Made by a program: the position numbers and the translations under genes. A stretch of DNA of 64,000 nucleotides. Source: a phage. This document shows positions 1 to 64,000 of this stretch, piece by piece (within the stretch, counting starts at the first letter, position 1; each line of letters begins with the position of its first letter). The notes under the pieces were generated by a model. That model ran no database searches. It saw only the letters and a list, made by a program, of their open reading frames with translations, and was not told the origin of the DNA. The stretch is from the sequence record OZ335961.1; one strand, written 5' to 3'.

Positions 1-429
1 TTTACTGTGATAGCAATTGTATCAATCTGCAGACCGCGAGATACACGCAACAGCTGTTGAAGGTCTTCAGCTTTAATTTCGGTAACAACAGATGCTACCG
101 GGAATGGAATTGGTTTATTAGGAGCAACTACTGTACTTGGATCGGCTGCTGGCCAAAAAATTGTTGAACGAGCATCAGCAATTTTAATATTTCCATCTTC
201 TGACTGGGAAATTTCTGCATCGTCATTAACTAGGGACAGAATACCGAGAAAACCGTTCAAATCGTAAATTGCTACATCAAAATCAATGGTGTCAGAAATA
301 TTTGCTTCCGCATAAGTTGTACCATTAACTGCGCGAGTCATAATAAATTGACCGGATTTAAGCATAATACCAGAGTTAATAGTAGCGAAATTTTTAAGCA
401 GAGCAGTAGTATCTTTAGACAGTTTCATG
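1..429 (-). CDS. 45: gp45 sliding clamp (DNA polymerase processivity factor), 3' end truncated at window edge
   Basis: Minus-strand translation from ATG at 427-429 gives MKLSKDTTALLKNFATINSGIMLKSGQF..., matching T4 gp45 N-terminal ~143 aa as recalled. Confidence 0.9.
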
Positions 430-483
430 TAATTTCCTTCAATTCAAATGAGATTTAATTTTATAACTAATTTAATAAAGCAA

Positions 484-873
484 TTAACGATTAAAATCGG
501 CAGCAATTGTTTCCGCAACAAGTTGAGCAGCAACAATTAGACGTTCATCTGCATTACCGCAATAATCATCTTCAAGGCGTTCACCACATGAAGTCATAAT
601 AAATTTAGCACCAGCATTTAAAGATTCTGTCGTATGTTTGCGCATTAGTTCAATCCATTTATTGCTTACTTCACGATCGATAGCTTCATAATACGCATGA
701 CGAGCAGGTGCAGATTTAATTTTATTCTGAATAACTTCCATCGCGTTATCAGAAAGAGACAAAACCCATGCTCGACGAATTTTATTTTGATTTTGTGGAT
801 TTGATTCAGAACGCACGTGTTTTGGCTGAATATCTTTTACATCAACAGTATAATTCACAGTAATTTTAGTCAT
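484..873 (-). CDS. rpbA: RNA polymerase-binding protein RpbA
   Basis: 129-aa ORF immediately downstream of gene 45; size and position match T4 rpbA. Confidence 0.8.
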
Positions 874-882
874 AATACACCT

Positions 883-1071
883 TTAGTCATAATAATCAGT
901 AACAGTCCAAGCTTCATTTCTGTTGGACATTATTTTCGTATATTCTGCTTTAAATGCATTCTTAAGCATAGATTCAGTAACTATATGCTCTTCATTAGAA
1001 AAATTATTTCTCAGAATATATCGTTTTATTTCAGGAATAGTTAATAGATGCTGTCCAGTTGAATATTCCAT
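883..1071 (-). CDS. hypothetical small protein (45.2 position)
   Basis: 62-aa ORF between rpbA and gene 46; synteny only. Confidence 0.5.
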   Translation of the reverse strand: MEYSTGQHLLTIPEIKRYILRNNFSNEEHIVTESMLKNAFKAEYTKIMSNRNEAWTVTDYYD

Positions 1072-1126
1072 GTTTTTCCTCCATAGAGATTATACTCTAA
1101 TAAATTAAAGCATAATCTCTTATAAA

Positions 1127-2809
1127 TTAAACCATTACAGTAAATCGACCAACTTTCTTCATTTGAAGATGTTGACCGTATGCTTGCGGGTCATGGTCTC
1201 TATGTGAAATAACAAAAACATTAGTATTTTTTAAACTATCTAAAATAGTTGAAATAGCTTTTACGCCTTCAACATCGGTTGCTGAATCAAAAACTTCATC
1301 AAGAATTAATGTGTTTATTTTAACACCTGAAACTTTTTCGGCAATATCACGCCAAGTAAATAAAAGAGCAATATCAATTCGTGCTTTTTCGCCTTGACTG
1401 AATGAAGCATAACTAAAATCTTCGCGACCACGGGATTTAATTGTCTCATTAAATTCTTCATCTAATGTAAACACATAATCCGCTTCCATTATTTTAAGAT
1501 AATGGTTAATCTGCTTATTAAATAATGGAATGTACTTTTTAATAATAGCACCTTTAATACCAGAATCTTTGAGCATATCAGTCAAAATTCCTCTGTGGTA
1601 TTTTTCCATTACTAAATTAGTTTTTGTCTTAACAATTTTATCAAGTTCTTCTTGAAGCAGTGCTATTTCATCAGCATGGTCAATAAACTCGGATGATGCT
1701 TTTTCTATAGCCGCTTTAACTTTTTTAGCTTTATCTACCGTCGTGATTAGAGATTGCTTTTTATTGCGAATATCATTCGCCAACGTCTGTTGGGTTTTAA
1801 TATTATCTCGGTATTCATCAACAAGAACTTTTAAATTATCACGATGTGTTGAAAGCTGTTCAAACGAATGCGTGCATTCAGAAACTTTATCTTTAATTTT
1901 AGAAACAACTTTATCACCGGAACTTAATTGTGACAAACAGGTTGGACATAATCCACCTTCGTGATACATATTAATGACTTTATTATACGAGTCAATTTTT
2001 GATTTAATTAAAAATGCTTCTTGACCGATTTTATTAAATGCATCAGTTGGATCTTCATCCAAAACAATATTAACTAATCTTTCATTAGCTTCTTCTATTT
2101 CCGATTTTAACGTTCTAGCTTCTTTTGCCAAATCATCATACATATTCTGCAGACGAGTAAGGTTATCACCAGTTAATTTTTTCTGGCGTTCAACGTTATC
2201 ATTATATATTTTAATTTGTTGGATAATACTATCTTTTTTAACATCAAGCACTTGGTTTTGTGAATTTAATTCACGTATTAGTGCTTTATTAAGCTTATCC
2301 ATTTCAGCTAATGTTCCTACCTCGAGCAGGTCTTCGACAAGCTTTCTTCTTGCAGGAGTGGATAGGCCCATAAAAGGGGTATATCCAGCCGTGCCGAGTA
2401 CGACGATCTGTTTGAAACTGGCATATGACATTCCGATAAGCTGTTCAAATTCTGCTTGGAAATCTTTACTGCTGGCAGATTCATTAAGACGTGTACCGTT
2501 AACGGTGATTTCGAAAACATTCGGTTTTTGTCCTCTTTTGATATAGTACTTTTTCTCATCATATTCCATCCACAGTTCAACTAAAAGTTCTTTCTTATTT
2601 GTGCTGTTTATTAATTGACCTTTCTTTACATCGCGGAATGGCTTGCCAAAAAGCCCAAATGTGATGGCTTCTAACATAGTAGACTTACCACCACCATTTC
2701 GCCCAGTAATAAGAGTTTTTTGAACCTTATCTAGTTGAATATCAATAGGATTTCCACCTACTGACATTATATTTTGATACCTAACTCGGTTTAGTTTAAA
2801 ATTCTTCAC
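1127..2809 (-). CDS. 46: gp46 recombination ATPase, Rad50/SbcC-like
   Basis: 560 aa; N-terminal Walker A GRNGGGKST, long central coiled coil with CPTC zinc hook, C-terminal ABC signature and LILDEVFD Walker B. Confidence 0.9.
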   Translation of the reverse strand: MKNFKLNRVRYQNIMSVGGNPIDIQLDKVQKTLITGRNGGGKSTMLEAITFGLFGKPFRDVKKGQLINSTNKKELLVELWMEYDEKKYYIKRGQKPNVFEITVNGTRLNESASSKDFQAEFEQLIGMSYASFKQIVVLGTAGYTPFMGLSTPARRKLVEDLLEVGTLAEMDKLNKALIRELNSQNQVLDVKKDSIIQQIKIYNDNVERQKKLTGDNLTRLQNMYDDLAKEARTLKSEIEEANERLVNIVLDEDPTDAFNKIGQEAFLIKSKIDSYNKVINMYHEGGLCPTCLSQLSSGDKVVSKIKDKVSECTHSFEQLSTHRDNLKVLVDEYRDNIKTQQTLANDIRNKKQSLITTVDKAKKVKAAIEKASSEFIDHADEIALLQEELDKIVKTKTNLVMEKYHRGILTDMLKDSGIKGAIIKKYIPLFNKQINHYLKIMEADYVFTLDEEFNETIKSRGREDFSYASFSQGEKARIDIALLFTWRDIAEKVSGVKINTLILDEVFDSATDVEGVKAISTILDSLKNTNVFVISHRDHDPQAYGQHLQMKKVGRFTVMV

Positions 2810-3069
2810 AAAAGATTCCTTTTAATGTATCTTTTAGACCATTCTATCATATCATCATAATCTAAAAAGTATTCATCAAATTCAGCCATGCAAACAACAC
2901 CTTGCGCTGCTTTTGATGTGATATAAATTATTCCAACATATCTAGAATCTTCTTCGGTGTAATCAATATTTGCTATGAATTCATCGTTAATGTCAAATGT
3001 CGAAAACTTCACAATATGCATCCTTAATACAAGATACAGCCATATCTTGTAATGATTTAGGTGTGTCAT
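2806..3069 (-). CDS. hypothetical protein (46.1 position); true start may be internal Met near 3021
   Basis: ORF overlaps the next ORF by 77 nt; synteny. Confidence 0.45.
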   Translation of the reverse strand: MTHLNHYKIWLYLVLRMHIVKFSTFDINDEFIANIDYTEEDSRYVGIIYITSKAAQGVVCMAEFDEYFLDYDDMIEWSKRYIKRNLL

Positions 3070-3256
3070 TATCTAAAATGTTGAAGTTAAAAGATACAGC
3101 CCAATCAGTGCAGACCGTAACCTTTTTAATACAATTATCTTCAACCTCTAGCGGTTCAAACCAATATTCAATAATTTCTTTATGCCCAATATCATCTTTT
3201 ACTTCGCATTCAAAATGCTGACTCATCATAACATTTTTAAATTCATCAAAAGTCAT
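2993..3256 (-). CDS. hypothetical protein (46.2 position)
   Basis: 87-aa ORF, stop overlaps gp47 start region. Confidence 0.5.
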   Translation of the reverse strand: MTFDEFKNVMMSQHFECEVKDDIGHKEIIEYWFEPLEVEDNCIKKVTVCTDWAVSFNFNILDNDTPKSLQDMAVSCIKDAYCEVFDI

Positions 3257-4272
3257 TGTGTTGCCTCTACATATAACTGATTTGCATATTGAATAAGTGC
3301 TTCGCGGTCAGAATCAGTGATGTCTGGAATTGCATTAATGTATTCTTCCATCAACATCTGAAGAGATTGAACTTCAACTTCTTCACTATCATCTGACTCG
3401 ACAGAGTTATCAATCTTTGACACAACTCGTAATGAATGCACAACTTTTTCTAGTTCAGATTCGAACTTCGTTAGATTTTTGTCTACTTCAGTTACTATAA
3501 CACGCACTGATAGATTTGTAAAATCTTTATAGTCAATTTTTCCCTTAAATGGATACTGAATTCGACGATGCCAGGTGGTGTTGTTTGGAATAAATTCCAT
3601 TCGTTCTGTTTCTGTATCAAACATCCAGAACCCGCGAGGGTCATTCTCGTCACCTGCAGTTAGTGTCCATGGTGTCCCAATATATCTGACGTTAGCAGCC
3701 TCAGAGATAGTATGGAAGTGACCAGACCACACTTCCTTATAAGTCTTAAGGAAATCAGGTTCAAGACCGTGAGATTTCATTCCTTTATAAAAATAAAATC
3801 CATTCAGTTCCCAGTGACCAACACAAAAAGAAGCAGATGAAGTTTTGATGTGTTCAAGAATTTCACCAGTATTTTCTTCGCACATCCAAGGAATTAAATC
3901 AATCAAACATCCGTCAAAATCTACTGTAGTAGGCTTATCATATACTTTAACATTAGGATATTTAGCCAAAAGCTCAGTAGAAGCATTTGGAGTTAAAGTA
4001 TTTTTAAAGTGCATATCATGGTTTCCTACAACAGTATGTAGGGTAATACCAGCATCATCAAGCATTTGAACTATTTCACGGGCGAATTCCATAGTTTTAT
4101 GCGTGATTGCTTTTCGCACATCAAAAATATCGCCGTATTGAATCCATGCAGTAATTCCATTTTTCTTAGAATATTCTATTGCTTGTTTAATTCCATCCAA
4201 CTGAATGGATTGAACCCACTCATCATCGGCTTTAACACCTAAATGCCAATCACCTAAATTTAAAATTTTCAT
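3253..4272 (-). CDS. 47: gp47 recombination nuclease, Mre11/SbcD-like calcineurin-fold phosphoesterase
   Basis: 339 aa; N-terminal LGDWHLG and GNHD metallophosphatase motifs; adjacent to gp46. Confidence 0.9.
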   Translation of the reverse strand: MKILNLGDWHLGVKADDEWVQSIQLDGIKQAIEYSKKNGITAWIQYGDIFDVRKAITHKTMEFAREIVQMLDDAGITLHTVVGNHDMHFKNTLTPNASTELLAKYPNVKVYDKPTTVDFDGCLIDLIPWMCEENTGEILEHIKTSSASFCVGHWELNGFYFYKGMKSHGLEPDFLKTYKEVWSGHFHTISEAANVRYIGTPWTLTAGDENDPRGFWMFDTETERMEFIPNNTTWHRRIQYPFKGKIDYKDFTNLSVRVIVTEVDKNLTKFESELEKVVHSLRVVSKIDNSVESDDSEEVEVQSLQMLMEEYINAIPDITDSDREALIQYANQLYVEATQ

Positions 4273-4409
4273 ATATCAAGAACCGTCATTGAAATGCAAA
4301 ATAAAATTATTGAAATAAATCCATCTGGAGTGCTAAAGAACCCAATCCAACACGCTCTAGTGAATAGATAAAATGCGAGAAAAAGTATCACATATCCAAG
4401 AAATATCAT
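4269..4409 (-). CDS. small hydrophobic membrane peptide (46 aa; 47.1-like)
   Basis: Hand-translated MIFLGYVILFLAFYLFTRACWIGFF...; stop overlaps gp47 ATG (ATGA); not in ORF track (<60 aa). Confidence 0.4.
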   Translation of the reverse strand: MIFLGYVILFLAFYLFTRACWIGFFSTPDGFISIILFCISMTVLDI

Positions 4410-4432
4410 TATATCAAACTCCGTATAAAGCT

Positions 4433-4450
4433 AAAGGGCCGAAGCCCTTT
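4433..4450 (-). terminator. hairpin terminator with UUCG tetraloop after a-gt
   Basis: Minus-strand RNA AAAGGGC-UUCG-GCCCUUU. Confidence 0.55.
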
Positions 4451-5651
4451 ATTTTGTAATAATGTCAAACTGTTCTTTAAAACAGAAGCTTGAATCTTGA
4501 TGCTGATACAAAAATTCATAAGCTTTTTCACGTTCACGGTCATAAAGATTTCGGTCAGATGACAGTTCTTTAATACGCTCAAATGTTGATTCCATGTCAT
4601 TTTCATCAAACCAAACGATACCGCTATCATGAGAAATTAACGGAGTATTATCAACACGGAATTTTAAATTTTCGCCAGTAGATTTCCAAAATACCGGAAT
4701 TGTTCCACACGCACCAAGCTCGAGATGAGTATATTCTAAAGAACGTTGTAGATATTTTTTATCTAATTTACTCAGCTGATAACCAAATCCGGATTTACTC
4801 ATGCGTTCAAGCATTTCGCTATTTACATAACGGTCAAGAATTTGCGTTGGCAAATTAGGAGCAATTTTAATTTGGTCTACTTGATGAAGACGATAATACT
4901 CGTATGGAATTCCTTTTTCTTTAATAGGAATGAACGCTGGAGAACGTTCCAGACCTTCCATAATAGTACTTAGTCCTGCAGGTTTAAGATGTTTTTCGTG
5001 AAAATCAAACATCTGATAAAAGCCTTTCCATGTAGTCGTACGACCAATCCAACGGTTGACATTCATGTTAATTTCAGAAACATCTTTCCAGTAGGTTGAT
5101 CGAACCTTCACAATATCCATAGGAGGCTGAAAGTTGTATACAGTCGGTGCTTCTTCAATATCATCAAACAGTGAAACAGTTTCTGGATACCATTCTTTCA
5201 TCAAAACTTTATTAAAATCGCCATTATCAGAATGACTAAAAATAACATCAGCTCGACGAACAGTTTCTTCTAATCCCAAATTTCGGCGCAAAGAAAGAGA
5301 AGAATGGTCATGTTGATAAACTACAACACGAACCGAAGGTTTAATGTTATCAATAATTTTTTTATAGTTATTAATAGTGTCTTCTTCGACTGAAGTAGCA
5401 GGAACTGAATTGATAATTAGAATATCACAATCATTTACCAGCTTAAGTGTTTTATCGTATTCTTTTGCCAATAAAACCGGAATTGAAAATGATTTATAAT
5501 CATGCGCGCAATTACGGGTAAATGATTTATCTTTAGCATAAACCAAAGTTACTTCATGACCATTTTTAATAAACCAATCACGTTGCTCAAGAGAAAATTT
5601 AGTTACGCCACAACCTTCAAGACCTCGAGCCATAAAAATGCATACTTTCAT
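4449..5651 (-). CDS. a-gt: DNA alpha-glucosyltransferase (hydroxymethylcytosine glucosylation)
   Basis: 400 aa; strong similarity to T4 AGT as recalled, with scattered substitutions. Confidence 0.9.
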   Translation of the reverse strand: MKVCIFMARGLEGCGVTKFSLEQRDWFIKNGHEVTLVYAKDKSFTRNCAHDYKSFSIPVLLAKEYDKTLKLVNDCDILIINSVPATSVEEDTINNYKKIIDNIKPSVRVVVYQHDHSSLSLRRNLGLEETVRRADVIFSHSDNGDFNKVLMKEWYPETVSLFDDIEEAPTVYNFQPPMDIVKVRSTYWKDVSEINMNVNRWIGRTTTWKGFYQMFDFHEKHLKPAGLSTIMEGLERSPAFIPIKEKGIPYEYYRLHQVDQIKIAPNLPTQILDRYVNSEMLERMSKSGFGYQLSKLDKKYLQRSLEYTHLELGACGTIPVFWKSTGENLKFRVDNTPLISHDSGIVWFDENDMESTFERIKELSSDRNLYDREREKAYEFLYQHQDSSFCFKEQFDIITK

Positions 5652-5704
5652 TTAATATCCTCATTGTTTTGGTTTATTTTACCAAAAATTTATAAAGCAA
5701 TATA

Positions 5705-5718
5705 GGAGCCGAAGCTCC
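5705..5718 (-). terminator. hairpin terminator (UUCG loop)
   Basis: GGAGC-UUCG-GCUCC on minus strand. Confidence 0.5.
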
Positions 5719-5892
5719 TATCCGCATAATACACCATACAGAGGCTCATTAGAGCTTCTAAATTTTATACGTTTATGTGTTATAGTTCCTTTTGCTTTAG
5801 CTTTATCATGAGACTCTTTAAAGCGTCTCATCATTTCTACTTTAAAGGAACGAATTTTATTATAATCTATTTCAGAAGTCTGGGCGTTCATC
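5719..5892 (-). CDS. hypothetical small protein (57 aa)
   Basis: Hand-translated MNAQTSEIDYNKIRSFKVEMMRRFKESHDKAKAKG...; immediately followed by UUCG hairpin terminator; approximate coordinates. Confidence 0.3.
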
Positions 5893-5894
5893 TT

Positions 5895-6101
5895 TCACAG
5901 TTGCCACCATTTTTTGACTTGATAAGAATCAACCCACACTTTCATATTAGGGTCTGCTCTTACAATAGGAGGATTAACTTCTTTAATTGAACTATCATGG
6001 TATTCCTTTTCAGAAATTTTCACGCAAAGATGACCATTCAAAGATTCAGTAAATCCTGCATTAATTTTAAGACGCTTGAATTTTACGTGTGTAAGCATCA
6101 A
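5895..6101 (-). CDS. hypothetical protein
   Basis: 68-aa ORF between a-gt and gene 55. Confidence 0.4.
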   Translation of the reverse strand: MMLTHVKFKRLKINAGFTESLNGHLCVKISEKEYHDSSIKEVNPPIVRADPNMKVWVDSYQVKKWWQL

Positions 6102-6384
6102 TCATATCCTCAATCTGCGATCTAGTAGTCTTCCAAAGAATACTAATGAGTTCATCGTTATATGGCTGTTTTAGAATATCCCGACTTTTCTTGATAGCAT
6201 ATTCGTATTGAGCAAAATTATTGTTTTCAGCTGCAATCTGAGCGTGCTTATAAAGACGGTTCAGTTCGCGTTTGTTTTTAGACAATAACTTATTTGCTTT
6301 TCTTTCTGCTTCAAGACGGTTCTTTTCTTCAATAGAAGAAATAAGCTTTTCCACTTCATCATTAATTTCGGGTTTATCAGTCAT
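6067..6384 (-). CDS. hypothetical protein
   Basis: 105-aa ORF, charged/helical. Confidence 0.5.
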   Translation of the reverse strand: MTDKPEINDEVEKLISSIEEKNRLEAERKANKLLSKNKRELNRLYKHAQIAAENNNFAQYEYAIKKSRDILKQPYNDELISILWKTTRSQIEDMIDAYTRKIQAS

Positions 6385-6385
6385 A

Positions 6386-6604
6386 TTATTTCTCTAATAT
6401 AAAATAAAAATCATCATCTGTTAAATGATACCGATAGTTTAATTCTACACCATTAGATTTAAAAGCGGTATCATACGGATTTTCTGGATCAATATCAATG
6501 TCAAGAGCTAAAACTTCCCTGAGATACATTTTAAGTAAATAGGGAATAGCTTCAACTTCAGGTATTTCTTCCAAGAATCCGGAGAGGTTAATCGTTAGCC
6601 TCAT
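6386..6604 (-). CDS. hypothetical protein
   Basis: 72-aa ORF directly downstream of gene 55. Confidence 0.45.
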
Positions 6605-7145
6605 ATAAAAAATCCAAACTAGGAGAATCGTCTACAACACTTTTCTTTTCAGCCCCCGGTGTTCTATAGGTTGATTCTTCGTAATGCGTCATTTTATCGT
6701 AGATGTCTTGAATAAAAGTTTCATCTACTAACGCAACCATATCGTCGTCACGACTGTCATAGACATTGTGAACGAAGTAACTGTATTTCTTTGCAACTTC
6801 CTTACGTTCTTTTTTAATACGTTGGACGAATGCATTAAAACAAGCTTGAGTTATATATGCATGTGGGTTTTTATATTTCGTTTCATCAAAATTATGAAGT
6901 CCCTTAATAGAAGCTTCTATACCATCTGCAATCATTTCTTGTTTCCAGGATTGGGTGTATCCTGAAAAGTTGAAACGTTTAGATAAGCCTTCTGCGATAA
7001 GCATAATGGCTAATCCGATAGTATCATTCTGACGAACTACTTTATTTGGGTCTTTATTATTTGCTAATTCTGTTTTCCAATCAATAATAGCTTGTAAAAG
7101 CTCTTTATTGTTTACGTAATTATATTTAGGCTTAGTTTCTGACAT
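6588..7145 (-). CDS. 55: gp55 late-transcription sigma factor
   Basis: [24 protein letters not shown]... matches T4 gp55 (185 aa) as recalled; ORF track begins 2 codons earlier at 7151. Confidence 0.9.
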
Positions 7146-7223
7146 TTTCACCTCTTAGCTCAATTCATAGATCTATTATATCATAATATTTGAAGATCTA
7201 TCTTAAAGCATAGAGGGTATCAG

Positions 7224-7493
7224 TTATCTAAGTAAGCAGTATGCTTGGAATACTTTCTCCATCATCTTTTTAAATTCATGAATATCTATATAATGACTAG
7301 TTAAATCAGCATGATATAAAAAGTCTAAAAACTTTTCATGTGTGCTAACATATTCACTTTCATTTAATTCAGAAACATGGCTTTCCCAATATCCAACACC
7401 AGTCTTATTTGGGAAAAATGAAATTTTCATGTATTGGTCAACATAGAAAATGCCATAATTTTCAATAGTAATAGAAATATTAATAAATTTCAT
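7224..7493 (-). CDS. hypothetical protein
   Basis: 89-aa ORF, 55.x region. Confidence 0.45.
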   Translation of the reverse strand: MKFINISITIENYGIFYVDQYMKISFFPNKTGVGYWESHVSELNESEYVSTHEKFLDFLYHADLTSHYIDIHEFKKMMEKVFQAYCLLR

Positions 7494-7711
7494 GCATTCA
7501 TCAACTTAGCCGCTTCAAGAGCTGCATCTAGTGAATCAAACTGGTCAACGTATTCAATCAATTCGCCATAATTAGCGTATAACCACCATTGGCTAAATTC
7601 ATACTCAAGGATGAATCCATTTCCTTCAATTTGAGTTAAACCAATGCCATTTGTATTTACTTCATATCCGGCAAGACGTAAATCGTTAATAAGAGCTTCG
7701 TTCATATTCAT
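7490..7711 (-). CDS. hypothetical protein
   Basis: 73-aa ORF, start/stop overlap with neighbours. Confidence 0.45.
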   Translation of the reverse strand: MNMNEALINDLRLAGYEVNTNGIGLTQIEGNGFILEYEFSQWWLYANYGELIEYVDQFDSLDAALEAAKLMNA

Positions 7712-8034
7712 ACCTTAGCAATTTTCAGGTCAGCAAATTTTTTCTTGCGTTGATTTTTCATACGACGAATAGTTTTATCAGAAATTTCATGCTTTTGATA
7801 AGCTTTAGATTCTACGCCAAAAGCTTTAACATCAAATTCTGACAAGATATATTGAACCAACAATTCGCGGACAGTATTGCGTCCAATCTTCTGATCGTTC
7901 TGTTTCATCGTCTGATGAAGCTCTTTTTCCCATTTATCCAAAATTTGAGGAGTTACAATATCGCCTTTTTCTAGCAAAGAAACTACTTTATCATATGCAT
8001 AAGAATTGATGGCGTTTTTAATTTGAATAGTCAT
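7708..8034 (-). CDS. hypothetical protein
   Basis: 108-aa ORF. Confidence 0.5.
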   Translation of the reverse strand: MTIQIKNAINSYAYDKVVSLLEKGDIVTPQILDKWEKELHQTMKQNDQKIGRNTVRELLVQYILSEFDVKAFGVESKAYQKHEISDKTIRRMKNQRKKKFADLKIAKV

Positions 8035-8074
8035 ACATTATCCTCAATTACATTAAAATTTTATTATCCAAAAA

Positions 8075-8086
8075 GGGCCGAAGCCC
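8075..8086 (-). terminator. hairpin terminator (UUCG loop)
   Basis: GGGC-UUCG-GCCC on minus strand. Confidence 0.5.
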
Positions 8087-8287
8087 TTAGCTAAACTGTT
8101 TGGCACCCTTCCAGCCTTCGTACATCATTGCAGCTGATATTAATATTGCTCCTGCGCATTTTGAATATTTGTGATTCCAAAACCAATTTAGAAAAACTTC
8201 GTCATCAATACCTTGGGCTATCATATTTTCAAAGAACTGGCGACGAGCTTCAGCAATTCGTTGCGATAATTTAGATTCAGGATTCAT
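8087..8287 (-). CDS. hypothetical protein
   Basis: 66-aa ORF preceded by terminator hairpin. Confidence 0.45.
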   Translation of the reverse strand: MNPESKLSQRIAEARRQFFENMIAQGIDDEVFLNWFWNHKYSKCAGAILISAAMMYEGWKGAKQFS

Positions 8288-8425
8288 TTAAATTTTCCAG
8301 TTACCATTTTCATCAATAAATTTAATCCAGTCATTTACTGACCACTTGGTCGTATCGCCTTTGGAGCAACATTTAAAGTGTATAATCCTTGTTTAAAAAG
8401 CATGCGTTTGATATTCATATTTTCC

Positions 8426-8721
8426 TCAGCTGTAACGATAGCACTCGTTTGATTTACGCTTAGCAACTCGTTGAGAAGTATTATAATCAAAATCATCATC
8501 AATGTAAACTGATTTTTTCAACTTTCTTACTTCACCACGTAATTGACGATTTAGCTCATCTTTAACTTCTGAATCAATGCCTTTCATTCTACGCCATTTA
8601 TCTGAGCGAAAAATGTTTTCAACCATATCTTTATAACTTACACCATCAGGAGCTTTACGCTTTCCGAAATAGTCATAATCACGAACTTTCAAGTCTTTAC
8701 GACGATACGTTTTACCCATGG
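8426..8721 (-). CDS. hypothetical basic protein (likely start MGKTYRRKDL)
   Basis: ORF track 8426..8764; upstream small ORF overlaps so internal Met at ~8721 is more likely start. Confidence 0.45.
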
Positions 8722-8889
8722 AGTTTAATTTCCTTAGCAACTGAACTAAATACAGCACGATCACAAATCAAGTGTTTATTCCATTTAAGTAAAATATAGT
8801 GAACCTCAAAATCATCTACTGCTGTAACAATAACAATATGTCCGTTAACACGATAATACTGATCTCTTTTAATCTCTTTATCAACCATA
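8714..8889 (-). CDS. hypothetical small protein (58 aa)
   Basis: Hand-translated MVDKEIKRDQYYRVNGHIVIVTAVDDFEVHYILLKWNK...; downstream of an early promoter. Confidence 0.35.
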
Positions 8890-8914
8890 TCAAATCCTCA
8901 AAGGCAATTCATAT

Positions 8915-8950
8915 GTTAATAATACCACAGTTTGAACTTCCTGTAAACAA
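8915..8950 (-). promoter_or_regulatory. early (sigma70-type) promoter
   Basis: Minus-strand GTTTAC -35, ~18-nt spacer, TATTAT -10; approximate. Confidence 0.5.
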
Positions 8951-9029
8951 CTTTGTGAAAATTATTTTAGGGAACGATAAGAAGGGAACGATAGCTTAGA
9001 ATGGTAATATACAGAATGTGAGAAAGAAA

Positions 9030-9042
9030 GGCCCAGAGGGCC
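9030..9042 (-). terminator. rho-independent terminator after nrdH
   Basis: GGCCC-UCU-GGGCC followed by UUUCUUUCU on minus strand. Confidence 0.6.
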
Positions 9043-9046
9043 CGTC

Positions 9047-9355
9047 TTAATCTTCTATGATATCTCTATCATATCCAAGTGAAATGAGAGTTTCTTTGAA
9101 GTGTTTAATGTTCTTTTGTCTAGAATCATTGATGAAAATGACTGGATAACGAATGTTAAGAGATGTGAATCCAGCGCGTTTAGCAAGAGATACAATCAGT
9201 GGACGATCATACTCAATCTTACCATTATTTGTAAGAACTTTATAGAAAGTAAAAGGAGCATTGAGCTCCTTTAGAAGTTTTGTAACTGATTGACATCCAG
9301 GACAACGACCTACTTCATCTGGAATTCCATAGACTTCAATCTTGTTTTGTTTCAC
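9047..9355 (-). CDS. nrdH: glutaredoxin/NrdH-like redoxin
   Basis: 102 aa with CPGC dithiol motif near N-terminus; located upstream of nrdG/nrdD as in T4. Confidence 0.65.
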   Translation of the reverse strand: MKQNKIEVYGIPDEVGRCPGCQSVTKLLKELNAPFTFYKVLTNNGKIEYDRPLIVSLAKRAGFTSLNIRYPVIFINDSRQKNIKHFKETLISLGYDRDIIED

Positions 9356-9357
9356 AA

Positions 9358-9570
9358 CTATTCCTTACTAAGAACAGCATTCAGTTTGTTAGTAATTTTA
9401 TCCAGACGCTCATTGAACTCGCTAGAAGACAGTCCTTTTTCTGGAGAAATCAAACTAATCACGAAAAATATAGCAATAAAAGGAATAAGAAAAATAGCTC
9501 CAACTGCCATAAACAAAAAGAATGTTACTGTTGTAAGAAAATCAGCTAAACCTTTACGAAATTTATACAT
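9358..9570 (-). CDS. small membrane protein
   Basis: 70 aa with one long hydrophobic segment. Confidence 0.45.
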   Translation of the reverse strand: MYKFRKGLADFLTTVTFFLFMAVGAIFLIPFIAIFFVISLISPEKGLSSSEFNERLDKITNKLNAVLSKE

Positions 9571-9685
9571 ATTTTACCCTTAATTGATTAACCAAGCATT
9601 GATAAGCACTAAACTATATTGTGAATAAAATTCTGGACCAAAATGAAAAATCATATCATTTATAGTGTCCATAATATAATTCAAT

Positions 9686-10156
9686 TTAATCATGTTTCCA
9701 CACCCCATCGGTATTTGACCAAAGTCGCTGATTATCTGATCCTCGCCACAGCTTTTTGGTCGGAAGATTTTTCTCATACTTCCCATCAATAATAACATCA
9801 ACATATTTAAGCATTTCTAGTTGTTTAATATCTTCAAACTTATATCCTGTCCACAACCAAATGCTTTTATTGGGATAAAGATTTTTTACTGTTTGAACAA
9901 TGCAATGAACAACATCTCGGTTATCAGGATAGAGGGGGTCTCCTCCAGTTATAGTTAATCCTTCTATATAATCATTATTCAAACATTCAATTAATTGCTC
10001 TAGTGTTTCACCAGTGAATGGAATACCATTTCTAGCATTCCATGTTGATTTATTATAACACCCCTCGCATTTATGCAAACAACCTGTAACGAAAAGAACG
10101 ACCCTGCATCCAGGGCCATTCACAAAATCGCAAGGATAAAATCTATCATAATTCAT
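9686..10156 (-). CDS. nrdG: anaerobic ribonucleotide reductase activating protein (radical SAM)
   Basis: 156 aa; CxxxCxxC radical-SAM motif (CLHKCEGC); adjacent to nrdD. Confidence 0.85.
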   Translation of the reverse strand: MNYDRFYPCDFVNGPGCRVVLFVTGCLHKCEGCYNKSTWNARNGIPFTGETLEQLIECLNNDYIEGLTITGGDPLYPDNRDVVHCIVQTVKNLYPNKSIWLWTGYKFEDIKQLEMLKYVDVIIDGKYEKNLPTKKLWRGSDNQRLWSNTDGVWKHD

Positions 10157-11970
10157 TGGTGTTTAACCCTATGCATGATTTCTTTATTTTTGCCGAGATT
10201 AAATCCGCGTTCGTTCGGATTTCCCAAATAACCACAAGTTCTTCTTATTGTGTTCATCTTTTTAGGATCAGTTTCTCCACAAATAGAACAAACAAATCCG
10301 TTTTCAGTAGGAGTCATTTCATGTGTACTTCCGCATGTAAAACATTTATCTACTGGCATATTAACACCAAAATAATCTAAATGTTGTGCAGCATAATCCC
10401 ATACAGCCTCAAGACCTTTTAAGTTATTTTTCATATCAGGAAGTTCAACATAAGAAATGTGACCACCTGTCGCAATGAAATGATATGGTGCTTCTCGAGA
10501 AATCTTTTCAAACGGAGTAATATTTTCTTCTACTGAAACGTGGAAACTGTTAGTGTACCAGCCTTTATCAGTAACATCCTTTACACTTCCATATTTTTCA
10601 GTATCAAGTTTACAGAAGCGATAGCACAGGTTTTCAGCAGGTGTAGAATACAAACTAAAAGCAAAACCGGTTCTTTCAGTCCACTGTTTAAGACGAGCAT
10701 TCATTTTAGTCAAAATTTCCTGTCCAATATCACGACCGACAAGAATATTCAATTCGTGAATACCAATGTATCCTAGGGACACTGAACTTCTACCGTTTTT
10801 AAATAACTCAATTATGTCGTCATCAGGTTTAAGACGAACCCCGAATGCACCTTCTTGGTAAAGAATAGGAGCAACAGTCGCTTTAACTCCTTTTAAGGAA
10901 CTAATTCTACACATCAAAGCTTCAAAACACAAATCCATTCGTTCATTGAACAATTCGGCAAATTTCTGTTCATTGAATTGTGTTCCAATATAAGAATCTA
11001 ACGCAATGCGAGGAAGATTTAGTGTTACAACGCCAAGATTATTACGTCCATCAAGAATTTCATTACCAGTCGAATCTTTCCATACACTTAAGAAACTACG
11101 GCAACCCATTGGAGAAACAGGAATAGATGAACCGGTGATAGCTTTATTGTTCTTAGCTGAAATAATATCAGGATACATTCTTTTGCTTGCACACTCTAGA
11201 GCAAGCTGCTTAATATCATAGTTCGGATCGTCTTTATAAAGATTGACACCCTCTTCAACGAACATAACAAGTTTAGGGAAAATAGGAGTTATCCCATCAC
11301 GACCAAGGCCTTTAATACGATTTTTCAGAATTGCTTTCTGAATCATTCGTTCGGTCCAGTCAGTTCCCGTACCAAACGTAATTGTTACAAAAGGCGTTTG
11401 TCCGTTTGAACTAAAGAGAGTATTTACTTCGTATTCATAAGCTTGGAATGCATCGTATACGTCTTTTTCTGTTTTAGATTGGGCGTAATTCAACGCATCA
11501 GCGATTTGCCATTTTTCTGCATCCTCAATATGTTTTGCATAGGTGCGTTTAACATAAGGAGAAAGTACTTTATCTACATTCGCAAAAGTCGTTCCGCCAT
11601 ATTGATGAGAAGCAACCTGTGCAGTAATTTGTGCCATAATTGCAGTAGCAACGCCGATTGATTTAGGAGTTTCAATCTGTGCATTACCGAGCTTAAATCC
11701 GTTTTCAAGCATTCCTTTTAAATCTACTAAACAGCAATTAGTAAATGGAAGAGCAGGGGAATAATCAATATCATGGAAATGGATAATTCCGCTTTCATGC
11801 GCTTTCATAATAAAAGACGGGACCATATTTTTGGCAATGTGTTTAGACACAATACCAGCCATAAGGTCCCGTTGAGTTGGAAAAACACGAGAATCTTTAT
11901 TAGCATTCTCGTTCAAAAGGTCTTTATTAGTTTTATGAATCAATCCTTCAATTTCTTTTTCAATTGTCAT
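10153..11970 (-). CDS. nrdD: anaerobic ribonucleoside-triphosphate reductase (glycyl radical enzyme), uninterrupted
   Basis: 605-aa continuous ORF; C-terminal zinc-ribbon CFTCGSTHEM...CSICG and glycyl radical motif RTCGYLG. Confidence 0.9.
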   Translation of the reverse strand: MTIEKEIEGLIHKTNKDLLNENANKDSRVFPTQRDLMAGIVSKHIAKNMVPSFIMKAHESGIIHFHDIDYSPALPFTNCCLVDLKGMLENGFKLGNAQIETPKSIGVATAIMAQITAQVASHQYGGTTFANVDKVLSPYVKRTYAKHIEDAEKWQIADALNYAQSKTEKDVYDAFQAYEYEVNTLFSSNGQTPFVTITFGTGTDWTERMIQKAILKNRIKGLGRDGITPIFPKLVMFVEEGVNLYKDDPNYDIKQLALECASKRMYPDIISAKNNKAITGSSIPVSPMGCRSFLSVWKDSTGNEILDGRNNLGVVTLNLPRIALDSYIGTQFNEQKFAELFNERMDLCFEALMCRISSLKGVKATVAPILYQEGAFGVRLKPDDDIIELFKNGRSSVSLGYIGIHELNILVGRDIGQEILTKMNARLKQWTERTGFAFSLYSTPAENLCYRFCKLDTEKYGSVKDVTDKGWYTNSFHVSVEENITPFEKISREAPYHFIATGGHISYVELPDMKNNLKGLEAVWDYAAQHLDYFGVNMPVDKCFTCGSTHEMTPTENGFVCSICGETDPKKMNTIRRTCGYLGNPNERGFNLGKNKEIMHRVKHQ

Positions 11971-12440
11971 TTTAAACTCTTTCTAAGCTGCTTCTTAAAT
12001 GAAGCTATTAATTGTGTTTTAGTGTCAGATTCATTATATTCAAATCCTCTTTGAAGCATCTCAGCCATCATTTCCTCTTTTCCTAAACGAGAAAATTCCT
12101 TTGATTTATCTCCAACGAAGTTAGGGTGAATATTATTTTGGGTGTAATCGGATTTTAAATAAGTAAGTAAATTTTCTAACCATTCAAGATAATCAACACC
12201 TTGTCCCTTTAAGCCAGAACGATTGAATTTATGCTTCATTTGACCTTCTGCAGCATTACAGAGATTACAGAGCAATCCACGTACCTTTCCTGCTTTTGGT
12301 CCATTTAATTCATGGTCATGGTCAAGGTGATTAGCTTGAACATCAGGATTTAGTTCTCGTTGGCAAATTAAGCATTTACCGTTTTGTGCATCATAAAATT
12401 TCTGTTTTTCTTCTTTGTATAATTTGCCAGTCAATAACAT
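11967..12440 (-). CDS. 49: gp49 endonuclease VII (Holliday junction resolvase)
   Basis: 157 aa; Cys-rich N-terminus CLICQ...HLDHDHE; matches T4 endo VII as recalled. Confidence 0.9.
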   Translation of the reverse strand: MLLTGKLYKEEKQKFYDAQNGKCLICQRELNPDVQANHLDHDHELNGPKAGKVRGLLCNLCNAAEGQMKHKFNRSGLKGQGVDYLEWLENLLTYLKSDYTQNNIHPNFVGDKSKEFSRLGKEEMMAEMLQRGFEYNESDTKTQLIASFKKQLRKSLK

Positions 12441-12481
12441 AATAAAACCCTTACCTTGAATAGATAAGGGTATTTATTATT

Positions 12482-12658
12482 TTCAAGTATTGTAAAACAT
12501 TCGATGCAATCGCTTATATTGTCGAATCATCTTTTTAGTAGGACGAGAATAAGTTCCTATACAAGTGGTCATATTAGGGTCAGTAGGACTTCCTTTAATA
12601 AAAAGTTTCCAAACCTTACCACCATTTAACTTTTCAGTATAAATTAATTCGGTTTTCA
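12482..12658 (-). CDS. hypothetical small protein (58 aa)
   Basis: Hand-translated MKTELIYTEKLNGGKVWKLFIKGSPTDPNM...; approximate. Confidence 0.3.
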
Positions 12659-13123
12659 TTAAAACGCTCGGTCAGAAAAAGAAATTTGAGTTTCAAGCCA
12701 TTCAATATATTCTGCCGCAGCTTGCATCAAATTTCCTTCATAACCATCGTTATTTTCTTGTGCAGCTAATTTAGCTAATGCATATGAAATACGTTCACCT
12801 TGAAAAGCGGCTTTAGGTTTATGAATAGCTTGATCAATTCGTTCTACAACTTCTTCAATTTCGCCATTTTCTGCGGATTCAGTATTCCACAAGCACCAAT
12901 ACGTAATTGGCTTATCATAGATGTTAACAATCTTTCCATCAGAAAGTTCAATTTCAATAATTCCAGTATCAGGTTCTATATCATCTTCGCATTCTTTTGC
13001 AAGTTCACGAACTTTAAAGACAGTACCTGCACTAAGTTCCGGCCAGTAATTACACAGCCCTTTATCAGCACGATTAATTCTAAACCACTTATCTACTGCA
13101 ATCATATCCCATCTCCATATCAA
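12659..13123 (-). CDS. hypothetical acidic protein (pin/49.x position)
   Basis: 154-aa ORF; synteny with T4 pin region, identity not verifiable from memory. Confidence 0.45.
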   Translation of the reverse strand: MIWRWDMIAVDKWFRINRADKGLCNYWPELSAGTVFKVRELAKECEDDIEPDTGIIEIELSDGKIVNIYDKPITYWCLWNTESAENGEIEEVVERIDQAIHKPKAAFQGERISYALAKLAAQENNDGYEGNLMQAAAEYIEWLETQISFSDRAF

Positions 13124-13228
13124 TTAAGTCATTTATCGTTGGTTCATTATATACTGTTTCTTCATCAGTGTAAACCGGTTCTTCCGGCTCTGGCTCTACT
13201 GTTTCCCATCTAGCCGCCCACCAAGGTT

Positions 13229-13549
13229 TTATAGCGTAATCCATTCTCGTATTGTCTGAGTTACTACACGTTCACGGGGCTCAACTAGTTCAACAGTCGG
13301 AACTGCATAATACCAGTCAGAATGGTAAGAACCTGAGCGAGATTCATTTACAGACACATGAACGTTATGTTTTGGACTAAAATAAACGCACTGCCGATAT
13401 TGGCATTTGCCATCTTGTACCCAATCTTCTATTTCGATAGGTTTAAGATAATCCGAAAAATCGAAATCATAATTTTCTGAAAATGCATCATGGTCTTCGA
13501 TGATTTCACTCAGAACTGCATCAACATCTAATTTATTTTCAATAGTCAT
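13229..13549 (-). CDS. hypothetical protein
   Basis: 106-aa ORF. Confidence 0.5.
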   Translation of the reverse strand: MTIENKLDVDAVLSEIIEDHDAFSENYDFDFSDYLKPIEIEDWVQDGKCQYRQCVYFSPKHNVHVSVNESRSGSYHSDWYYAVPTVELVEPRERVVTQTIREWITL

Positions 13550-13854
13550 TTGTCACACCACCAATTCGATACTTCAAAATCAGGTTCACCGTTTTCCCAA
13601 TACCAAGGACCTACCGGATGCCAATCACCATGCTCATCTTCTTCAAATTCTTCAGATTCAAGCCCAACATATTGCCATTGGACTTCATAAGCGGTATCAC
13701 CGATTACAACCGTGTTCTCACCATACGGATTAGCCACAACAAAGTCAATACCTTCTGCTTTAGCCAACCAAACCATGTATTCATAGAGTTTATATTCTAG
13801 GTCGTCTTCGGTGCCATCACCTAGAAAAATGGTTTGTTCGTTTAACCCAATCAT
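13546..13854 (-). CDS. hypothetical acidic protein
   Basis: 102-aa ORF, Trp/Glu-rich. Confidence 0.5.
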   Translation of the reverse strand: MIGLNEQTIFLGDGTEDDLEYKLYEYMVWLAKAEGIDFVVANPYGENTVVIGDTAYEVQWQYVGLESEEFEEDEHGDWHPVGPWYWENGEPDFEVSNWWCDK

Positions 13855-14039
13855 AATTCCACCATAAATTCAAATAACTGGTCGCGTACACAAGTATCAG
13901 TCCAACCCCATTCGTTGGCTTCTTCTTTTAACCAATCCGGGAGATTTGCTAATACGGTTTCTTTACTAGGGGCAGGAGTATCAAACTCTCTCGCCAACTC
14001 TCTTGCGCAGGTTTTATAGGCCATATCAAATTCAGTCAT
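13851..14039 (-). CDS. hypothetical protein
   Basis: 62-aa ORF upstream-overlapping nrdC. Confidence 0.45.
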   Translation of the reverse strand: MTEFDMAYKTCARELAREFDTPAPSKETVLANLPDWLKEEANEWGWTDTCVRDQLFEFMVEL

Positions 14040-14299
14040 TTGAAATATGCTCGCAGTTCGTCAAAGCCGCCAATAGAAGTTCCATCAGGAGCAAATACCT
14101 GAGGCATGGTCAAACCAATTTGAGTATCACGACCTAGTTTCGTCAGAAGCTCAGCGATTTTCTCATCATCAAAAACACCTTTTTCCGGCATAATGTTGAT
14201 AAATTCAAACGGCTGTTTCTTCACAGTCAAAAGACGTTTTGCATTATCGCAATATACACATTTATGGATGTTGCTATCATAACCATATACTTTAAACAT
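14036..14299 (-). CDS. nrdC: thioredoxin/glutaredoxin NrdC
   Basis: 87 aa with CVYC active site; matches T4 thioredoxin as recalled. Confidence 0.85.
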   Translation of the reverse strand: MFKVYGYDSNIHKCVYCDNAKRLLTVKKQPFEFINIMPEKGVFDDEKIAELLTKLGRDTQIGLTMPQVFAPDGTSIGGFDELRAYFK

Positions 14300-14300
14300 A

Positions 14301-14558
14301 TTATTCCTTAATTCCTAGTACTTGTTTAAAAGTCTCGTCGTAATCAAGACTTTGGCCCGTTTGTTCTTTATGTTTGTATATAATATCACTTACTTCTGAT
14401 AGCATATTTTTATATGAACGAGTTAAAGCAGATTTAAGCACGCTGTATCTATCAGGAAATTTACCATGTTCATTATAATACGCTATTGCTAATTCACGGA
14501 CTGCCTTTTCAGCAATCTCCATATATTCTTTACGCTTGGTCATTTTCTTCTCGGTCAA
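14301..14558 (-). CDS. hypothetical protein (nrdC.1 position)
   Basis: 85-aa ORF. Confidence 0.5.
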
Positions 14559-14847
14559 ATCGGTGTTTGCAATGACGACATTTATAACGAAGATTACTAG
14601 TCTGCCAATGGACTAATTGAACCTGTTCAGTACCGCATTCAGGACAATTAGGAACGTTTTTAGAAGCCCTTTCGCGACGTTCAACCATAGCCATAATGGC
14701 ATCCCAAGCTGGAGGTTTAAAGTCTAAATCATCACAATCATGAATCTTTCCACGCATTTCCAGATCGTCTTCTTCACCATCCATAATAATTTTAATTAGA
14801 CTGGAATTACTTGAAGCTGCGATATCTTCTAATAGACGCTTTTTCAT
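14530..14847 (-). CDS. hypothetical zinc-ribbon protein (nrdC.2 position)
   Basis: 105 aa; C-terminal CPECG...CRHCKH four-Cys motif. Confidence 0.5.
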
Positions 14848-15773
14848 TTTAATACCTCAATAGCATTACGTAAACCATTTGCTTTTGCATTAAGAGCTTT
14901 TAACAATTTGGTGTGTTCGTCAATCTGGGCTTCAACTTCAATTAAGCGAGCATTGAGATATTCACGTTCTTCGCTCAAGTTATCAATCTTTTCTACTTTA
15001 GGCTCTTTTACAACTGTCTTATATGTATTAGGGTTCTTCAGTTTAATTAGAATGCGTGAACTGTATAACATTGAACCATTATCTTCGGTTTCGTCATACA
15101 TTTCTACTACGTCCATGATTTTTAACATCATGCGGAGTTTATAAGACAACGAACGAATAGTTTTGTTGTGCTTATTAATTTCTCTAGAGTTCATGGTGCC
15201 GAGATTACGTGAGTAATAATAAGGAACCTGGATATTAATTAACACTGATGAACCACCTGGCTTATGTGTTACTTCATCAGCAATAACCCAGTCCTTAACA
15301 TGAACTGTATTTGTACGGTCATCACCAGCGGTAAATAGTTTGCGAGCATGCTTAAAAAGCATATTCACTTGGGTATTGAATTGACAAGCAAATTTATCAG
15401 CAAATTTAGTTTCAGGAATGGTAGATAACCAATCAGCCAAATGGGTCTTTTTAACATCGTTAACAATAGTAAATTCAACCAAATCGGTTATAGATGTCGT
15501 AGATTTAATGAAGCTCGGCTTCATAAAGTTTTTAATGTTATCGCGAGCTACAGTAGAAGATAACATACGAGAACGTTTAAACCATTCAAGCAAATTGCCT
15601 AACGAATGAGAATAAGCGTTTTGAGTATCTTTACAGATATGATTTTCCTGACCAACATATTGAAGGAAATCACGAAGAATATTATTGATTACTGCTCTGT
15701 GTCCGATCTGATAATTACGGTGTTTAGTAATAAGACTATCAAAATAATCAATATAATGTTTACGAGTTTTCAT
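14844..15773 (-). CDS. hypothetical protein with C-terminal coiled coil (paralog family member 1)
   Basis: 309 aa; C-terminal heptad-rich tail LSEEREYLNARLIEVEAQIDEHTKLLKALNAK. Confidence 0.55.
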   Translation of the reverse strand: MKTRKHYIDYFDSLITKHRNYQIGHRAVINNILRDFLQYVGQENHICKDTQNAYSHSLGNLLEWFKRSRMLSSTVARDNIKNFMKPSFIKSTTSITDLVEFTIVNDVKKTHLADWLSTIPETKFADKFACQFNTQVNMLFKHARKLFTAGDDRTNTVHVKDWVIADEVTHKPGGSSVLINIQVPYYYSRNLGTMNSREINKHNKTIRSLSYKLRMMLKIMDVVEMYDETEDNGSMLYSSRILIKLKNPNTYKTVVKEPKVEKIDNLSEEREYLNARLIEVEAQIDEHTKLLKALNAKANGLRNAIEVLK

Positions 15774-15825
15774 GTTCTTCTCACTTGGTTAATGATTTAT
15801 ACTCCGAGCCATCCTTGGCTTTAAA

Positions 15826-16857
15826 TTACTTAATTAACTGTAAAGCTTGTTCCAAACGGTCAAGACGATTAACAGATTCTTCCCAAATCCTTTTAGCCTG
15901 CTCATAATCTTTCTGCGCTTTATTAGAAATTTCTAGAGCTTCTTTATAAGCTTTTTCTAATGCAATAACTTCTGGACGAATTTCTACCGGTTCAGGTGAA
16001 TCATCAAGACATTCCATTAGTTCCTCAAGGGTAGTTTCTTCTTTAGGAGTATTCACAATTTCATCACATTTTTGTTGGTAAATTTCTTTATCAGTCGGTG
16101 AGTACGCACACTTTACTTCACGGAGACTAACTACAATTTTATATCCTTCCCAACCGCATATATTCTTAAAAGGATAAGTATAAATATTTTCTACTGTTTC
16201 CATACAAAGTAATGCGGTCTCTAACTGACGAGTTATATCGCTAGCAATTGAGAAAAATTTATTAATGTTCTTTTGATTAGCTTCTGGTGTAAAAAATTCA
16301 TAATTCACAAAAATAGCTGCTTTATTTTTATCAAGCTCATATTCTTTTATGATAATCATATCAGAAGCCCAAGGATGAATTTGACGATAATCACCATAGC
16401 ATAATTTAGAAGCTGATTTTAGAAGTTGCTTCTTGAAAAGTCTGAAATTACTAATCCAACGACGAGTAAAAATATTCTCAGGGTCTTCTTTATTATTAAG
16501 ATGATAAGAATTAACATCACCGAACCAATTATATCCTACTACATCTTTAGTTCGTTTAATTTCTTTCCCAAATTTACTAAGAATATCTCTGTTGACTAAG
16601 TATGAAAGAAGACGAGAACCTTTAAAGGTTTCCTTAATATCATCTTTATATTCGCAACTAGAAATTTTATGAACTTCATGAATAAATTTGCCGGAAGAAA
16701 CAATACTTGCATCAGTATTGTTGAGCCACTGATTGATAATAGAAAGAACACTATTCTGACTAGACATAGATTTAACTTTATCATCAATAACGCTATTGAA
16801 TGATTTGATATATTCGTTACGAGTCATATTAATCTCCTCAGTAGAAAGTAAGAACAT
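15826..16857 (-). CDS. hypothetical protein with C-terminal coiled coil (paralog family member 2); likely start at internal MTRNEY near 16827
   Basis: 343 aa in track; early promoter -10 overlaps the first codons; shares LFKKQLLKSASKL-type motif with next gene. Confidence 0.55.
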   Translation of the reverse strand: MFLLSTEEINMTRNEYIKSFNSVIDDKVKSMSSQNSVLSIINQWLNNTDASIVSSGKFIHEVHKISSCEYKDDIKETFKGSRLLSYLVNRDILSKFGKEIKRTKDVVGYNWFGDVNSYHLNNKEDPENIFTRRWISNFRLFKKQLLKSASKLCYGDYRQIHPWASDMIIIKEYELDKNKAAIFVNYEFFTPEANQKNINKFFSIASDITRQLETALLCMETVENIYTYPFKNICGWEGYKIVVSLREVKCAYSPTDKEIYQQKCDEIVNTPKEETTLEELMECLDDSPEPVEIRPEVIALEKAYKEALEISNKAQKDYEQAKRIWEESVNRLDRLEQALQLIK

Positions 16858-16886
16858 TATACCACATCCTTGTGGCGAAGTAAACT
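16855..16886 (-). promoter_or_regulatory. early promoter
   Basis: Minus-strand GTTTAC - 18 nt - TATAAT; approximate. Confidence 0.55.
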
Positions 16887-17913
16887 AGTTTAGTGCATTT
16901 AGTGCATTGCTCAGTTTAGAACGTTGCTTCGTAAGATTTTTGACTTTTTCTTGAGCTTTTTCTAGCATCTTTTCAGCTTCTAACACTTCATTAGTTGCTT
17001 TAACGAGTTCATCATCTACTGCCTTGATAGACTTCTCAATCGCATCCGCGTGCCATTTTTCAACAGGTTTAAGACTCGGATTTTCAACAGGAAGAAAATT
17101 CACTTTATTGAATTTCCATGCATCCTCATTACCTGAGCTATACATCCAAAATTTAGGATCGTTTGATGAGCAATTGGATAAATTTAAGTTATAGTTATCT
17201 TGTACTTCCTGTTTTTTCTCTTGCGGGATTTCGTCCTTTCTCAAAAAATCATATTTAAATGAAACGATCATATCAAGTTCATATGTTGTTGTGTCTAATT
17301 TAAATCGCTCAAAACGGGGTAAAATCTTAGACTGAACAGCGGCAACAACATCCATATACTTAAATGCTTCTGTCAACTGCGATTTAAGGCATTCGCAAAT
17401 TGAAAGAGAATTTTTTGTATTAGGTTTAAAGCTAATTCGTGCAGTTCTGTTATTTTCTTTTAATGGTCTTACTTCCATCTGAAGAGTATAACCATCAAAT
17501 TTCAGGTTCTTTAAATTAATGTCAGAACCTTTTAATCGACTAGCCGTCGACAAAATTTGCTTTAATTGTTTACGGAATAGAGCAATAAATCTCCATTCAA
17601 TACGATAATGATTTGGATTGAAAAATCCAGATGATAAATCGACCTTACTTTGACCAACGCCTTGAACAAATAGAGGATTTTTATAATCAATAGTTTTACA
17701 GAAATCGGTGAGCTGCTCACGAGCCGTCATTTGTGTAATATACCCCGCTTTACTAAAATTACTCACCCATTCACTGCTATTTAGATATTTAAAGTGATGA
17801 ATAGCACGATTAACTTTATCAGGGTCTAAATTATTTTCACACAAAAATGTCATAACATTACGAGTATCGCTGGCAATACGAACCATATCTTCAATTTGAG
17901 AACGAGTTTTCAT
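16885..17913 (-). CDS. hypothetical protein with C-terminal coiled coil (paralog family member 3)
   Basis: 342 aa; motif LFRKQLKQILSTASRL and C-terminal coiled coil. Confidence 0.55.
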   Translation of the reverse strand: MKTRSQIEDMVRIASDTRNVMTFLCENNLDPDKVNRAIHHFKYLNSSEWVSNFSKAGYITQMTAREQLTDFCKTIDYKNPLFVQGVGQSKVDLSSGFFNPNHYRIEWRFIALFRKQLKQILSTASRLKGSDINLKNLKFDGYTLQMEVRPLKENNRTARISFKPNTKNSLSICECLKSQLTEAFKYMDVVAAVQSKILPRFERFKLDTTTYELDMIVSFKYDFLRKDEIPQEKKQEVQDNYNLNLSNCSSNDPKFWMYSSGNEDAWKFNKVNFLPVENPSLKPVEKWHADAIEKSIKAVDDELVKATNEVLEAEKMLEKAQEKVKNLTKQRSKLSNALNALN

Positions 17914-17921
17914 GGTGTTCC

Positions 17922-18833
17922 TTAAGATTTAAGTAAATCAACAATTTTAATTAACTTTTCACGCTCGGATTTAGCTTTACTACTCAATCCAGATAGTCTG
18001 AAAATTTCATCATCATATTGTTGAATAGAAATATTCAGCTCTTCAATCTGTTTATTAAAATAATCAATTTGTTCAGAATGTTTTTCGTTACTACGAACTG
18101 GTACAGGTTTCGTAGGCAATGTAGTTGAACTGGATTCATCCGGGCGGTAAATTAAAATACAACTTGAACCAATAGGGCATTTTGCACCAGATGAATATTC
18201 TAATGTTCCAGATTCTTTTAAAACTTCAAAAGCTAAACAGAGATGATGCCCCATATTAATATAATCTGTAGAGCGAGCTCTGATGTAATAATCATCGCCA
18301 CGAATACTAAATTTAAAGCATTTAAGGTCTTCTGTATTATTGGTCTTAAAAATCATTTGTTTATCTAGACCTTTAGCTAATCGAGCGCCCAATGCTAATA
18401 ATCGTCGTTGATTTTCCCACAAATCCGCAATCATTTGATCGAATGATAATTTCGGCATTAGTCGACCGTAAAGGTCATATCCTTTATTATAATTACGAAG
18501 GATTTCACTCGCGTTAATACGAGACAATGCTCCAATTTTATTAAGGGCTTTCATAATGCGATTAGATAAACTCATTCCAGACCCGTTTGTTCGCTGCAAA
18601 TGTTTTTCTAATCCAAATCCAATATCAACTTTAAACTTATCTAAAATTTCTGCATGAACATCTCTGTCAATAACATTCAAATCCAAAGTTGGGTTAAATC
18701 TATGAAAAAATTTATCTGGCTCTCCACGGCGAAATACAGTCCATTCATTCATCATTTTTTTATTAACTAAAGATTTAATTACTGCATTGACATTATTAAT
18801 TACTACTGACATATTTTCCTCACTCAATTTCAA
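17922..18833 (-). CDS. hypothetical protein with C-terminal coiled coil (paralog family member 4)
   Basis: 303 aa; similar architecture. Confidence 0.55.
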   Translation of the reverse strand: MKLSEENMSVVINNVNAVIKSLVNKKMMNEWTVFRRGEPDKFFHRFNPTLDLNVIDRDVHAEILDKFKVDIGFGLEKHLQRTNGSGMSLSNRIMKALNKIGALSRINASEILRNYNKGYDLYGRLMPKLSFDQMIADLWENQRRLLALGARLAKGLDKQMIFKTNNTEDLKCFKFSIRGDDYYIRARSTDYINMGHHLCLAFEVLKESGTLEYSSGAKCPIGSSCILIYRPDESSSTTLPTKPVPVRSNEKHSEQIDYFNKQIEELNISIQQYDDEIFRLSGLSSKAKSEREKLIKIVDLLKS

Positions 18834-19227
18834 TTTTACTAAATATACAGAATAAGATGGAACAGACTATATAAGCACCACACACAGATTGAACTAATAC
18901 CATTCCAAAGAACCAAACAATATTATCAAACAATGTCTGTTTTACGTCGAAAGGACGTAAACTTACAGTAATATTATCACCTTTTTCTATTGAAGAATAC
19001 ATCTCTGGGGAAATATATTCACTAAATCTATAACCGTCTTTGAGTTCATATACGGCAATAAACGATAAACTAGACCCTTTTCCTTGCGTTCCTGTAATGG
19101 TATTAACTACAGTAACATCATAATCTTTATAATGCATATAATCATTAATTGCGTAATAACCATATGCAACTACTACACATAAACAACATATCAATAAATT
19201 CAATCTTCTAATTATCAACCGTTTCAT
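18820..19227 (-). CDS. membrane protein
   Basis: 135 aa; N- and C-terminal hydrophobic helices. Confidence 0.5.
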   Translation of the reverse strand: MKRLIIRRLNLLICCLCVVVAYGYYAINDYMHYKDYDVTVVNTITGTQGKGSSLSFIAVYELKDGYRFSEYISPEMYSSIEKGDNITVSLRPFDVKQTLFDNIVWFFGMVLVQSVCGAYIVCSILFCIFSKIEIE

Positions 19228-19282
19228 AATAATCTCAATTAAAAGGGCTTAGAACCATTATACCATCCTTGGTATAAAGCGG

Positions 19283-19810
19283 TTATGCGAGTACCGTCTT
19301 TAACCGTTCTTCAAACTTCCGAAGAGTATTTTGGCGTTCAGCTCTTTGCTTTTTGTAAGTTTCAATACGCTCTGAAATGAGAGTGTATCGTTCATTTACT
19401 GATTCTTTCATAAAATCAGGAATTTCACGAGAAGCTTTAATCTCGTCAAATTTATCAATAACAGCTTGCTCTTCAGCAATTAAGTTATCATACATTAAAA
19501 TATCTTTCTTGATGAACTCAATATCTTCTTGAGTTACACGAGATAATTTAGATGCTTTATCCTTTTTGTACTGTTCATTAGTATCACGAGACCAGTGTAA
19601 TGTACGATTTTTATTCGTATTTTTGTAAATTTCTACAATACCAATCTCATCAATAATAACGATCCAATTCCAACGGGATTTGTAAATTTGTCCTCCATCA
19701 ACAGTGATTTCACCTCCGATTGAGATGTCGTTAAAGAACTTGCTTTGTGCTTCAGATTTAAATTTACCATCGTTGTAATTTACCAAGTTGAAAATATCTT
19801 TAGCGTTCAT
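19283..19810 (-). CDS. hypothetical protein
   Basis: 175-aa ORF downstream of early promoter. Confidence 0.5.
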   Translation of the reverse strand: MNAKDIFNLVNYNDGKFKSEAQSKFFNDISIGGEITVDGGQIYKSRWNWIVIIDEIGIVEIYKNTNKNRTLHWSRDTNEQYKKDKASKLSRVTQEDIEFIKKDILMYDNLIAEEQAVIDKFDEIKASREIPDFMKESVNERYTLISERIETYKKQRAERQNTLRKFEERLKTVLA

Positions 19811-19825
19811 TTTGTGTTCCTCCGT

Positions 19826-19868
19826 AGTTGATAGTTGTATAGTACCACAGAGGAACAGTCTTGTAAAC
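19826..19868 (-). promoter_or_regulatory. early promoter with conserved downstream element
   Basis: GTTTAC -35 plus conserved GTACTATACAACTATCAACTAC element shared with several other sites. Confidence 0.5.
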
Positions 19869-19870
19869 CA

Positions 19871-20185
19871 CTAAAAGAAACTTCTTTCACAATTTTTTCC
19901 ACTGAACCAAGCGCTCACTGCTTTCTTAGTCTCAGGAGCAGTGTTATCCATAAACCATTCAAAGGCAGCCTTTTTGTGATTCTGGAGGGCTTCTCGGGCT
20001 TTAATCTGCTCACGGTCTATTAACACTAACATATGAGCCTTTCTTGTCACCATGGGCTTCTTATGATTTTTTGAATACTCCCAGTCATTTGTCCATCGCA
20101 TTGTCGTTGCGAACTGAAATACAGCTTCTTTAATCTTAGTTTCGTAAATTTCACGAGCCTTTGAGTATAACATCACTACCTCCAT
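19871..20185 (-). CDS. hypothetical protein
   Basis: 104-aa ORF. Confidence 0.45.
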   Translation of the reverse strand: MEVVMLYSKAREIYETKIKEAVFQFATTMRWTNDWEYSKNHKKPMVTRKAHMLVLIDREQIKAREALQNHKKAAFEWFMDNTAPETKKAVSAWFSGKNCERSFF

Positions 20186-20273
20186 TCACCAGTTTAATTC
20201 TAGTCATCTTTTTAACGGCAGTCCATATAATCTATTTCTGAACTGCCTTTTGTCATAGAAGTCCTCTTATGAA

Positions 20274-21260
20274 TTATTTCAGAAGAGTAACCTCAGCGAT
20301 TTCTTCCCAACCGTTTTTGTCGGTCATAATAAAGTCAGCAAGATAAAGAGCAGTACGCAGTGAAACATTGCGTAAACGATTAACATTAACTTTCATCCAT
20401 GATAATGCTTTATAAGTTTCTTCATCAGAAAGACCGCGCTTTTGCATCATGTCAGTTGAAAGAATAACATCTTCAACCCTGACCATAATTTCTTCATTAG
20501 TGTGAACACCCAAATCCAAATAAACCGAGCGGGACACTAATGCTTGTAAATGTGGAGCAAGTTTAGTACCACGGTCTAATTCGCGGTCAATGTCAACGTT
20601 TGTGATAAAAACAATCGTTCCTTTAAATTCAAACTCACGCTCAATGCCTTTTTCTTCTAAGTAAGAAGACGCAGTACTCCAGCAGACTTTACGGGTCTCT
20701 CCAGTGTCCAGAGCGGCTTTTAGAAGATTAAGAATATCCATATCAGAGAAAACATCCACATCATCAATCAAAAGGACAGAATTCTCTTCACGATTATTCC
20801 AAAGCTGCTCATAAAGACCAATACCAGAGATTTTACCATTAATGCTTTTATATTCAATGTATCCAATATCATTTGCTTTATTCAAAGCTTTATCTAAAGA
20901 ATACGTTTTACCAATACCTGCAGCGCCAGAGATAATCAATGAACGAATATTTCCATTAATAATACCATTCGTCATCATTCCCATAACATTAAATCTTTTA
21001 TTAATGCGGGTTTTCATATCTTCATACGATTCTTTAACTTCTTCAACTTTTACACCATCATATGAAATATCTGATTTGTAAACCCAAACACCGCGACGTT
21101 TACCGTCAATTTCAACAAAAACTTTACCATCTCCTTGTGCATCTACCGGAGCATTATCTGGGAACCATTCGCCTAAGAGCTCAAAAGTTCCAGAGATTTC
21201 TTTACCGAAGTAGATACCCTTATTGATAGTTACAGTTTTCATTTTATTCTCCAATTTCAC
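20274..21260 (-). CDS. P-loop NTPase (AAA-like ATPase)
   Basis: 328 aa; Walker A GAAGIGKT and Walker B LLIDDVD. Confidence 0.6.
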   Translation of the reverse strand: MKLENKMKTVTINKGIYFGKEISGTFELLGEWFPDNAPVDAQGDGKVFVEIDGKRRGVWVYKSDISYDGVKVEEVKESYEDMKTRINKRFNVMGMMTNGIINGNIRSLIISGAAGIGKTYSLDKALNKANDIGYIEYKSINGKISGIGLYEQLWNNREENSVLLIDDVDVFSDMDILNLLKAALDTGETRKVCWSTASSYLEEKGIEREFEFKGTIVFITNVDIDRELDRGTKLAPHLQALVSRSVYLDLGVHTNEEIMVRVEDVILSTDMMQKRGLSDEETYKALSWMKVNVNRLRNVSLRTALYLADFIMTDKNGWEEIAEVTLLK

Positions 21261-21311
21261 ATTTGTTTTGATAGGGTAATAATATCACACTACTACCCTA
21301 CTGTAAACAAT

Positions 21312-21575
21312 TTATTTTAATGTTTGCCAAATTTTTACTGCTTCGCGACGAGATACTTCTACAGCTCCAAGTTCTACGGCTTTTTGGCGTCGGCGAGCAT
21401 GTAAGTCATAATGTTTAATGCGTTTATCTTGAAACCAAGAACGTTTCATTCCTATTGCTTCTGCCATTTTATGAAGCTCTTCAATATCTCCATCAGTGAA
21501 CATATGACAATTTTTAGTTGGATGACCGCGAAGTTTCCATCCATGATTCATTAAAACATCTACGTAAACTGTCAT
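21312..21575 (-). CDS. hypothetical conserved small protein
   Basis: 87-aa ORF; basic. Confidence 0.5.
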   Translation of the reverse strand: MTVYVDVLMNHGWKLRGHPTKNCHMFTDGDIEELHKMAEAIGMKRSWFQDKRIKHYDLHARRRQKAVELGAVEVSRREAVKIWQTLK

Positions 21576-21721
21576 TGATTCTGCTCCAAATATGTTTCTA
21601 TAATTTTCTGAGCGAGATAAACTGCGTTATCTTCAGTTGCATCTTCTAAGAAATTTTCAAAATAAGCTGAAATTTCTTCTGTGTCAATCAACTTTTTTAC
21701 TTCAATTAACGTAGTTTTCAT
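21572..21721 (-). CDS. hypothetical small acidic protein (49 aa)
   Basis: Hand-translated MKTTLIEVKKLIDTEEISAYFENFLEDATEDNAVY...; stop overlaps next start. Confidence 0.3.
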   Translation of the reverse strand: MKTTLIEVKKLIDTEEISAYFENFLEDATEDNAVYLAQKIIETYLEQNQ

Positions 21722-21744
21722 TTTATTCCCCAAATCCGTATCAG

Positions 21745-21786
21745 TTGATAGTTGTATAGTACCATAAAGCTTTATGCTTGTAAACC
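21745..21786 (-). promoter_or_regulatory. early promoter with conserved downstream element
   Basis: Same conserved element as 19826-19868. Confidence 0.5.
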
Positions 21787-21815
21787 GTTTTGTGAAAAAA
21801 TTTTGAAATAAAAAA

Positions 21816-21833
21816 GGGAGCCCGAAGGCTCCC
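21816..21833 (-). terminator. rho-independent terminator after NTase-like gene
   Basis: GGGAGCC-UUCG-GGCUCCC followed by UUUUUAUUU. Confidence 0.7.
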
Positions 21834-21835
21834 TA

Positions 21836-22849
21836 TCATTTATAATAACTTCGATGGTTTTCAAGATAAATCCTCTCAAGGAAGTCATCCCAGAAACCCA
21901 TGTCTACTTTTTGCTGCATACCGTTCTTAGAAGCTTCAATGGATGCTGCTTCTACTTGATCGACCACATCTTCCAAAAACTCTTGAACAGTTTTAAATGG
22001 ATGTTTACCCAACTTCACGTCGAGAATAAATGGAGCGTCTTGAAGTGGATAGACTAAGTCACCAGTTTTGTAAATTTCCAATAGTTGGAGTCCACCACGG
22101 CAAGCATGACTCAGAGCTTTCCAGTCAATGCCCTCATTCGCTTCAGCCTTACGAGCACGTTCGCCGTATTCAGCATCAAGTTTATTCAAAGATTGCTTAA
22201 GCTCGATAAGAGAAAGCGTTGTTTGATATTTACGACCCAACACAGTGTAGAACGTTTGTGGGCCTGTTTTCTCATGATTATGGAATACCCATTCACAGAA
22301 TTCGTTCTCTGGAAGACGATGCTTAATATCTTCTACCTTAGTTCGACGTTGCTTAATGGAACCGTCTTCTTGATAATCAACCCATTGGTCAGGGATTTGA
22401 CTAACTACTTTCAATACATCACGTAATGCGGCCAAACGAGAACCCTTGACGCCGTATTTAGAAGCTTGCTTGCGAACATATCCTAAATAGGATTTCATGT
22501 TAGTCGTATAAAAACGAGAACGATTGTCTTGAATAAACTTCCATACATCAGGCAAATCAGATTTAACCACTAACTCAGGTGGAGTGTGGAGCATATCCAA
22601 TGCTACAGTTTCACCATCTGCTGCTAATTTAAAGAAATATTTAAGACTGTATAGTTCATGGTCAATATCATCTTTAGTGTTTTTAGATGATGTGTTGTTA
22701 GTGTTTTTACTCATATGCTCTTTAACATTTCCGATAAGAATATCGCGAGCACGAGGAACAAAAATTTCTTTAAAATCTACATCAGATTCTGGAGTAGAAG
22801 TTCCATAAAGATGACTACCAAAATAGCTTTTCATTACTGTTTTCATCAT
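21836..22849 (-). CDS. minimal nucleotidyltransferase (Pol-beta superfamily) fold protein
   Basis: 337 aa; N-terminal GS-x9-SDVDF motif (FGSHLYGTSTPESDVDF) typical of Pol-beta-type NTases; followed by strong terminator. Confidence 0.55.
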   Translation of the reverse strand: MMKTVMKSYFGSHLYGTSTPESDVDFKEIFVPRARDILIGNVKEHMSKNTNNTSSKNTKDDIDHELYSLKYFFKLAADGETVALDMLHTPPELVVKSDLPDVWKFIQDNRSRFYTTNMKSYLGYVRKQASKYGVKGSRLAALRDVLKVVSQIPDQWVDYQEDGSIKQRRTKVEDIKHRLPENEFCEWVFHNHEKTGPQTFYTVLGRKYQTTLSLIELKQSLNKLDAEYGERARKAEANEGIDWKALSHACRGGLQLLEIYKTGDLVYPLQDAPFILDVKLGKHPFKTVQEFLEDVVDQVEAASIEASKNGMQQKVDMGFWDDFLERIYLENHRSYYK

Positions 22850-23307
22850 TCAGCCTTATATTCAATAACAGGACATACTTTAGCTTTACGTGCTTTTAAA
22901 AATTCGACGATAATAGATTTCTTGGGTTGAATAGGAGGTAAACCTTTATACGCCCTATCAATATTTTCTACATGTAAAGCATAATCCTTTTTCCATTTAT
23001 AATCTTTATATTTTTCATGCAGTTGTGCAGGAATAACAAATGAACCAATAATAAGTAAAACAAGCAAAATGGCAAGTGTAAATGCTGATGGAATAAGAGT
23101 CCATAAACTACCAAAAATAAGCCATTTCTGTATGATTTCTGCGCAGATAATAGTTAGACCTGTGAGTACAGTACATCCGAAAAAAGAAACGAAAAATGTA
23201 GGGATAACAATAGACCAAAAGTATGCACATAATGTCTTAGGTCGTTTCCATTCGTCGTTAAACATTTTGAATAATTTATAATGCCAAGAGTTTTCATTAA
23301 TAATCAT
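22846..23307 (-). CDS. membrane protein
   Basis: 153 aa; 3 predicted TM segments. Confidence 0.5.
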   Translation of the reverse strand: MIINENSWHYKLFKMFNDEWKRPKTLCAYFWSIVIPTFFVSFFGCTVLTGLTIICAEIIQKWLIFGSLWTLIPSAFTLAILLVLLIIGSFVIPAQLHEKYKDYKWKKDYALHVENIDRAYKGLPPIQPKKSIIVEFLKARKAKVCPVIEYKAE

Positions 23308-23309
23308 AA

Positions 23310-23831
23310 TTATCCTTTCATTGAAGGTGTAACAGTTGTTAAATACTTAATCATAGCTTCAGCTTCTGATTTTGATAATGAAATTTCTCCATTGTTTTGA
23401 CGAATAGAAATAAAATCCGGATGATGGTCACCACCAGCTTTTAAAATACACATATAAGTATCAGTTTCATCTTCAATATCTGAAATGATTGAAGCAGTTC
23501 CACATGAATGTGGTTTTTGATAAATCAATACAGCTTTTCTTCCACCGTTTGACTGTTCATAAACTTTTAACACATCAAACAAATCACTTCTTTTATCAAT
23601 AGCTAAGATGTTGTTTTCATCTTCAATGTTAAATCCTTCGGATACTTCATAAAGTGTCACCCATAAATCGCCAATATCAATAACAGCGTTCACTTTTCCA
23701 TGACTTTCAAGAGCATTACAAATTTTCTTGATTTCATCATAACTCATTTTAATAATATCATCTCCTTGAATAAGAAAGATGTCATTTTTAAATTCAACAC
23801 GAATTAAACCGCTTTCACTTGAAATAAACAT
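23310..23831 (-). CDS. hypothetical protein (paralog pair member)
   Basis: 173 aa; shares GFNIE-D/S-E and C-terminal KxYLxxVxPxM motifs with adjacent ORF. Confidence 0.5.
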   Translation of the reverse strand: MFISSESGLIRVEFKNDIFLIQGDDIIKMSYDEIKKICNALESHGKVNAVIDIGDLWVTLYEVSEGFNIEDENNILAIDKRSDLFDVLKVYEQSNGGRKAVLIYQKPHSCGTASIISDIEDETDTYMCILKAGGDHHPDFISIRQNNGEISLSKSEAEAMIKYLTTVTPSMKG

Positions 23832-23837
23832 ATTTCC

Positions 23838-24392
23838 TCACTTTGAAATCATAGTTGGAATGACAGAATCAAGATAAGTCTTTAGTAAAACAGCTTCTTC
23901 TTTGTTTAATACAACAACATTAACATCATTTACCGATTGACGAATAGTTAAGACATCTCCTTCTTCGTAACACTTTGATACATTTAAAACAGTTTCATAA
24001 TTTTGATTACAAGCGTTAGTAATAATAGCATTGCAATTTTTAAACCATTTTAAACTATGTTTTCTTTCATTAGAATAATAAAAATATTTAATCTTAGCTA
24101 TAAAATTATCCCAATTATTAATTGATAAGCATATTGACTCGCTTTCAATATTAAATCCTGGGCATAAAGAATAAAAATGAATTTTATGCTCATCATTGAT
24201 GCTTACAATTTTATCAGTATAAGGTTTTTCAATTTGGGTTAAATGAATGATTTCGCTAGGAGTAAAATATAGCATATCGTCTTCTTGTGTGAAACGATAC
24301 ATATTATTTACTTTTTCTATAGCCAATTCACCAAAAAGTGAACTAACTTCTAATACTAATCGTTTCATATTGATTCTCTTCGACTCACTCAC
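23838..24392 (-). CDS. hypothetical protein (paralog pair member)
   Basis: 184 aa; see above; track start is GTG-like, true ATG may be a few codons in. Confidence 0.5.
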   Translation of the reverse strand: MSESKRINMKRLVLEVSSLFGELAIEKVNNMYRFTQEDDMLYFTPSEIIHLTQIEKPYTDKIVSINDEHKIHFYSLCPGFNIESESICLSINNWDNFIAKIKYFYYSNERKHSLKWFKNCNAIITNACNQNYETVLNVSKCYEEGDVLTIRQSVNDVNVVVLNKEEAVLLKTYLDSVIPTMISK

Positions 24393-24722
24393 AATTACAT
24401 ACTCCTTTGAATAATATCAATAATGTTGTTCACCAGATTATAAGTAAACATTGGGTAATTATATTGAATCATCACATACACAACAAACAAAACTTTCATT
24501 CTCTTCTCCTTGGCAGTTGACAAGATTACTATACCATAACCTTGCCAACTTGTAAACCGTTAAATGACGTTTTCAATAAAATTCTGAAGCTTTGTGTGAG
24601 CATCAACCATGATTTTCATTTCTTCCTTTGCGAAAGCTGTACCTCTTTCTCGAGCAGAATACTCATAGTCAGAAACTGCATTAGCATATTCTTCAATTAG
24701 CTTCATTAAAAACATCTGCTTT

Positions 24723-24917
24723 TCAGTTTTCATTATTCCACCTAATCATTTCAAGATATTGAACTAACTTAGCTTTGGATTTATCCAAATCTCTTTTAGC
24801 TGCTTCTATACCGTCGTATGAATATCCTTCACAATGCTCAACTGCCAATTGGTATGAATCTATTTCAATATCACGTGCTAATTTGATGATTTTTTCAAAC
24901 TGTTCGCGTGTTAGCAT
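24723..24917 (-). CDS. hypothetical protein
   Basis: 64-aa ORF. Confidence 0.4.
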   Translation of the reverse strand: MLTREQFEKIIKLARDIEIDSYQLAVEHCEGYSYDGIEAAKRDLDKSKAKLVQYLEMIRWNNEN

Positions 24918-24919
24918 AC

Positions 24920-25138
24920 TTAAACTCTCGTATTATGATTGATAATTTCATCAAGAAACATGTCTAAAGCTTCTACAGCATTATCAACTTTAGCTTCAAG
25001 TTCTTCAATACCTGACGAAGCAAAGTTAATGCGTTCCTCATCTGCTTTGCGAATTAAAGCTACCAATTCTTTAAATTTATCTGCTTGTTCAATGCTAATC
25101 ATTATTCCACCACGTATGAAAGAGAGAATATTGCACAC
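24920..25138 (-). CDS. hypothetical protein
   Basis: 72-aa ORF. Confidence 0.4.
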
Positions 25139-25287
25139 GCCATATGAGTTGCAGCTTCATCACACATATCATAACGTTTCTTAAGAAGTTCTACAAGTTC
25201 TTCACTAGTAACTTCATCCATGTCGACGAAAAAATCACCATTAATGATGACGTAGATATTTCCTTCTTGATTGAGTGCTTCAATTTT
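25102..25287 (-). CDS. hypothetical acidic protein (likely start MKIEALNQ)
   Basis: Track ORF 25102..25335; AGGAGA RBS precedes internal Met. Confidence 0.4.
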
Positions 25288-25364
25288 CATGATGTTCTCC
25301 TCTTTATCCGATAGTTGTATAGTATCACAGCTCAAATGGAAAGTAAACCGGTAAAATGAAAAAA

Positions 25365-25380
25365 GTCTCCCGAAGGAGAC
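25365..25380 (-). terminator. rho-independent terminator after rI.-1
   Basis: GUCUCC-UUCG-GGAGAC followed by UUUUUUCAUUUU. Confidence 0.7.
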
Positions 25381-25385
25381 TAATG

Positions 25386-25772
25386 TTATTCGAGGGAAAG
25401 AAGATATTTGCTCTGGTAAAACATCCCAGTAATATCATCTATCGTGCTTTGAATGGCTGGAGGCATTTCTTTATAAATGCTGTTAGATTGGTCTAGTATG
25501 TGATCAATCATTTTAATTGTGTCGGTAGGAAGTTTACTAGCATCTGGAATTGAAGGTGTGTATTTTCTACCAGAATACCCCAAATATTGCTCACCAAATT
25601 TATCAATCAAATCTGGCAACTCAGAGAAAATAAAATCGTATGCTTTGTGTCTAGCATAACTTTTAGTTTCAAAATGAGCAGAATGAAAATAAGCTTGTGC
25701 AGCCATTAATAAACCTAAGTATTCATCTGCCTTTGAAGGTTTTCCACTCTGTGAAAAGTCGCTGAATTTCAT
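25386..25772 (-). CDS. hypothetical protein (rI.-1 position)
   Basis: 128-aa ORF directly downstream of rI. Confidence 0.55.
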
Positions 25773-26062
25773 TCAGTCTCCAATTTAATGTTCATAATTC
25801 TAGCGTATGATTGTGCCATCTCCGCGCCTCGCTCTATACATTCAAAATCGGAAGAGCACGGGTCATTTTTATAAGTCGTTCGCATAAAACTATAGAACTG
25901 TTCAGATGATTCTACGCTTTTATTTTCAAAAAGCATATAAACGTGTCTAATACCAGATTCCATAAATTTATCAAAATGAGGATCGACATTCGCTTCAATC
26001 GGTGGAGATAAAGCAAACGCTAATCCTAGCATGGCAAATAGTGCCGTTGCTTTTAAGGCCAT
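25769..26062 (-). CDS. rI: lysis inhibition regulator rI (secreted/membrane-anchored)
   Basis: 97 aa; N-terminal signal-anchor MALKATALFAMLGLAFALS; matches T4 rI as recalled. Confidence 0.85.
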   Translation of the reverse strand: MALKATALFAMLGLAFALSPPIEANVDPHFDKFMESGIRHVYMLFENKSVESSEQFYSFMRTTYKNDPCSSDFECIERGAEMAQSYARIMNIKLETE

Positions 26063-26074
26063 AAAGGCCTCCTA

Positions 26075-26287
26075 TCATTTTTGTCCTGTATTTACTTTAT
26101 GCCGGTGCACGGCCTTAACTTTATCAAGGTATTTTTCAAAATTTCGCAATCTAGTATAGTCTGCTGGAGATTGGTTGAGTGATACTTCTCGACGCAAAGC
26201 TGAAATGATATTTCCAACTTCCCTACGAATTTCATCTAATTGAAGAACAGTAAGATTGCGAAGTTGCTTTTCAGTTAATTGTAGCAT
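26075..26287 (-). CDS. hypothetical protein
   Basis: 70-aa ORF. Confidence 0.45.
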
Positions 26288-26329
26288 ATATACCCCTTTA
26301 GTTAGATAAACCTATTTATAACTTTTGCA

Positions 26330-26911
26330 CTAACCGAGCTTTTTAGTTAATTCATTCCAATGTTTTCTGCACAAAGAAACATAAATTTCATCACCAATAC
26401 AGATTTGATTACCTTCTTTAACTGGTGTTCCATCTTCCATTAATCGAGCTGTCATAATAGCTTTTTTACCACAATGACAAACTGCTTTTAGTTCAATAAG
26501 TTTATCTGCAATCGCCAAAAGTTCTTTAGAACCTTCAAATAATTTTCCAGCGAAATCAGTCCTTAGACCATAAGCCATAACAGGAACATTATATGTATCA
26601 ACAATTCTGCTTAATTGATGTACCTGTTCAGTTTTTAAAAACTGGGCTTCATCTACAAATACACAATGAATATCTTTTTGTGCTTCAGCCCATTTATAGA
26701 ACTCAAAAATATCCATATCATCCGTAATAATATTCGCTTCCTGTTTAATTCCAATGCGAGAAACGACTTCACAGACAGAATCGCGAGTATCAATAGCAGG
26801 CTTAAGAACTAATACACCCATTCCACGTTCTTTATAATTATGCGCAGCAGTCAAAAGAGAAGCAGATTTTCCAGCATTCATTGCTGCATAAGTAAAAATT
26901 AAACTCGCCAT
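26330..26911 (-). CDS. tk: thymidine kinase
   Basis: 193 aa; P-loop NAGKS near N-terminus, C-terminal zinc-binding cysteines; matches T4 Tk. Confidence 0.9.
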   Translation of the reverse strand: MASLIFTYAAMNAGKSASLLTAAHNYKERGMGVLVLKPAIDTRDSVCEVVSRIGIKQEANIITDDMDIFEFYKWAEAQKDIHCVFVDEAQFLKTEQVHQLSRIVDTYNVPVMAYGLRTDFAGKLFEGSKELLAIADKLIELKAVCHCGKKAIMTARLMEDGTPVKEGNQICIGDEIYVSLCRKHWNELTKKLG

Positions 26912-26920
26912 ATCACCTTC

Positions 26921-27106
26921 TTAAAGCGTATTCACATAAGCTATTAATTCGTTTTCTTTCTTATCAAACCGATCAGCAAATTCTTCTTGCTGTTCGGGAG
27001 ATAGCGGGCCATATTCATCATAAAAGGTGTTTGCTTCTGTATGCTCATCTAGAAGTTCATGGATAAGCTCAAACAATTTATCTTTTTGTTCTTTACTCAG
27101 ACTCAT
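26921..27106 (-). CDS. hypothetical acidic protein
   Basis: 61-aa ORF. Confidence 0.4.
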   Translation of the reverse strand: MSLSKEQKDKLFELIHELLDEHTEANTFYDEYGPLSPEQQEEFADRFDKKENELIAYVNTL

Positions 27107-27272
27107 ATATTAATTTCCAGGAGTTTTAAAATAATTCGCTTTTGCTTAAATATTTCCACAGTTAAATGATCAGTATCTTTTTGGTCAATTCCAGTTGCAA
27201 AACCTTTATTAACAGCGAGTTCAATTAAATTATCAAGTTCACGTAACACTTCATATTGTAGCTCAGAACTAT

Positions 27273-27500
27273 TCATTTCGGTTTACCTTCTTTAACGAAA
27301 TCAGGATAAGGATAAAATCCTGAATAAAATCCTTCACCTTTATGATTGATGCATCCTTTATTAGAACAATAGCACCAATAATCGAAATCACAAGTCATTT
27401 CATCATTACATAAAGCAAAAACAACTGGCCATTTACACTTTTCGCAGTGGGCATTTTTAAGAATACTAGTTTGGCTCATAACCATGTAACCTTTAAGCAA
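27273..27500 (-). CDS. hypothetical cysteine-rich protein
   Basis: 75 aa with 8 Cys (CEKCK...CNDEMTCDFDYWCYCSNKGC). Confidence 0.45.
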   Translation of the reverse strand: MLKGYMVMSQTSILKNAHCEKCKWPVVFALCNDEMTCDFDYWCYCSNKGCINHKGEGFYSGFYPYPDFVKEGKPK

Positions 27501-27688
27501 TATTCTTCTACATGTTGTTTACGACCTTTCTTATCAATAAAGGTATATTCAACGAATGTTCCAATATAGTCTTTATCTACATTATGTGGACTATTAATTG
27601 GGCATTTAGTACGGCAAATGCGTTCCCATTGACGAATAACTTCTGCTTTGTTTTTAGGATCAAACGGATGCGGGTAATGTACTTTCAT
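27476..27688 (-). CDS. hypothetical protein
   Basis: 70-aa ORF. Confidence 0.45.
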   Translation of the reverse strand: MKVHYPHPFDPKNKAEVIRQWERICRTKCPINSPHNVDKDYIGTFVEYTFIDKKGRKQHVEEYCLKVTWL

Positions 27689-28139
27689 AATCCACCACTA
27701 TTAAATCAATATCAGGAGTAAACATGTCGATTAATTTAGAAACCTTATCCCAATCACCGCCAGCAATACCACAACCTATGCGTGGAATATAAATTACTGG
27801 TTTAAACAAAAGGGTTTCTGCCTGTTGATTTAATTCTATCATACAGTTTACTAAAGCACCATAATCAAGATTAGGACCCGGTTCGTATTGCGTATACAGG
27901 TTATAGCATATACCAAATCCCGTAGGATTATGTTTAAAAACAATAGACATATCGCCTAATTTATCACGAGAACCGTACTCGGTAGTGGTTTTATCTATTT
28001 CTAAAATTTTGGGATAGGCTCTTGCTAATTGACCTGCTACACCAGAGCCCATTGTGTGGAAGCAATTGCACCCGTGCGCAATAATATTACCTTGAAGAAA
28101 TAGGGCGACAATATCGCCCTTGATATATTTTACAATCAT
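27660..28139 (-). CDS. macro-domain (ADP-ribose binding/processing) protein
   Basis: 159 aa; GDI...AHGCNC...MGSGVAGQLA and IGCGIAGGDW motifs resemble macro-domain Gly-rich loops. Confidence 0.55.
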   Translation of the reverse strand: MIVKYIKGDIVALFLQGNIIAHGCNCFHTMGSGVAGQLARAYPKILEIDKTTTEYGSRDKLGDMSIVFKHNPTGFGICYNLYTQYEPGPNLDYGALVNCMIELNQQAETLLFKPVIYIPRIGCGIAGGDWDKVSKLIDMFTPDIDLIVVDYESTLPASV

Positions 28140-28483
28140 CTAGTACTCAATCCTCGATTATAAGAATCTACTAAACGGTCAACCATTGAATGACAAGCGG
28201 CTTTATCTTTCTCCTCCGCAACTGAACATTCTAAAGTATTCCACTTTTTAGCATATCGTTTTAACAATGTATCATTTTTATATCTGCTTGATTTATCTCT
28301 TTCTCCATCTTTATATGCATATATTAATTTCTGCGCAAATTCAGCTTGGCATGCTTTATTTTTTCCGCAATAATCCGCGGCAGTACGGTTTACATACTCT
28401 CTAATTTCAGTATATGATGTATCTGCTGATGCAGAAGCAGAAAATGAAATTAATCCTATACATAAAACCAAAATTTTAGTCAT
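28136..28483 (-). CDS. secreted small protein (vs position)
   Basis: 115 aa with cleavable-looking signal peptide MTKILVLCIGLISFSASASA. Confidence 0.5.
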   Translation of the reverse strand: MTKILVLCIGLISFSASASADTSYTEIREYVNRTAADYCGKNKACQAEFAQKLIYAYKDGERDKSSRYKNDTLLKRYAKKWNTLECSVAEEKDKAACHSMVDRLVDSYNRGLSTR

Positions 28484-29021
28484 TTACTATTTCCAAAAGT
28501 TTATTATTTTTAAGGTAGTTAGCCTTTTCTAGGACTTCAGAAGCATATTTAGAACCTGCTTTAACATTCCATCCCGAATTATAAGAGGATATTGCTTTTC
28601 TTATATCGCCCTTATGTATATTTAACCAATAAGAAAGTTCAATGTACGCCCAGGAAGCTGAATTGGACCGTTTATTCAACATTCTTTTTATTTCAGCATC
28701 GGTCATATTATAACCAAGTTCCTTAACTCTTGCTCGCATGGTTGGCAAATAATTTTGGAACATTCCGTAGGCATGATGCTTTGGTTTAGATTTTAAATTA
28801 ACTCCGGCAGAGCTTTCTTGCCATAAAATAGCAGCCATTATATGACCTAATCCGCTTTTGTGGATATTTTTGTGTGTTTTATATTTTCCATCCTTAGAAA
28901 ATTGTTCCCCGAATTGATATGCGTAACGCATGTTATCGAGTTGGACATTACTGAAAGTATGCTCGGAGCTATGCGCCATCATTGAAATGGCCAATAGACC
29001 AGCGAGTAGTGCTTTTCTCAT
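28476..29021 (-). CDS. secreted lytic transglycosylase-like protein (vs.1 position)
   Basis: 181 aa; signal peptide; SLT-domain-like motifs QES, GMFQ, YNSG. Confidence 0.55.
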   Translation of the reverse strand: MRKALLAGLLAISMMAHSSEHTFSNVQLDNMRYAYQFGEQFSKDGKYKTHKNIHKSGLGHIMAAILWQESSAGVNLKSKPKHHAYGMFQNYLPTMRARVKELGYNMTDAEIKRMLNKRSNSASWAYIELSYWLNIHKGDIRKAISSYNSGWNVKAGSKYASEVLEKANYLKNNKLLEIVND

Positions 29022-29028
29022 GCTTACC

Positions 29029-29490
29029 TCATTGAGTTTTAATTACTGCTTTAGAAGCCTTTCCTGGTAAACGACGACTGTTGATAATTGCCATCCTGCA
29101 CTGAAGTGACGGGTCTTTGAACTTCGCATTAGGTTTACAAACTGTAAATCCAAGCCAAAGATTTCCATCTGTGATTTCTAAACGTCCAGGACGATATTCG
29201 ACCCCATCAATAAAATCCTCGTCAATGTCAGGACGCGGAGGCATACTCAAGAATTCATTAACTTCTAAAACATGGTCTTTTATTTTGTGGAATAATTCAA
29301 AAACATATGTCTCATCAATCTCCCGCTGAATTGCACGATCAAGAAGATGCTGAGAATATTTTAGATGAAACGATGAGACTCCTGCTGCTTTTGATGCCTC
29401 ACGAATCTCATTGTTAATTTGACGAAACTCCGACTCAAAGTGACGACGGAGCTTATTTCGACGGATAAAAACTTCTGTGTTGATAGTCAT
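29029..29490 (-). CDS. regB: RegB sequence-specific endoribonuclease
   Basis: 153 aa; matches T4 RegB as recalled; early promoter immediately upstream. Confidence 0.85.
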   Translation of the reverse strand: MTINTEVFIRRNKLRRHFESEFRQINNEIREASKAAGVSSFHLKYSQHLLDRAIQREIDETYVFELFHKIKDHVLEVNEFLSMPPRPDIDEDFIDGVEYRPGRLEITDGNLWLGFTVCKPNAKFKDPSLQCRMAIINSRRLPGKASKAVIKTQ

Positions 29491-29504
29491 GTTATTCTCC
29501 TCTT

Positions 29505-29546
29505 AACTGATAGAAAAATTATACCACAGTCAAGAGGAAAAGTAAA
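29505..29546 (-). promoter_or_regulatory. early promoter upstream of regB
   Basis: GTTTAC - 18 nt - TATAAT on minus strand. Confidence 0.55.
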
Positions 29547-29549
29547 CAG

Positions 29550-29828
29550 TTATTCTTTAAATCTAATCAATTTATTCATAGACTTTGAAACTTCTGCACG
29601 GACCTCATGTAGGTTTTTAAGCTGTTCAAGACGTTGCTCATAGTAAGCAATTTCATCTTCTTCAAGACAGTCCTGTGAATCTTCTTTAAGATAACGTGCA
29701 TAGTCCTGGAAAGCTTTACGGACTACTTCTTGGAAGTCATCAAGACTTTGAATTTTCTTAGGAGCAACAGATACACGACGAGGGGCAGTATAATACTCAT
29801 AACCAAACCCTGCGCTTAATTGAGCCAT
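29550..29828 (-). CDS. hypothetical small protein; candidate Acb2-like cyclic-oligonucleotide sponge (assignment tentative)
   Basis: ~92 aa from [13 protein letters not shown]; position corresponds to T4 vs.3/vs.4. Confidence 0.45.
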
Positions 29829-30094
29829 TAGTATTTTTCCTCTGGTTGGAACACAGCACGACAAGCCCACATACTGGCTTCTTTGAGTTTCGTTTTAGCA
29901 ATAGTTAACTGATCGAGGCTTTCAGCATAATTCTTCGTGAATTCACAGTCTTCACAATTATCTAGTGCTTCCCAGAATTCATCATATAAAGCATCAAAGA
30001 TAAGTCCTAAACGAACTTCAGCATCTTTGATAGCATTCACTTTACTGATTTTATCGTCAGTATGTGGCTTATAACCTTTAATATCTTCAATCAT
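29828..30094 (-). CDS. hypothetical acidic protein (vs.4/vs.5 position)
   Basis: 88-aa ORF. Confidence 0.45.
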
Positions 30095-30308
30095 ATTCTA
30101 CTTCCTCACCAGTGCCCAAATCATATTCAACTAAACGAATAGGTTCATGAATGCCATATCCTTGAACAGAAATTTCTGTTGTAGGATAAATTCCATTAAT
30201 ATCACCCATGTTCCATGCTTCATTAAATTGCTGTTCGCCTGAATTACTAAACCATTCGGCGAAAGCATTTAACACATCTTCAGAACCTTCAATAATTATC
30301 TTTGCCAT
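30087..30308 (-). CDS. hypothetical acidic protein
   Basis: 73-aa ORF. Confidence 0.45.
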   Translation of the reverse strand: MAKIIIEGSEDVLNAFAEWFSNSGEQQFNEAWNMGDINGIYPTTEISVQGYGIHEPIRLVEYDLGTGEEVEYD

Positions 30309-30670
30309 TACAAGCTCTCAGTAAAGGTACGAGCAATAACGTCGCGTTGCTGTTCCGGAGTCAGAGAGTTAAAGCGAACTGCATATCCGGATACACGGAT
30401 GGTCAGCTGCGGATATTTTTCCGGATGCTTAACTGCATCTTCCAGAGTTTCACGACGCAGAACGTTAACGTTCAGGTGTTGACCACCTTCAATTTTAACT
30501 GTAGGTTGTGTTTCAATTTCAATTTCACGGGTGTGCAAACCGTAGAAAATTTCTGGGTCTACAAAAGAGTCCTCTTTAAAGGTTTTAGAAACAATAATTC
30601 GTGCTTGAATACCATCTTCAAAATAAATAGTACCTTTATGTGTGCCTTCAAGAATTTGATATGCTTTCAT
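30308..30670 (-). CDS. autonomous glycyl radical cofactor (GrcA/YfiD-like)
   Basis: 120 aa; C-terminal ~60 aa ([59 protein letters not shown]) near-identical to E. coli GrcA as recalled, including RVSGY glycyl radical motif. Confidence 0.7.
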
Positions 30671-30677
30671 ATAAACC

Positions 30678-31058
30678 TCAATTAGAAAATAAATTTATCC
30701 AAGATTGCTCTTTAATTAAAAATGGCTCAGAATCATATGCCATTAAACTTTGGGTGATTAGTCCTTTAAAAGGTCCATCAATAAATTCCATGGTAAAATA
30801 CGGAATTTTATTCATTAATCTTGCATTAGGAGCAGTACACAAAACTCTGCATCCTTTGAATACGCCTTTTTGTAATTTGTACTGCTTAGGATAAAATTCG
30901 CTCAAGACGTTATTATTTGCTAAAATTTCAAAATGATTCACCAATTTATTTTTAATAGTTTTTGGCGAAAAATAAAGATATTCGAAAAGTTGCGTATCTG
31001 TCATCATTGCATTCCAATTACGAAAAACTGCGGACGAGTAATACCACCAATGCAGCAT
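30678..31058 (-). CDS. hypothetical protein (start likely internal; overlaps next ORF)
   Basis: 126-aa track ORF overlapping upstream gene by 55 nt. Confidence 0.4.
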
Positions 31059-31591
31059 TTACTATTGCAGCAGTGTTGCACAGTTTCAATATGAATATCA
31101 TAAATTTTATCCATATCAGGAGATTTAACAGGCTCATCGATTATATACAAAATTCGAGAAAGCGATAAACCTCTGAACTTGCTACCTCTATTACCAACAA
31201 AACTACGGACAGAATCGGTAAATAAGCGGAATCGAATATCATCGCTAGAATAACGAGAAAATTCTTTTTTAATGTGGCCCGCAGAAATTTTAGCGTAAGC
31301 TGAAGTATTAGAAAGAACAATAACTGTTCCACCATCATATAACCAATTAGCGGCAAAATTAGTTACTGCAGTTGATTTACCAGATTGACGTCCACCATCT
31401 AGTCGAAGTGTGCAATACTGTTTGAGTAAGTCTTCAAATGGTGGGATATAATCGTTTTTACAAATTTCTTCTACTCTAGCATCAGAATGGTGTGTAAAAG
31501 CATTCATCAGGGATAGATAAGGACCAGTTAAAAATGTTCTCATTTTATTCTCTCTAAATTTGGGCCATTCCATGGCGCATGAATTATCCAT
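31004..31591 (-). CDS. P-loop-containing hypothetical protein (vs.8 position)
   Basis: 195 aa; Walker A-like GGRQSGKST. Confidence 0.5.
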   Translation of the reverse strand: MDNSCAMEWPKFRENKMRTFLTGPYLSLMNAFTHHSDARVEEICKNDYIPPFEDLLKQYCTLRLDGGRQSGKSTAVTNFAANWLYDGGTVIVLSNTSAYAKISAGHIKKEFSRYSSDDIRFRLFTDSVRSFVGNRGSKFRGLSLSRILYIIDEPVKSPDMDKIYDIHIETVQHCCNSKCCIGGITRPQFFVIGMQ

Positions 31592-31684
31592 TTCTGTATT
31601 TACCCATTACCGCACTTGGGCTCGACCTTATTACAGGTTGGCGGGAATCCCTCATAGAATCATGAGGTCCAGCTTGTTCCCATG

Positions 31685-31987
31685 TTATTTGCCTTTAATT
31701 ACTTTAGCTGCTTCGATAGCCGCTTGCTGAAGGTCATCCATAGACATACCGAATTTAGAAGCAAAGTTATCAATTTTCTTTTCGACGGCATTCAAAGGCT
31801 TGGCCTGTTTACCTTCATTAGCGCCAGGAAGAGCGAGAATACGCTCTTTGTCAATATAAAGGCTTACAAGTTTCTTACGGTCTTTATCGGACAAATCATG
31901 AAATGAATGGGCCTTTTTATTTATAGCGGCTTCTAATTTACCTGCACTCACTCGCGCTTCAGTAATAAATTCTTGATATGTTTTCAT
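31685..31987 (-). CDS. ipII: internal protein II (capsid-targeted)
   Basis: 100 aa starting MKTYQEFITEA (capsid targeting sequence). Confidence 0.8.
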   Translation of the reverse strand: MKTYQEFITEARVSAGKLEAAINKKAHSFHDLSDKDRKKLVSLYIDKERILALPGANEGKQAKPLNAVEKKIDNFASKFGMSMDDLQQAAIEAAKVIKGK

Positions 31988-32028
31988 ATGTTTCCTTTAA
32001 ATGTAAATAGGCCTAAGTATCGGCCTTA

Positions 32029-32604
32029 TTAATTACCACGGGCTGCATTAGCAACGGCGTAAGCGTACTGAACATTAGCGTCTTTAAACGTACCTTTAGA
32101 GGTATCTAGTTCTGCCTTAAAGCCGCCTTTAGTCATAACCTCAGCGAATTCTTTACGGAAAGCCATTGCATCAAGACCTTTCCATGTCGATTTGTGCTTG
32201 GCGAATTCAAGACCAGCGTAGTTGACAGCCTTAGCCAATTTATTGTCAATAACCCATTTACCTGCTTTAGGCACAAACACCGGGCCTTTCTGTTTAGAGA
32301 ACAGTTTTAAATTCCAGCGACGAAGATCACCGTCAGCTTTAACAAAAGCTGCGTCCAAGTTACTAGCAACAACATCTTGAATATGGCCAAATTTAAGCCC
32401 ATCAACTTCAATATTTAGATCGGTACGCCAGCGAAGTCCTTCCCAAGCGAAAGCTTTAAAGTCGGAAGCTTTTGTAGCTAAGTATCGTTCAATAGGGGCT
32501 GTTTTAGGGTCAAAACCGTTTCCTCGGTAAGTCCACTCATCTTTATTAATGCCTTTGGCCTTTTCCACAGAAGCTTCAGCGATAAATTCTTTATACGTTT
32601 TCAT
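32029..32604 (-). CDS. ipIII: internal protein III (capsid-targeted)
   Basis: 191 aa starting MKTYKEFIAEA. Confidence 0.8.
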   Translation of the reverse strand: MKTYKEFIAEASVEKAKGINKDEWTYRGNGFDPKTAPIERYLATKASDFKAFAWEGLRWRTDLNIEVDGLKFGHIQDVVASNLDAAFVKADGDLRRWNLKLFSKQKGPVFVPKAGKWVIDNKLAKAVNYAGLEFAKHKSTWKGLDAMAFRKEFAEVMTKGGFKAELDTSKGTFKDANVQYAYAVANAARGN

Positions 32605-32675
32605 GTGTTTCCTTTAAATATTTTAATTAGTAACTGTGAATATACTATCACAGTTCTAGAAGAAAGTAAACAACT

Positions 32676-33206
<531 letters not shown>

Positions 33207-33662
33207 TTAAAAGAGGCTGTTCATTATTCGGTAAAGTGAAGGACCCATCACATATTGCCACTGAGTACGAGGAATAAGAGCAAAAGCATCCATCTCTGGA
33301 ATCATAACACCATCTTTATTTTCAAAATAAGATTCGCAATGGCAATTTCTAAACATCTCATGCTCTACTGGAATCGTATAATAAAATAACTGCAAGTCTT
33401 TATTACTAGAATATTTAAATACACCTAGGTCTTCTAGAAGGTCTGGATTATAATCGATAAAACCAGTCTCTTCTGAGCATTCTCTTTTTGCAGCTTCCAG
33501 TGCATTCAAATCAGAACTTTCTACACGCCCCTTTGGAATATCCCAGCGATGTGCCATCATTCCAGACTTACGAGAACCAGTAACTCGTCCCATAAATAAA
33601 TCTTTATCTTCTGTCATAAAGATAATACCAGCTGATAATGTTTTCATTTTAATTTCCTGCAT
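33207..33662 (-). CDS. nudE: Nudix hydrolase
   Basis: Nudix box GRVESSDLNALEAAKRECSEETG. Confidence 0.8.
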   Translation of the reverse strand: MQEIKMKTLSAGIIFMTEDKDLFMGRVTGSRKSGMMAHRWDIPKGRVESSDLNALEAAKRECSEETGFIDYNPDLLEDLGVFKYSSNKDLQLFYYTIPVEHEMFRNCHCESYFENKDGVMIPEMDAFALIPRTQWQYVMGPSLYRIMNSLF

Positions 33663-34132
33663 TCAGTGATAAAGTTATTTAAATTTTGAGTATATTTCTT
33701 TTCATCAAAAATCTTTTGTTGTCTGCGTAGCCGCCATGGCATTTCAATGAACGTGTACCATATCCCAGATAATATTGCTGCTGTCAAAATATTAACAAGT
33801 ATGGTTAAAAGAATCCAATCTTCTATTCTGTCCATTGGATTTTTTATGAAAAAGTAAAATACGAATGATGTCACAGGAAGACTAATAATATACCACAGAA
33901 TCATAATTTTATCTGTGAACCAATCAGCGTTCGTTAACTTAGCGCGACCATTATGAATACACACGAATTTATCGTCTGTTATAGTAGATGGCTTAACTGG
34001 TTGATATCCCATTCTAAACTCCCTAATCAACAAATTTTTCATATCTTCGGAACAGCCATTCCAATCAACTCTATCAACTGGAATGCCATCATCCCCATCA
34101 TCTAAATCATACCAGCGAGTTTTTAAAATCAT
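33644..34132 (-). CDS. membrane protein
   Basis: 162 aa with 2 TM helices. Confidence 0.5.
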   Translation of the reverse strand: MILKTRWYDLDDGDDGIPVDRVDWNGCSEDMKNLLIREFRMGYQPVKPSTITDDKFVCIHNGRAKLTNADWFTDKIMILWYIISLPVTSFVFYFFIKNPMDRIEDWILLTILVNILTAAILSGIWYTFIEMPWRLRRQQKIFDEKKYTQNLNNFITECRKLK

Positions 34133-34491
34133 TTAATTTTCCTGCAATCGCTCACGAACTCTTCCATTGATTCTTTTTCAATATAAGACATGTAGTTGTT
34201 ATATTCTTTTAATTGTATTTTGTAATCCTTTTTTCTTTGCCAATTTATTTTAAAATTATCATAATGAAAATATAGTATAGTACCAAAGAATGAAAATAAT
34301 GAAATCGCTATAGTATAACGAAGTTCGCTCCAAACCTCTGTTATAATTGCTGAACTATCGATGTTTAAAATAATACAGTCAATCATTAATCCAATAAGAC
34401 TACCAGCAAGAGCTACAGCCAACGCCACAGCAAAAATTAAAAATGACTCAGAAAAAGAATATTTGACTTTATTTAGTTTTGGCTTTTGCAT
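34129..34491 (-). CDS. membrane protein
   Basis: 120 aa with 2 TM helices. Confidence 0.5.
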   Translation of the reverse strand: MQKPKLNKVKYSFSESFLIFAVALAVALAGSLIGLMIDCIILNIDSSAIITEVWSELRYTIAISLFSFFGTILYFHYDNFKINWQRKKDYKIQLKEYNNYMSYIEKESMEEFVSDCRKIK

Positions 34492-34886
34492 CGTGATTCC
34501 TTAACAAATTTCATAATTTCATTAAATTCATACATATTTAGTTTAAGCTGGTGTTCCTTTTTAATCTTTTTACACTGAGCTTTCCATTCACGTACACGTT
34601 TACGATAATGCCTTCCTTGATACCAATATCCTACCCAATTTACAGGTACCAATAAAAATGGAACTACTAATGGAAGAATTAATACTAACAAAAATATTAC
34701 GCCAGATTCAATATCAGTCATAACGTCTATAACCATTCCAGCAATCAGCAGAATCACAAATGATACAGCTGTCACAGGACCTATTAATACATCAGTAGAA
34801 ATTAGCTGACGCTTTGGTTCATACTTCACAGGTTTACTTGGAAGGTATAGTGATGGCTTTGACATATTCTCTACATTCCTTAACAA
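34473..34886 (-). CDS. membrane protein
   Basis: 137 aa with 2 TM helices and basic C-terminus. Confidence 0.5.
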   Translation of the reverse strand: MLRNVENMSKPSLYLPSKPVKYEPKRQLISTDVLIGPVTAVSFVILLIAGMVIDVMTDIESGVIFLLVLILPLVVPFLLVPVNWVGYWYQGRHYRKRVREWKAQCKKIKKEHQLKLNMYEFNEIMKFVKESRCKSQN

Positions 34887-35442
34887 ATTTTTCTAATAAT
34901 AAATCGCTTTCAAAATTGGGATTTTCTACGAATTTATCAAAAAGATCATCAACAATAGTCAAGATATTCTTTTTGCTAAGAATACGTTTATTTTCATGCT
35001 TTGTTTCAGAATCAACTATAAGAGTAAAGAAATATTTCTTTCCCTGAAATTTTACCGTAGTATCAATATAAAATAAATTTGACTTTTGTAAATTACGTTT
35101 AAACCATGCGTCACTTAAACTATAAACGCCAAGATAATCATAATCGTCATTTAAATAACAAACTGTCCATTCAGGAGAAATGAAATCAGTAAATTCAACA
35201 TCAAAATCACATGTCAATGAATGAATTGATTCAATACTTTTAATGAGTATTCCAGGACGTATTAAAGACTTTTTACCTCTATAAAATCTTCCAGAAAGAC
35301 TTTCATCAGTTTCATATGAAGACCCCCAATAGTAATTACGTCCTTCTGCCATGCGTTTAAGAGCATTTAGTAATTGGTCTGGAACATCAACCTGTCTTTG
35401 GAACTCTTCAAACATTGAATTGAAATCACTTTGCATTTTCAT
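34834..35442 (-). CDS. hypothetical protein
   Basis: 202-aa ORF. Confidence 0.5.
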   Translation of the reverse strand: MKMQSDFNSMFEEFQRQVDVPDQLLNALKRMAEGRNYYWGSSYETDESLSGRFYRGKKSLIRPGILIKSIESIHSLTCDFDVEFTDFISPEWTVCYLNDDYDYLGVYSLSDAWFKRNLQKSNLFYIDTTVKFQGKKYFFTLIVDSETKHENKRILSKKNILTIVDDLFDKFVENPNFESDLLLEKFVKECREYVKAITIPSK

Positions 35443-35463
35443 TCCTATTTACTCCAAGTAATA

Positions 35464-35477
35464 GGGGCCGAAGCCCC
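35464..35477 (-). terminator. hairpin terminator (UUCG loop)
   Basis: GGGGC-UUCG-GCCCC on minus strand. Confidence 0.55.
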
Positions 35478-35483
35478 TTATCA

Positions 35484-36077
35484 TTATTTCAGAGAATTAA
35501 TGTATTCCTGAACATCGGCAGAGGTAGTTTCAACCCCAGAAATATTACCGTTAAAGGTTTCAACCCGAGCAAGGGTATCTTCAATATCAACCTTAGTCAG
35601 TGCTGCAATTTCAACTACATCATCGGCAGTACTAATTCCAAGGGCATTTGCTGCACGAGTTTCACGGATATATTCCAATTTAACCGCAAGTTCTTGACGA
35701 GCATCATCTAACTCAACTACTTTCTTGGCGATTTCAATTCGCATTTCAGCATAACCGTCAGCCTTAGTAGTCAACTGCTCAGCTGTTCGACGATATAGTA
35801 AACCGAGTTTAGCATGCATTGTTACATCTTGACCTTCGGAAAGAAGTTTACGAATTTCACGCTCTTTTGATTCAGCCTGTCGATTCTTTTCGATAACAAG
35901 TTCACGAATACGTTTTTCTTCGTTAATAGATTTAACAGAAGCAGTTTTTAGATCTTTAATTTTATCAAGTAGTTTTGCTGCTGCAGCAGTATACTGTTCT
36001 TCGACAGATAGATTTTTAGCCATAGCAGAACCAAGTTTAGTGCGAATAAACTCAACAATTTTCTTCAGTGTGTTCAT
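35484..36077 (-). CDS. coiled-coil protein (possible PspA/IM30-like fold)
   Basis: 197 aa, helical heptad-rich; followed by UUCG-type terminator. Confidence 0.5.
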
Positions 36078-36181
36078 AGTATTTCCTTAGGTTGATTAAG
36101 ATTTAAAATCCGTAAAAGTAGTATTATACTCTATCATCAAGTTACAGGCTCATAATATCTCAATCATGAGCCTATGTAAAC

Positions 36182-36445
36182 TTATTTCATATTATTGAAA
36201 TATTCTTCTGCGATTTCGTCGTTATCGTGGTAAACTTTAGAAGACAGTTTAACATAACCTTCAGCAGTGAACATATTAATCACAACCTTTACAGTATACC
36301 ACTGTCCGTCTTCATTACCCATTACTGCGTAAGTTTCAAACATCGGATGGTCAGGACCGATAACTTTAATATCATTCACTGTACGACCAAAATCTTCTGA
36401 AACGCATTTCATAAAGAAGTTGAACAGTTCGCCGTAATTATCCAT
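36182..36445 (-). CDS. hypothetical protein (start likely MDNYGELF)
   Basis: Track ORF 36182..36499; early promoter -10 overlaps the first codons. Confidence 0.45.
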   Translation of the reverse strand: MDNYGELFNFFMKCVSEDFGRTVNDIKVIGPDHPMFETYAVMGNEDGQWYTVKVVINMFTAEGYVKLSSKVYHDNDEIAEEYFNNMK

Positions 36446-36474
36446 TTCATTCTCCAAGTTGTTTTTCTGTATCA

Positions 36475-36522
36475 GTAGTTGATAGTTGTATAGTACCATG
36501 GAAGAACAGGGATGTAAACAGT
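36475..36522 (-). promoter_or_regulatory. early promoter with conserved downstream element
   Basis: GTTTAC -35 plus GTACTATACAACTATCAACTAC. Confidence 0.5.
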
Positions 36523-36658
36523 TTTGTGAAAAAATTTTTAAAAAGTTTTAGGGAATTCTAGGGCAGGGAGGGGTAATTAAAGGATAGGATAATATATTAT
36601 AAAGGGTAGAAACTAAATGATGCCTAGAGAGGTCCAGAAAGGTCTAGATACCAAAAAG

Positions 36659-36677
36659 CCCTATCATTTAGATAGGG
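36659..36677 (-). terminator. rho-independent terminator after 187-aa capsid-targeted protein gene
   Basis: CCCUAUC-UAAAU-GAUAGGG followed by CUUUUUGG. Confidence 0.55.
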
Positions 36678-36685
36678 ATTTAAAA

Positions 36686-37249
36686 TTATTTACCTAGTTT
36701 AGTTATTATAGCTTCGGCAGCAGCTTTTAGCTTAGATGCGGTGTTAATACGATTTTTAATTTCAGTATACGCATCGCCAAGAACATCAAGGCTATCAGAA
36801 TAAACACTTACACTATTGCGTTCGCTATTTGAAATAGAACCTTTAGTTTTACGATCAAAATCGGTGTACACGTCTTGAAGATCACGGGCTGCCTTCTTTG
36901 CATCATCCAATGCGTCAAGAGCTTTATTTAAAGCATTAACATATTTTTTAGTGTCAAACATATTCTTAGAAATTTTAACAGGTGCACGTTCAGGAGTAGC
37001 TAATGCAGATTTAGGAACCTGAGCGCCAGATGCCAGTTTCTTAGAAATTTTGAAAAATGCTTTATTGAATTTATTTTCTTGACTCATCGTAAAAGAACTA
37101 TTATCGATGTTGTACATTTCAATAGCTTTAGCTTTCCACTTAAGAAAATCGCCGCGGTCTTTTGGGTCTAATTGGAAGAATACTTTAGTAAGATCTGCTT
37201 CAGATGGTAATTTTGCTGCTTCGGTTAAAAATTCGGCATAGGTTTTCAT
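36686..37249 (-). CDS. capsid-targeted internal-protein-like protein (187 aa)
   Basis: N-terminus MKTYAEFLTEAAKLPSE resembles T4 capsid targeting sequence; own terminator downstream. Confidence 0.55.
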   Translation of the reverse strand: MKTYAEFLTEAAKLPSEADLTKVFFQLDPKDRGDFLKWKAKAIEMYNIDNSSFTMSQENKFNKAFFKISKKLASGAQVPKSALATPERAPVKISKNMFDTKKYVNALNKALDALDDAKKAARDLQDVYTDFDRKTKGSISNSERNSVSVYSDSLDVLGDAYTEIKNRINTASKLKAAAEAIITKLGK

Positions 37250-37343
37250 TTAAAATCCTTGAAATAATTTATCGGTTGGTTATTAATTATTTATTACTTT
37301 GTTATTATCCGTAACAGCATTCTATATGTGATTCAAACTAAAA

Positions 37344-37367
37344 AGCCCCAACCTTTTGGTCGGGGCT
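37344..37367 (-). terminator. rho-independent terminator
   Basis: 9-bp stem with AAAA loop followed by U-tract on minus strand. Confidence 0.6.
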
Positions 37368-37374
37368 AAGAATG

Positions 37375-37848
37375 TTATTTGATTTGTTTAGCAGACCAAA
37401 TGCGGTCTTTAATAATTTTTTGGATGTCTTCAACATACTCAAGAGAGTGAACATGTGGATTATCTTTGAAACTATAAGCACGGGCTAACTTTTGGCCTTC
37501 GGTTTTGATTACTAAAAGCTCTTTAAGGATAGCTTCATATTTAGCGATAATTCCTTTAACGATATTTTTTTCTTGTGCAGCTTTAGGATCTGCTTTAGGA
37601 GCAGGTTTACCCGAAGCCTTTGCAAAAGCAGCGCCAGTAGCAACTAGACTTTTCCAGGCCATACTAACTGCATTTCCCGTAAATCCTTCTGCTTTCATGT
37701 CGCGAGCAAATTGGAATCGTGATTCGTCAGAAGCATCTTTATAGGAATATTTACCCGCTGCAATGGCTGCTTTTGCGACAGCTTGAATTTCGGTGCTAGA
37801 TGCTTCATTTAACACCGCTTCATTTAAAAATTGAGCATATGATTTCAT
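37375..37848 (-). CDS. capsid-targeted internal-protein-like protein (157 aa)
   Basis: N-terminus MKSYAQFLNEAVLNE; late promoter TATAAATA upstream and hairpin terminators on both sides. Confidence 0.55.
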   Translation of the reverse strand: MKSYAQFLNEAVLNEASSTEIQAVAKAAIAAGKYSYKDASDESRFQFARDMKAEGFTGNAVSMAWKSLVATGAAFAKASGKPAPKADPKAAQEKNIVKGIIAKYEAILKELLVIKTEGQKLARAYSFKDNPHVHSLEYVEDIQKIIKDRIWSAKQIK

Positions 37849-37888
37849 CTTATTTCCTGTTTTAATTCGTGGATTTAATATACTACTG

Positions 37889-37896
37889 TATTTATA
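37889..37896 (-). promoter_or_regulatory. late promoter (TATAAATA)
   Basis: Exact TATAAATA on minus strand ~40 nt upstream of the 157-aa capsid-targeted protein gene. Confidence 0.55.
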
Positions 37897-37902
37897 CTAA
37901 AA

Positions 37903-37926
37903 AGCCCCAACCTTTCGGCTGGGGCT
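37903..37926 (-). terminator. rho-independent terminator closing the tRNA/stable-RNA transcription unit
   Basis: AGCCCCAGCC-GAAA-GGUUGGGGCU followed by UUUUUAGUAUAAAUA. Confidence 0.65.
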
Positions 37927-37959
37927 AAGCCTTGCGGCAACCTTGTCGGGGTTCCACCT

Positions 37960-38234
37960 GCTAAGGCAAGTGTTTGTACGAAACGCCGGGATTCGAACCC
38001 GGTTATTAAGCAGTTGACGCTACTCAATATTTTTAAAAGGCCATATCTCGACCATATCCGAACGTTCCGTCAAAAACGCTACTCGGCTTACGGCAAAGAT
38101 ATTTCCTCGAATCGATAATTCTGTGCGCCGTTTCAGCTGTGATGTAAGGGGGCATTAACAGATCGTAAAGATTTGTTAATGCCAGTCCTTACCCAGGGAA
38201 CATCAGTCCGACGACTTACCGGTAGCGACCCGGT
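37960..38234 (-). ncRNA. possible small stable RNA(s) / tRNA-like element downstream of tRNA-Arg
   Basis: ORF-free stretch with T-arm-like GGTTCGAATCC (~37981-37994) and a perfect 10-bp hairpin GGCATTAACA...TGTTAATGCC (~38144-38176); position corresponds to T4 stable RNA region. Confidence 0.3.
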
Positions 38235-38310
38235 TTCTTGTTTGGTCGAGGCAGTAGGGATCGAACCTACGACCTAGGACTTAGAAGGTCCTTGCTCTTC
38301 CTTCTGAGCT
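38235..38310 (-). tRNA. tRNA-Arg (anticodon UCU)
   Basis: Hand-folded cloverleaf, perfect 7-bp acceptor stem, GGTTCGATCC T-arm, encoded CCA; coordinates approximate. Confidence 0.7.
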
Positions 38311-38314
38311 ATGC

Positions 38315-38389
38315 CTCGTATTTGGCGGACATGCATGGATTCGAACCATGGACCAATTGATTAACAGTCAACTGCTCTACCACTGAGCT
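38315..38389 (-). tRNA. tRNA-Asn (anticodon GUU)
   Basis: Hand-folded; anticodon loop CUGUUAA; GGTTCGAATCC T-arm; encoded CCA; coordinates approximate. Confidence 0.6.
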
Positions 38390-38394
38390 ACACA

Positions 38395-38480
38395 TCCAAA
38401 TTGGTGGGGAGTGGTGGAGTCGAACCACCCGAGTCGCAATGACAATGGATTTACAGTCCACACCGCTACCTCTACGGGAT
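38395..38480 (-). tRNA. tRNA-Tyr (anticodon GUA), type II with long variable arm
   Basis: Hand-folded; anticodon loop CUGUAAA; long variable arm like bacterial tRNA-Tyr; encoded CCA; coordinates approximate. Confidence 0.55.
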
Positions 38481-38489
38481 AACTCCCCA

Positions 38490-38564
38490 AATTAATTTGG
38501 TGGCCCTGGGTGGAATTGAACCACCGTCTGGCGATTATGAGTCGCTTGCTTGAACCTTCCAGCT
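38490..38564 (-). tRNA. tRNA with CAU anticodon (Ile2 or Met type)
   Basis: Hand-folded; anticodon loop CUCAUAA; encoded CCA; coordinates approximate. Confidence 0.6.
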
Positions 38565-38565
38565 A

Positions 38566-38641
38566 CAGGGCCTTGGTGCTGATTGACGGAATCGAACCGC
38601 CGACCTTCTCATTACAAGTGAGTTGCTCTACCTACTGAGCT
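38566..38641 (-). tRNA. tRNA-Thr (anticodon UGU)
   Basis: Hand-folded; anticodon loop CUUGUAA; 1 nt from neighbouring tRNA; coordinates approximate. Confidence 0.65.
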
Positions 38642-38646
38642 AAATC

Positions 38647-38736
38647 AGCAAAACTGGCGGAGGCGATAGGATTTGAACCTATGAGTCGCCGGAGCGACTG
38701 CCGGTTTTCAAGACCGGTGCATTAAACCACTCTGCC
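38647..38736 (-). tRNA. tRNA-Ser (anticodon UGA), type II
   Basis: Hand-folded; long variable arm; sequence GGAGGCGTGGCAGAGTGG... matches T4 tRNA-Ser as recalled; coordinates approximate. Confidence 0.7.
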
Positions 38737-38750
38737 ACGCCTCCAAATAT

Positions 38751-39401
38751 TTATATATTGTTAATTTGATTTAGAATTCTTTTTGCTTGAGTATGACTTA
38801 CGCCAATATGCTTAGCATATTTAGATAATTCACCGCGCTTAGAAAAATCATATAATTTAGAAATTTCTATTCTTCTTTTTCTTTCATCCGCAGAAACTTT
38901 TGCTTCGTTCGCTTTTGCTATTTTACGTTTAGCTTCTTGAGAATGAGTTTTACCAGCAAAGCCATTCTTCATTAATCCATTTGAAGACCATCCTTTTAAT
39001 TTTCCGTTAGAATGTGCCTTTTTAACACCCAATGAAATTAATTCGCGTTGCTGATCTGTCATAGGATAATTATTTATATGATCCCATCCACCTTCACCGC
39101 CAAGTTTTAAATTATACACATCTGGTCTATTTAAAAACTCTTCTGTAACAATATTTTTCTCGGCTTCAAGCATAGATTCTTTATCATCAAAATACTCTAA
39201 TATTTCTTTAGAGAAATTTTCTATACCATACTTATCTTGGGCTCGTTTTAATAATTTACCAGAACCCATATATCCATCATCTAAATTTTCGGTAGAATGC
39301 ACACCAATATAAATTTTATTATTAATTTTATTTGTTATTTTATAAAGATAAAAATGCATATCAGTCCCTAATAAAGAACTGAGCGTCTCACGACGAGTCA
39401 T
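38751..39401 (-). mobile_element. segB: GIY-YIG homing endonuclease (SegB-like) embedded in tRNA cluster
   Basis: 216-aa ORF; N-terminal GIY-YIG motif FYLYKITNKINNKIYIGVHS...GYMGSG; located between tRNA-Gly and tRNA-Ser. Confidence 0.75.
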
Positions 39402-39405
39402 AAAT

Positions 39406-39479
<74 letters not shown>

Positions 39480-39484
39480 AAATT

Positions 39485-39571
39485 TGGTGCGAGAAGTGGG
39501 ACTCGAACCCACAAGGAAATCATTCCGCAGCATTTTAAGTGCTGTGCCTTTACCAATTTGACCATTCTCGC
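39485..39571 (-). tRNA. tRNA-Leu (anticodon UAA), type II
   Basis: Sequence GCGAGAATGGTCAAATTGGTAAAGGCACAGCACTTAAAATGCTG... matches T4 tRNA-Leu as recalled. Confidence 0.8.
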
Positions 39572-39572
39572 G

Positions 39573-39645
39573 CTGGGAATAAAGGACTCGAACCTTTGCA
39601 TCCTGGAATCAAAATCCAGTGCCTTACCAACTTGGCTAATTCCCA
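39573..39645 (-). tRNA. tRNA-Gln (anticodon UUG); 3' CCA apparently not encoded
   Basis: Starts TGGGAATTAGCCAAGTTGGTAAGGCA...; anticodon loop UUUUGAU; abuts tRNA-Leu (dimeric precursor arrangement). Confidence 0.7.
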
Positions 39646-39731
39646 ATTATTAACAAAGGCTCTCAAACAAGAACCCTTGATGATAGAGGGTATTAATCAG
39701 TGCGATATAAGTTAATAATAACAAATATTTC

Positions 39732-40247
39732 TTAAAGCAAATTAAACATTTTAACGGTCGGTAAAACAATTTCTTCTTCGATATAAGCAAATTCTACATG
39801 TTCAACTACACGCAAGAAATCATATTCATAATATTCAGAAGCATGACCAAGAATATCAATGAGGCCTTCAGATATCTTATTACCATTCACAAAGAATAAG
39901 TCAAATACGCGTTCTTCATCTTCTTCGGATTTATTACCAAGTTCAACTTCTATATCAAAGACCTTTTTAATGAATTCTGGATAAAGTTGGTCTGAGAACA
40001 GTCCTTCAACCAAATATTCATATATAAAAAGCTCTTGCTCGCTGAATAAACCATTACCACAATAACGGTCAGCTTTGGTGCTAGAATGACGGCTCTTAAA
40101 CTTCTTCAAAAGATATTTAAATTGTTGGAGCTCATGCTCTTCTACGCCAAACAGTGTTTTAGTTTTATAGTTGTCACCATCATTTTCATAGGTAGTGACA
40201 TCAATTACGTAACCCTTAGGAATTGTGCTGCCTAAACGAATATACAT
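39732..40247 (-). CDS. hypothetical acidic protein
   Basis: 171-aa ORF directly upstream of tRNA cluster. Confidence 0.5.
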   Translation of the reverse strand: MYIRLGSTIPKGYVIDVTTYENDGDNYKTKTLFGVEEHELQQFKYLLKKFKSRHSSTKADRYCGNGLFSEQELFIYEYLVEGLFSDQLYPEFIKKVFDIEVELGNKSEEDEERVFDLFFVNGNKISEGLIDILGHASEYYEYDFLRVVEHVEFAYIEEEIVLPTVKMFNLL

Positions 40248-40543
40248 TTGCTCACCATATTAATGTAAGTATATTTAATACATTCAAGACCCAAAGGATT
40301 CTTGAAAATATCATATTCAAGAGGACCTTTTTCTGTTTCAATAAAGAAATCAAAATTTACTGTATTAAATTTACGGTCTTCCTTTACTAATTTAACCTGT
40401 GAAGACGAACGGTCAATGTAAACCTTTTCAACTTCAAAACACGTTAAAATGCCATAATCATCAATCAAGGCTTTAGCTGCTTCTTGATCATATTTATATC
40501 CATTTTCAATGGATGATACTTTAGCATAAAGAATCATTATCAA
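40232..40543 (-). CDS. hypothetical protein
   Basis: 103-aa ORF. Confidence 0.45.
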   Translation of the reverse strand: MIMILYAKVSSIENGYKYDQEAAKALIDDYGILTCFEVEKVYIDRSSSQVKLVKEDRKFNTVNFDFFIETEKGPLEYDIFKNPLGLECIKYTYINMVSKCIFV

Positions 40544-40959
40544 CCTTCATCAACAATAGTATGCGTATTGGCATTAACTATTTGCCACCAATCAAAGCGA
40601 TTAGAACCATACATCGGTTTGTTTTCATTTTCTTTGATAATATCACGGAGTTCATCTTCGGTGGCGGCTTTCGCGATTAAATCAGCATATCCACCGCGAG
40701 GATAATAATTATCACCTGCAAAAAGTAAAAAGTTTGGTTTAATGTTATTGAACTCTTCAAGAGTAATAACTTTTCCTGACGGTTGAACAATCTCTACATA
40801 TTTATATCCCAATTTTTGAGCCGCATCTACTGCTTCAAGCAAAGTATCATGAGCCCATCCAATTTGACAACCTGGCTTTTCAGATGGATTAGCCTGATAA
40901 TCCGCATACACTTTATACATTCTATTCACCTTTAGAAATTTTATCCATAACAATAGCAA
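40540..40959 (-). CDS. hypothetical protein (likely start MYKVYADYQ)
   Basis: 139-aa track ORF. Confidence 0.45.
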   Translation of the reverse strand: MLLLWIKFLKVNRMYKVYADYQANPSEKPGCQIGWAHDTLLEAVDAAQKLGYKYVEIVQPSGKVITLEEFNNIKPNFLLFAGDNYYPRGGYADLIAKAATEDELRDIIKENENKPMYGSNRFDWWQIVNANTHTIVDEG

Positions 40960-41107
40960 TTAAACCAATTAAAAATGCTACTACAAGTGAAAACACATTT
41001 TCTGCTGTAGTCAATAATCCGCATATAAATCCAACAAACATTGAAAAACTAAAAGCGGAAGCAGAAATTGCAATAGCAACATTTCGAATTAATTCACAAC
41101 GTTTCAT
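40922..41107 (-). CDS. small membrane protein
   Basis: 61 aa, two hydrophobic segments; early promoter upstream. Confidence 0.45.
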   Translation of the reverse strand: MKRCELIRNVAIAISASAFSFSMFVGFICGLLTTAENVFSLVVAFLIGLIAIVMDKISKGE

Positions 41108-41119
41108 TTTATTCTCCTC

Positions 41120-41166
41120 GGTAGTTGATAGGGTAATAGTATCACAACTAAAACCCTATGTAAACA
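41120..41166 (-). promoter_or_regulatory. early promoter
   Basis: GTTTACATAGGGTTTTAGTTGTGATACTATTACCCTATCAACTAC on minus strand. Confidence 0.5.
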
Positions 41167-41183
41167 ACTTTGTGAAATATTTA

Positions 41184-41471
41184 TTACAAAAGATTTTTAG
41201 CAATAATCTTGAGATGTGCCGCAGAAATGTGTTTAGCTTTAAACAACGCAGTTTCTTCAGCAGGAGAGATAATGATTGTAGCACCATCCTTTTTAGCAGA
41301 CCACCCATCACCTAGATAAACAGTACCTTTGATTTCTTCGCCATCAACCAGACTAATCATTGGTTTACCTTCTCGTCCTTTATTTGCTTTAATAACTTCA
41401 GAAGTAAGAGTAGCTTCGGTAATAGTAGAAACTGGGGTAATTGTAGAAGTAAATTCTTTAAATGTTTTCAT
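41184..41471 (-). CDS. capsid-targeted internal protein (IPI-locus variant, 95 aa)
   Basis: N-terminus MKTFKEFTSTITPVSTITE; own early promoter cassette. Confidence 0.55.
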   Translation of the reverse strand: MKTFKEFTSTITPVSTITEATLTSEVIKANKGREGKPMISLVDGEEIKGTVYLGDGWSAKKDGATIIISPAEETALFKAKHISAAHLKIIAKNLL

Positions 41472-41489
41472 TTTATTTTCCTAATTAAT

Positions 41490-41531
41490 TTTGATGAGAT
41501 AATGGTATCACAACTAAAACCCTATGTAAAC
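41490..41531 (-). promoter_or_regulatory. early promoter cassette upstream of IP-like gene
   Basis: Near-identical to cassette at 41825-41862. Confidence 0.5.
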
Positions 41532-41543
41532 AACTTTGTGAAA

Positions 41544-41801
41544 TTATTTTAAATCTTCTAATCGTTTCTTCATCTTAGAACCGTTCTTAGCGATTTCGCC
41601 TGCATCAGAGCATAATGCTAAAAGAGCTTTAACTTTAGTTTGGTCTCCTTTAAAAGATGAAGGATCGACTGCAGCAGCAAGTTCTTTAATACGAGAGAAA
41701 AGACGCTCAGCTTCAGCTAAAGCCATTCCAAGCTTTACTTCCATACCGTGGGAAGATTCAGTAATAGTAGTTTTTGTAGCAAACTCTTTGAAAGTTTTCA
41801 T
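41544..41801 (-). CDS. capsid-targeted internal protein (IPI-locus variant, 85 aa)
   Basis: N-terminus MKTFKEFATKTTITE; own early promoter cassette nearly identical to the neighbour's. Confidence 0.55.
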   Translation of the reverse strand: MKTFKEFATKTTITESSHGMEVKLGMALAEAERLFSRIKELAAAVDPSSFKGDQTKVKALLALCSDAGEIAKNGSKMKKRLEDLK

Positions 41802-41824
41802 TTTATTTTCCTAATTAATTTTGA

Positions 41825-41862
41825 TGAGATAATAGTATCACTACCTCATCAGCATGTAAACA
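41825..41862 (-). promoter_or_regulatory. early promoter cassette upstream of IP-like gene
   Basis: Near-identical to cassette at 41490-41531. Confidence 0.5.
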
Positions 41863-41873
41863 ACTTTGTGAAA

Positions 41874-42570
<697 letters not shown>

Positions 42571-42571
<1 letters not shown>

Positions 42572-43296
42572 TATAGTACCTTTAGTGTATTTTTAATTTT
42601 AGAAAAAAGTTCTTCAAGAGAACCGTCGTTTGTAATTACTAAATCGCCATCATGAATTGGCAATCCAGCTTCTGTAATATGAGTATCATTGGATTTTTGA
42701 CCAGGACGAACTACATGAATTACTGTAGCACCCATCGCCCTAGCCGCATCCATTTCATGATCTTGACGAGTATCAGGAACGATATAATAATCATAGCCTG
42801 AGTTAAATTTATCAAGATAATCTAAAGCAAATAATTTTACCCAATACATGCGGTCGAAGTTATTAACAATCAAATCCGTACCTAGGGCTTGCATCAGACG
42901 ACGGACTGACCATTGATCTTCAATATTATTTATAACATCAGCAATCTTGTTAAATGCTACGAAAGTAACTGATTCTTTTCCTTCGTCATCAAAAACAAAC
43001 ACGCCTTTAATTGGGCTTTTACTATTAAGATAGCAAAATGCTTGTTCCATAATCGTAATTACTTCTAATTTAGTCAAATTTAAATTAGTCTCACGATCAT
43101 AGTCAATTCCTTCAAACTCTTTACGAGTTAAGCAAGGATAGTCAGTGTTTGCTGCAAACACGCCCCATGCATAAGCCAATGCATCTTTAATAGGACCGGC
43201 AAGTTGATATTTAGCTGCAGAATAATTATTCATGATAAAATCTGCAGTAGTATCTTTTCCACTACGCTTTACACCACTTAAAAAGATTAGTTTCAT
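42571..43296 (-). CDS. 1: gp1 deoxynucleoside monophosphate kinase
   Basis: 241 aa; P-loop GVKRSGKDT. Confidence 0.9.
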
Positions 43297-43345
43297 ATGT
43301 TTCTCCTCAAATTTAGTTAAGATTATAACACATGAAACTGAAGCA

Positions 43346-43876
43346 TTAAACTTCTGCTATAATTTTGCCATCTTTTTCTACTTGAAAATACGTATAAGGA
43401 ATCGTTGCTGTGCATACTAAAGCTGGGTCTGAATCTTCCGTGTAGCTAAATTCTACTTCAGACAGGTCTGAAACCCAAGGCTTATAAAAATTTATTGACA
43501 TCACAATTTCAGTTTTACTATTATCTAAAATGTAAAGCGTAATGTATTCAGGACCTGTTTTTTGGGCAGTATTTTCACCTGTAAGATAGTTACTAGTTCC
43601 TAGCATCCATTCATACATTCCTATCCACGACTTAAGCTCTTCATCAACTATAAATCTCACGATGAGTGGATCGTACTCAAATGTAACTCCTGGACGTTGT
43701 GCTCGGCCTAGTCCAAACGGCCCAGTCACGGTATCAGTAACAGGTATTCTAATTCCCGGAATAGGAACTGACTGAGCATTTAAAGTAAAAGCAGATGTAG
43801 TATTACTATGCGGTATTGATACTACAAAGTTAGTTGTATTTGCTTGGTTAAAAATTTGTTGCAGAGCTTGTGACAT
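43346..43876 (-). CDS. 3: gp3 tail tube terminator / sheath stabilizer
   Basis: 176 aa from MSQALQQIFNQ (track ORF extends 27 codons upstream to 43957). Confidence 0.8.
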   Translation of the reverse strand: MSQALQQIFNQANTTNFVVSIPHSNTTSAFTLNAQSVPIPGIRIPVTDTVTGPFGLGRAQRPGVTFEYDPLIVRFIVDEELKSWIGMYEWMLGTSNYLTGENTAQKTGPEYITLYILDNSKTEIVMSINFYKPWVSDLSEVEFSYTEDSDPALVCTATIPYTYFQVEKDGKIIAEV

Positions 43877-43982
43877 ATATTCCTCATAATGCTTTATAAA
43901 TGTTGGTGGTATAATGGGTCTAAGTCCCTTCCATTCAATTCCAATTAGAACAAACAATAGAAAAGAATGGAAGATAATAGAA

Positions 43983-44807
43983 TTAGATATTTGACCAGAC
44001 TTTGTTTGCAGAGAAACGTTTTCCTTTTGAAACGAACTGCTGAAGTGGCATTAACACAACGTTCGCCCAGTCTTTCGGGGCGATTTCAACAAGGCTACCC
44101 ATAATATTACCAGGTATATATGCCTTAATCATTTGGTCTGCACCCCTAAATCCTTTCACTTGACTCCAATCAATTTTTAATTTCGTTTTATTAGTAATAG
44201 TAGGTGTATTTGAATATTGCTTTAAAAGCTCTTCTAGAAATTGCTGACGAGCTTTAGGCGGAATATAGTGCAAGTTCAATCCGTACATTAAATTGTGTTT
44301 ACCTAAACCAAGGTAAATTATCAAAGGAAATTTATCCCAGTAAGGAAGAGTTTCCTTGTGTTTAGCATCATAAGCAAAAGCATATATTCGTCCCGGCTGC
44401 GGGCGAACAACTTTATGTCCTTTTACTTGCTTAATAGTTTCAGCAAACCACTTTCTGGTTTTATTATTAATTGCTGCGCCTTCATTACGAATTTTATCAC
44501 GCAATGTTTGCCTGAATGAATTTATCATAAGCAGTTGTCTTTCTTGCTTATTGAGTTTATTCATTGGTTTTGATTCAAGCTTTTGAATCTTTTCAGCTGT
44601 TTTAATTCCTGAAGCATATTTTGACATTGCTGAAGTAAACGTAGAGTATTTGATTCCTCTTTCTTCGGCAAATTGCTTTCCTGTCATTCCTTTTGCTTTG
44701 GCCTTTTTGTATTCAAGACCTATCTGAATCCATTTCTTTTCGTTTAATGATTGCTTAACCTTTGGAACTTGGGGAGTGCTTTCATTAATTATTTGAAAAA
44801 TAGCCAT
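43983..44807 (-). CDS. 2: gp2 DNA end-protector protein
   Basis: 274 aa; size and synteny with T4 gp2. Confidence 0.8.
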
Positions 44808-45259
44808 TATGCCCCCTTAAAGCCAAGAGCTCGTAATCCATCTTCTGTTAAAATTCTAAATTTTATTCCACGCTTTTCAGCTAAAGATTGCGCTGCTTTC
44901 CATTTGTCAGTATTAACGGAATATGTATAAATTTCATTCATAAATCTTTTCTTCGCTGCAGTTGTTAGATGTGCCGGTTTAACTGGTGGTTGTGTTTCTT
45001 TTTTAGGTTTTATTTCAATAAAAAATTCTTGTCCAGAAGAATCTTTCATCCAAATATCCATGAAGTATCTACGTTTTTTCCCTTCTGCATTACAAAAATA
45101 AGGAATTACTGCTGTTTCACTACCCCATGCAATAATTTCTGGATTTTTATCTAACCATTCAAAAAAGAATTTTTCCCAATTTGATCTATACGTAATTTTT
45201 TTAGGGTCACCTCTATATTTTGATATATTTTTAGGAACCCATTTTCCAGAATATGCCAT
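44807..45259 (-). CDS. 4: gp4 head completion protein
   Basis: 150 aa; synteny. Confidence 0.8.
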
Positions 45260-45270
45260 TGGATTCTCCT

Positions 45271-45278
45271 TATAAATA
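45271..45278 (+). promoter_or_regulatory. late promoter (TATAAATA) for gene 53
   Basis: Exact TATAAATA ~30 nt upstream of gene 53 ATG. Confidence 0.6.
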
Positions 45279-45285
45279 GATAATA

Positions 45286-45293
45286 TATTTATA
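45286..45293 (-). promoter_or_regulatory. late promoter (TATAAATA) for genes 4/2/3, divergent from gene 53 promoter
   Basis: TATTTATA on plus strand just upstream of gene 4 start. Confidence 0.5.
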
Positions 45294-45306
45294 AACAGGA
45301 GGGCCC

Positions 45307-45897
45307 ATGCTCTTTACATTTTTTGATCCGATTGAATATGCGGCCAAAACGGTGAATAAAAACGCGCCGACTATTCCTATGACAGATATTTTTAGAAACT
45401 ATAAAGACTATTTCAAACGTGCTCTTGCAGGATACCGCTTACGCACTTATTATATTAAAGGTTCACCACGTCCGGAAGAATTAGCAAATGCTATATATGG
45501 AAATCCGCAGTTGTATTGGGTTTTATTGATGTGTAATGATAATTATGATCCGTATTATGGATGGATTACTTCGCAAGAAGCTGCTTATCAAGCATCTATA
45601 CAAAAATACAAAAACGTAGGTGGAGACCAAATAGTATATCATGTGAACGAGAACGGTGAAAAATTTTATAATTTAATATCATACGATGATAATCCATATG
45701 TTTGGTATGACAAAGGCGATAAAGCTAGAAAATATCCTCAATATGAAGGAGCACTTGCTGCGGTCGATACGTATGAAGCTGCTGTTCTTGAAAATGAAAA
45801 ACTTCGTCAAATAAAAATAATAGCAAAATCAGACATCAATTCATTTATGAACGACCTTATACGTATAATGGAGAAATCTTATGGAAATGATAAGTAA
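45307..45897 (+). CDS. 53: gp53 baseplate wedge protein
   Basis: 196 aa; first plus-strand late gene; late promoter TATAAATA upstream. Confidence 0.85.
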   Translation: MLFTFFDPIEYAAKTVNKNAPTIPMTDIFRNYKDYFKRALAGYRLRTYYIKGSPRPEELANAIYGNPQLYWVLLMCNDNYDPYYGWITSQEAAYQASIQKYKNVGGDQIVYHVNENGEKFYNLISYDDNPYVWYDKGDKARKYPQYEGALAAVDTYEAAVLENEKLRQIKIIAKSDINSFMNDLIRIMEKSYGNDK

Positions 45898-47608
45898 TAA
45901 CCTTAATTGGTTTGTTGGTGTTGTTGAAGATAGAATGGACCCATTAAAATTAGGTCGTGTTCGTGTTCGTGTAGTTGGTCTGCATCCACCTCAAAGAGCG
46001 CAAGGCGACGTAATGGGTATTCCAACTGATAAATTACCATGGATGTCAGTTATTCAACCTATAACTTCTGCAGCAATGTCTGGAATTGGAGGCTCCGTTA
46101 CTGGTCCAGTAGAAGGAACTAGAGTTTATGGTCATTTTTTAGACAAATGGAAAACTAACGGAATTGTTCTTGGCACATATGGCGGAATAGTTCGCGAAAA
46201 ACCTAATAGACTTGAAGGATTTTCTGACCCAACTGGACAGTATCCTAGACGTCTAGGAAATGATACTAACGTATTAAACCAAGGCGGAGAAGTAGGATAT
46301 GATTCGTCTTCTAACATTATCCAAGATAGCAATTTAGACACTGCGATAAATCCTGATGATAGACCACTATCAGAAATTCCAACTGATGATAATCCAAATA
46401 TGTCAATGGCTGAAATGCTTCGCCGTGATGAAGGATTAAGACTAAAAGTTTATTGGGATACTGAAGGATATCCGACAATTGGCATTGGTCATCTTATCAT
46501 GAAGCAGCCAGTTCGTGATATGACTCAAATTAATAAAGTTTTATCAAAACAAGTTGGTCGTGAAATTACCGGAAATCCAGGTTCTATTACAATGGAAGAA
46601 GCGGTAACTTTATTTGAACGTGATTTAGCTGATATGCAACGTGACATTAAATCACATTCTAAAGTTGGCCCAGTTTGGCAAGCAGTTAATCGTTCTCGTC
46701 AAATGGCATTAGAAAATATGGCATTTCAGATGGGCGTTGGCGGTGTAGCTAAATTTAACACAATGTTAACAGCTATGTTAGCCGGAGATTGGGAAAAAGC
46801 ATATAAAGCTGGTCGTGATTCATTGTGGTATCAACAAACAAAAGGCCGTGCATCTCGTGTTACCATGATTATTCTTACAGGGAATTTGGAATCATACGGT
46901 ATTGAAGTGAAAACACCGGCTAGGTCTTTGTCTGCAATGGCTGCTGCTGTAGCAAAGTCTTCTGATCCAGCTGACCCTCCTATTCCGAATGATTCGAGAA
47001 TTTTATTTAAAGAACCTGTTTCTTCATATAAAGGTGAATATCCGTATGTTCATACAATGGAAACTGAAAGCGGTCATATTCAGGAATTTGATGATACCCC
47101 CGGGCAAGAACGATACAGATTAGTTCATCCGACTGGAACATATGAGGAAGTATCACCTTCAGGAAGAAGAACAAGAAAAACTGTTGATAATTTGTATGAT
47201 ATAACAAATGCTGATGGTAATTTTTTGGTAGCTGGCGATAAAAAGACTAACGTCGGTGGGTCAGAAATTTATTACAACATGGATAATCGTCTCCACCAAA
47301 TAGATGGAAGCAATACAATATTTGTGCGTGGCGATGAAACCAAGACAGTTGAAGGTAATGGAACTATCCTAGTCAAAGGTAATGTTACTATTGTAGTTGA
47401 AGGTAATGCTGACATTACAGTTAAAGGAGATGCTACCACTTTAGTTGAAGGAAATCAGACTAATACAGTAAATGGAAATCTTTCTTGGAAAGTTGCTGGG
47501 ACAGTTGATTGGGACGTTGGTGGCGATTGGACAGAAAAAATGGCATCTATGAGTTCTATTTCATCTGGTCAATACACAATTGATGGATCGAGGATTGACA
47601 TTGGCTAA
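45881..47608 (+). CDS. 5: gp5 baseplate hub / cell-puncturing device with lysozyme domain
   Basis: 575 aa; internal T4L-like lysozyme domain (MLRRDEGLRLKVYWDTEGYPTIGIGH) and C-terminal VxGxxxV beta-helix repeats. Confidence 0.95.
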   Translation: MEMISNNLNWFVGVVEDRMDPLKLGRVRVRVVGLHPPQRAQGDVMGIPTDKLPWMSVIQPITSAAMSGIGGSVTGPVEGTRVYGHFLDKWKTNGIVLGTYGGIVREKPNRLEGFSDPTGQYPRRLGNDTNVLNQGGEVGYDSSSNIIQDSNLDTAINPDDRPLSEIPTDDNPNMSMAEMLRRDEGLRLKVYWDTEGYPTIGIGHLIMKQPVRDMTQINKVLSKQVGREITGNPGSITMEEAVTLFERDLADMQRDIKSHSKVGPVWQAVNRSRQMALENMAFQMGVGGVAKFNTMLTAMLAGDWEKAYKAGRDSLWYQQTKGRASRVTMIILTGNLESYGIEVKTPARSLSAMAAAVAKSSDPADPPIPNDSRILFKEPVSSYKGEYPYVHTMETESGHIQEFDDTPGQERYRLVHPTGTYEEVSPSGRRTRKTVDNLYDITNADGNFLVAGDKKTNVGGSEIYYNMDNRLHQIDGSNTIFVRGDETKTVEGNGTILVKGNVTIVVEGNADITVKGDATTLVEGNQTNTVNGNLSWKVAGTVDWDVGGDWTEKMASMSSISSGQYTIDGSRIDIG

Positions 47609-48137
47609 TATACTTCCAATGAGCGCTGATTTAGGAGAATCCATGGAAGGTTCTTCTATCGACGTCACCTTTACCGCTCAATTAGAAACAGGTGAAACGT
47701 TAGTATCTATAAATATAACTAGTTACGAAGAAACTCCTGGGGTTTTAGTAGAAGAAAATCGTTTATATGGAACGTATGAATCTGTGTTTGGATTTGGAAA
47801 TGACGCACTAAAATATCGTTTAGATAATGAATTTAAAACTGCTGCTTCATGGGAAGACCTTCCAACTGATTCTAATACTCAGTTATATCTATGGAAAGCT
47901 CCTCAAAACCTCCAGAAGACATTCACTTACGAAGTAACATTAATATATGACTATCAAGAACAAAGTGAATCTGGAGGTTCTGGTAGTAATTCTAGGTCAT
48001 CTTCTGATACTACTGAGCCAACGGATCCTCCTGCTCCAATAAGAAAAACTCTTGTTAAAAATTACACAAAAACTATAGTTGGAAATTGGAGTCGTTGGGC
48101 TAATAAATTAAGAAGCTACGTATATGAGAGGCAATAA
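47580..48137 (+). CDS. hypothetical protein (5.1 position)
   Basis: 185-aa ORF, Ser/Thr-rich C-terminal region. Confidence 0.55.
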
Positions 48138-48430
48138 TGTCAGGATTAAGTTATGATAAGTGTGTTACTGCTGGTCATGAAGCGTGGCCTCCAACAGTTG
48201 TGAATGCTACACAAAGTAAAGTATTCACTGGAGGAATTGCTGTTCTCGTGGCAGGTGATCCAATTACAGAACATACAGAAATTAAAAAGCCATATGAAAC
48301 ACATGGCGGAGTGGCACAACCTAGAACTTCTAAGGTATATGTCACTGGAAAGAAAGCTGTTCAAATGGCTGATCCAATATCATGCGGTGATACTGTGGCT
48401 CAGGCATCATCTAAAGTATTCATTAAATAG
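48137..48430 (+). CDS. gp5.4 PAAR-repeat spike tip protein
   Basis: 97 aa; PAAR-like motifs; follows gene 5. Confidence 0.75.
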
Positions 48431-48438
48431 GATTTAAA

Positions 48439-50421
48439 ATGGCAAATACCCCTGTAAATTATCAATTAACAAGAACAGCAAATGCTATTCCCGAGATATT
48501 CGTCGGGGGTACATTTGCTGAAATAAAACAAAACCTCATTGAATGGCTTAATGGCCAAAATGAATTTTTGGATTATGATTTTGAAGGCTCAAGATTAAAC
48601 GTTCTGTGTGACCTTTTGGCTTATAATACATTGTACATTCAGCAGTTTGGTAATGCTGCCTTGTATGAAAGCTTTATGCGTACTGCTAATTTGCGTAGTT
48701 CAGTAGTTCAAGCTGCACAAGATAATGGATATTTACCTACTTCAAAATCAGCTGCTCAAACTGAAATTATGCTAACTTGCACAGACGCATTGAATAGAAA
48801 TTACATTACTATTCCTCGCGGTACTCGCTTTTTAGCATATGCAAAAGATACTTCCGTTAATCCTTATAACTTTGTATCTACCGAAGATGTTATTGCTATT
48901 CGCGATAAAAATAACCAATATTTTCCGCGTTTAAAATTAGCCCAAGGGCGTATAGTAAGAACTGAAATCATTTATGATAAATTAACACCTATTATCATTT
49001 ATGACAAAAATATAGATAGAAACCAAGTTAAGCTGTATGTTGATGGAGCAGAATGGATTAACTGGACAAGAAAGTCAATGGTTCATGCTGGTTCTACATC
49101 AACAATTTACTACATGCGTGAAACTATTGATGGAAATACTGAATTTTATTTTGGTGAAGGTGAGATTTCCGTTAATGCGGCAGAAGGAGCATTGACTGCT
49201 AATTATATTGGAGGTCTTAAACCTACCCAGAACTCTACGATTGTTATTGAGTACATCAGTACTAACGGTGCAGATGCGAACGGCGCAGTCGGATTTTCAT
49301 ATGCAGATACATTAACAAATATAACTGTCATCAATATTAATGAAAATCCAAACGACGACCCAGATTTTGTTGGAGCAGACGGCGGCGGTGACCCAGAAGA
49401 TATTGAGCGTATTCGCGAATTGGGTACTATTAAACGCGAAACCCAACAACGCTGCGTAACTGCGACTGATTATGATACATTCGTTTCAGAGAGATTTGGT
49501 TCTATTATTCAAGCAGTTCAAACTTTCACTGATTCTACAAAACCCGGTTATGCATTTATTGCTGCTAAACCTAAATCAGGTCTGTATTTAACTACTGTAC
49601 AGCGTGAAGATATTAAAAATTATCTCAAAGACTATAATTTAGCTCCTATTACACCATCAATTATTTCTCCTAATTACCTTTTTATTAAGACTAATTTAAA
49701 AGTCACATATGCTTTAAATAAGCTGCAAGAATCTGAACAGTGGCTTGAAGGTCAAATAATTGATAAAATTGATCGTTATTATACCGAAGACGTAGAAATT
49801 TTTAACTCATCTTTCGCTAAATCTAAGATGTTGACATATGTAGATGATGCAGATCATTCTATCATTGGCTCATCAGCGACAATTCAAATTGTTCGTGAAG
49901 TACAAAACTTCTATAAAACGCCTGAAGCAGGTATTAAATACAATAATCAAATAAAAGATCGTTCTATGAAATCTAATACATTTTCATTTAATTCTGGACG
50001 AAAGGTTGTAAATCCTGATACTGGTTTAGAAGAAGATGTATTATATGACGTTCGTATAGTATCAACAGACCGAGATTCTAAAGGAATTGGTAAAGTTGTT
50101 ATTGGTCCATTTGCTTCTGGCGATGTTACAGAAAATGAAAACATTCGGCCATATTCAGGCAACGATTTTAACAAATTAGCAAATTCTGATGGACGCGACA
50201 AATACTATGTTATCGGTGAAATAAATTATCCAGCTGATGTGATTTATTGGAATATCGCTAAAATTAATTTAACATCTGAAAAATTTGAAGTTCAGACTAT
50301 TGAATTATATTCTGACCCAACCGATGATGTTATCTTTACTCGCGATGGTTCACTGATTGTATTTGAAAATGACTTACGTCCACAATACTTAACTATCGAT
50401 TTGGAGCCTATATCACAATGA
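48439..50421 (+). CDS. 6: gp6 baseplate wedge protein
   Basis: 660 aa; size/synteny. Confidence 0.9.
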   Translation: MANTPVNYQLTRTANAIPEIFVGGTFAEIKQNLIEWLNGQNEFLDYDFEGSRLNVLCDLLAYNTLYIQQFGNAALYESFMRTANLRSSVVQAAQDNGYLPTSKSAAQTEIMLTCTDALNRNYITIPRGTRFLAYAKDTSVNPYNFVSTEDVIAIRDKNNQYFPRLKLAQGRIVRTEIIYDKLTPIIIYDKNIDRNQVKLYVDGAEWINWTRKSMVHAGSTSTIYYMRETIDGNTEFYFGEGEISVNAAEGALTANYIGGLKPTQNSTIVIEYISTNGADANGAVGFSYADTLTNITVININENPNDDPDFVGADGGGDPEDIERIRELGTIKRETQQRCVTATDYDTFVSERFGSIIQAVQTFTDSTKPGYAFIAAKPKSGLYLTTVQREDIKNYLKDYNLAPITPSIISPNYLFIKTNLKVTYALNKLQESEQWLEGQIIDKIDRYYTEDVEIFNSSFAKSKMLTYVDDADHSIIGSSATIQIVREVQNFYKTPEAGIKYNNQIKDRSMKSNTFSFNSGRKVVNPDTGLEEDVLYDVRIVSTDRDSKGIGKVVIGPFASGDVTENENIRPYSGNDFNKLANSDGRDKYYVIGEINYPADVIYWNIAKINLTSEKFEVQTIELYSDPTDDVIFTRDGSLIVFENDLRPQYLTIDLEPISQ

Positions 50422-53400
50422 CAGTAAAAGCACCTTCAGTCACTAGTCTCAGAATTTCCAAGTTATCCGCAAATCAGGTGCAAGTACGCTGGGATGACGT
50501 TGGTGCTAATTTCTACTATTTTGTAGAAATCGCTGAGACAAAAACAGACTCGGGGGAAAATCTCCCGAGTAATCAATATAGATGGATTAACTTAGGATAT
50601 ACTGCAAATAACAGCTTCTTTTTTGACGATGCTGACCCATTGACATCATACATTATTAGAGTAGCTACAGCTGCACAAGATTTTGAGCAGTCTGATTGGA
50701 TTTATACCGAAGAGTTTGAAACTTTTGCTACAAATGCTTATACATTTCAAAACATGATTGAAATGCAATTAGCCAATAAATTCATTCAGGAAAAATTTAC
50801 TCTTAATAATTCTGACTATGTTAATTTTAATAATGACACTATAATGGCTGCATTGATGAATGAATCATTCCAATTCAGCCCATCATATGCTGATGTTTCA
50901 TCAATAAGTAATTTTATTATTGGTGAAAATGAATATCATGAAATACAGGGTTCTATTCAGCAAGTATGTAAGGATATTAACCGAGTTTATTTGATGGAAT
51001 CAGAAGGGATTTTATATCTTTTTGAGCGTTATCAACCTGTAGTTAAAGTATCTAATGATAAAGGACAAACCTGGAAAGCTGTAAAGCTCTTCAATGACCG
51101 TGTAGGATATCCTTTATCTAAGACAGTATATTACCAATCTGCGAGCACAACATACGTTCTAGGATACGACAAGATTTTCTATGGCCGCAAATCTACTGAT
51201 GTTAGATGGTCAGCTGATGATGTTAGATTTAGTTCACAGGATATAACATTTGCTAAACTTGGTTATCAACTTCATTTGGGATTTGATGTTGAAATCTTTG
51301 GTACTTATGCTACATTACCTGCAAACGTGTATCGTATAGCTGAAGCTATTACTTGCACCGATGATTACATTTACGTTGTCGCCAGAGACAAAGTTAGATA
51401 CATAAAAACAAGCAATGCACCTATAGATTCTGACCCATTATCTCCAACATATTCGGAAAGGCTTTTTGAACCTGATACAATGACTATAACTGGAAATCCT
51501 AAAGCAGTATGCTATAAAATGGATTCTATCGGTGATAAAGTTTTTGCTCTTATTATTGGTGAAGTTGAAACATTAAATGCTAATCCTAGAACATCAAAAA
51601 TAATTGATTCTGCTGATAAAGGAATATATGTTTTAAATCATGGCACAAAAACGTGGAAAAGAGTTTTTGGCAATACTGAAGAAGAAAGAAGACGTATTCA
51701 ACCCGGGTATGCGAATATGTCAACTGATGGTAAATTAGTTTCGCTATCTTCAAGTAATTTTAAATTTTTAAGTGATAATATTGTTAATGACCCTGAAACT
51801 GCAGCAAAATATCAGTTAATTGGTGCCGTTAAATATGAATTTCCTCGTGAATGGTTAGCTGATAAGCATTATCATATGATGGCATTTATAGCAGATGAAA
51901 AATCTGATTGGGAAACTTTTACTCCTCAGCCAATGAAATATTATGCAGAACCATTCTTTAACTGGTCTAAAAAATCTAACACACGGTGTTGGATAAACAA
52001 CTCTGATAGAGCTGTAGTAGTTTATGCTGATTTAAAATACACTAAAGTTATTGAAAATTTTCCAGAAACATCTCCAGACAGATTAGTTCATGAATACTGG
52101 GATGACGGTGATTGCACTATAGTAATGCCAAACGTTAAATTCACTGGATTTAAAAAATATGCGTCTGGGATGCTTTTTTATAAATCCTCCGGTGAAATAA
52201 TTTCTTATTATGATTTTAACTATCGAGTGAGAGACACGGTTGAAATAATTTGGAAGCCAACTGGAATATTTTTAAAAGCATTTTTACAAAACCAAGAGCG
52301 TGAAACTCCTTGGTCACCAGAAGAAGAGCATGGATTAGCTGACCCTGATTTAAGACCATTAATTGGCACAATGATGCCTGATTCTTATTTACTACAAGAT
52401 TCGAATTTTGAGGCATTTTGCGAAGCATATATTCAGTATCTTTCTGATGGATATGGAACTCAGTATAACAATTTACGAAATTTAATTCGTAACAAATATC
52501 CACGAGAAGAGCATGCATGGGAATATTTGTGGTCAGAGATATATAAAAGAAACATTTATTTAAATGCTGACAAACGTGATGCTGTTACAAGATTTTTCGA
52601 ATCACGTAGCTATGATTTTTATTCTACTAAAGGAATTGAAGCATCATACAAATTTCTTTTTAAAGTTCTTTATAATGAAGAAGTTGAAATTGAAATTGAA
52701 TCTGGGGCTGGTACTGAATATGATATAATCGTTCAATCTGATTCTTTGACCGAAGACTTAGTAGGACAAACGATTTATACAGCTACAGGAAGATGTAATG
52801 TTACTTATATAGAAAGAAGCTATTCTAATGGTAAATTGCAATGGACCGTAACTATTCATAATCTTTTGGGAAGATTAATTGCCGGTCAAGAAGTTAAAGC
52901 AGAAAGACTCCCTAGTTTCGAAGGCGAAATTATTCGCGGGGTTAAAGGAAAGGATTTGCTTCAAAATAATATAGACTATATTAATAGAAGTAGATCATAT
53001 TATGTAATGAAAATTAAATCCAATTTACCTTCTTCCCGCTGGAAATCTGACGTTATTCGTTTTGTTCATCCAGTAGGATTTGGATTTATAGCAATTACTC
53101 TTTTAACAATGTTTATTAATGTTGGTTTAACTCTTAAACATACAGAGACTATAATTAATAAATACAAAAACTACAAATGGGATTCTGGATTGCCTACTGA
53201 ATATGCTGATAGAGTAGCTAAATTAACTCCAACTGGTGAAATTGAACATGATTCAGTAACAGGAGAAGCAATTTATGAACCTGGCCCAATGGCTGGTGTA
53301 GAATATCCTCTTCCTGATGACTATAATGCTGAAAATAACAATTCAATATTTCAAGGTCAATTGCCGTCTGAACGACGCAAATTAATGAGTCCTTTATTTG

Positions 53401-53516
53401 ATGCATCTGGAACAACATTTGCACAATTTAGAGATTTAGTTAATAAACGTCTAAAAGATAATATAGGAAATCCAAGAGACCCTGAAAATCCAACACAGGT
53501 TAAAATAGATGAATGA
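50418..53516 (+). CDS. 7: gp7 baseplate wedge initiator
   Basis: 1032 aa; size/synteny. Confidence 0.9.
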   Translation: MTVKAPSVTSLRISKLSANQVQVRWDDVGANFYYFVEIAETKTDSGENLPSNQYRWINLGYTANNSFFFDDADPLTSYIIRVATAAQDFEQSDWIYTEEFETFATNAYTFQNMIEMQLANKFIQEKFTLNNSDYVNFNNDTIMAALMNESFQFSPSYADVSSISNFIIGENEYHEIQGSIQQVCKDINRVYLMESEGILYLFERYQPVVKVSNDKGQTWKAVKLFNDRVGYPLSKTVYYQSASTTYVLGYDKIFYGRKSTDVRWSADDVRFSSQDITFAKLGYQLHLGFDVEIFGTYATLPANVYRIAEAITCTDDYIYVVARDKVRYIKTSNAPIDSDPLSPTYSERLFEPDTMTITGNPKAVCYKMDSIGDKVFALIIGEVETLNANPRTSKIIDSADKGIYVLNHGTKTWKRVFGNTEEERRRIQPGYANMSTDGKLVSLSSSNFKFLSDNIVNDPETAAKYQLIGAVKYEFPREWLADKHYHMMAFIADEKSDWETFTPQPMKYYAEPFFNWSKKSNTRCWINNSDRAVVVYADLKYTKVIENFPETSPDRLVHEYWDDGDCTIVMPNVKFTGFKKYASGMLFYKSSGEIISYYDFNYRVRDTVEIIWKPTGIFLKAFLQNQERETPWSPEEEHGLADPDLRPLIGTMMPDSYLLQDSNFEAFCEAYIQYLSDGYGTQYNNLRNLIRNKYPREEHAWEYLWSEIYKRNIYLNADKRDAVTRFFESRSYDFYSTKGIEASYKFLFKVLYNEEVEIEIESGAGTEYDIIVQSDSLTEDLVGQTIYTATGRCNVTYIERSYSNGKLQWTVTIHNLLGRLIAGQEVKAERLPSFEGEIIRGVKGKDLLQNNIDYINRSRSYYVMKIKSNLPSSRWKSDVIRFVHPVGFGFIAITLLTMFINVGLTLKHTETIINKYKNYKWDSGLPTEYADRVAKLTPTGEIEHDSVTGEAIYEPGPMAGVEYPLPDDYNAENNNSIFQGQLPSERRKLMSPLFDASGTTFAQFRDLVNKRLKDNIGNPRDPENPTQVKIDE

Positions 53517-54513
53517 TTCAAGTGTTATCTATCGTGCGATAGTTACTTCAAAATTTAGAACAGAAAAAATGTTGAATTTTTATAATTCAATTGGAAGTGG
53601 TCCAGATAAAAACACTATCTTTATCACATTTGGAAGATCAGAACCGTGGTCATCAAATGAAAATGAGGTGGGCTTTGCTCCACCTTATCCAACTGATTCT
53701 GTATTGGGTGTAACTGACATGTGGACTCATATGATGGGAACTGTAAAGGTTCTTCCATCTATGCTTGATGCAGTTATTCCTCGTAGAGATTGGGGAGATA
53801 CTAGATATCCGGATCCATACACATTTAGAATTAACGATATTGTAGTGTGTAACTCAGCTCCTTACAATGCTACCGAATCAGGCGCAGGCTGGTTAGTATA
53901 TCGTTGTTTAGATGTTCCTGATACAGGAATGTGCTCAATTGAGTCTTTAACTAATAAGGATGAATGCCTTAAGTTAGGTGGAAAATGGACTCCTTCTGTT
54001 AGGTCAATGACTCCTCCTGAAGGTCGAGGAGACGCGGAAGGAACAATCGAACCCGGAGACGGATATGTTTGGGAATATCTTTTTGAGATTCCGCCTGATG
54101 TATCTATAAATAGATGCACGAATGAGTATATCGTGGTTCCTTGGCCTGAGGAATTAAAAGAAGACCCGGCTAGATGGGGTTATGAAGATAATCTCACTTG
54201 GCAACAAGATGATTTCGGATTAATTTATCGCGTTAAGGCAAACACTATACGTTTTAAAGCATATTTAGATTCAGTTTATTTTCCGGAAGCTGCATTGCCT
54301 GGAAATAAAGGATTTAGACAAATATCAATAATCACGAATCCTCTTGAAGCTAAAGCTAATCCAAATGACCCAAACGTTAAAGCTGAAAAGGATTATTATG
54401 ATCCGGAAGATTTAATGAGGCATTCGGGCGAAATGATTTATATGGAAAATAGGCCACCTATTATCATGGCAATGGATCAAACAGAAGAAATCAATATTCT
54501 GTTTACATTTTAA
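53509..54513 (+). CDS. 8: gp8 baseplate wedge protein
   Basis: 334 aa; followed by plus-strand terminator. Confidence 0.9.
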   Translation: MNDSSVIYRAIVTSKFRTEKMLNFYNSIGSGPDKNTIFITFGRSEPWSSNENEVGFAPPYPTDSVLGVTDMWTHMMGTVKVLPSMLDAVIPRRDWGDTRYPDPYTFRINDIVVCNSAPYNATESGAGWLVYRCLDVPDTGMCSIESLTNKDECLKLGGKWTPSVRSMTPPEGRGDAEGTIEPGDGYVWEYLFEIPPDVSINRCTNEYIVVPWPEELKEDPARWGYEDNLTWQQDDFGLIYRVKANTIRFKAYLDSVYFPEAALPGNKGFRQISIITNPLEAKANPNDPNVKAEKDYYDPEDLMRHSGEMIYMENRPPIIMAMDQTEEINILFTF

Positions 54514-54518
54514 CTTAA

Positions 54519-54541
54519 GGGAGCCCATGGGCTCCCTTTTT
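54519..54541 (+). terminator. rho-independent terminator after gene 8
   Basis: GGGAGCCC-AUGG-GCUCCC followed by TTTTT on plus strand. Confidence 0.7.
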
Positions 54542-54544
54542 CTT

Positions 54545-54552
54545 TATAAATA
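54545..54552 (+). promoter_or_regulatory. late promoter (TATAAATA) for gene 9
   Basis: Exact TATAAATA between gene 8 terminator and gene 9. Confidence 0.6.
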
Positions 54553-54576
54553 CTATAAACTCATAAGGAAACCGCT

Positions 54577-55443
54577 ATGTTCATTCAAGAACCAAAGAAA
54601 TTGATTGATACCGGCGAAATTGGTAACGCTTCTACTGGTGATATCTTATTCGACGGTGGTAATAAAATTAATAGTGATTTTAACGCAATTTATAATGCGT
54701 TTGGCGATCAGCGCAAAATGGCAGTAGCAAATGGCACTGGAGCAAATGGACAAATTATCCATGCTACTGGATATTATCAAAAACACTCTATTGCAGAGTA
54801 CGCAACTCCAGTGAAAGTTGGCACTAGGCATGATATTGATACCTCTACTGTAGGTGTTAAAGTTATCATTGAAAGAGGCGAACTTGGCGACTGCGTTGAA
54901 TTTATTAACTCAAATGGATCTATATCAGTTACTAATCCTTTAACGATTCAAGCGATTGATTCAATTAAAGGTGTTTCAGGTAATTTGGTAGTAACTAGCC
55001 CATATAGTAAAGTTACTTTACGTTGTATTTCATCTGATAATTCTACATCGGTTTGGAATTATTCTATTGAAAGCATGTTTGGACAAAAGGAATCACCAGC
55101 TGAAGGTACATGGAATATTTCTACATCCGGATCAGTTGATATTCCACTATTTCATCGTACTGAATACAATATGGCTAAATTGCTAGTTACGTGCCAATCG
55201 GTAGATGGAAGAAAAATTAAAACAGCAGAAATAAATATTCTTGTGGATACTGTTAATTCAGAAGTCATTTCTTCTGAATATGCTGTCATGCGGGTCGGCA
55301 ATGAAACCGAAGAAGACGAAATCGCTAATATTGCATTTAGTATTAAAGAAAATTATGTAACGGCGACTATAAGTTCTCCAACTGTCGGTATGAGAGCAGC
55401 AGTTAAAGTTATCGCTACGCAGAAAATCGGGGTGGCTCAATAA
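54577..55443 (+). CDS. 9: gp9 baseplate wedge / long tail fiber socket
   Basis: 288 aa; late promoter TATAAATA upstream. Confidence 0.9.
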   Translation: MFIQEPKKLIDTGEIGNASTGDILFDGGNKINSDFNAIYNAFGDQRKMAVANGTGANGQIIHATGYYQKHSIAEYATPVKVGTRHDIDTSTVGVKVIIERGELGDCVEFINSNGSISVTNPLTIQAIDSIKGVSGNLVVTSPYSKVTLRCISSDNSTSVWNYSIESMFGQKESPAEGTWNISTSGSVDIPLFHRTEYNMAKLLVTCQSVDGRKIKTAEINILVDTVNSEVISSEYAVMRVGNETEEDEIANIAFSIKENYVTATISSPTVGMRAAVKVIATQKIGVAQ

Positions 55444-57248
55444 TGAAACAAAATATTAATATCGGTAATGTTGTAGATGATGGTACCGGTGACTACCTGC
55501 GTAAAGGTGGTATAAAAATAAATGAAAACTTTGATGAACTTTATTATGAACTCGGTGATGGTGATGTTCCATATTCAGCCGGTGCCTGGAAAACTTATAA
55601 TGCTTCATCTGGGCAAACACTAACGGCAGAATGGGGAAAATCATACGCTATTAATACTTCGTCTGGGAGAGTAACACTACAACTTCCTAAAGGAACTGTT
55701 AATGATTATAATAAAGTAATTAGAGCTAGGGATGTATTCGCAACATGGAACATTAATCCAGTTACTTTAGTAGCTGCTTCTGGAGATACAATTAAAGGGT
55801 CGTCATCATCGGTTGAAATTAATATTCAATTTAGTGATTTGGAGTTAGTTTATTGTGCTCCAGGACGTTGGGAATATGTCAAAAATAAGCAAATTGACAA
55901 AATTATTAGTTCAGATATTAGTAATGTAGCTCGCAAAGAATTTTTAGTAGAAGTTCAAGGACAAACTGACTTCTTAGATATTTTCCGTGGAACTAGTTAT
56001 AATGTTAATAACATAAGAGTAAAACATCGCGGTAACGAATTATATTACGGCGATGTATTTAGTGAAAACAGTGACTTTGGCTCTCCAGGGGAAAATGAAG
56101 GAGAATTAATTCCTCTTGATGGATTTAATATTAGGTTAAGACAGCCTTGTAATATTGGTGACACTGTTCAAATTGAAACATTTATGGATGGTGTATCACA
56201 ATGGAGAAGTTCATATACAAGACGCCAAATAAAAGTACTAGATTCAAAACTAACATCAAAGACTTCTTTAGAAGGAAGCATTTATGTTACTGATTTATCG
56301 GCGATGAAATCAATTCCATTTTCTGCATTTGGATTAATTCCTGGTGAACCTATTAATCCTAATTCTCTTGAGGTTCGTTTTAATGGAATTTTACAGCAGC
56401 AGGCTGGAACAGCTGGATATCCTCTGTTTTTGTGCGAAGGCGCTAATTCAGATACGCAAGAAGGATGTATATCTCTTGGTGGCGAATGGAAAGAATCAAA
56501 CACCGATTATTCTATAGAATATGAAGACGGAAAACCTGTCAGTCTTTTATTTGATAGAAAATTTGAATCCGGCGACATTATCGTTATAACATGGTTCAAT
56601 AACGATTTAGGAACTCTTTTAGAAAAAGATGACATCATTGAATTGACTGATGACCGCTATGTTAGCAAAGGATCATCTACCGAGGTTACTGGTGATGTAG
56701 CCTTAACGGATTTTGATAAAATTGGTTGGCCAAATGTTGAAAAAGTTGATTCTTATACTAGAACGTATAATTCAATATCATCTATTTTCGACAGCATTTA
56801 TCCAGTTGGTTCAATTTATGAAAATGCTATAAACCCAAATAATCCAGTGACTTATATGGGATTTGGTTCGTGGAAATTATTTGGTAAAGGACAAGTTTTA
56901 GTAGGATGGAATGATGATGTTACAGATCCAAACTTTGCATTAAACAATAATGATTTAGATTCTAGCGGAAATCCTTCACATACTGCAGGTGGAACAGTTG
57001 GAACAACATCAGTAACGCTTGAAAACGCAAATCTTCCTGCGACTAAAACTGATGAAAGAGTTTTAATTGAAGACGAAAATGGATCAGTTATTATTGGAGG
57101 TTGTCAATATGACCCAGATGAAACTGGTCCTATATATACAAAATATCGTGAAGACTACGCAACAACAAACTCTTCACATACTCCTCCTGCTAATATTAGT
57201 AATATTCAACCATCTATTACTGTATACCGTTGGATAAGGATTGCATAA
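55443..57248 (+). CDS. 10: gp10 baseplate wedge / short-fiber attachment
   Basis: 601 aa. Confidence 0.9.
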
Positions 57249-57250
57249 TG

Positions 57251-57907
57251 AGTTTACTTAATAATAAAGCGGGAGTTATTTCCCGCTTAGCGGATTTTCT
57301 TGGTTTTAGAACTAAGAAAAATGATATTTCGGTTATGAATAATCAACCAGTAGGCGCGGTAACAATTTCACAAATATCAAAAGGTTTTTATGATTCAAAT
57401 GTAGAATCTGCTATCAATGATGTTAGAAATATGGCAGAGCAACAGGTTGGAGCTGTATTAGTTAATATAAGTGGCGTATCTCCTACTGGTGTGCAACAAA
57501 CAGATTATTGGTCATTTGAAGGAACTGTTACTGATACTTCAGCAAAACCGGGTGACCCAGTTATCGTTAACATGTTTGGTATTCCAGTTAAAGCTACTAA
57601 TGGAATGACTTCAATTGAATTCACAAGTGCCGTTAGAATAGCTCTACAGGAAATGGTTGTAAAATTTATCGCAATTGATTCATTTGAAGACCATCCTACC
57701 ATAGGAAATAAAATACAAGTTAAGTATTTAGATAACCAAGAACATATCTTAGAACAATACTCTGATAAAGGAATTACTTTCAAACAAGAAATAATTTCTC
57801 CTTCTAAACCTGGGTATGGAACTTGGCAATTATTAGGTGCGCAAACTGTTACGCTAGATAGTCACACACAACCTACAGTATTTTATTATTTTGAGAGAAT
57901 AGCATGA
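57251..57907 (+). CDS. 11: gp11 baseplate wedge / short-fiber connector
   Basis: 219 aa from MSLLNNKAG (track starts 7 codons upstream at 57230). Confidence 0.85.
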
Positions 57908-59454
57908 GTAACAATACATATCAGCACGTATCAAATGAATCAAAATATGTTAAATTCGATCCAGTAGGATCGAATTTTCCTGACACTGTCACGACAGTGC
58001 AATCTGCATTGTCAAAAATAAGTAATATTGGCGTAAATGGTATTCCTGATGCAACTATGGAAGTTAAAGGAATAGCAATGATTGCGTCAGAGCAAGAGGT
58101 TTTAGATGGAACTAATAATTCTAAAATCGTTACACCAGCTACATTAGCAACAAGATTATTGTATCCAAATGCTACTGAAACTAAGTATGGTTTAACGCGC
58201 TATTCAACAAATGAAGAAACTTTAGAAGGCTCAGATAATAATTCGTCAATAACTCCACAAAAATTGAAATACCATACTGACGATGTATTCCAAAACAGGT
58301 ATTCATCTGAATCATCAAATGGAGTTATTAAAATATCATCTACACCTGCGGCTTTGGCAGGTGTAGATGATACTACAGCGATGACTCCATTAAAAACCCA
58401 AAAACTTGCAATAAAATTAATTTCACAAATAGCTCCTTCCGAAGATACTGCATCAGAATCTGTGAGAGGTGTAGTTCAGTTATCAACTGTCGCTCAAACT
58501 CGTCAAGGAACTCTTCGCGAAGGATATGCAATTTCCCCATATACCTTTATGAATTCTGTTGCAACACAAGAATATAAGGGTGTTATACGTTTAGGAACGC
58601 AGTCGGAAATTAACAGTAATTTGGGGGATGTTGCAGTAACAGGTGAAACACTAAATGGTCGAGGAGCTACTGGTTCTATGCGTGGAGTAGTTAAATTAAC
58701 GACGCAGGCCGGTATTGCCCCTGAAGGTGATAGTTCTGGAGCATTAGCATGGAACGCGGATGTAATTAATACTCGTGGTGGACAAACTATTAATGGTTCT
58801 TTAAATTTAGACCATCTTACAGCAAATGGAATTTGGTCACGCGGTGGAATGTGGAAAAATGGCGATCAGCCAGTTGCGACAGAACGTTATGCGTCCGAAA
58901 GAATTCCAGTTGGGACTATTATGATGTTTGCAGGTGATTCAGCACCTCCTGGTTGGCTTATGTGCCATGGTGGAACCGTGTCAGGTGACCAATTTCCTGA
59001 TTATAGAAACGTAGTTGGAACGAGATTTGGTGGGGATTGGAATAATCCAGGGATTCCTGATATGCGAGGTCTTTTCGTCAGAGGAGCTGGCACAGGCGGT
59101 CATATTTTAAATCAACGAGGACAAGATGGTTATGGAAAGGATAGACTTGGCGTAGGATGTGACGGAATGCATGTTGGTGGTGTCCAGGCGCAACAAATGT
59201 CATACCATAAACACGCCGGTGGTTGGGGGGAATATAACAGAGGTGAAGGCCCATTTGGCGCGTCAGTTTATCAAGGATATCTTGGAACTAGAAAATATTC
59301 CGATTGGGATAATGCTTCATACTTCACTAATGATGGATTTGAATTAGGTGGACCGAGAGACGCTCATGGTACACTTAATCGTGAAGGATTAATTGGTTAT
59401 GAAACTAGACCATGGAATATATCATTAAACTATATTATTAAAGTTCATTACTAA
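57904..59454 (+). CDS. 12: gp12 short tail fiber
   Basis: 516 aa; receptor-binding C-terminal region; slightly shorter than T4 gp12 as recalled. Confidence 0.9.
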
Positions 59455-60921
<1,467 letters not shown>

Positions 60922-60924
60922 CAT

Positions 60925-60940
60925 GGGGCCGCAAGGCCCC
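60925..60940 (+). terminator. hairpin (weak terminator/attenuator) after wac
   Basis: GGGGCC-GCAA-GGCCCC, weak downstream U-tract. Confidence 0.4.
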
Positions 60941-60952
60941 AAAGGATTTTAA

Positions 60953-62654
<1,702 letters not shown>

Positions 62655-62695
62655 TAAATATTATAAACTAATTAAAGCCCAGATTAGGAGAAATC

Positions 62696-64000
<1,305 letters not shown>

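Follow-up and report, generated by a model that had tools for sequence, protein, structure and literature searches.

The region studied lies within a 64,000-nt stretch of phage DNA (OZ335961.1), hereafter the window, and all of its features are encoded on the minus strand. It is delimited by two genes that carry the same names in RB14 and T4. Gene 57B (41874-42329) matches the Pfam family Acb1 of anti-CBASS phosphodiesterases (2.6e-60) and forms the conserved left anchor of the internal-protein (IP) locus, and tRNA.4 (40922-41107), encoding a 61-aa predicted membrane protein that matches PHROG 1692 at 6e-35, forms the conserved right anchor. Between them lie ip5 (41544-41801, 85 aa) and ipI (41184-41471, 95 aa). 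Three promoter cassettes of about 72 nt each are found at the locus, one before each of ip5, ipI and tRNA.4: cassette 1 from 57B to ip5 (41802-41873), cassette 2 from ip5 to ipI (41472-41543) and cassette 3 from ipI to tRNA.4 (41108-41183). A third copy had been missed by the original prediction, which counted only the two upstream of ip5 and ipI.

Both small ORFs begin with MKTFKEF, as first noted. This heptapeptide had been taken for a capsid-targeting leader, and its likeness to the leaders of IPII (MKTYQEF) and IPIII (MKTYKEF) in the window agrees with that reading, as does the published biology of the capsid-targeting sequence (CTS), in which prohead targeting depends on residues 4 and 7 and the protease gp21 cuts after L/I-x-E (PMC9026906). 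In a six-frame motif scan of the window, the only other ORFs with a CTS motif were those of the second IP locus (31685-32604, minus strand), namely ipII (31685-31987, 100 aa) and ipIII (32029-32604, 191 aa). The locus is an ordinary and already known one, in which the characterised IPI and the already named Ip5 stand behind repeated early-promoter cassettes. We consider it highly probable that the region is the 57B-tRNA.4 hyperplastic IP locus of a Tequatrovirus, with ip5 and then ipI in tandem; this grading covers the whole explanation, including the origin and the action proposed below.

By its sequence, the 95-aa ORF is T4 IPI. It matches the Pfam model PF11634 (IPI_T4) over its full length, positions 1-76, scoring 178.7 bits where the cut-off is 25 (E 2e-53), and 93 of its 95 residues are identical to T4 IPI (97.9% to T4 ipI by tblastn). 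Residues 20-95 align with chain residues 1-76 of PDB entry 2JUB at 75/76 identities (1.6e-44). Relative to T4 there are two substitutions, both conservative: T11I falls in the propeptide, V67I in the mature part. The propeptide comprises codons 1-19 (41415-41471) and ends in ITE, the sole [LI]xE site of the protein ending at residue 19. The gene shares with T4 ipI its position between 57B and tRNA.4, the 95-aa precursor and the 19-residue propeptide ending in ITE. It differs in being the second IP gene, since ip5 is interposed on the 57B side as in RB14, and in having a chimeric cassette upstream instead of the T4 cassette leading from 57B to ipI. The processed T4 protein, IPI*, is a structurally solved (2JUB), injected inhibitor of the type IV restriction enzyme GmrSD of E. 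coli CT596. With a mature part identical at 75 of 76 positions, residues 20-95 of the present protein would be expected to inhibit the same enzyme. There is thus no ground for calling the protein divergent or its target unknown. The original prediction had seen the IPI locus as replaced by two divergent proteins, candidate injected anti-defence effectors with unknown targets; one of the two is IPI itself, closely orthologous to a T4 protein already characterised, and that description now suits Ip5 only, a protein named as early as 1994. The principal value of the analysis is this correction: the window holds no new effector pair.

The 85-aa ORF is identified by comparison as Ip5, a name dating from 1994 (Z35082). 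It is identical at all 85 positions to RB15 Ip5 (CAA84462, a CDS in Z35082) and matches PHROG 3499, "internal head protein", over its full length (1.2e-49). Ip5 is also encoded in T2 and RB14; identity is at least 95% in 250 phage records and at least 80% in about 270, and a paralog (48% identity) is found in Mosigvirus at the other IP locus, e-denV. Searches with Ip5 of Pfam, NCBIfam and the PDB sequences gave no significant match, a word-indexed search returned five close relatives, and an exhaustive HMMER search of 1.84 billion proteins recovered three cluster representatives, Ip5 and two T-even paralog clusters of about 94 aa, with none outside T-even phages. A literature search did not find "ip5" paired with T-even or bacteriophage.

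The Ip5 leader fits the pattern MKT[Y/F]xEF, and its residues 4 and 7 are aromatic. The capsid-targeting propeptide MKTFKEFATKTTITE corresponds to codons 1-15 (41757-41801), and cleavage by gp21 is predicted after E15, at a motif (I13-T14-E15) that conforms to L/I-x-E within the first 10-19 residues and is the same ITE tripeptide as in IPI. The predicted mature protein has 70 aa and a pI of 9.2; two further [LI]xE sites, ending at E30 and E40, mean that it could be shorter. An AlphaFold2 model (pLDDT 71) shows a generic two-helix hairpin (H17-44 and H54-84). In a Foldseek search of the PDB with this model, nothing reached E <= 0.001; the matches short of that threshold, LSD1 tower domains and de novo helical hairpins, were regarded as uninformative.

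All three cassettes follow one plan: a T4-early-type promoter, whose spacer and -10 region are overlapped by an inverted repeat, and then a leader and a Shine-Dalgarno. A promoter scan located three promoter-like sites of the same geometry flanking ip5 and ipI, and an early promoter with a leader, as had been proposed, is present in the blocks 41472-41543 and 41802-41873, in the form TTTACA-17-TAC[T/C]AT with a TG preceding the -10 hexamer. These two blocks had been called near-identical. The repeat is real, with 63 of 72 positions identical (87.5%), and longer than described, but the wording overstated the likeness because the left-hand spacer segments differ, the mismatches clustering in the promoter spacer. 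In full, the repeat measures 123 nt (41437-41559 against 41767-41889, 105/123 identical, period 330) and runs from the final ~12 nt of one gene across the intergenic region into the next gene, of which it includes the first ~12 codons; the 3' end of 57B (GATTTAAAATAA) falls inside it (repeat family D1). For the two ip genes, the likeness of the cassettes extends through the first 7 codons. Cassette 3, recognised through repeat family D2, shares 93% and 80% identity with its two counterparts. Repetition of these blocks is not due to chance, because the 19-mer TTTCACAAAGTTGTTTACA occurs six times in the window against 0.04 expected; it is also found at unrelated early genes of the window, at 8942, 21779 and 36513.

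The three cassettes differ in their inverted repeats. In cassette 1, the -35 hexamer TTTACA (41855-41860) and the TG-extended -10 hexamer TACTAT (41832-41837) are followed by a leader with the Shine-Dalgarno AGGAAA, and a hairpin of 13 bp (41822-41851) holds the -10 hexamer inside its 3' arm (fold -14.8 kcal/mol, z -2.8). Cassette 3 has its -35 at 41159-41164, its -10 at 41136-41141, a distinct leader (CAACTACCGAGGAGAATAAA) and a hairpin within 41123-41169 with arms ATAGGGT/ACCCTAT (-16.9 kcal/mol, z -2.25). Single compensatory examples were seen in hairpin arms (GATGAGG/CCTCATC versus GATAGGG/CCCTATC). In cassette 2 the promoter is kept (-35 at 41525-41530, -10 TACCAT at 41502-41507) and the hairpin is gone (-4.3 kcal/mol, z +0.9). 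Alignment with the cassettes of T4, T2 and RB15 indicates that cassette 2 is a mosaic: in its left spacer segment (ATAGGGTTTTAGTTG) it follows the cassette-3 type, and in its right arm and leader (TATCTCATCAAAATTAATTAGGAAAATAAA) that of cassette 1. A middle cassette that combines parts of both outer ones, without their hairpin, is the mark of a past crossover.

The proposed action of the two proteins follows the analogy with IPI-III. The MKTFKEF leader would target both precursors to the scaffold core of the prohead, where gp21 would trim them after I-T-E (E19 in IPI, E15 in Ip5); the trimmed proteins would be packaged alongside the DNA and enter the host together with it. IPI* would then block the CT596-type GmrSD, and Ip5* most likely binds and blocks another first-line host defence acting on incoming T-even DNA. 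That the proteins had been viewed as injected anti-defence factors was right in kind, this being the established role of T4 Ip1, Ip2 and Ip3, each of which inhibits a distinct GmrSD (PMC12373910). Because each of these three has been matched to a specific GmrSD enzyme, the target of Ip5 becomes a defined, testable question, and the presence of Acb1, Ip5, IPI, IPII and IPIII in one phage offers a convenient natural background for it. T4 Ip2 and Ip3, injected proteins that inhibit GmrSD-ECOR21 and GmrSD-ECOR17 and are both encoded in the window (31685-32604), resemble Ip5 in being small, basic, encoded at an IP locus and provided with a CTS leader, but beyond the leader no sequence similarity was found.

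Within this explanation, inhibition by Ip5 of a further type IV enzyme, of the GmrSD family or otherwise modification-dependent, is a realistic possibility that falls short of probable. Ip1, Ip2 and Ip3 are mutually non-homologous, yet each blocks one GmrSD subtype, and the GmrSD family is very diverse, its sampling being confined to 15 enterobacterial groups. The simplest form of the analogy, in which Ip5 is another GmrSD inhibitor, nevertheless has negative data against it, since in a 2025 study none of the active GmrSD variants assayed was reproducibly inhibited by ip4-10. T2, which encodes Ip5, is still restricted by GmrSD-ECOR21 and GmrSD-ECOR17 (PMC12373910). The target is probably not among the GmrSD variants already tested. 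We more tentatively suggest that Ip5 may be an injected inhibitor of a host defence other than a GmrSD-type restriction enzyme; if so, its predicted 70-residue helical hairpin would represent a new family of anti-defence proteins, confined to T-even phages.

Alternatively, Ip5 could be mainly a structural or DNA-condensing component of the head core, much as IPIII contributes to head assembly, and have no specific host target. Its predicted mature form is small and basic like those of IPI-III, lysines of the internal proteins contact packaged DNA, heads are assembled more slowly by IPIII mutants (PMC3012670; PMC9026906), and ip4-10 have yielded no GmrSD target. We nonetheless find this role unlikely. 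Ip5 is dispensable in kind, T4 having none, and at least 13 unrelated, interchangeable CTS-bearing protein families occur downstream of 57B among 36 IMG/VR contigs, a pattern in keeping with host-specific accessory functions. Moreover, all three T4 internal proteins of known function are specific defence inhibitors, and the strong conservation of Ip5 across records also speaks against the structural role. The assignment of Ip5 to the T-even internal proteins is in line with the position of its gene in one of the two IP loci, with early-promoter cassettes on either side.

Comparison with other phages gave clues regarding the origin of the tandem. The order 57B(Acb1)-ip5-ipI-tRNA.4 matches that of RB14, RB3, RB5-7/9/10, CM8 and T4_ev240, and the ip5-ipI junction was found in 12 phage records; against RB14, identity is 97.8% over 1.4 kb with equal gene order. 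These RB14-type loci also have a chimeric cassette between ip5 and ipI, and they differ from the present one in small sequence changes, for example the -10 hexamer TACCAT here, and in break points inside the cassette that vary by phage; in CM8 and T4_ev240, ip8 is added after ipI. T2 (ip5-ip7) and RB15 (ip5-ip9-ip7-ip8) share the early promoter, the stem-loop over the spacer and -10 region, and the conserved leader and CTS, but their second gene is ip7 or ip9 instead of ipI. Compared with T4, the locus shows one clean insertion of about 330 bp (a single 329-nt gap in the pairwise alignment), made up of ip5 and one cassette. Compared with T2, the arrangement is the same with ip7 swapped for ipI, and identity extends as far as CTS codon 7 and starts again in cassette 3. 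The loci of T4, T2, RB15, RB14, RB3, CM8 and T4_ev240 combine left arm, right arm and leader in different ways, and chimeric cassettes of the cassette-2 kind are also present in T2, RB14, RB3 and T4_ev240. We propose that ip5 was joined to ipI when genomes of the T2 type and the T4 type underwent an unequal homologous crossover, or when an excised cassette circle integrated; the crossover would have taken place in the shared right half of the cassette and the capsid-targeting codons. Cassette exchange by recombination, which had been anticipated, is borne out by the chimeric middle cassette and the clean insertion relative to T4. The locus is a textbook case of cassette shuffling at a T-even IP locus, in which the crossover scar, a hairpin-less chimeric promoter, can still be read. 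According to the SegB amplification paper, the IP locus is not involved in that process (PMC13096335).

The three blocks might instead be independent T4 early promoters that resemble each other through a shared consensus and have nothing to do with recombination. The upstream half TTTCACAAAGTTGTTTACA does recur at the three unrelated early genes mentioned above, but this view is very improbable: beyond the promoter, the similarity takes in the leader, the Shine-Dalgarno, the first codons and even the final 12 nt of the genes upstream; cassette 2 combines segments of cassettes 1 and 3 in a precise mosaic; the end points of insertion or replacement relative to T4 and T2 lie inside cassettes; and the mosaic break points differ among phages. 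In addition, comparable cassettes of RB49 and phi1 form mini-circles experimentally (PMC2839356). Still less credible is the replacement of an ancestral ipI by two novel, divergent capsid-targeted proteins of unknown target, for despite a CTS on both ORFs and two IP genes where T4 has one, the 95-aa ORF is IPI (93/95 to T4, above the Pfam gathering score, 2JUB match), the 85-aa ORF is the named Ip5, and the whole arrangement pre-exists in RB14 and RB3.

The IP-locus element of the 1994 work is reportedly about 70 bp long and made of a T4 early promoter whose -35/-10 region contains a stem-loop; here such a fold was obtained for cassettes 1 and 3 and not for the chimeric cassette 2. Later papers (PMC2839356, PMC4122927) credit Repoila 1994 with the observation of PeSL-like promoter/stem-loop elements at both of the IP loci, and in so far as these sources describe it, promoter-cassette shuffling of IP genes is established in the literature (Repoila 1994; Arbiol 2010). 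The PeSLs of RB49, phi1 and other T4-like phages (Arbiol 2010; Comeau 2014) are likewise short repeats of a promoter plus a stem-loop; they lie on either side of small accessory ORFs and serve as recombination substrates for insertion, deletion or replacement of single genes, leaving chimeric cassettes behind. In the present locus, small accessory ORFs are likewise immediately preceded by an early promoter, of which a further copy follows each ORF, and this is combined with the chimeric cassette 2 and the gain of one ORF plus cassette (~330 bp) relative to T4. Arbiol et al., however, class the T-even IP elements as analogs and not homologs of PeSLs, with a T4 early-promoter consensus and weaker, AT-rich stems. 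The GC-rich G(n)-loop-C(n) stem-loop/terminator and the sigma70-like promoter homologous to those of RB49 PeSLs are absent here; AT-rich stems overlap the -10 and are not accompanied by an intrinsic-terminator-like site, a scan of the locus for intrinsic terminators returning none.

Covariation in the hairpin was evaluated on 23 mixed cassettes from 10 phages and contigs. For the two alternative helices, double-change cells numbered 8 against 5.1 +/- 2.0 in shuffled controls (reached by 57 of 500 shuffles) and 6 against 3.4 +/- 1.4 (35 of 500). As covariation did not rise above the shuffle controls, we make no claim of selection for pairing. No late promoter (TATAAATA) was found inside the cassettes, so the late expression needed for prohead loading must come from elsewhere. 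The nearest late promoter on the coding strand lies at 42927-42934, and read-through from this site is one candidate source of late ip expression.

The locus under study lies on the minus strand and carries gene 1 (dNMP kinase, 42571-43296), 57A (42329-42571), 57B (41874-42329), an 85-aa ORF (41544-41801), a 95-aa ORF (41184-41471) and tRNA.4, a 61-aa membrane ORF (40922-41107). As originally noted, the two small minus-strand ORFs both start with MKTFKEF. The 95-aa ORF matched the whole Pfam IPI_T4 model (2e-53) and is identical to T4 IPI at 93/95 positions, the changes being T11I and V67I. Its residues 20-95 aligned with 2JUB, the solved chain of mature IPI (IPI*), at 75/76 positions. The 85-aa ORF falls in PHROG 3499 ("internal head protein") and is identical (85/85) to the ip5 product of RB15 in Z35082, deposited in 1994, where ip7, ip8 and ip9 are named as well; the same protein is annotated Ip5 in RB14 and T2. 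By sequence, these proteins are therefore IPI and Ip5, and the claim that two divergent proteins had taken the place of IPI is wrong, since comparison with known internal proteins (IPs) gave a close counterpart for each. The phage is a mosaic Tequatrovirus, with best 20-kb matches 95-98% identical and no identical record in the phage collection. Besides Ip5, it encodes all three proteins of the T4 set, IPI, IPII and IPIII (genes of the latter two at 31685-32604).

The locus is thus already known, and its IPI is almost identical to the T4 protein that has been characterised. Both Ip5 and the idea of cassette shuffling go back to 1994, when Repoila et al. reportedly described polymorphic IP loci with a conserved leader and flanking promoter/stem-loop elements. 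The cassette and IP-diversity findings presented here restate existing literature.

Similar blocks were indeed found upstream of both ip genes, at 41802-41873 (57B to ip5, cassette 1) and 41472-41543 (ip5 to ipI, cassette 2), but they share 63/72 positions and are not near-identical as proposed. Nor are there two cassettes: a third intergenic copy (41108-41183, ipI to tRNA.4, cassette 3), placed in repeat family D2, had been overlooked before the 61-aa ORF. The full repeat is 123 nt long (85% identity, period 330 nt); it begins ~12 nt before the upstream gene ends, spans the intergenic region and takes in the first ~12 codons. All three cassettes contain TTTACA-17 nt-TAC[T/C]AT with a TG extension. 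A 19-mer shared by the cassettes occurs 6 times in the window (0.04 expected); since three of these copies precede unrelated early genes, this part corresponds to the T4 early-promoter consensus. Exact or near copies of the upstream half of the cassette, TTTCACAAAGTTGTTTACA, were located at 8942-8960, 21779-21797 and 36513-36531 (-), before unrelated small early ORFs (e.g., a 58-aa ORF at 8712-8888); their spacers and leaders differ from those of the cassettes, and these copies are instances of the generic T4 early-promoter consensus. In cassette 2 the -10 hexamer is TACCAT (41502-41507), while 22 of 23 sampled cassettes have T at the variant column; this could slightly weaken the ipI early promoter in this phage. 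The 3'-terminal 12 nt of 57B, GATTTAAAATAA, encode DLK-stop and recur where ip5 ends, and the C-terminal DLK of Ip5 may derive from this recombination repeat. A Mosigvirus Ip5 paralog (48% identity), which lies between e and denV at the second IP locus, has a different C-terminal end.

Alignment of the window cassettes with those of T4, T2, RB15, RB14, RB3, CM8 and T4_ev240 showed that three segments reassort: the left spacer arm (TGATGAGGTA, ATAGGGT.... or GAT[A/G]GGGTA), the right arm (TA[C/T]CTCATCA or ACCCTATC) and the leader (AAAATTAATTAGGAAAATAAA before ip genes, CAACTAC[C/T]GAGGAGAATAAA before tRNA.4). Cassettes 1 and 3 have matching arms and fold into hairpins (13 bp, -14.8 kcal/mol, z -2.8, and -16.9 kcal/mol, z -2.25, respectively). 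Cassette 2 combines a cassette-3-type left arm with a cassette-1-type right arm and leader, and does not fold (-4.3 kcal/mol, z +0.9); the ip5 to ip7 cassette of T2 is a chimera of the same kind. Although individual hairpins fold better than shuffled sequence, compensatory change across 23 cassettes did not exceed shuffle controls. We therefore do not claim selection on the stem, which may be inherited. Neither terminator-like sites nor late promoters were found inside the cassettes. The nearest coding-strand TATAAATA, resembling a T4 late promoter, lies in gene 1 (42927-42934, -), upstream of 57A-57B-ip5-ipI; late read-through transcripts that include the cassette hairpins may start there.

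Pairwise alignment with T4 showed one 329-nt gap, corresponding to ip5 plus one cassette. Compared with T2, identity is 98% as far as codon 7 of the capsid-targeting leader (CTS), collapses over the gene body and returns in cassette 3. Most simply, a T2-type and a T4-type genome would have undergone a single unequal crossover within the ~50-nt block common to both (right arm, leader and MKTFKEF codons). An excised cassette circle could yield the same product; such circles have been demonstrated in experiments with the PeSLs of RB49 and phi1 (PMC2839356). The T-even IP elements were classed by Arbiol et al. 2010 (PMC2839356) as analogs rather than homologs of PeSLs. As for crossovers in other phages, the CM8 break point lies further right than in the others compared, indicating that exchanges recur.

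RB14 shares this gene order, at 97.8% identity over the entire 1.4 kb, and the ip5-ipI junction was found in 12 records (RB14, RB3, RB5-7, RB9, RB10, CM8, T4_ev240). Downstream of 57B, 36 IMG/VR contigs carry 40 CTS-bearing ORFs of at least 13 families, unrelated outside the leader. In Shigella phage CM8 (NC_054939.1, 70933-72593), 57B is truncated; a second copy of ipI lies ahead of it, and ip5-ipI-ip8-tRNA.4 follows. T4_ev240 has the order ip5-ipI-ip8; both layouts are additional rearrangements at these cassettes.

IP propeptides of 10-19 residues, with critical residues 4 and 7, direct proteins to the prohead core; gp21 cleaves after L/I-x-E, each head packages ~360 copies of each IP and ejects them along with the DNA, and IPI* inhibits the CT596 GmrSD enzyme (PMC9026906; PMC3012670). 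The window's IPI has a single [LI]xE site, E19. Ip5 has F4, F7 and I13-T14-E15, giving a predicted mature protein of 70 aa (7.5 kDa, pI 9.2), with further possible cleavage sites at E30 and E40. AlphaFold2 modelled two long antiparallel helices (residues 17-44 and 54-84, pLDDT 71); sequence and structure searches returned no informative relative. Each of Ip1, Ip2 and Ip3 blocks one GmrSD subtype (PMC12373910); analogy with them makes an injected anti-defence role probable for Ip5. A common GmrSD target is disfavoured because T2, which encodes Ip5, is restricted by GmrSD-ECOR21 and GmrSD-ECOR17 (PMC12373910), because a 2025 study obtained no reproducible inhibition of tested GmrSD variants by ip4-10, and because packaging and injection of Ip5 are themselves inferred. 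As 57B encodes Acb1, an anti-CBASS protein present here at full length (Pfam 2.6e-60), the genes for Acb1, Ip5 and IPI, all known or candidate anti-defence factors, lie side by side.

The neighbouring tRNA cluster (38243-39645) comprises Gln-Leu-Gly, an endonuclease ORF and Ser-Thr-Met(CAT)-Tyr-Asn-Arg. T4 and RB14 have tRNA-Pro between Gly and Ser; it was not detected in this cluster, and a GIY-YIG/NUMOD3 homing-endonuclease ORF (38751-39401, -) occupies exactly that gap, an arrangement present in 57 phage records (at least 80% coverage). Between the cluster and a tRNA.3-like ORF (40540-40920, PHROG 1411) lie two ORFs of 171 and 103 aa (39732-40543, -) with no Pfam match. Gene content there is unlike that of T4 and resembles the T2 layout, in which the counterpart ORF is annotated RB32ORF134c.
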